25,645 nt of DNA from an uncultured archaeon (GTDB lineage: Archaea > Asgardarchaeota > Heimdallarchaeia > Heimdallarchaeales > Kariarchaeaceae): the NCBI GenBank assembly GCA_964645535.1, contig CAZYCQ010000048.1, positions 1-25,645 on the forward strand. The letters are read 5' to 3'. Shown here in pieces: positions 1-25,645 of the stretch. The notes under the pieces were generated by a model. The model saw only the letters and a list, made by a program, of their open reading frames with translations, had not been told where the DNA came from and did no database searches. Within the stretch, counting starts at the first letter, position 1. Each line of letters starts with the position of its first letter. A program made the position numbers and the translations under genes.

Positions 1-2
1 AG

Positions 3-404
3 AAAGGTGCACGTACCACCTGTGAATTGCCAGAAGGGATCGGTTATTTCGTTAAACCGGGAGTGGTTTTTAATGCCGACGAAGGATTAAGAGCAGTCAA
101 GGAGGAGGTTTTTGGACCTCTGGCTCCAATACTTACCTTTGAGACTGATGAAGAAGCCATTGCTTTGGCCAATAAGACAGATTTTGGCCTGGGGGGTTCA
201 GTATGGACAAAGGATCTTGAGAGAGGAAAACGTATAGCCATGGAGATTCAAGCAGGTTCCGTTTTTGTGAATTGTATCACAAAGTCAGATCCAAGAGTTC
301 CTTTTGGAGGAATAAAGAAAAGTGGATATGGCAAAGAATTGTCATGGCATGGTCTCCGCGAATTCGCAAACGTCAAATCATTGAATATTTATGACCATTC
401 ATGA
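3..404 (+). CDS. NAD(P)-dependent aldehyde dehydrogenase (succinate-semialdehyde dehydrogenase-like), 3' part; 5' end lies outside the window
   Basis: Frame is open from the window edge. Carries ALDH C-terminal motifs EEVFGP, ALAN.TDFGLGGSVWT and SDPRVPFGGIKKSGYGKE. Confidence 0.93.
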   Translation, partial: KGARTTCELPEGIGYFVKPGVVFNADEGLRAVKEEVFGPLAPILTFETDEEAIALANKTDFGLGGSVWTKDLERGKRIAMEIQAGSVFVNCITKSDPRVPFGGIKKSGYGKELSWHGLREFANVKSLNIYDHS

Positions 405-1157
405 TCGAGATTTGATGAAATTGACATAGAAAGTCAAGCCAATCAATGAGGAAACCAAAATGGAAAAAGAGGGAAGATATTCAGGTGGTAGGTTTTTATT
501 GCTGAAAAGATAAAGGAGAAAAACTCCGAATATGGCAAGAGAAAGTACAATAGAAACAGGTGGCAACAAGTCTTTCTGATGTGGGATGTCTTCTTTCTGA
601 GGAAGGAGGATTTTGGCGATGGCCAGTGCCATCAAAACCTTAAGCAGGTCTCCAGGAAGGAAAGGAAAGAAACCCAATAACATTGCATTGAACAGATCAA
701 TGCCAAGGGCAAGCATCAGACCAGCAATGCCAAATACATAGACAATTAACGTTGCAAAGAGCAAAGCCAGCATGAAGGAAGGAACATCACGGTTGTGAGT
801 TGTATCGGCAATCATTCCAACGAGGTAGGAAGCAACGACAAATCCCAAAAGATATCCTCCTGTGGCACCAAGAAGGACGTCTACACCCGTTTTTCCACCT
901 GCGAACTGAAGAAAGCCCATAATGCCGAGAAGCAAGTAGAGCAATTGAGACATCATTCCAAATTTTCGTCCAAGAACAACACCCGAAACCAGAACAAAAA
1001 AAGTTTGAAGAGTTATTGGGACAGGTGTAAAGGGAAGAGGGAACATCAACTTAGCGCCAATTGCAGTCATGATCGCAAAAGAGAATGCACCAATCATCCC
1101 AAAAATTGAATTGGTTCGGGTTAGTGAGTAAGCTCTGTTTTGGAAAGAGGTGAGCAT
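399..1157 (-). CDS. bioY: Biotin transporter BioY (ECF S-component) with a C-terminal extension
   Basis: PFTPVPITLQTF, GG.G...L.GATGGYL.GF and PFLPGDLLK motifs. Start moved to ATG 1157 because the ORF-track start at 1301 overlaps porB. Confidence 0.92.
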   Translation of the reverse strand: MLTSFQNRAYSLTRTNSIFGMIGAFSFAIMTAIGAKLMFPLPFTPVPITLQTFFVLVSGVVLGRKFGMMSQLLYLLLGIMGFLQFAGGKTGVDVLLGATGGYLLGFVVASYLVGMIADTTHNRDVPSFMLALLFATLIVYVFGIAGLMLALGIDLFNAMLLGFFPFLPGDLLKVLMALAIAKILLPQKEDIPHQKDLLPPVSIVLSLAIFGVFLLYLFSNKNLPPEYLPSFSILVSSLIGLTFYVNFIKSRS

Positions 1158-1200
1158 GTGTGAAAGAAAAAAAGGCAGAATTAAAATTATTTGTCCTATT

Positions 1201-2103
1201 TCAGTCCATGAATTTCCTGAGCCAAGTCCAGATGTCTTCAATTTCCTCTTCAACTGCACGGATGACCTCAGGAGTTTCATTGAAACGTCCCTGTACCTCA
1301 AGGAACTCCCTGACAGGAGTGCGTTTGGAGGGATCGATGTACTTTTGACTCCTTCTGCTAAGGGTAACCTTTCCGTTCACAGCTTCATACATAGGCCAGA
1401 AACCTGTTGAATTTGCCAATTGACCGACCTTGACCGTGTTCCGTGTGTCTATTGTCCATCCGGGAGGACATGGAGAAAATATCTGAATGAAACGGAACTG
1501 CCCACTGAACTCTGTGGCAGCCCTTGTAATCTTATCGAAGAGGTCTTCCGGAAAGGCAGCATTGGCGGTGGCCACATAGGGAACCTCTTGGGCAATCATC
1601 AGCCGTGCAACATCCTTCCTACGATTTGGTTTGCCATATGGCGTGGTAGAGGTCTTGGCACCCGCTGGAGTGGCACCACTTTTCTGGTTTCCAGTATTTT
1701 GATAGCCTTGATTGTCGTACATGATGTACAGAATGTTCTCATTTCTTTCAGCAGCCCCAGAGAGGGAGGCAAAACCGATATCGGCAGTGCCACCATCTCC
1801 CGCCCAGACCACCACTTGGGTGTCTGATCCATCAAGCTTCAATTTCCGGGCAATGCCCGAAGCTACTGAAGGAGCAGATGCAAAAGCAGTGTTGAAGATT
1901 GGAACATGCATGCCGTAACCTTGGCCAGCACCCTGAATGACAGACGTGCAACAGGCAGGCACAACGACAATTGCATTGTTCTTCAGGGCAGAAAGAGAGT
2001 GTTTGAATGCCAAGTTCAATTGACACCCAGGACAGGCAAGATTACCCTTCTCAATTGCCTTAGCATCCATTTCAAGTTGTACAAGTTCCTTTGGTTTTAC
2101 CAT
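1201..2103 (-). CDS. porB: Pyruvate/2-oxoacid:ferredoxin oxidoreductase beta subunit (TPP-binding)
   Basis: ACPGC, ACC, TPP motif GDGG-x-DN.GYQNTG.Q.S and SPCP. Start overlaps the porA stop. Confidence 0.95.
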   Translation of the reverse strand: MVKPKELVQLEMDAKAIEKGNLACPGCQLNLAFKHSLSALKNNAIVVVPACCTSVIQGAGQGYGMHVPIFNTAFASAPSVASGIARKLKLDGSDTQVVVWAGDGGTADIGFASLSGAAERNENILYIMYDNQGYQNTGNQKSGATPAGAKTSTTPYGKPNRRKDVARLMIAQEVPYVATANAAFPEDLFDKITRAATEFSGQFRFIQIFSPCPPGWTIDTRNTVKVGQLANSTGFWPMYEAVNGKVTLSRRSQKYIDPSKRTPVREFLEVQGRFNETPEVIRAVEEEIEDIWTWLRKFMD

Positions 2104-3245
2104 TCTTCTTCCTCCATTAAAACTTCTTCAGCGACCTCAGCAATCTCGTGGAAGGCCACATCTTTTCCCCCATACCCCATCGGTCTTGAATAGACAGGAA
2201 CGGAAACACGATTCATGTAGAGGGAATTTCTGATTTCAGAAACCAGAGGGGGTTGGCTTCCAAAGCTGAAGCCCCTGTCAATTACCATGAGCTTCCCGAA
2301 ATTCCTTGCCAAATGGGCAACTTTTTCTGAAGGGAAAGGTCTGAAAGAACGGATACGAAGAACAGCGGCACTTTTTCCCTTGGATTTTAATAGATCCACT
2401 GCCTCTTCAGCTTCTTCTGCAATGGTTCCCATGGCAACAATTGCCAGATCGGCATTTTCCTCCCCGTAGACCTCTATTAGATCACCCCAATTCCGTCCAG
2501 TAAGATCAGCCCATTCCTGTGAAACTTTCGTAATGATGGTCTTTGCCCGTTCCATTGAATCCAAAAGATCCTGACGAAGAAGTTTGTAATCATCAGGAAG
2601 AGTCAGGGCACCAAAAGACACAGGATCTTTCGGATCAAGCTTGAATATTGGATTTAGTGGAGGCAAAAAGTCATCAACTGTTCTTTGGTCGAGTGGTTTG
2701 ACTTGTCCAGCCACATGACTGAGTACAAACCCATCGATATTTACGGCGGCAGGCATATAGACATCATGGTTTTCTGCAACTTTGAACGCCTGAATCGTCA
2801 AATCATATGCCTCTTGATTGTTTTTGGCGAACAACTGTATCCAGCCAGCATCACGCATCGAATAGGCATCCTGGTGATCGACCCAGATGCTCCAACCAGG
2901 AGCCAAGGCTCTATTCACAAGTCCGATCACGATTGGCAACCGCCCATAACCAGCCCAATAGATCATTTCCATCATGTAGAGCAATCCCTGAGAAGAAGTG
3001 GCTGTAAAAACTCGTGCTCCAGCTGTTGCACCGCCGATCACACCGGCCATTGCGGAATGTTCACTTTCCACCGGAATAAACTCTGCCCTAAGTCTTCCGG
3101 TTTCCACAGCCTTGCTGAGTGTTTCAATGATTGGAGTTGAGGGAGTAATCGGGTATGCTGCGATTACTTCAGGTCGGGAAAGGATTGCTGCTTCAGCAAT
3201 TGCCTGATTTCCAGTCCAAATTTCCACCTTGCTCAGATCATGCAT
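2097..3245 (-). CDS. porA: Pyruvate/2-oxoacid:ferredoxin oxidoreductase alpha subunit
   Basis: GNQAIA, AAYPITPST, VESEHSAM, TATSSQGL and RIRSFRPFP. Start ATG 3245 follows the SD GGAGGTGA. Confidence 0.95.
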   Translation of the reverse strand: MHDLSKVEIWTGNQAIAEAAILSRPEVIAAYPITPSTPIIETLSKAVETGRLRAEFIPVESEHSAMAGVIGGATAGARVFTATSSQGLLYMMEMIYWAGYGRLPIVIGLVNRALAPGWSIWVDHQDAYSMRDAGWIQLFAKNNQEAYDLTIQAFKVAENHDVYMPAAVNIDGFVLSHVAGQVKPLDQRTVDDFLPPLNPIFKLDPKDPVSFGALTLPDDYKLLRQDLLDSMERAKTIITKVSQEWADLTGRNWGDLIEVYGEENADLAIVAMGTIAEEAEEAVDLLKSKGKSAAVLRIRSFRPFPSEKVAHLARNFGKLMVIDRGFSFGSQPPLVSEIRNSLYMNRVSVPVYSRPMGYGGKDVAFHEIAEVAEEVLMEEEEW

Positions 3246-3519
3246 CACGATCACCTCCAGGCAGGGTTTCCACTTCTGAAATTGCATGGACAGGGCAGAC
3301 CGCTTCACAGATCATGCACCCTTTGCAATAGTATTGGTCAATCATTGGGAAACCATCGGCATCTAAACTAATAACATCATCTGGACAATGGATAACGCAT
3401 TTCATGCATTTCGTACATTTTTCAATATCCAAATCCGGTCTTTGTGTTCTCCATTCGCTTGTTCGTCCTGCAACTCCAGCCATGGGTCGGACAACCGGAT
3501 GAATTCTGCGTTCATTCAT
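3238..3519 (-). CDS. porD: 2-oxoacid:ferredoxin oxidoreductase delta subunit (2x[4Fe-4S])
   Basis: T..WRT.RP plus CTKCMKCVIHCP and YCKGCMICEAVCP. ATG 3519 follows GGAGG and overlaps the porC stop. Confidence 0.95.
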   Translation of the reverse strand: MNERRIHPVVRPMAGVAGRTSEWRTQRPDLDIEKCTKCMKCVIHCPDDVISLDADGFPMIDQYYCKGCMICEAVCPVHAISEVETLPGGDRDA

Positions 3520-4123
3520 TCGCGACAACCTCCATTTTTTTCTTTTTGAGTTCCTCCAAAGGAACGACAATTGTTTGTTCATAGCATTCTTTCACAGCGG
3601 CATGATTTGCATCCAAATATTTGGAGTCAGGGAATACCTTGTCAATTGCCTTATGCAGTGATTCTAGAGTAATTATCTGAGTTGTTTTTATGAATGCCCC
3701 CAATGCGGGAATCCCTATGAGCGTGGATCCACTTTTCACAAGACCATGCTTTTTAGCGATTTCTTGGACATTGACATAGCCGATCTTTGCCGGAGAATAT
3801 TTCAAATATTCAGGAGGGATATCGGCAACATTGACCGTAATGGATCCCTGCCCGGCAAAGAAATCCTCGGTGTAGAATCGTGGGACGAGAGTGTAATCCA
3901 AAGATAGAATTTCTTTTGGATTGAGAATCTGGGCATGCCTTTTGACAGGGCGATCAAATATCCTGACAGACGACATTACTGGAGCACCCCGTCTTTCTGC
4001 ACCGTATTTTGGGATGGCACTGGCATATTTGCCATCATAGGTGGCAGCATAGGCGAGAACCTTTCCAAGAGTTACACCACCCTGTCCACCCCTAGATAGA
4101 ATTCCTACTTCATATTCTGGCAT
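3512..4123 (-). CDS. porC: 2-oxoacid:ferredoxin oxidoreductase gamma subunit
   Basis: RGGQGGVT and P.YGAERRGAPV. First gene of a gamma-delta-alpha-beta operon. Confidence 0.95.
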   Translation of the reverse strand: MPEYEVGILSRGGQGGVTLGKVLAYAATYDGKYASAIPKYGAERRGAPVMSSVRIFDRPVKRHAQILNPKEILSLDYTLVPRFYTEDFFAGQGSITVNVADIPPEYLKYSPAKIGYVNVQEIAKKHGLVKSGSTLIGIPALGAFIKTTQIITLESLHKAIDKVFPDSKYLDANHAAVKECYEQTIVVPLEELKKKKMEVVANE

Positions 4124-4127
4124 GGAA

Positions 4128-4175
4128 TCACTCCTAAAAATGATTATGGGAATGTTTGAAAAGGGATATAAAAAA
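4128..4175 (-). promoter_or_regulatory. Putative por operon promoter (TATA-like TTTTTTATAT, 4175-4166) and SD (AGGAGTGA, 4135-4128)
   Basis: Archaeal-type TATA box and SD in appropriate positions upstream of the porC ATG. Confidence 0.55.
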
Positions 4176-4264
4176 GATAGTTTGTACGAAGGGAACTATG
4201 CTTTCTTTTTGATAGGAACTAATGAAAAAGCAAGTAAAATTGTTTATTTGAGGGATCTGAGGTA

Positions 4265-4675
4265 TCAGTCTTTGAATTCATAACCCAGAAATGCTACTCC
4301 GATGATAAGGAAGAGAAAGTTCATGAAAACATTCAACGAGAAACTGAAAAGCAAGGAAGCGATCGTGTCTGTGACAAACCAGATCCATAGACCATAAAAG
4401 GCAAATTTTCTTCTTTCTGCCAACGTTTCCTTGGTTAATGACCAGACTAGAAAACCAGTCAAATACATCAGCGCACCCATTGTTGCCGAATAAAAAAGGC
4501 CGACAGATCGTCCCGCATCCGAAAGATCCGTAGGTAAATAGGCAGGGGACAGGGTCATCAGAAATTCAATGGAAAAATCTCTGAAAAGGAGTGCACCGAA
4601 ATAAAAGATGTCACCAACTCCAATGAGTATCATAGAGAGGATGAACAGGTATTTTGAATCGTTTCGCAAAGGCAT
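4265..4675 (-). CDS. Hypothetical integral membrane protein (about 4 TM helices)
   Basis: 136-aa ORF with alternating hydrophobic segments and a WFVTDT..S......NV..N pattern. It fills an otherwise empty interval. Confidence 0.8.
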   Translation of the reverse strand: MPLRNDSKYLFILSMILIGVGDIFYFGALLFRDFSIEFLMTLSPAYLPTDLSDAGRSVGLFYSATMGALMYLTGFLVWSLTKETLAERRKFAFYGLWIWFVTDTIASLLFSFSLNVFMNFLFLIIGVAFLGYEFKD

Positions 4676-4819
4676 AGTAAATTAAATTTAACATCATGGA
4701 ATATAAATTTAACATCATGCGGCTCTACCAAAGGTCTAAAACACTAGGAGAAGGGAGAATTTTTACGAATATTGGAATTTTGTTAAATATTTTTTACATC
4801 ATGTAATATAAGTTTAACA
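4676..4819. promoter_or_regulatory. Four 18-bp semi-palindromic operator boxes (consensus TGTWA-N8-TWACA) in two pairs
   Basis: AGTAAATTAAATTTAACA 4676-4693, TGGAATATAAATTTAACA 4697-4714, TGTTAAATATTTTTTACA 4781-4798 and TGTAATATAAGTTTAACA 4802-4819. Each pair is separated by TCA, giving a 21-bp period. Confidence 0.7.
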
Positions 4820-4860
4820 GAATATGTAATCTTTTTCTTTGACAGTGACTGAGAGAAGGC

Positions 4861-5244
4861 ATGAAAGAAAATACCGATTTCTTTTGGGCAATCTTGTTCG
4901 TGATTGCCTTGGTGGCTGACAGTATTATTATCTCTTGGGCAGTTTTCACAAAGAACTCTTGGCTGGTTTATTTCATGGTGATCATTGCCCTTGGGGGATT
5001 AGGGTTTCTATATAGAGGTTGGAACAAAGACGAACGTACTGACAAGGCAATTGACAATTCAGCTAGGATGGCAATAATAATTTTTGTCATTACAGCATCA
5101 GTGATTGGATCGGTAACACTTTTTTTGAGTGACATCGGAATTGCAGATTTATGGCAGATCGGAACAACTTTGATCATTAGTGTTTTGTTCATAGCCTACA
5201 CGCTTCTTGTTCTTGCGGTATGGAATGAACAGGATCTAAGGTGA
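4861..5244 (+). CDS. DUF2178-like membrane protein
   Basis: Four TM segments with a central DERT...I..SA motif, directly upstream of an XRE HTH gene, which is the usual pairing. Confidence 0.75.
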   Translation: MKENTDFFWAILFVIALVADSIIISWAVFTKNSWLVYFMVIIALGGLGFLYRGWNKDERTDKAIDNSARMAIIIFVITASVIGSVTLFLSDIGIADLWQIGTTLIISVLFIAYTLLVLAVWNEQDLR

Positions 5245-5248
5245 TGGG

Positions 5249-5497
5249 ATGCCAAGCATCAGAAGAAAAAAATCGGCCAAGGATTACAACGTGAAATGGA
5301 AGTGCCTTTTGAAGCAATACAGGCTTCAACGAGAGATGACGCAAATTGAGTTGGCAAGCGAATTGGGGGTGACCAGGCAAACCGTTGCAGCTATTGAAAA
5401 AGCAAAATATAATCCTTCACTTCTGTTGGCCTATAAGATCTCAAGAGTATTTGGAGTCAAGATCGAAGATATTTTCCAGTTTGAAGAAACTGAATAA
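5249..5497 (+). CDS. XRE/Cro-C1 family HTH transcriptional regulator
   Basis: MTQ.ELA..LGVTRQTV.AIEK.KYNPSL.LAYKI..VFG..IEDIF. SD GGTGA lies upstream. Confidence 0.95.
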   Translation: MPSIRRKKSAKDYNVKWKCLLKQYRLQREMTQIELASELGVTRQTVAAIEKAKYNPSLLLAYKISRVFGVKIEDIFQFEETE

Positions 5498-5533
5498 ACA
5501 TAGAGTTAATATATCAAAAATAAGATTGATTTC

Positions 5534-5926
5534 ATGGACAAGCCACTAAAGTTGGGACATCATTTGGAAATCTGTTTCTCTGTGGAAAATATGGAAAAAA
5601 CAATTGAGTTCTATAAAAAACTGGGAATGAAGATTTACAGTGGAGGACCTGATAAAGGTTGGTGCACCATGACCGATGGCACGGCCTATTTTGCCTTATT
5701 TCCACAAGGATTTATTGAAAAGGAGTTTGGAGTTAAAATTCTCTTCAACTTTAGAGGAGGAAATATAACAAAGCTGATTGCCTACTTGAAAAACAGGGGG
5801 ATAAAGTTTCAGAAAGAAAATCCGAGAGAAGATGGAACCGGTGACGCGATTTTCACGGATCCTGAAGGAAACAAATTTTATCTTGACACTGTTGACTTTG
5901 AGGAACGGATAGATTTAGACGAGTAG
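5534..5926 (+). CDS. VOC (glyoxalase/bleomycin-resistance fold) protein
   Basis: H.EI.FSV.N.EKT.EFY.KLG at the N-terminus and FTDPEGN near the C-terminus. Confidence 0.9.
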   Translation: MDKPLKLGHHLEICFSVENMEKTIEFYKKLGMKIYSGGPDKGWCTMTDGTAYFALFPQGFIEKEFGVKILFNFRGGNITKLIAYLKNRGIKFQKENPREDGTGDAIFTDPEGNKFYLDTVDFEERIDLDE

Positions 5927-7114
5927 TGAAACAATCAAGAGAAAATTGCGTTTAAGAGGAAGCAGGCTTGAATTGCTTGCATCCACCCATTCGTCCAAGC
6001 TATGGGCATTGCCAGCAAGTCCTGAACCAGAAACTGCAATGCCTTGGATACCGAGGTTTTGTGGAATATTGGCATCAGTACTACTTGCTTTCAGTTCTAC
6101 GGGCACACCAAAGAACTTGGTAACCTCTATTGCATTGGTGAGAAGTTTGCCCTCAGGACATCTTCCAGCAGGTCTGTCCCCAATCTTTTCAATGGAAGCA
6201 GCAATGAACCCTTCAGACGAGGTGCTTTCAACTTTTTTTGCTTTTTCCACAAGGTTTCTGATCTGTTGTTCTAACTTCAGGAGGGCATCGGGGTCTTCTG
6301 AACGAACATCTACAAGACAGGTTGCTTTTTCTGGAATTGCGTTGACTGAAATCCCTCCTTCAACAAGCCCGACGTTGTAGGTGGTCTTGACTGATTTTGG
6401 AAGTTTCAGTGATTTCAGTGAAACAATGAAATTGCTTAATGCATAAACAGGATTAGCGCGACCGAAATGCTGAAAACTGTGCCCACCCGGTCCAGTAAAG
6501 ATTATTCTATATCGTTTGCTCCCGATGGACTGGGAAACAATTGTGCCTGCCCCTGCTGAATCAATGGTGATAAAATATTTGATTTTGGCAAAGCGATTCT
6601 GGTGTTCTGAACCAAAGAATATGTGTTTCGTTCCTCGCAGATCACCTATCCCCTCTTCTCCCACATTGGCTATAAAATAAATTGGCAACTTGCCTTGGAA
6701 CTTTCTAAGAAGTTCTGCAATAATGAGAAGGTTAGCAAGTCCTCTTGAATCATCTCCAACACCAGGGCCAAAAATTCTATTCCCATCTCTTCTAATTTTA
6801 AGAGGAGTACCTTCAGGGAAAACGGTGTCAAGATGGGCACAAATTACAATGCAATCTTGCGCGTCATTCTTGGATCCAAGTGAGGTAGAAGCTATGACAT
6901 TTCCCACTTCGTCAATCATTGTCGGATAGCCCATATCCCTGAATTTTTCTGCGATGAATTTCCCCCTTTCCCCCTCTCCAAAAGGAGGAGCTGCAATGCT
7001 GGCAATTTCCATTGTGAGAGAATTGAGTTTCTCTAATGAGGAATCAATAAGACCCATTTGGTTGGAAACAAGTCCAGCAATCTTTGAAATTTCCATAGAC
7101 TTAATCATGACCAA
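5915..7114 (-). CDS. M20/M25/M40 family metallopeptidase/amidohydrolase
   Basis: AHLDTVFP, GPG.GDD, VGEEG.GDLRG, GPGGHS, STDAN and AHSLDEW. True start may be ATG 7096. Confidence 0.93.
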   Translation of the reverse strand: MVMIKSMEISKIAGLVSNQMGLIDSSLEKLNSLTMEIASIAAPPFGEGERGKFIAEKFRDMGYPTMIDEVGNVIASTSLGSKNDAQDCIVICAHLDTVFPEGTPLKIRRDGNRIFGPGVGDDSRGLANLLIIAELLRKFQGKLPIYFIANVGEEGIGDLRGTKHIFFGSEHQNRFAKIKYFITIDSAGAGTIVSQSIGSKRYRIIFTGPGGHSFQHFGRANPVYALSNFIVSLKSLKLPKSVKTTYNVGLVEGGISVNAIPEKATCLVDVRSEDPDALLKLEQQIRNLVEKAKKVESTSSEGFIAASIEKIGDRPAGRCPEGKLLTNAIEVTKFFGVPVELKASSTDANIPQNLGIQGIAVSGSGLAGNAHSLDEWVDASNSSLLPLKRNFLLIVSLLV

Positions 7115-7149
7115 TGGTTTAAGACAATAATGAACTAGGAAAGTTAGGA

Positions 7150-7713
7150 TCAGTCAGGAATTAACGGGGAAACTTCTTCCAAAATGCGGACAATATTGCG
7201 TACGTCATCGATTCCCCGATGGGGGGTTCCTATGAAGTTCAAACCTAAATATTTGAGCATTCCATTTATTGATTTTGGTTTGGAAATGGGAAGGAATTTG
7301 GGAAGCCAGCGTTTGAGATCAAGATGCTCATCATCAAAGGGATAAGGAACCTTATGTAATCTGCAATCCTGTACTAGTTGGTTTCTGTCATAGCGACCCC
7401 AAGAAGCGAAGAGTGGGTCAAATGGTTCGATTATGGCTTTTTTGAATGCATTGAGGACTTCGGGAAAAGAAGAAGCCTGATTAACCATTTCCTGCGTAAT
7501 GGAGGTCAGGTTGGTACAAAACTCAGTCAATTGGGGATGTAGTGTTGGTTTGACAAACTGGTCAAAACGGGCTATTTCCTTTAGATCCCTATCAATCATA
7601 ATGCAGGCGAATTCGATTATTTCAGTTTCATTTCTGGGGATTTCGCCTTTATCAGAACAAGTTGCTTCAAAATCGATTACTGCAACATATTTTTTCTTCG
7701 TTGGGAAGTCCAT
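7150..7713 (-). CDS. DEDDh 3'-5' exonuclease, ERI1/3'hExo/KapD-like
   Basis: ExoI VIDFEATC and EIIEF, then FVKP...P.LTEFCT.LT.ITQ, ExoII SWG.YD and ExoIII HRGIDD..N. Confidence 0.92.
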   Translation of the reverse strand: MDFPTKKKYVAVIDFEATCSDKGEIPRNETEIIEFACIMIDRDLKEIARFDQFVKPTLHPQLTEFCTNLTSITQEMVNQASSFPEVLNAFKKAIIEPFDPLFASWGRYDRNQLVQDCRLHKVPYPFDDEHLDLKRWLPKFLPISKPKSINGMLKYLGLNFIGTPHRGIDDVRNIVRILEEVSPLIPD

Positions 7714-7799
7714 TGTTTTGAATGGATTAGTTACGTAATAAACTTTTTTTATTATAAGAGGAAATCAAATCTTTTTAATTTGGAAGGTATAATTTCTGC

Positions 7800-8579
7800 A
7801 TGAATAAAGATGCAAGGCTGCACCTGAATGACAGCAATCAAATTCCCATAATGGGGATTGGAACTTGGGATATGCGAGGGGAGGAATGTGTTAATGCTCT
7901 GCTATCTGCCTTCAGGATAGGATATAGGCATATCGATACAGCATCATACTATGGAAATGAACGGGAAGTGGGAGAGGCAATTCGAAAATCAGGAAGAGAC
8001 AGAGATGAGTTTTTCGTGACAACAAAAATTTGGCCCAATCAATTGGCAGGAAGATTGCCAAGAAAGCATTCAAGAAAAGCCTTGAACGTCTGGACACTGA
8101 TTACATTGATCTTTATCTAATTCATTGGCCATCAGATTGGAAGAGGACGGAGGAGACTTGGTTAGAACTCATTGATTTGAATTCAGAAGATACGCTGCGA
8201 GCAATTGGTGTATCAAATTTTTCGATCAACCAGCTGGAAGACTTGAAAGATCTTGGGGATACTATCCCTGCAAATAATCAGGTTCGTTTTCATCCATTTT
8301 CATTCAATCAGGCTCTTCTGGACTATTGCAAATCAGAAGGAATTGCATTGACATAGCCCCTTAGGGGAAGGAAGACTTGTTTCAGATCCAAGGATCAAAG
8401 AGATTGCAACCAGATATGGAAAAAGTTCCGCGCAGGTGTTGCTCAGGTGGGGACTGCAAAAGGGGGTCATCCAGATACCCAAATCATCAGACCCACACAG
8501 ACAGAAGGAAAATATTGAAATTTTTGATTTTGAGCTTAGTAAGGATGATGTGAATTATTTGGATCACCTAAATGAATAG
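7800..8579 (+). pseudogene. Aldo/keto reductase (AKR5/2,5-DKG reductase-like) split by two frameshifts
   Basis: Three AKR segments: 7800 to about 8046 (GYRHIDTASYYGNE..FVTTKIW), about 8046-8353 in a second frame (SLERL.TDYIDLYLIHWP..IGVSNF..NQV), and 8355-8579 back in the first frame (SPLGEG..AQVLLRWGLQKG..IPKS...RQKENI.IFDF.L). Confidence 0.88.
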
Positions 8580-8609
8580 GCCGCCGTCATTCCAACCAAA
8601 AGGAGGTCT

Positions 8610-9986
8610 TCAATCCAAAGGAGCCAATTTGCAAGTGAAGTGCCGAAGCAATTCAGGCTCTTCAATGATTTTCATTCCTTTAATTTCTTCACCCATATTT
8701 TTTAGTCTTTTGCAGACATCAACAACATAATCGAAATGGGCCTTGGTATATACCCTTCTAGGGATAGCCAACCGAACCAATTCCATGGGAGCAGGAACAA
8801 ATTGTCCAGCCTCTTCCCTTCCAAACATTAGCGACCCGATTTCGACACCACGGATGCCGCCTTCAAGGTAAAGTGCACATGCAAGGGCTTGTGCGGGAAA
8901 TTGTTCTGGAGGAATATGGGGGAGAAGAGCCTTGGCATCGATAAAAGCCGCATGGCCTCCAGGAGGAAGAACAACAGGAATGCCCTCTTCATGAAGCCTT
9001 TCAATCAGATAGGCAACTTGCTGTACTCGATGGGCAACGGTTTGACCTTCAACAGCTTCTTGAAGTCCAGTGGCAATAGCCTCTAGATCACGACCGGCAA
9101 GTCCTCCGTAGGTGGGGAAACCCTCGAAGAGTATGAGGCGTTCCTTTAAGCGATTGGCAAGGGTCTCATCTTTCAGGGCAATAAATCCACCAATATTGAC
9201 ATAGGCATCTTTTTTAGCGGACATCCAAACGATATCCGCATTGGTACAGATTTCACGAACAATTTCCCTCAAAGTTTTGTCCTTATAATTTTCATCTCTT
9301 TGCTGAATGAAATAAGCGTTCTCTACAACCCTTGCAATATCCAATGCGAAGAGTTTGCCATGATCTCTCGCAATTTTTGCCACTTCCTTTACATTTGTCA
9401 TTGAAACAGGTTGACCTCCCCCTGCGTTATTGGTTAGGACTAAGGTGATGATGGCCACTTTTTCAGGAGTTTCTCCCAAAATTTTCTTGAGTTGGTCAAC
9501 ATCCATATCTCCTTTGAATGGAAGGTTTTTTGTTGGATCCTTCCCATCTTCATTCAGAATATCGACAGGTTTTGCCCCATTGTATAGGATATGCCCTACA
9601 GTTGTATCAAAGCTTTGGTTGGAAACCACCCAAGAACCGGGCTTATCCTTGAGCAGGTAACCGAAGAGGACATTTTCAGCGGCACGGCCTTGATGGGTCG
9701 GAATAACTTCGGGAAGCCCAGTAAATTCCTGAACAACTTCCTTGAACCGCGTAAAGCTTCTTGCATTCGCATAACTCTCATCGCCAACCATCATTGAGGC
9801 CCATTGAGTATGAGACATCGCTCCAGTTCCTGAATCTGTGAGAAAATCCAGATAGATCTCGTCTGCCTTTAGATTGAAAAGATTATATGAAGCCCTCTGA
9901 AGTGCCTTCTCCCTTTCATTTCGAGAAATTAGGGATATTGGCTCAACCATCTTGATTTTATATGGAGGGGGAGAATAATCGACCAT
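8610..9986 (-). CDS. tnaA: Tryptophanase (tryptophan indole-lyase)
   Basis: D.LTDSGT, PTHQGR.AE, FDTT, PLP-lysine motif MSAKKD, EGFPTYGGL and RLAIPRR.Y. The terminal LRHFT and SAKK are TnaA-type, whereas tyrosine phenol-lyase has LRFF and SGKK. Confidence 0.92.
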   Translation of the reverse strand: MVDYSPPPYKIKMVEPISLISRNEREKALQRASYNLFNLKADEIYLDFLTDSGTGAMSHTQWASMMVGDESYANARSFTRFKEVVQEFTGLPEVIPTHQGRAAENVLFGYLLKDKPGSWVVSNQSFDTTVGHILYNGAKPVDILNEDGKDPTKNLPFKGDMDVDQLKKILGETPEKVAIITLVLTNNAGGGQPVSMTNVKEVAKIARDHGKLFALDIARVVENAYFIQQRDENYKDKTLREIVREICTNADIVWMSAKKDAYVNIGGFIALKDETLANRLKERLILFEGFPTYGGLAGRDLEAIATGLQEAVEGQTVAHRVQQVAYLIERLHEEGIPVVLPPGGHAAFIDAKALLPHIPPEQFPAQALACALYLEGGIRGVEIGSLMFGREEAGQFVPAPMELVRLAIPRRVYTKAHFDYVVDVCKRLKNMGEEIKGMKIIEEPELLRHFTCKLAPLD

Positions 9987-10006
9987 GTCCTTCGATCGGA
10001 AGGACA
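9986..10006. promoter_or_regulatory. 8-bp-arm inverted repeat abutting the tnaA start codon
   Basis: TGTCCTTC-GATCG-GAAGGACA lies between a TTTATC TATA-like element (minus strand) and the ATG. Confidence 0.55.
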
Positions 10007-10170
10007 GGATAAATAGCTTTTACCTTGCCCTTAGATAAGACCCCATTTTTTCGGTTTTTTTGATATAGATCACCAGTTATGTACAATAGACCGCAGTTTC
10101 GATGTGTCCATTTATTTTTACCATATCCCTACAAAAGAGTACAAATCCATATCAATTCCAAATCCAAAAA

Positions 10171-11022
10171 ATGAATGGATTAACCTTAAGATTGGTAGAG
10201 TTCATCAGATTGATGAAACCAAAAATAATCGTTTTGTTGGCCACCACAGGAGTGGTTCCCTATATTCTTGCAGGAGCACGGGATCCCTTATTGATTGCCT
10301 TTTTTCTGTTGGTCGGTTTTCTTAGTGCTGGAGGGGCAATGGCACTGAATAGCGTGATAGACAAAGATATTGATAGATTGATGGATAGGACAAAAACAAG
10401 GGCAAGTGTCACCAATTTGTTCTCGTCCAACCAGATTTTAGTTACGGCAATTGCCTCAATGGCTTTGGCCACAATTGCAGCATTTTTTGTATTCAATCCT
10501 CTGGCAGCATTTTGGGTTGCGTTTGGAGAATTGTTCTACATATTTGGTTATTCGCTCTATTTGAAAAGAAAAAATGTTTGGAACACAATTATCGGAGGAC
10601 TGGCAAGTCCGGCTCCGGTATTGGTTGGGTTTTCCGCGGCTTTGGGAGAAGTGCCCTTATTTGGATGGATTGTCGCGGGTTTGGTCTTCATATGGACACC
10701 ATCCCATACTTGGGCTCTATCAACCTATTACATGGATGATTATGCAAGAGCAGGAGTTCCCATGCTGCCCGTTGTGTATGGCATTGATTTCACATCACGA
10801 GCTACGTTTGCCTTCATGCTTCTAACTTCCGCATATAGTGCATGGCCGATATTTTTCAATGGAGTTTCAACATTACGACTTATATTATGGGTAATAACCA
10901 ATCTTGTTTTTCTCTATAAGGGGTGGCAGTTCCTCAGATCAAAAGATAGGAAAATTGCCTATCGGTTGTTCAAGTTCCATAATTATTGGTTGGCCTCCCA
11001 ATTTCTTTTGCTGTTTCTTTGA
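10171..11022 (+). CDS. cyoE: Protoheme IX farnesyltransferase (heme o synthase, UbiA family)
   Basis: L.KP, N...DKDID.LM.RT..R, Y...LKR...N..IGG, WTP.H.W.L and DY..AG.PMLP. ATG 10171 preferred over 10102. Confidence 0.95.
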   Translation: MNGLTLRLVEFIRLMKPKIIVLLATTGVVPYILAGARDPLLIAFFLLVGFLSAGGAMALNSVIDKDIDRLMDRTKTRASVTNLFSSNQILVTAIASMALATIAAFFVFNPLAAFWVAFGELFYIFGYSLYLKRKNVWNTIIGGLASPAPVLVGFSAALGEVPLFGWIVAGLVFIWTPSHTWALSTYYMDDYARAGVPMLPVVYGIDFTSRATFAFMLLTSAYSAWPIFFNGVSTLRLILWVITNLVFLYKGWQFLRSKDRKIAYRLFKFHNYWLASQFLLLFL

Positions 11023-11379
11023 TCACTCTTCTTCCTCTTTTTCAAAGAGAACCTTGCCCACTTTAGAAAGATTTTCCCCAACTTCAGCAATTCCCTCACT
11101 AATGGATTTGGTAGTCTCTTCAAGTCCTTTGATTGTTCCTTTAAGGGTTCCCGCCATGCCTTTCATGACAGGTTTGGAAAGCTTTTCAATAGGAGTCTTG
11201 CCTTCTTCAAATCCAGCCTTTGCACCCTCGATTGTCTCATCAATAACCTTAGCTGCGGCTTTGATTGGGGCGGTAGCGATTTTTGCAACTCCCATTGTAA
11301 GGTCAGTCAGAGCTTCTGCTGTAGCCTCACCCTTCTTTTTTCGATGATCATGGGGTTCGTTTTCATTTGAGTCACTCAT
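11023..11379 (-). CDS. Hypothetical protein composed of 11-mer amphipathic helical repeats
   Basis: 118-aa ORF rich in G/A/K/E/T with gap-free 11-residue periodicity. A TATA-like TTTTAATA lies about 30 nt upstream. Confidence 0.82.
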   Translation of the reverse strand: MSDSNENEPHDHRKKKGEATAEALTDLTMGVAKIATAPIKAAAKVIDETIEGAKAGFEEGKTPIEKLSKPVMKGMAGTLKGTIKGLEETTKSISEGIAEVGENLSKVGKVLFEKEEEE

Positions 11380-11447
11380 CGAAAATAAATGTTCATGTGC
11401 TTATTAAAACCTTTTTTCAGGAGATTAGTCTGCATATATTGATCTGT

Positions 11448-12332
11448 TTATCTTGGATAAATAAGACGAACCTGAGTGAGGGAAAGCTTTCTCAATAAAG
11501 GGAGGTTAGCAATGCCCATTCCTTTATAGCCACGCATATGTCCAAGTCGGAGTTGTATGAGATTGGGGGCAAGAGAGGAGAGGTCGTCAATTGAAATGAC
11601 ACAATTACGCATTTCAAGGGTTTTCAGTGAATGTAGAGGTTTGCCCGCAAATTGCAATTTGGAGTTGACGAGTGTCAAACGCTGAAGTGAGATATCGGAA
11701 TGATCGATCGTCAAGTCCACCTTATTGAGTTTAGCAATCTTCAACTTCTTCAGACCGCACAGACTAAAGGGATGTAAGGAATGGCGATATTTCTTTCCTC
11801 CTTGAATGGAAAGAACCAGTTTTTTGAGATTTTTGAATGCGGAAATCCATTCAAGACTTGAAGGCCAACTTCTTCGTCCATAGTTGATCATCAGTCTCCA
11901 CACATCAGAACACCGAATATCCAAATCATTCATTTCAATTTCACAGCCTTGATCGACCTGTACAATGAATGTCTCAAGATTCTTGAGTTGCAAAAGCGAC
12001 CGAGGGAAAAAGGGCAATTTCAGCTTCCCAATAAAGGAAACTACTGTCCCATTTTGAAGAATATTGGACGAATCATGATGAAATTTGACCTCAAGGTATG
12101 CCAAAACATCTCCCTTCCGTAACTTCAGTGGAAAACCAAGTCTACGATTGATTGGGTTAAAATCAAAGTCATCGGAACGGAGGGATCGAAGAGGGAGAAT
12201 ATTGAACCCAAAAAGCCGGAGTTCCATCAAAAATTCAAGAAGAGGGGCTTCATCCTCAATCCTCAACAAAGTTTCCAGGTCAACGAAGACATCAATTTCT
12301 CCAGAAAGGAGAAGAAGAGAGGATTCAGCCAT
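11448..12332 (-). CDS. Leucine-rich-repeat protein (degenerate LRRs)
   Basis: Repeated LxxLxxLxL units: LKNLETFIV, FKNLKKLVLS, LKKLKIAKLN, SLQRLTLVN, LHSLKTLEMRNC, APNLIQLRLG, LPLLRKLSLT. Start ATG 12332 inferred. Confidence 0.75.
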   Translation of the reverse strand: MAESSLLLLSGEIDVFVDLETLLRIEDEAPLLEFLMELRLFGFNILPLRSLRSDDFDFNPINRRLGFPLKLRKGDVLAYLEVKFHHDSSNILQNGTVVSFIGKLKLPFFPRSLLQLKNLETFIVQVDQGCEIEMNDLDIRCSDVWRLMINYGRRSWPSSLEWISAFKNLKKLVLSIQGGKKYRHSLHPFSLCGLKKLKIAKLNKVDLTIDHSDISLQRLTLVNSKLQFAGKPLHSLKTLEMRNCVISIDDLSSLAPNLIQLRLGHMRGYKGMGIANLPLLRKLSLTQVRLIYPR

Positions 12333-12481
12333 ATCGTAATTAATGGAAAAAGGAAAAAAAAAACCTTTATTTTGGAAAAAATGAGTTCTGAAATTCAAAT
12401 TATTTATGATTTCAGCAAGAACATGTTGAATTTTGCAAACAAGAAGCTTGAAACCTAAAATTAAAAACTATATACAATCAA

Positions 12482-12997
12482 TTATTTTCTGCGAATGATA
12501 GGAATGGCAAGTATGGCAAGCAAAGCAAAGATGGCAGGTACAAAACCGAAACCAGGGCTCCCAGATTCGTTTGCATTGCCTGTGTCACCAATCTTGAGGG
12601 TTCCCTCCATTCCAGCTTCCCTATGTCCAGGAACACTGCAATAGAATTGGAGGTCAAGATCTTTATCAGGAGTCTGAATAAGCTGAGAGCTTGTTTCTCC
12701 CATGTCTGTGTCAATGTCGATGCCGTCCCAACCATCAACAGCATCAACAACAAAGTCATGGCGTGATGAGGTGTCCGAATTAACCAAAGTAATCTTGACA
12801 CATGTGTTCTTAGGTAGTGTGATGGTACTAACGTTGAAGCTGAGGTCTGAACGAGCCTCAACGGTAATTGACATAGTTGGAGATGTGCATTGGTCTGCCT
12901 CAGTCTCTGCATTAACAGTTGTTGCAAAATTTGTGGTAAAAACAACTGCAAGATAGAGGAAAACTAGACTAAATGCCAAAATCTTTGTTCTTTTCAT
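12482..12997 (-). CDS. Secreted type-1 blue-copper (cupredoxin) protein with a PGF-type C-terminal anchor
   Basis: Signal peptide, upstream His (RHDF), YCSVPGHREAGM (C-x4-H-x4-M), and C-terminal SPGF + TM helix + RRK. SD GGTGA precedes ATG 12997. Confidence 0.92.
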   Translation of the reverse strand: MKRTKILAFSLVFLYLAVVFTTNFATTVNAETEADQCTSPTMSITVEARSDLSFNVSTITLPKNTCVKITLVNSDTSSRHDFVVDAVDGWDGIDIDTDMGETSSQLIQTPDKDLDLQFYCSVPGHREAGMEGTLKIGDTGNANESGSPGFGFVPAIFALLAILAIPIIRRK

Positions 12998-13356
12998 GAT
13001 TATCACCTGACTAACTAAAGGTCAGTATGAGATAAATTTCGGTTTTCCGAATAAAAACTTAACGACAAAGACCACATAAATTTTTAATATTGCTATGGTA
13101 TTTGGGGTTTCACAGGATACAGAGATTTATTATACACCAATTGTTGATTGACATGTTTTGGATCAGGAACCATTCCTGATAGGATGTCGGATTATGTATC
13201 AAAAGAGATGAGTTCTTAAAATCCTTGCAATAAATAAAGTAATTGTTGGATACCCAAAGCCTTATTTGAAATGAAGGAGAAAATTTGTTAAGAGTAATTG
13301 GTTAACACCTCCTGTCCATATAAGAGTAAGAAACCAATTGAAGAGGAGCTTTTCAT

Positions 13357-13707
13357 TTGAAGAAAAACAGAAAAAAACAGAAAAAACACAGATCCAAAGG
13401 ATCTAACGAAGAAATAATCAGAACACGCCTTCCCCAAGAAGGAGAAATTCTAGGTCAAGTCATCCAACTTTTGGGCGGGCGACTTTTACTTACTCGATGC
13501 GTTGATGGGAAGATCAGACAGATCCATATTCCAGGAAAGCATCGGAGAAGGATGTGGACAAGATTGGGAGATGTAATCCTGACAATGCCCCAATATGGAT
13601 TGCAACCAGATACAAAGGGCAGCCTTGTCTACAGATACAGGAAAAATGAACTGAACGTTCTAAGAACCAAAAATCTGATACCGGAAGAATTTTTGACAGT
13701 ATATTGA
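13357..13707 (+). CDS. eif1a: Translation initiation factor aIF-1A/eIF-1A
   Basis: RLP.EGEI.G.V.QLLG, C.DGK.R...IPGK.RRRMW.R.GD and KG...YRY. TTG start follows the SD GAGGAG. Confidence 0.92.
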   Translation: MKKNRKKQKKHRSKGSNEEIIRTRLPQEGEILGQVIQLLGGRLLLTRCVDGKIRQIHIPGKHRRRMWTRLGDVILTMPQYGLQPDTKGSLVYRYRKNELNVLRTKNLIPEEFLTVY

Positions 13708-13823
13708 ATTCAGAACGGACAGATCCGTCAAATTAAGTCACATTGCAGAGATTGAATCAATTAAACTTTATTATTGTGGATCTGGAATGTGAGATGCAAA
13801 ATGATTCTGAAATTTTGGGAAAT

Positions 13824-14615
13824 TCATTGACAACACCTTGGATTACTCCAACAGTTGCCGATATGATCCACGAGCAACGGATCATTTGTCAAGAGACCAA
13901 CATCATGGGGATGAGTAATGCTAAGCATGAGTTGACCATCAATTACCATATAGCTGTTTCCCTCCCACATGCTGATTTTTTTCCTGAAATTGGAAAATCC
14001 TTTGATCAAATTCTCAAGATCGAGGAAATCTTCAGGAATGGCAACATCAAGGAATAGTTCAGGACTTGCTCGAGAAAGACCTTCCTTGAATGCTTGCTTT
14101 ATTGTGGAGGATTGAATCCCCAACAAAATAAATATTCGATCTTGTGCAGATGCAATCATTCTTTTTATTTGCCGATTAAGATCTCGACCCTTGTAGATAT
14201 AAGCAACCTGATCCAAAGGAGGAAATTCCGGAGACCATAAATGATCAATCAAATCATTGATTTCTTCTACAATCATCTGTTTTTTCCTGTAATCTTGAAG
14301 GACAAATTCATCCAAGAATTGTTCAATCACCAATGAATTTGTCACCAGATATTCTTTTGGTCTACCAGCAGATGCTTGAATCAGACCCAGTTCAAGAAGT
14401 GAATTCAATGCAGAATAGACCTTGGGATTAGGAACCCCCAAATCCGAACATATCTCTTTTGCGGTTCTACCGTTTGAAGAAGCAAGCAGGTAGGAAAGGA
14501 TTCGGGAGTGATTGATCGATGGAAATACGCCCAAAGCATCCAGTTTTTTGATCAATTCATTCAATTTTATTGAGTTAAGGATGAAATCATTGGTTCCTTG
14601 CAACATCCAATTCAT
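13824..14615 (-). CDS. TrmB-family transcriptional regulator with a C-terminal C-x5-CC motif
   Basis: wHTH TAKEI...LGVP..KVY..L..L.E.GLI.....RPK.Y followed by a TrmB-type effector domain. Ends in CWSNPRCCQ. Alternative start is TTG at about 14564. Confidence 0.88.
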   Translation of the reverse strand: MNWMLQGTNDFILNSIKLNELIKKLDALGVFPSINHSRILSYLLASSNGRTAKEICSDLGVPNPKVYSALNSLLELGLIQASAGRPKEYLVTNSLVIEQFLDEFVLQDYRKKQMIVEEINDLIDHLWSPEFPPLDQVAYIYKGRDLNRQIKRMIASAQDRIFILLGIQSSTIKQAFKEGLSRASPELFLDVAIPEDFLDLENLIKGFSNFRKKISMWEGNSYMVIDGQLMLSITHPHDVGLLTNDPLLVDHIGNCWSNPRCCQ

Positions 14616-14672
14616 TAATGATTAGTATTTGATAAACTATTTCTTCCGTCAAAAGGTAGAAAATGGATAAGT

Positions 14673-15374
14673 TTAGCGTTTCAATCCTGAAAACACGACA
14701 GATTCATATTCAATCAAGTTTCCGGCAGAAGTCTTATATTTTTCAACGCTTTTTACAGAATATGAAATATCATCAAATCCAGCGTCTTGAAGAAAAGAGA
14801 GGTATACCTCCTTAGATACCGCTCCACCGATGCACGCACAGAAATCCTTTTCAGAAAGCTGATCAGTTTTGCCCTTTGTTATCATATCAGCAACAACAAT
14901 GCGTCCTCCTTTTCGGAGAAGGCGATATGCCTCTTTGAAAACAGCAAATTTGTCATCGACCAAATTGATGACACAATTACTCAGAACAACATCTGCGATT
15001 GAATCCTCCAACGGTACCTTCCGAATATCACCTTTTATGAAAGACACGTTTGTATAACCAGAAGCATTTTTTTGTGCCAATTCAATCATTTCATCGAGAA
15101 AGTCAACCCCGATAACCTTGCCATGGGAATCGACTTTTTTAGCAGCAAGTATAGCATCATGACCCGGTCCGGATCCGAGGTCAACAACAACCTGACCTTT
15201 TTCAATTTTGGCCAAATCAACAAAACCGGTGACACATCCAAAGGACGGAGGGAGCATGACATCCCTTGCAGAATCACCACAACAATTAGAGGAGGTTTTT
15301 GGAGATAAATTTGCCAACATTTTCAATGCTTTATCGCCATAGCTTTTTTTGACAGGTTCAGTCAAATCTTTCAT
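14673..15374 (-). CDS. arsM: Arsenite S-adenosylmethionine methyltransferase
   Basis: SAM motif VVDLGSGPG.D, G.VIGVD, DVV.SNCVINL..DK..VF.E..R.L..GGR and CIGGA. Cysteines at the four ArsM positions (NCCG, SFGC, SNCV, CACI). Confidence 0.85.
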   Translation of the reverse strand: MKDLTEPVKKSYGDKALKMLANLSPKTSSNCCGDSARDVMLPPSFGCVTGFVDLAKIEKGQVVVDLGSGPGHDAILAAKKVDSHGKVIGVDFLDEMIELAQKNASGYTNVSFIKGDIRKVPLEDSIADVVLSNCVINLVDDKFAVFKEAYRLLRKGGRIVVADMITKGKTDQLSEKDFCACIGGAVSKEVYLSFLQDAGFDDISYSVKSVEKYKTSAGNLIEYESVVFSGLKR

Positions 15375-15435
15375 GAATTTATGAGGGTAATTGAATAGAA
15401 AAGGAATGCCTTACAAAGTTACGTAGAAAAGTTAT

Positions 15436-16425
15436 CTATACAACTGCGGATGCATCAACTACATTGAAACCGTCTGTTGTGCTCACTACCAAGTTGAAAA
15501 TTTGAGTGTTGGAATAGGTGGGATGGGCAGCAATGGCCAATGCAACCACACCTGCAACATGAGGAGTGGCCATGGAAGTTCCAGACCAGCTTTCATAGTT
15601 GTTTCCAGGCGTGGTTGACAAGACATCAACACCAGGTGCGAATACGTCCTCTCCTCTGTTGGAGAAGTAGGCGATTGTGTTGCTGCTGTCGATTGCACCA
15701 ACCTTGAGGACACCAGGATAAGCAGCAGGATAGCTGGGGGATGATGCACCATCATTACCAGTGGCGGCAACAACAACAACACCGTTGTTCAAGGCGTAAT
15801 TGACTGCGTTTTCGAGTTCAGTAGTGCCAGAAGGACCACCAAGGGACATTGAAATGACATCGGCATCATCAGCAGTCCCGGGAACACCATCAGGACCATT
15901 GGTCGCAGTGATTATCCCGTTTGCGATTGCAGAGTAGGAACCAGAACCCCTATCAGAAAGAACCTTCAAAATGTAGAGGTTGACCTGTGGAGCAACTCCA
16001 AGAACACCTACACTGTTATCCTGTGCAGCAATTGTGCCGGCCACATGCGTACCATGCCCATGTCCGTCCTTGCAAGCAGAATAGCTTGCAGGAGTGCATT
16101 CCTGTCCGGAAATCGCCCGATTGCCCTTATAAAAGCTGTATCCCCAGACAAAGAGTCCTTGAAGGTCTTCGTGATTAAAATCAAGACCAGTGTCAAGGAT
16201 GGCAACATTTACGCCAGATTCATCCACGGCCTGTTGGGCAGTGACTGCGTTCACACGTTCAATACCCCAAGGGATGGTTTGAGGCATGCTTCCACCGCCA
16301 CTTCCAGGCTTTCCCTTGAAAATCGTAGCATAGTGTTCTTCAGCAAGAGCAATTCCGGAAAGGGAAAGCACACTCATGATGAAGACACCAATTGTCAAGA
16401 TCGATAACATTTTTGATCTGTTCAT
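15436..16425 (-). CDS. Secreted S8 subtilisin-like serine protease (Tk-subtilisin/aerolysin-like)
   Basis: Signal peptide, then triad ILDTG / HGTHVAG / SGTSMATPHVAG, oxyanion ATGN and GPDG...DDADVISMSLGG. Confidence 0.96.
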   Translation of the reverse strand: MNRSKMLSILTIGVFIMSVLSLSGIALAEEHYATIFKGKPGSGGGSMPQTIPWGIERVNAVTAQQAVDESGVNVAILDTGLDFNHEDLQGLFVWGYSFYKGNRAISGQECTPASYSACKDGHGHGTHVAGTIAAQDNSVGVLGVAPQVNLYILKVLSDRGSGSYSAIANGIITATNGPDGVPGTADDADVISMSLGGPSGTTELENAVNYALNNGVVVVAATGNDGASSPSYPAAYPGVLKVGAIDSSNTIAYFSNRGEDVFAPGVDVLSTTPGNNYESWSGTSMATPHVAGVVALAIAAHPTYSNTQIFNLVVSTTDGFNVVDASAVV

Positions 16426-16443
16426 TTCGCATCGTCTCAGGTC

Positions 16444-16499
16444 GGTCGAATTTCGACCAATCTAATGAAACTATTGTTAATTAATTTATAAATTTTTCT
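16444..16499 (-). promoter_or_regulatory. Subtilase promoter: BRE/TATA (GAAAAA-TTTATAAA) plus a downstream 7-1-7 palindrome
   Basis: TTTATAAA at about 16485-16492 and GGTCGAA-T-TTCGACC at 16444-16458, close to the expected transcription start. Confidence 0.6.
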
Positions 16500-16816
16500 T
16501 GAAAAATTTCAACTGCTCGCGGAAATCCGGACAAATTCGAAACACAATTCCGAAACCGATACACAAAGAGATCAGATCCCCTCATCAAAACTTCGCACAT
16601 AGTTTTTCCTAAACGCAAAATTCGACAACTACAAGAAAAGTGGATAAGGCACCATGCAAGCAAATTTCACGGAATAGGAAAATAAACACTGCCGACATTT
16701 CATATGGAACTGATGGAGGAAATGGGACAACAAGAATATGTTTGGTTTGGAGACATACTATCAGAATTTGGAATTCAATCAATGGATGTTTCCGGGAGTT
16801 TATACCATTTGTCAGA

Positions 16817-18121
16817 TCATATCATGGGAAAGGTCTTCGGTGCGTTTTTCGGAACTTCCTTGAAAAGCTTTTTCTGGAATTCATGGTAATCCACCTCAGT
16901 AGAATGCCTCGGAGTTTTTAGGTATTTCTTCAGCGTCTTTTTCCTATCCTTCTCAATCCTTTTCTCGATATTATTTGGCCATTGGTAGTTGCCAACAATA
17001 TAATTTGCCATAATTTGACCTTGAGTATCGGAAAGAGGCCAAATGCATCCCTGCGGCTGAACCAAACCGATAATTCCTAAAGTCGGGAATTTGGGGTGGA
17101 ACATTTTGAGGTAAAGATCAACATAATTCTTCTCACTGAAATCCAATTCGGGATAATCAAAAAAGGGGAAATTGATTTTATAGCCTGTTCCAAAGATTAC
17201 CGCATCATATTCTTCAGAAGAGCCGTCAGTAAAAACCACACTGTTTCCCTCAAATCGTTCAATATTGGGACGAGGATTGATATCCCCATGCCTAATCCGA
17301 TCAAGCAACGAGGAATTGAGGATTGGGTGAGTTTCAAGTAACTTATGATCTGGTTTGGGAAGCCCATACTTTTCATTGGATCCTACCACCATTTTCCAGA
17401 GCAGATAGAACATTCGTCTTCTCATCCATTCAGGCAACCAGCGAATTTTTGCATTCAAAACATCAGGAGGCATTCCAAGAAGAAGTTTGGGAACTACGTA
17501 ATATCCTCTTCTCCAACTTAAACCGGTGAATTTGGCAAAACGAGAGATATCAACAGCAATATCACAGGCAGAGTTTCCACCACCCACCACCAGAACGCGT
17601 TTGTCTTTGAATGGGATATTAGTTCTGTAATAATGGGAGTGCATTGTCTTGCCCGTGAACTCTCCAGGAAAATCAGGATATCTAGGATTCCAATGATGGC
17701 CATTCGCTACAATGAGATAGTCAAATGTTTCCTCTTCACCAGTATCTAGAGAAATAGTCCACGTTAAATCTCCATTCATTACTGCCTTCTTTACAGAGGT
17801 GTTGAATTTAATGAAAGGAGTGACTCCAAAATGATCCGCATAGTTTTGGAAATAAGCTTTCAACAATTCATGTCCAGGATAGTCAGGGTACCAATCAGGC
17901 ATGGGATAATCATGGTATTGAGACAGTTTCTTGGAACTGATGATGTGTGAAGTTTCGTAAACACTTGAATGACTAGGATTGGGAGAATAGACCCAATTGC
18001 CACCTACTTCAGAGTTCTTGTCGTAAACAATGAAATCTGTCAGACCCACCTGAAGAAGGTGCTTCGCAGCGGTAATGCCAGAAGGACCTGCACCTATAAC
18101 ACAAACTCGAGGTTGCTCCAT
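16817..18121 (-). CDS. Class B flavin-containing monooxygenase (FMO)
   Basis: GAGPSG (FAD), GG.W, FMO fingerprint FTGKTMHSHYY, GGGNSA.D (NADPH) and GTGY. ATG 18121 preferred. Confidence 0.95.
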   Translation of the reverse strand: MEQPRVCVIGAGPSGITAAKHLLQVGLTDFIVYDKNSEVGGNWVYSPNPSHSSVYETSHIISSKKLSQYHDYPMPDWYPDYPGHELLKAYFQNYADHFGVTPFIKFNTSVKKAVMNGDLTWTISLDTGEEETFDYLIVANGHHWNPRYPDFPGEFTGKTMHSHYYRTNIPFKDKRVLVVGGGNSACDIAVDISRFAKFTGLSWRRGYYVVPKLLLGMPPDVLNAKIRWLPEWMRRRMFYLLWKMVVGSNEKYGLPKPDHKLLETHPILNSSLLDRIRHGDINPRPNIERFEGNSVVFTDGSSEEYDAVIFGTGYKINFPFFDYPELDFSEKNYVDLYLKMFHPKFPTLGIIGLVQPQGCIWPLSDTQGQIMANYIVGNYQWPNNIEKRIEKDRKKTLKKYLKTPRHSTEVDYHEFQKKLFKEVPKNAPKTFPMI

Positions 18122-18299
18122 AGATGGCTGGACAGTACAGACCATAAAAAGTTTGTTTGGAACCGACCCCATATCATTTCAAACATTCGTAATGGTTCTA
18201 TCAACCAAATACAGAAATTCCCGATGTTGGAAACCATGAGGAACAATCTGGCTCAGAAAGGCAAGAAACGTTTTATTTCAGAAATTGTGGGTAGACAAT

Positions 18300-19277
18300 A
18301 TGGAATCATGGAAGGCGATGGTACTTGGAACAGATGCAGTAATCCTTATGTTAGTTTTATTCGCAGCACCTCAAGAGAGATGGAGTGCAAATGCAGGAGC
18401 AGCAATTCTGGTGGTGACATGTATGACTGCAATTCTTGTGTTCGGAATACCCTCGATTAAGATGCAACTTACAGTAAAATCAGAGCATGCACTTGCCATA
18501 GTTCTAGCAATTCCGTATTTGGCAGTTTTTATCACTGGAGGAAGTGGGATCAAACAATTCCCGACATTTGCCATTTGGTATATTCTTCCTGCAATTCTGA
18601 TGTGGATTTCTGGGAAGCTGGAGAACAGCACATTATCATCCCTATCTCTCATCGGAGGAGCTGCGATGCTATGGATTGGATTTGACCATAGGTACACGCG
18701 AGAGCTTTTTGAAGGATATTCTGACAGCTACCTTTTCAATTCTCTGTGGATGGCAGCTGTAGGATTGGTAGCATGTCAGGGGAGGATACTTACGAACCAC
18801 TCCTTTGACAATGGTATTTTTCCAACCAAGCAAGGAGCAAAAATAGCCAATATCGTCACACCCATTGCATCCCTCATTATTGTTCCCTTTGGACTGCTAA
18901 CCGGGTTTTTAGAGTGGAACCCTCAGATAGAGGTCACAGGAATCTTCATAGGTTTCATCGGGATATTCCTCACCATCTCTCTTCAGGAAGAACTCATTTT
19001 TCGAGGAATTACACTTCGGGAACTTGACCTGATGGCACACCAAACAACAAATCCCAATTTCTGGAAAAGAATGTCGTTGATCACCATTTCCATTCTGTTT
19101 GCCCTCACCCATTGGAACAATGAAACCAAACAATATGTCTTCCATTACTTTTTTGCTGCCTTTATTGCAGGCGTTGCTTATGGGATTGCTTACAGAAAGG
19201 GAGGAATGTTTGGAGCCATGCTTTCTCATACCCTTGTCGATTGGGTTTGGGCCTTATTGCTGAAACGGGTGGAATAG
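18300..19277 (+). CDS. CPBP (Rce1/Abi, type II CAAX) family intramembrane glutamic protease
   Basis: Polytopic protein with EELIFRG, S.LFALTH and SHTLVD motifs. ATG 18300 preferred over GTG 18285. Confidence 0.9.
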   Translation: MESWKAMVLGTDAVILMLVLFAAPQERWSANAGAAILVVTCMTAILVFGIPSIKMQLTVKSEHALAIVLAIPYLAVFITGGSGIKQFPTFAIWYILPAILMWISGKLENSTLSSLSLIGGAAMLWIGFDHRYTRELFEGYSDSYLFNSLWMAAVGLVACQGRILTNHSFDNGIFPTKQGAKIANIVTPIASLIIVPFGLLTGFLEWNPQIEVTGIFIGFIGIFLTISLQEELIFRGITLRELDLMAHQTTNPNFWKRMSLITISILFALTHWNNETKQYVFHYFFAAFIAGVAYGIAYRKGGMFGAMLSHTLVDWVWALLLKRVE

Positions 19278-19306
19278 TCTCCAGATATGGAAAACGCATT
19301 TAATCA

Positions 19307-20269
19307 ATGCACCAAAAATACCAAATTGTGAAAGTCTCACTTCGTATGATAGATCCGCAATTACGAATTCCAGGACTACTCATGAAATTTCTTTTTCCAC
19401 CAACTATGAAAGGATTCAGAAGGTTTCAGAAATTAGGAAACAGAGCAAGGGGAAAAAAAATCAAGGGGTTCCATTGTGATGAAACGAAAATACCCAGCAG
19501 GGATAAAGGGAGATCCATTAGAATTAGGATCTATCGTTCACAGGATGCAGGAACTGATGATCCAGGGATCCTTTATCTTCATGGAGGAGGCTATGCAATT
19601 AATGTTCCAGAAAGCGATCACCAGACCATCAAACGATTTCTTGAAACTCGTAACTGCACCATTATCGCGCCAGATTACAGAAAATCATTGGATCAGCCAT
19701 ATCCAGCCGCCCTCCATGATTCCATTGATACGATACGTTGGATGATGCAAAACCATGAAAAACTCAGGTTCAGACCAGACCAACTGTTCATTGCAGGAAG
19801 CAGTGCGGGAGGAGGCTTGGCAATTGCAACCGCATTGGCAACAAGAAATCAGGTTCCCATAGCACATGCATTCCCTCTTTACCCAATGATAGATTACCGG
19901 ATGCAAACTGAATCCATGAAGGACAATAATGCCCCAGTTTGGTCAGAATTGCATAACAGACTTGCATGGAAACTCTATCTGAGAAACACACCACAGATTG
20001 ATGAACTGGCATCACCATCACTGGCAGAAGACCTTACAAATCTCCCACCCGCGACCACCTTTATTGGAGACCTCGATCCTTTTCGAGATGAAACCTCCGA
20101 ATTTTTCAAACGTCTGAAATTATTGGGAATACAGACCGAGATAAAGATATTTGAACGGGCATTTCATGCTTTTGAAATTGTCAATCCAAGAGCTAAGGTC
20201 TCAAGGAAGGCAATAGGTTTCCTCAAGAAGGCCTTCAATAAAGCAGTAGACAATAGTTTCAGTGAATGA
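19307..20269 (+). CDS. Alpha/beta hydrolase, HSL/family IV esterase
   Basis: LHGGGY, PDYR...YPA...D, nucleophile GSSAGG, DPFRDE and FHAF. Confidence 0.93.
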   Translation: MHQKYQIVKVSLRMIDPQLRIPGLLMKFLFPPTMKGFRRFQKLGNRARGKKIKGFHCDETKIPSRDKGRSIRIRIYRSQDAGTDDPGILYLHGGGYAINVPESDHQTIKRFLETRNCTIIAPDYRKSLDQPYPAALHDSIDTIRWMMQNHEKLRFRPDQLFIAGSSAGGGLAIATALATRNQVPIAHAFPLYPMIDYRMQTESMKDNNAPVWSELHNRLAWKLYLRNTPQIDELASPSLAEDLTNLPPATTFIGDLDPFRDETSEFFKRLKLLGIQTEIKIFERAFHAFEIVNPRAKVSRKAIGFLKKAFNKAVDNSFSE

Positions 20270-20373
20270 AGAAAATACATGATCAGTGGGAAAACAAGAT
20301 TGCAAACCAAATTGTGACAAGCATCCGCGATTGTGGAGAAAAATAAAAATATGATTTGTGAAACAGCATATTC

Positions 20374-21093
20374 ATGAAACACATGACAGTGGTTCCCATT
20401 GTCCTGCTGCTTTTCTATATTATCACCCCAGCAAGAGGATCCATTTTAACCATGCACGATGATGTGGGTGATGTGGAAATAAACGGATGGCAGACAAACT
20501 CCAGCAAGAATTGGGCACCATATGCAGATCTCGTCAATCTGGAAGTTAAGGAACACAATGCCACGCATTATCAAATAAAGATTGAGGTTGATGGAAACTT
20601 AGAGAAATTCAAACCATTGCTATATGATAATTTCACTGTTTTCAGGATCTACTTTTCCGCTAGCGTCCAATGGGATTGTTTCATTGATTCCTGCAAATCG
20701 ATTTTCTCCTATTTTGACATTTATTTTGATGGGGTCAACAGAAGTGCAGTTGTAAGCGATAATGGAGAAACATTTTTGGTGGATTATTCGGTTTTGGGTG
20801 GAAATATCACTTCCTTTTTTCCCATTTCCAATGCATGGCAAGATGTTTTTGAGGAACGAATAAAAGGTGGTACCTATGAAAAAGTCATAGAGACCTATTT
20901 GAAATTTGAAAGTTTCTCGGTTAAATATGGCAATGTAGAAACAATCTTTGAGGATCATTTGCCAAACCTAGATTACTTTTTGACACGACAACAAACGCAG
21001 GAAGAGACCATACCCATCCCTGTCACCATGATAGGAATTTCTATGACAGGGCTGTCATATTTCCGATGGAGCAAAATGAGGAGATATTCTTGA
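20374..21093 (+). CDS. Hypothetical secreted protein with C-terminal membrane anchor (paralog A)
   Basis: Signal peptide, beta-rich acidic body, C-terminal hydrophobic stretch with basic tail. Clear similarity to the next ORF. Confidence 0.85.
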   Translation: MKHMTVVPIVLLLFYIITPARGSILTMHDDVGDVEINGWQTNSSKNWAPYADLVNLEVKEHNATHYQIKIEVDGNLEKFKPLLYDNFTVFRIYFSASVQWDCFIDSCKSIFSYFDIYFDGVNRSAVVSDNGETFLVDYSVLGGNITSFFPISNAWQDVFEERIKGGTYEKVIETYLKFESFSVKYGNVETIFEDHLPNLDYFLTRQQTQEETIPIPVTMIGISMTGLSYFRWSKMRRYS

Positions 21094-21812
21094 CGAGAAA
21101 CCTGATTTTTTTCAATAGGATGTTACAATTGGTGTTTCTAGGAATATTGCTAAGCACATGGACAGCTATGGAAGTACAAGGCAAGACCATTCAATCATCA
21201 GACGCAATCCATGATGTGGTAAGTTCACCTCCTGTTGAAACAGTTCCAGAAAACATGGTGTCCATTGTAGATCTGACAAATTCCCAGATACTTGATGAAA
21301 ATTCGACACATTATCGTCTTTCAATAGGCTTGGCCGGAAATCTTGAAAACATTGATACCGGGGGTTTCGTGAATGTCTCCTATTTCCATATAGACTTCTT
21401 TGCAAATGTTGAGTGGAATTGCTTGTTTGATGGTTGCGATCATTATTACAATACCATTAAAATTGAATATGATAGCGACAGCATGGAAGCTATTATCAAT
21501 GAGGTCACCATCATACCCTATTTTCTGCAGAACAACACCATTGAGATCATATTTGAGGCTACTGACAGGTGGAGAGACGTGATTGATCAGAGAATAGAAG
21601 AAGGAAGCTATGCAATAGGTTTGAAGACAACACTGAAGTTCGCGGAAGGATTACAGGAGCCTTATGCGGGAGTGGAACTTTGGGATATCTCGGAATTTGA
21701 TCTTGCCGATCCATCTCAGGAAAATAGTGCACAAATTGTGATCCCATTTTCATTCCCGGCAATGTTGGCGGCATTGGTTTTTGTAAAGTTTGTCAAACGC
21801 ACTAAAAATTAG
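21090..21812 (+). CDS. Hypothetical secreted protein with C-terminal membrane anchor (paralog B)
   Basis: Shares N.THY, GNLE, W.C..D.C, W.DV...RI..G.Y and T.LKF with paralog A. TTG 21090 overlaps the upstream TGA (alternative starts 21066 and 21120). Confidence 0.85.
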   Translation: MTRNLIFFNRMLQLVFLGILLSTWTAMEVQGKTIQSSDAIHDVVSSPPVETVPENMVSIVDLTNSQILDENSTHYRLSIGLAGNLENIDTGGFVNVSYFHIDFFANVEWNCLFDGCDHYYNTIKIEYDSDSMEAIINEVTIIPYFLQNNTIEIIFEATDRWRDVIDQRIEEGSYAIGLKTTLKFAEGLQEPYAGVELWDISEFDLADPSQENSAQIVIPFSFPAMLAALVFVKFVKRTKN

Positions 21813-21878
21813 AACAAGGATACAAACATAAATTTTTCAACACAAAAATCTTTTATTTCGAATTGTATCCAATATCTC

Positions 21879-22100
21879 ATGAATATTTTCGATTATCCAG
21901 GACTGATCCTTCTGGCAATTTTCATCATTATCGTTGCTGTTGCCATATATAAGGATGCCAAAAGTTCAAAACCCGTCTATGATGTCAGCAAAATCCATAC
22001 CATCACTCAAGGTTCAAACCTTCTGAATGCAAATGTTGAGAATGACAACAGGGCATTGAAAACAATGTCTGAAAAAAACAGAGGGAAAAATCTTGAATGA
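21879..22100 (+). CDS. Small single-pass membrane protein
   Basis: 73 aa with one strong N-terminal TM helix followed by YKDAK. A TATA-like TTTTATT lies about 27 nt upstream. Confidence 0.65.
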   Translation: MNIFDYPGLILLAIFIIIVAVAIYKDAKSSKPVYDVSKIHTITQGSNLLNANVENDNRALKTMSEKNRGKNLE

Positions 22101-22103
22101 CAT

Positions 22104-22991
22104 TCATCCATGTCGGGTTTTCCGGAGTATGACCATGACTATTGGAATGAAAACCACAACAGTTGGCAGAGAAACATTAGCCTTGGAGGAGGCACTGGTT
22201 TCTAAGGATGAGGAATTAAGTTGTTCTGCAACAAAGCGGATATTCCTTATTCTTGCATCAGCGAGAAGCTCATGTCCCATTGTGTAGTAGACTGTCCCTT
22301 GATCCCCTTGCTTCAAGGTGTGTGAAAGATCATATGTAAATCCATCATCCCAACCCAAACGCCATTCCTCCCACTCATATTCCCCATCCATCGTGACCCA
22401 AGTAGGCGAATACTTGAACGTCTGAAATCGTTCAAAATCGGTTCCCTTAGGAAAAGTTGAATCAATAAAGTCAGGGTCAATTGAGCCGGAAATCGAAAAG
22501 CTTTCATTGAAAAGCCAACCTACGTTCTGTTGTTCAGAAAGATCATAAACAGCATTGAACATTCCATTCCCTATACTGAACGTGAATCTTTCATTGCCGA
22601 TCCAGTACCCACCGGAGACAATGGTCAAGTTCAATTGCACGGGGGGTATCGTCCGATGGGTGGTCAGATCCCAAGAAAGAACATGGGATTCCGACCAACC
22701 CGCGGTTGAAGTAATATTCACCTCAATCGAACCAGCTGGAGTTGATGATGGGACTTTCAGCCAATATCTTCTGTTAACCTCAGGGAAAGTAAAATGAAAA
22801 ATTTCACCAGTTTCATATCGAACAGTGTAGTTTTCATTTCCATCATGGAATACCACAAAATAATCTTCGTTTCGTAGAACCTCGTCAACAGGCCATGAGT
22901 AAGAGAAGGACTGGTCTGTTTCAAGGGCAGACAGGGGAAAGAAACAAGTAAGCCAGAAGAATGCTCCAAGAAGGAAAAATCGAACTAACAT
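22104..22991 (-). CDS. Hypothetical secreted protein with Ser-rich linker and C-terminal membrane anchor
   Basis: Signal peptide, aromatic/acidic beta-rich body with many NxS/T sequons, SSSLETSASS linker, then TM helix + RKTRH. Confidence 0.85.
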   Translation of the reverse strand: MLVRFFLLGAFFWLTCFFPLSALETDQSFSYSWPVDEVLRNEDYFVVFHDGNENYTVRYETGEIFHFTFPEVNRRYWLKVPSSTPAGSIEVNITSTAGWSESHVLSWDLTTHRTIPPVQLNLTIVSGGYWIGNERFTFSIGNGMFNAVYDLSEQQNVGWLFNESFSISGSIDPDFIDSTFPKGTDFERFQTFKYSPTWVTMDGEYEWEEWRLGWDDGFTYDLSHTLKQGDQGTVYYTMGHELLADARIRNIRFVAEQLNSSSLETSASSKANVSLPTVVVFIPIVMVILRKTRHG

Positions 22992-23444
22992 AGCTTATCC
23001 TAGTCAATATGATTATTAAATAAATGGGGATTCAATTGTTTCTGTCCACTACAGAGAAGCAATGTGAAATGGAAGAGGGGAGATGGGACAGATAAGGGGG
23101 GGGTCGTTCTTTTCACCCCAACACATGGTCTTTAGATGTATTGCCAATGAAGAGACCAACCTGCATCAACCAAAAAGCAAATTCACAATTCAAGATGGAC
23201 ACCACCTCCCATCAGATTGATCAAAATCATCAGATCAATGAATGCAGAAATCAAAAAAAGTAATCTTCCGTGCCCCTTCGGGACTACAATTGTTGCCAAG
23301 GTGGAGGCATAGAACCAAAACCATAAATGGGGTTAGGAAAAGCAAAGGAGATCAGATACCAACAAGCATTGACTGAACGCAAGCAACAAGCAAAGAACCG
23401 AACAGTCTGCAATATGCTGAAATATCTCATTGCAATTCCAAATT

Positions 23445-24878
23445 ATGGATCCTGAAGCCATTTTCAGAGACAAGATGGATAGCCTCATCATGAATGAGAT
23501 GGAAAGAACAAACACGCCAGGAACAGCTGTAGCCGTCATCGATGATGGCAGGCTTGCCTTGACACGTTGCTATGGAGCAAGAGACTTTGAACGAAACAGA
23601 CCTGTGACACCGGATACAATGTTCAACATCGCATCAGTCACCAAGTCATTCATCTGTGCGGGAATTCTCAAGCTTCAGGAAGAAGCCAAGCTTGACATCG
23701 AAGATCCGATTGCAGAGTACCTGCCGGTGACCATTGGCTTTCAAGAGGAGCCCATACGTATCCACCACCTGATGACACATACTTCAGGCATACCCAACCT
23801 TACCGACGGACTTTGGGCAAGGAACAGGGAGCAGATGTTCAACATCCCCCCGGTTCCACGCATTCCCTTCACGTCTTGGGACGACGCCTTCAGGTTTCTG
23901 AATGGAGCACAAGAATTCCTGGTTCCTCCTGGAAGAAGGTTCCATTACAACAATTTTGCCTATGGACTTCTCTCAAAAATCATCGATGAGGTAGCGCAGG
24001 AATCCTTCAAGACATTTCTCAGAAAAAAGATATTGGATCCCCTCAATATGAAAAACACCGGATTTTATGACGAGATCAAAGAGAATAGCCTCTTGGCAAG
24101 AACATACATCACCAAGCCAGAAAGTGAGACACGGGAATTCATCCCCTACCCAGACCACAGGCCAGAATTCTCTGTGACAGAGGCGGCAGGAGGACTCTTC
24201 TCCACTGTTCAGGATCTCGCCAACTATATGAAACTGCACCTGGAGAAAGGATGGCGAAATGGCAACCAGATTTTGCTGGAAGAAAATGTACAGGCCATGC
24301 AGACGGTGCAATTCAGGGAACAATACCCCAATGCCTCGTTTGCAGCAGCCTATGGACAGACAAAATCAGGCTACGGCTTTGGATTTGCCATTGATGAGGA
24401 TTTCCATGGTCACAAACTGGTACAGCATTCCGGGAGTCACTTGGGAGCAAGCGCATGGTTCTGCTTCATACCCAAGCTCCGTCGGGGAATCATCATGCTG
24501 AGCAATCACCATCCCAGCCCAAGGATTTTCAGCCAAGCCATCATGCTAGAATCATTGGGACTCGATGCAACCATGAACTGGCAACTCCTGAAACTACGAA
24601 AACATCATGAACAACTCACCGGCATCTACCACACCTATCGAGGAATCAACAAAATCAAGGTCAGTTCCAAGGGAGGAGCCCTCCTGCTGGAAGACATGAA
24701 GGGAAGAACCCATGGTCAGCTGATCCCAATGAATGGAGATCCATATACCCTCGATTACTATCTGCCCACCGAAATGGGGGGAAAAGAGCCAGCTCAGTTC
24801 GAGAAAAAAAATGACACGGTCTGGCTAACCATTGAACGGAACCGATGGAAAAAGGTCAGGGATATTCGATCTTCATGA
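23445..24878 (+). CDS. Beta-lactamase-fold serine peptidase (S12), Pab87/CubicO-like
   Basis: SxxK (ASVTK), LMTHTSG, YxN (HYNN), AAGGL.S...D and HSG. C-terminal G.Y..Y.G...IERNR domain. No signal peptide. Start ATG 23445 (or TTG 23430). Confidence 0.9.
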   Translation: MDPEAIFRDKMDSLIMNEMERTNTPGTAVAVIDDGRLALTRCYGARDFERNRPVTPDTMFNIASVTKSFICAGILKLQEEAKLDIEDPIAEYLPVTIGFQEEPIRIHHLMTHTSGIPNLTDGLWARNREQMFNIPPVPRIPFTSWDDAFRFLNGAQEFLVPPGRRFHYNNFAYGLLSKIIDEVAQESFKTFLRKKILDPLNMKNTGFYDEIKENSLLARTYITKPESETREFIPYPDHRPEFSVTEAAGGLFSTVQDLANYMKLHLEKGWRNGNQILLEENVQAMQTVQFREQYPNASFAAAYGQTKSGYGFGFAIDEDFHGHKLVQHSGSHLGASAWFCFIPKLRRGIIMLSNHHPSPRIFSQAIMLESLGLDATMNWQLLKLRKHHEQLTGIYHTYRGINKIKVSSKGGALLLEDMKGRTHGQLIPMNGDPYTLDYYLPTEMGGKEPAQFEKKNDTVWLTIERNRWKKVRDIRSS

Positions 24879-25283
24879 ATTCGTTGAATTTACCTTTTGG
24901 GTGACTGAGGAGATAACTGCCTCCCTGTCCTTGGGATCCAGATGGAAAATGCCGATCTCCTCTTCGCCTTCATCCAGGTGGAGAATCAAGGCCGCCGGTT
25001 GCTTGTTGACTTTCGCATCTGACAACTTCACTTCCACTTCTCGAATATTGCTGAACATTATGGTTTTGTCAGTGATCTTGCTTTTGACAGTGAGCTTTTC
25101 GTCATCAATGCTAAGAGTGTATGTACGTACATCGATTGCATATACAACACCACCAATCATCAGGATGATGCCCACAATTGTCCCCCAAGGAAAAAAGAAG
25201 AGCATGGGAATTCCGACAATGACAGAAATCACAGCAACAAGAAGAGCCTTCTTTTTTCCACTAGGGCTGTTTTCATAGGTAAT
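24873..25283 (-). CDS. Membrane protein with 2 TM helices and a PH-like beta domain; start codon uncertain
   Basis: Two TM helices followed by Y.LSIDDEKL.VKS.....TI.FSNIREV. The frame is open up to 25316. Candidate starts are ATT 25283 and GTG 25232. Confidence 0.75.
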   Translation of the reverse strand: MTYENSPSGKKKALLVAVISVIVGIPMLFFFPWGTIVGIILMIGGVVYAIDVRTYTLSIDDEKLTVKSKITDKTIMFSNIREVEVKLSDAKVNKQPAALILHLDEGEEEIGIFHLDPKDREAVISSVTQKVNSTNS

Positions 25284-25645
25284 TGCTCCCCTGAAATGGG
25301 AATTTGAGGACTTCTTTTAAAGTTTTCCTGCAAAAAATGACCAATGAGTGCTTTTTGGATTTTCCCATATCGACCATACTTTCGAATTGAAAAGGATCGA
25401 AAGAACCACTTCGGAACTAACTGATGCATTTGCATCAGACAAGATACACTTTGATTTCCAAGAATTGCCCGACTTCGTCAACCTCTTTCCTGTTGACCAT
25501 TGAAACTCATTCCCGAAATCGCCACCTTTCCCATAGTAATGGGATGTCCGTCCCTTACATACATCCAATTCAAAAACAAATAAACCAGAGCATTCGAACC
25601 TAAACGTTCAGAAGAAGTCATCTTTCCATGACAACAACGTACTCA

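Follow-up and report, generated by a model that had tools for sequence, protein, structure and literature searches.

To our knowledge, it is essentially unknown how arsenic methylation is turned on in archaea. PMC11868830 names a single characterised type of As(III)-responsive regulator, ArsR. Two of its representatives are of interest here, AfArsR from Acidithiobacillus ferrooxidans, in which As(III) is bound at the C-terminal residues Cys95, Cys96, and Cys102, and the MAs(III)-selective SpArsR from Shewanella putrefaciens, which has a C-terminal vicinal Cys pair (PMC11868830). Among the TrmB proteins, TrmB itself senses sugars by a C-terminal barrel and TrmBL2 is a chromatin protein without a ligand (PMC4158304). 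The archaeal HTH regulator CopR from Pyrococcus furiosus has a C-terminal Cys-based metal-sensing module (TRASH) and is encoded divergently from its target copA, but it forms an octamer, responds to copper, and is placed by its authors in the Lrp/AsnC family, which rules it out as a TrmB-type precedent (PMC7830388). The archaeal hgcAB regulator candidate described in PMC10349881 is of the AbrB/PrlF type, and the term “TrmB” does not occur there. A literature search yielded no paper that links TrmB with arsenic, arsenite, or ArsM.

The locus analyzed here lies within a stretch of 25,645 nucleotides, referred to as the window in its whole length, from an Asgard archaeon that probably originates from a hot spring (the DNA runs stem from one hot-springs metagenome study). 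The original prediction for this stretch was that an arsM gene is followed on the same strand, after a gap of 57 nt, by a TrmB-type regulatory gene, and both ORFs are indeed found in this arrangement on the minus strand, separated by positions 14616–14672. The features that are relevant for the following analysis are:

13824–14615, minus strand: TrmB-family regulator, 263 aa as called (PF01978, profile and fold matches)
14346–14504, minus strand: winged helix-turn-helix (wHTH) DNA-binding domain, residues 38–90, including the invariant Y67 (Pfam TrmB stretch)
14448–14450, minus strand: codon of Cys56, second helix of the wHTH (Cys-enriched column in alignment A3)
13827–13853, minus strand: C-terminal motif CWSNPRCCQ with C255, C261, and C262 (sequence)
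14673–15374, minus strand: ArsM-like SAM-dependent methyltransferase, 233 aa (Pfam Methyltransf_31, NCBIfam NF008823, alignment to the CmArsM cysteines)
14629–14636, minus strand: TATA-like TTTATCAA, inferred regulator promoter, ~26 nt upstream of the M4 ATG (no transcript data)
14640–14663, minus strand: operator-like imperfect palindrome upstream of the regulator, TTTCTACC-N7-GGAAGAAA, arms of 8 nt with 1 mismatch (no binding data)
15395–15402, minus strand: TATA-like TTTTCTAT, inferred arsM promoter, ~24 nt upstream of the arsM ATG
15409–15430, minus strand: operator-like box upstream of arsM, left half TTTTCTAC and degenerate right half GTAAGG (no binding data)

The regulator and arsM are co-directional in the window, in contrast to the divergent order in most relatives, which counts against the sensor reading favored below. 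It had also been stated that the window contains neither ArsR nor any other ars gene, which agrees with our scans, since the sole HTH_5 match on the contig is the regulator itself and the Pfam scans of the other ORFs revealed no such gene. The wider notion of an ArsR-independent control is only partly supported: there is no adjacent ArsR, but the genome carries 19 HTH_5 matches elsewhere. A search of the same genome found no Acr3, whereby the genome is 89% complete and the absence is thus not shown. A single PF02040 (ArsB) match in the genome is more plausibly a CitMHS transporter and has no regulator beside it.

The regulator matches PF01978 (Pfam TrmB) at residues 38–90 with an E-value of 6.8e-11 and 42.3 bits compared to a cut-off of 25.6. 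A secondary match to HTH_5 is borderline (22.6 bits, cut-off 22) and far under the TrmB match, and with 263 aa and a TrmB architecture the protein does not qualify as a member of ArsR/SmtB, which is compact (~100–130 aa) and carries PF01022. Judged from the alignment, the true start is probably M4 (ATG at 14604–14606), because three close homologs begin with ML at that column. The family profile matches TrmBL2 with 8.5e-18 and TrmB with 4.9e-16, spans ~220 residues that comprise the DNA-binding domain, the coiled coil, and the effector domain in its first half, and aligns with TrmB residues 6–207. Y67 is invariant in alignment A3 (37 sequences), and a residue-count alignment with 3qph_A pairs it with Tyr50 of P. 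furiosus TrmB, which is the DNA-recognition tyrosine (PMC4158304). In the AF2 model (pLDDT 93) a helix extends over residues 94–126 and the last helix over residues 246–257; a Foldseek search with this model ranked TrmBL2 and TrmB at the top, and the PLD-like C-domain also matched 2f5t. The presence of the coiled-coil helix and of the N-terminal effector subdomain is supported by the model, by the family profile, and by PF11495 in relatives. The Pfam scan gave no PF11495 match in the window regulator itself; the domain was matched in the relatives L075 (1.2e-10) and L038 (7e-5), covering only positions 4–126 of the 233 model positions, and TrmB_EBD_N was found in further metagenomic representatives. 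The C-terminal sugar-binding subdomain is not present, as the regulator ends ~70–80 residues before the TrmB end, and to the NCBIfam TrmB and TrmBL1 equivalogs the protein scores only ~21 bits against cut-offs of 600–650.

The architecture is thus established: the regulator is a TrmB-family member with a winged helix, a long coiled coil, and a PLD-like first effector half, but without the sugar barrel, like TrmBL2. What it has in common with TrmB and TrmBL2 (P. furiosus/Thermococcus; 3qph, 5bpd) is the DNA-binding domain with the recognition Tyr, followed by the coiled-coil helix and the N-terminal effector half, and its length corresponds to that of TrmBL2 (264 aa). It differs from TrmB in that the sugar-sensing C-terminal barrel is missing (PMC4158304) and from both proteins in its Cys tail, since neither of them has one (the word “cysteine” never occurs in PMC4158304), and its identity to them is only ~16%. 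A homodimer is expected from the homology to TrmB and TrmBL2, whereby the dimer is inferred and not shown.

The 233-aa protein encoded upstream matches Methyltransf_31 at 1e-30, has the class I SAM methyltransferase fold that is closest to ArsM, and finds the arsenic methyltransferases 4kw7 and 4fr0 as the closest PDB sequence matches (3.7e-27). Its top NCBIfam match is the arsenite methyltransferase model NF008823 with 195.8 bits, which is below the curated cut-off of 263, and only positions 64–237 of the 272 profile positions are covered. That the window methyltransferase is short and stays under the NCBIfam ArsM cut-off counts against the reading of the regulator as a metalloid sensor for arsM. 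By residue count in the HMMER alignment, C47, C134, and C181 correspond to C72, C174, and C224 of CmArsM (PDB 4fr0). All four cysteines expected for ArsM had been predicted; the three named residues align, and the fourth could be verified only in part, because the CC pair at positions 31–32 is kept among the regulator-linked methyltransferases but is not aligned to CmArsM C44, after which the CmArsM alignment begins. The ArsM cysteine signature is also present in the methyltransferases that neighbor relatives of the regulator, and in a whole-genome search the window gene was the only ArsM-like gene found. The protein is ArsM-like by fold and cysteines, whereas its activity in As(III) methylation is only inferred from the sequence.

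The last nine residues of the regulator read CWSNPRCCQ, as had been noted before. It contains four cysteines in total, all of them at positions where Cys is enriched across the family. Alignment A3 (n = 37) retains C261 in 34 sequences, C262 in 31, and Cys in the column of Cys56 in 24, while C255 occurs in 14 and is confined to the Heimdall-type subfamily; W256, N258, and P259 around the cysteines are conserved as well. Within the AF2 model, C255 lies inside the last helix (246–257) and C261 and C262 just beyond it. Beyond A3, the terminal CC pair is retained in 98 of the 120 locus-derived relatives examined, so that the conservation on which the original prediction depended is established. 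This is not equally true for the C-x5-CC spacing as a hallmark: it is retained across the Heimdall-type subfamily at 30–64% identity, but family-wide it is the CC pair that is constant, accompanied by a third Cys of variable position. All 98 CC-bearing relatives have at least one further Cys at position 56, 218, or 255, whereby C218 and C255 never occur together, and in 14 of them, which lack both, Cys56 is the sole extra Cys. The window regulator thus has three conserved cysteines that are candidate As(III) ligands; metal binding and DNA release are inferred, and distances between the thiols are not available.

A comparison with the ArsR proteins points to a likeness in the site rather than in the scaffold. 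As in AfArsR, a type 2 ArsR/SmtB As(III) repressor that is dimeric, of the winged-helix kind, and acts on ars genes, there is a set of three Cys at the end of the C-terminal helix, consisting of a vicinal pair and one Cys six or seven residues off, although in mirrored order (C255, then C261 and C262) and in a 263-aa TrmB protein with coiled coil and PLD-like domain instead of an ArsR/SmtB fold of ~120 aa; As(III) binding has not been shown for the window regulator. The vicinal pair of SpArsR resembles the CC that is the family-wide invariant of the TrmB-type regulators, but SpArsR has two ligands only and another scaffold, whereas every CC-bearing TrmB-type member has a third Cys.

A narrow profile made from four close homologs detected no relative on the genome contigs. 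The relatives were obtained from contig scans with broader alignments, the four-homolog patterns being too specific, and were found in Asgard archaea, Bathyarchaeia, Thermoplasmata, and Nitrososphaerota. An ArsM-like gene lies within 1.6 kb, usually in divergent orientation, for 64 of the 98 CC-bearing members compared to 1 of 9 Cys-less paralogs. The synteny with an arsenic gene therefore recurs and tracks the cysteines, which had been named beforehand as a point on which the prediction could fail. At the level of species, 50 of 80 loci have an ArsM-like neighbor (Bathyarchaeia, Thermoplasmata, Nitrososphaerota, Asgard); the same neighbor was seen in the Heimdall-type genomes G002, G003, G005, G006, and G009, in 12 genomes of a second family in the same class and on the Logan contigs L001 and L002. 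Among seven further metagenomic representatives, six are divergent from an ArsM-like gene and one from a PF03773 permease. No ArsM-like gene neighbors the Cys-less paralog L107 from the window's own genome, and a CC-bearing regulator without arsM within several kb occurs in G004 and G008 (Heimdall-type), G065, and G334; these four genomes count against the sensor reading. In other Asgard lineages, ArsR- or PadR-type regulators occupy the slot beside arsM, as would be expected for a non-orthologous replacement. Since the pairing is recurrent in dozens of species, it is far beyond chance.

The ArsM-like gene is by far the commonest partner of the family. Other members occur beside a PF03773 (ArsP-type) permease, which among the NCBIfam models comes closest to Cu/Zn efflux types, or beside hgcAB, cysteine-rich micro-ORFs, and CMD/AhpD-like CxxC proteins. 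In Bathyarchaeia, hgcA and hgcB are divergent from family members (NF040863 with 382–413 bits, NF040864 with 109–117 bits). This recalls the arsenic-responsive ArsR-like wHTH regulator beside the hgcAB methylation genes of Pseudodesulfovibrio mercurii ND132, which differs in being bacterial and a PF01022 ArsR. Because hgcAB and cysteine-rich peptides are among the partners, the regulator may respond to soft metal(loid)s in general. Together with the PF03773 permease, they leave it possible that arsenic is not the sole or main effector.

With regard to the promoter regions, an inverted-repeat finder returned only trivial 6-mers for both window spacers, and the operator-like boxes were recognised only by comparison with relatives. 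There, 11 of 17 paired loci have the palindrome TTCTACY-N5-9-RGTAGAA between the regulator and arsM, and CTAC-N4-12-GTAG is ~160-fold denser in the regulator/arsM gaps than elsewhere in the same loci, which establishes the conservation of the operator in the relatives. A full CTAC-N-GTAG palindrome is located in relatives at the same position as the arsM box of the window. The core TACT..AGTA matches the published TrmB sites, TACT-N3-AGTA and TACT-N7-8-GAGTA (PMC4158304). The window itself has the left half only, with one copy before each gene: TTTTCTAC occurs in the 25.6-kb window in two copies only, at 15423–15430 and 14656–14663, both on the gene strand, with 0.86 expected window-wide. This half-site with degenerate partners counts against our main reading. 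The orthologous spacer of L001 also carries TTTATCAA before the regulator and has TTTTTTATC at the position of the arsM TATA. Both window boxes are upstream of the TATA-like elements. For TrmBL1/Tgr, a box upstream of TATA goes along with activation and not repression (PMC4158304), and the position of the boxes thus counts against repression in the window.

Overall, we consider it reasonably likely that the TrmB-scaffold regulator serves the neighboring arsM as a thiol-based sensor of metalloids, for which evidence from experiments or expression is lacking. In the mechanism that we propose, the homodimer would bind TTCTAC-type boxes that abut the TATA/BRE elements of two promoters, its own and that of arsM, and would hold both promoters low. 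Three thiolates might then bind As(III) or MAs(III), the product of ArsM; they could be provided by the tail residues Cys261 and Cys262 together with Cys255, with which the last helix closes (possibly Cys56 of the DNA-binding domain). Binding of the metalloid would distort the C-terminal helix and the tail and alter the way in which the two DNA-binding domains are held, so that the DNA would be released and arsM induced. The effector, its coordination, and the choice of repression over activation are inferences and have not been shown.

It could also be that the regulator and its targets are as described, but that the effector is another or a broader range of thiophiles, such as Hg(II), Cd(II), Sb(III), or Cu(I), and that arsM is one output of a general soft-metal sensor. 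The neighborhoods with hgcA/hgcB, the Cu/Zn-like PF03773 permease, CMD/AhpD-like CxxC proteins, and metallothionein-like micro-ORFs would fit to this, and a three-Cys site suits Hg(II) as well. We regard this as unlikely, though to be taken seriously, since ArsM-like genes dominate among the partners and arsM is the partner in the window; moreover, hgcAB as a partner is no argument against arsenic, because bacterial hgcAB is itself controlled by an arsenic-responsive ArsR-like regulator (bioRxiv 10.1101/2022.10.17.512643, PMC10349881). That the adjacency is due to chance and the regulator unrelated to arsM might be suspected only from the co-directional order and the degenerate operator of the window, and is extremely improbable in view of the recurrence across phyla, the conserved operator, and the restriction of the link to Cys-bearing members.

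Two further explanations concern the role of the cysteines. These might be structural (a Zn or Fe–S site, or packing of the tail), with the true ligand, e.g., SAM/SAH or a thiol metabolite, bound in the PLD-like domain, a half-domain which is well folded and conserved; the conservation of W256, N258, and P259 would also be in line with a structural knot. Yet the CC stays while the third Cys shifts over three non-homologous positions, which is more like the As(III) sites that have arisen independently among ArsR proteins (PMC11868830), and the Cys-less paralogs retain the fold but lose the arsM link, so that this explanation appears improbable. Alternatively, the vicinal cysteines could act as a redox switch via a disulfide and sense oxidative or thiol stress instead of a metalloid. 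Vicinal-Cys redox sensing is reportedly documented for RexT, a wHTH regulator of the ArsR-SmtB family, and the CxxC proteins and Cys-rich peptides among the partners could serve thiol homeostasis. However, this would leave the dominant link to the ArsM-like methyltransferase and to hgcAB unexplained, and many of the hosts are, by lineage, strict anaerobes (Bathyarchaeia, Methanomassiliicoccales), which makes a redox switch very improbable in our view.

We thus favor the metalloid sensor: in the absence of experiments and from comparative data alone, arsM and the TrmB-type cysteine regulator probably constitute a so far undescribed switch for arsenic (soft metals) in archaea, in place of the usual ArsR. 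A more far-reaching proposal, which we put forward tentatively and would not quite give even chances, is that TrmB-scaffold metal(loid) sensors are pan-archaeal and the main switch of archaeal arsenic methylation. They would have arisen independently of ArsR and share the TTCTAC..GTAGAA operator; an invariant C-terminal CC would be combined with a third Cys that has moved among the HTH, a beta-strand loop, and the last helix, and in some lineages hgcAB and metallothionein-like micro-proteins would be controlled as well. The locus provides a testable protein, an operator, and point mutants, possibly also a new biosensor chassis, and, as a genomic marker, the family may point to arsenic- or mercury-responsive regulons in MAGs of archaea. 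If the reading is true, the cysteine-triad solution arose on a second, unrelated winged-helix scaffold that was formerly tied to sugar sensing, and which is widespread in uncultured archaea (Asgard, Bathyarchaeia, Thermoplasmata, Nitrososphaerota) that are relevant to the cycling of arsenic and mercury in sediments, soils, and hot springs.

The window, whose DNA is found in sequencing runs of a hot-springs metagenome study, carries the gene of an ArsM-like methyltransferase (arsM) and, 57 nt downstream of this ORF, the gene of a TrmB-family regulator:

14673-15374, minus strand: ORF of the ArsM-like class I SAM methyltransferase, 233 aa
13824-14615, minus strand: ORF of the TrmB-family regulator, 263 aa as called, with PF01978
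13827-13853, minus strand: sequence for the C-terminal CWSNPRCCQ of the regulator

The flanking genes encode an S8 peptidase, an FMO-like monooxygenase, aIF-1A, and a cupredoxin. All remaining ORFs were scanned and none of them is an ars gene or ArsR; for the original prediction of an ArsR-independent sensor, this shows only that ArsR is not adjacent. The S8 peptidase and FMO-like monooxygenase genes (15436-16425 and 16817-18172) are located upstream of arsM, as in the closest relative (L001:1616-5151; L numbers denote genomic loci, G numbers scanned genomes, G000 being that of the window). DsrE-like genes lie close to arsM in L001 (1616-5151) and L100 (15-1568), which are unrelated loci, whereby a functional link to arsenic is not established. 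The start annotated for the regulator probably adds three codons too many, as it lies 9 nt upstream of the homolog-aligned ATG (window 14604-14615). Since close homologs begin with ML at the fourth residue and a TATA-like TTTATCAA is found ~26 nt upstream of the M4 ATG, the true start is probably M4.

Judged from sequence and structure model, the regulator truly belongs to the TrmB family but lacks the sugar-binding barrel. Pfam TrmB PF01978 matches residues 38-90, and a profile built from 37 members of the family aligns for ~220 residues with TrmBL2 (8.5e-18) as well as with P. furiosus TrmB (4.9e-16). The invariant Y67 aligns with Tyr50, which is a DNA-recognition residue of P. furiosus TrmB (PMC4158304). 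The AlphaFold model (pLDDT 93) places a winged HTH and a long helix (94-126) before an alpha/beta domain, and the tail NPRCCQ behind a last helix (246-257); Foldseek ranked TrmBL2 and TrmB on top, then PLD-like folds and a TrmB sugar-domain fragment. The absence of the barrel is deduced from PF11495, only the first half of which is matched in relatives; the barrel is likewise missing in TrmBL2.

The regulator has four cysteines only, C56, C255, C261, and C262, the last three forming C-x5-CC. A search of 5.8 billion proteins led to only three close homologs (51-63% identity), and the cysteines proved to be conserved in all three, which keep C-x5-CC. An exhaustive HMMER search yielded 81 representatives of the family, whereby the nearer ones retain [ST]C[WF]xNxxCC and the distant ones Y[YFW]x[NS]PxCC, i.e., the CC pair (C261 and C262) alone. 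In the 37-sequence alignment Cys is present at C261 in 34, C262 in 31, C56 in 24, and C255 in 14 sequences, as well as in 18 at an extra column corresponding to residue 218. When 120 regulators from genomic loci were aligned to the family HMM, 98 had the CC pair, each with at least one further Cys at position 56, 218, or 255. C218 and C255 never occurred together, and the 14 CC-bearing regulators lacking both have C56. Such a pattern would be expected for a three-thiolate site with a relocated third ligand. The movable third Cys of the CC-bearing TrmB family can be compared to ArsR proteins, whose As(III) sites arose independently and show ligand relocation as well (PMC11868830).

The top NCBIfam model for the methyltransferase is NF008823, arsenite methyltransferase, with 195.8 bits, which is below the curated cut-off of 263, and the nearest solved structures are Cyanidioschyzon arsenic methyltransferases. 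Four ArsM cysteines had been predicted. By residue counting in the alignment, C47, C134, and C181 fall on C72, C174, and C224 of the Cyanidioschyzon enzyme CmArsM, and the fourth is supported only in part, by a CC pair at residues 31-32 that is kept among related methyltransferases but could not be equated with CmArsM C44. In one relative (L095:1075-2937) the partner is a 620-aa protein, apparently a fusion in which an ArsM-like domain and another methyltransferase domain are joined to a C-terminal segment that, from sequence alone, appears rhodanese-like. Within the 89% complete genome G000, arsM is the sole arsenic-type gene found by our searches; Acr3 was not found. The only PF02040 ArsB match (contig C9:52611-53873; L029:1450-2805) was rejected as ArsB, as it scores 176.8 bits as a CitMHS transporter vs. 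56.7 for PF02040, and no regulator lies beside it.

The gene pair recurs across archaea. The order S8 peptidase, methyltransferase, regulator of the window is shared by two metagenomic contigs whose regulator is 63% identical. In the same-family genomes G002, G003, G005, G009, and G006 (contig end), the regulator adjoins an ArsM-like gene, mostly divergently; a regulator-adjacent ArsM-like gene was not found in G004 and G008 of that family. In another family belonging to this class, the pair is divergent and 60-400 nt apart in 12 genomes. Among seven further representatives from unrelated metagenomes, six are divergent from an ArsM-like methyltransferase gene and the seventh from a PF03773 (ArsP_1) permease gene. 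The NCBIfam models closest to this permease are of the Cu/Zn efflux type and score below cut-off. A scan with one genome per species gave 80 loci from Bathyarchaeia, Thermoplasmata/Methanomassiliicoccales, Nitrososphaerota, and Asgard archaea, and in 50 of them an ArsM-like gene lies no more than 3 kb away. Within 1.6 kb, such a gene was present for 64 of 98 CC-bearing regulators vs. 1 of 9 paralogs without these cysteines, which supports a recurring ars synteny specific to cysteine-bearing copies. The Cys-less paralog of G000 (contig C11, locus L107) has no ArsM-like neighbor. These counts are not phylogenetically independent; the pairing nonetheless spans several phyla. Locus L104 (G065:C1:602000-612000) keeps a CC-bearing regulator and one conserved flank, with dnaJ/dnaK-like genes, called from N-terminal sequences alone, at the place of arsM in relatives; the search of this genome (71% complete) yielded no ArsM-like gene.

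In relatives, the gaps between regulator and target contain a palindrome with the consensus TTCTACY-N5-9-RGTAGAA, which has perfect 9-nt arms in L099. The exact core CTAC-N4-12-GTAG occurs in 11 of 17 paired loci, at a density in the gaps that is ~160 times that of the remaining sequence of these loci. Published TrmB sites resemble its TACT..AGTA core (PMC4158304). The right half is degenerate in the window and the closest relative, and the window retains two putative remnant boxes:

15423-15430: TTTTCTAC, in front of arsM
14656-14663: TTTTCTAC, in front of the regulator gene, within TTTCTACC-N7-GGAAGAAA

No other copy of TTTTCTAC exists on either strand of the 25.6 kb. Both boxes lie directly upstream of TATA-like elements, whereas in several non-Asgard relatives the palindrome is located downstream of TATA, i.e., in the repressor position. 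Thus, the sign of regulation in the window's organism is uncertain.

The divergent partners other than arsM are cysteine-rich micro-ORFs, CMD/AhpD-like CxxC proteins, or hgcA with hgcB:

Thermoplasmata/Methanomassiliicoccales: unannotated cysteine-rich ORFs, 30-39 codons, 7-9 Cys
Nitrososphaerota: unannotated cysteine-rich ORFs, 96-99 codons, repeated SCCG motifs
Positions of cysteine-rich ORFs: L157:2616-2726, L158:1668-1781, L162:2789-2881, L172:2774-2887, L174:2769-2888, L178:944-1063, L111:2640-2939, L116/L117:2613-2903
L126:2246-2542, similar in L131, L138, L141, L153, L185: CMD/AhpD-like protein, ~98 aa, CxxC
L134:1590-2915, L159:1581-2906, L175 (Bathyarchaeia and uncultured archaeon): hgcA and hgcB

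The cysteine-rich ORFs look like metallothionein-type peptides, as far as sequence can tell, and the ~98-aa protein matches the AhpD part of NF041537, the NCBIfam model of an ArsM/AhpD fusion selenoprotein. The hgcA and hgcB partners score above the NCBIfam cut-offs (NF040863, 382-413 bits, cut-off 275; NF040864, 109-117, cut-off 99). Because of this divergent arrangement, the adjacent TrmB regulators are candidates for the control of mercury methylation in archaea, although two seem to be truncated before the CC tail. The archaeal hgcAB regulator proposed elsewhere is an AbrB/PrlF-type gene, and TrmB is never mentioned there (PMC10349881).

We propose that this TrmB-type regulator would, as a dimer, repress both arsM and its own gene, and that it would leave the DNA once C261, C262, and C255, possibly with C56, coordinate As(III) or MAs(III), the product of ArsM. 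Analogous sites would be Cys95/96/102 at the C-terminus of AfArsR and the vicinal Cys pair of SpArsR, both bacterial ArsR sensors (PMC11868830). The fold, the membership in the TrmB family, the pattern of the cysteines, the synteny, and, in relatives, the conservation of the operator are established, whereas effector identity, coordination, dimer, and repression are inferred. It might also be that the regulator is a broader soft-metal sensor, which we regard as improbable though worth keeping in mind. That the cysteines merely form a structural site in a regulator with another ligand seems more doubtful still, and we give still less credit to a redox switch.

Elsewhere among the Asgard lineages, the neighbors of arsM are instead regulators of the ArsR type or Cys-bearing ones of the PadR type (L089:879-1223, L090:2295-2723, L091:712-1122, L093:1028-1414); three of these four are small PadR-family regulators with cysteine-bearing ends and one, an HTH_5 protein of the ArsR type, has CC at its N-terminus. 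This is in keeping with one type of sensor having taken the place of another, and it appears that several distinct winged-helix sensors have been recruited by arsM genes of Asgard archaea. Full-text literature searches for TrmB with arsenic, arsenite, or ArsM yielded nothing relevant, and a TrmB review does not mention cysteine (PMC4158304). What is new is a thiol-based winged-helix regulator, inferred to respond to metalloids, that is built on a TrmB scaffold instead of ArsR.
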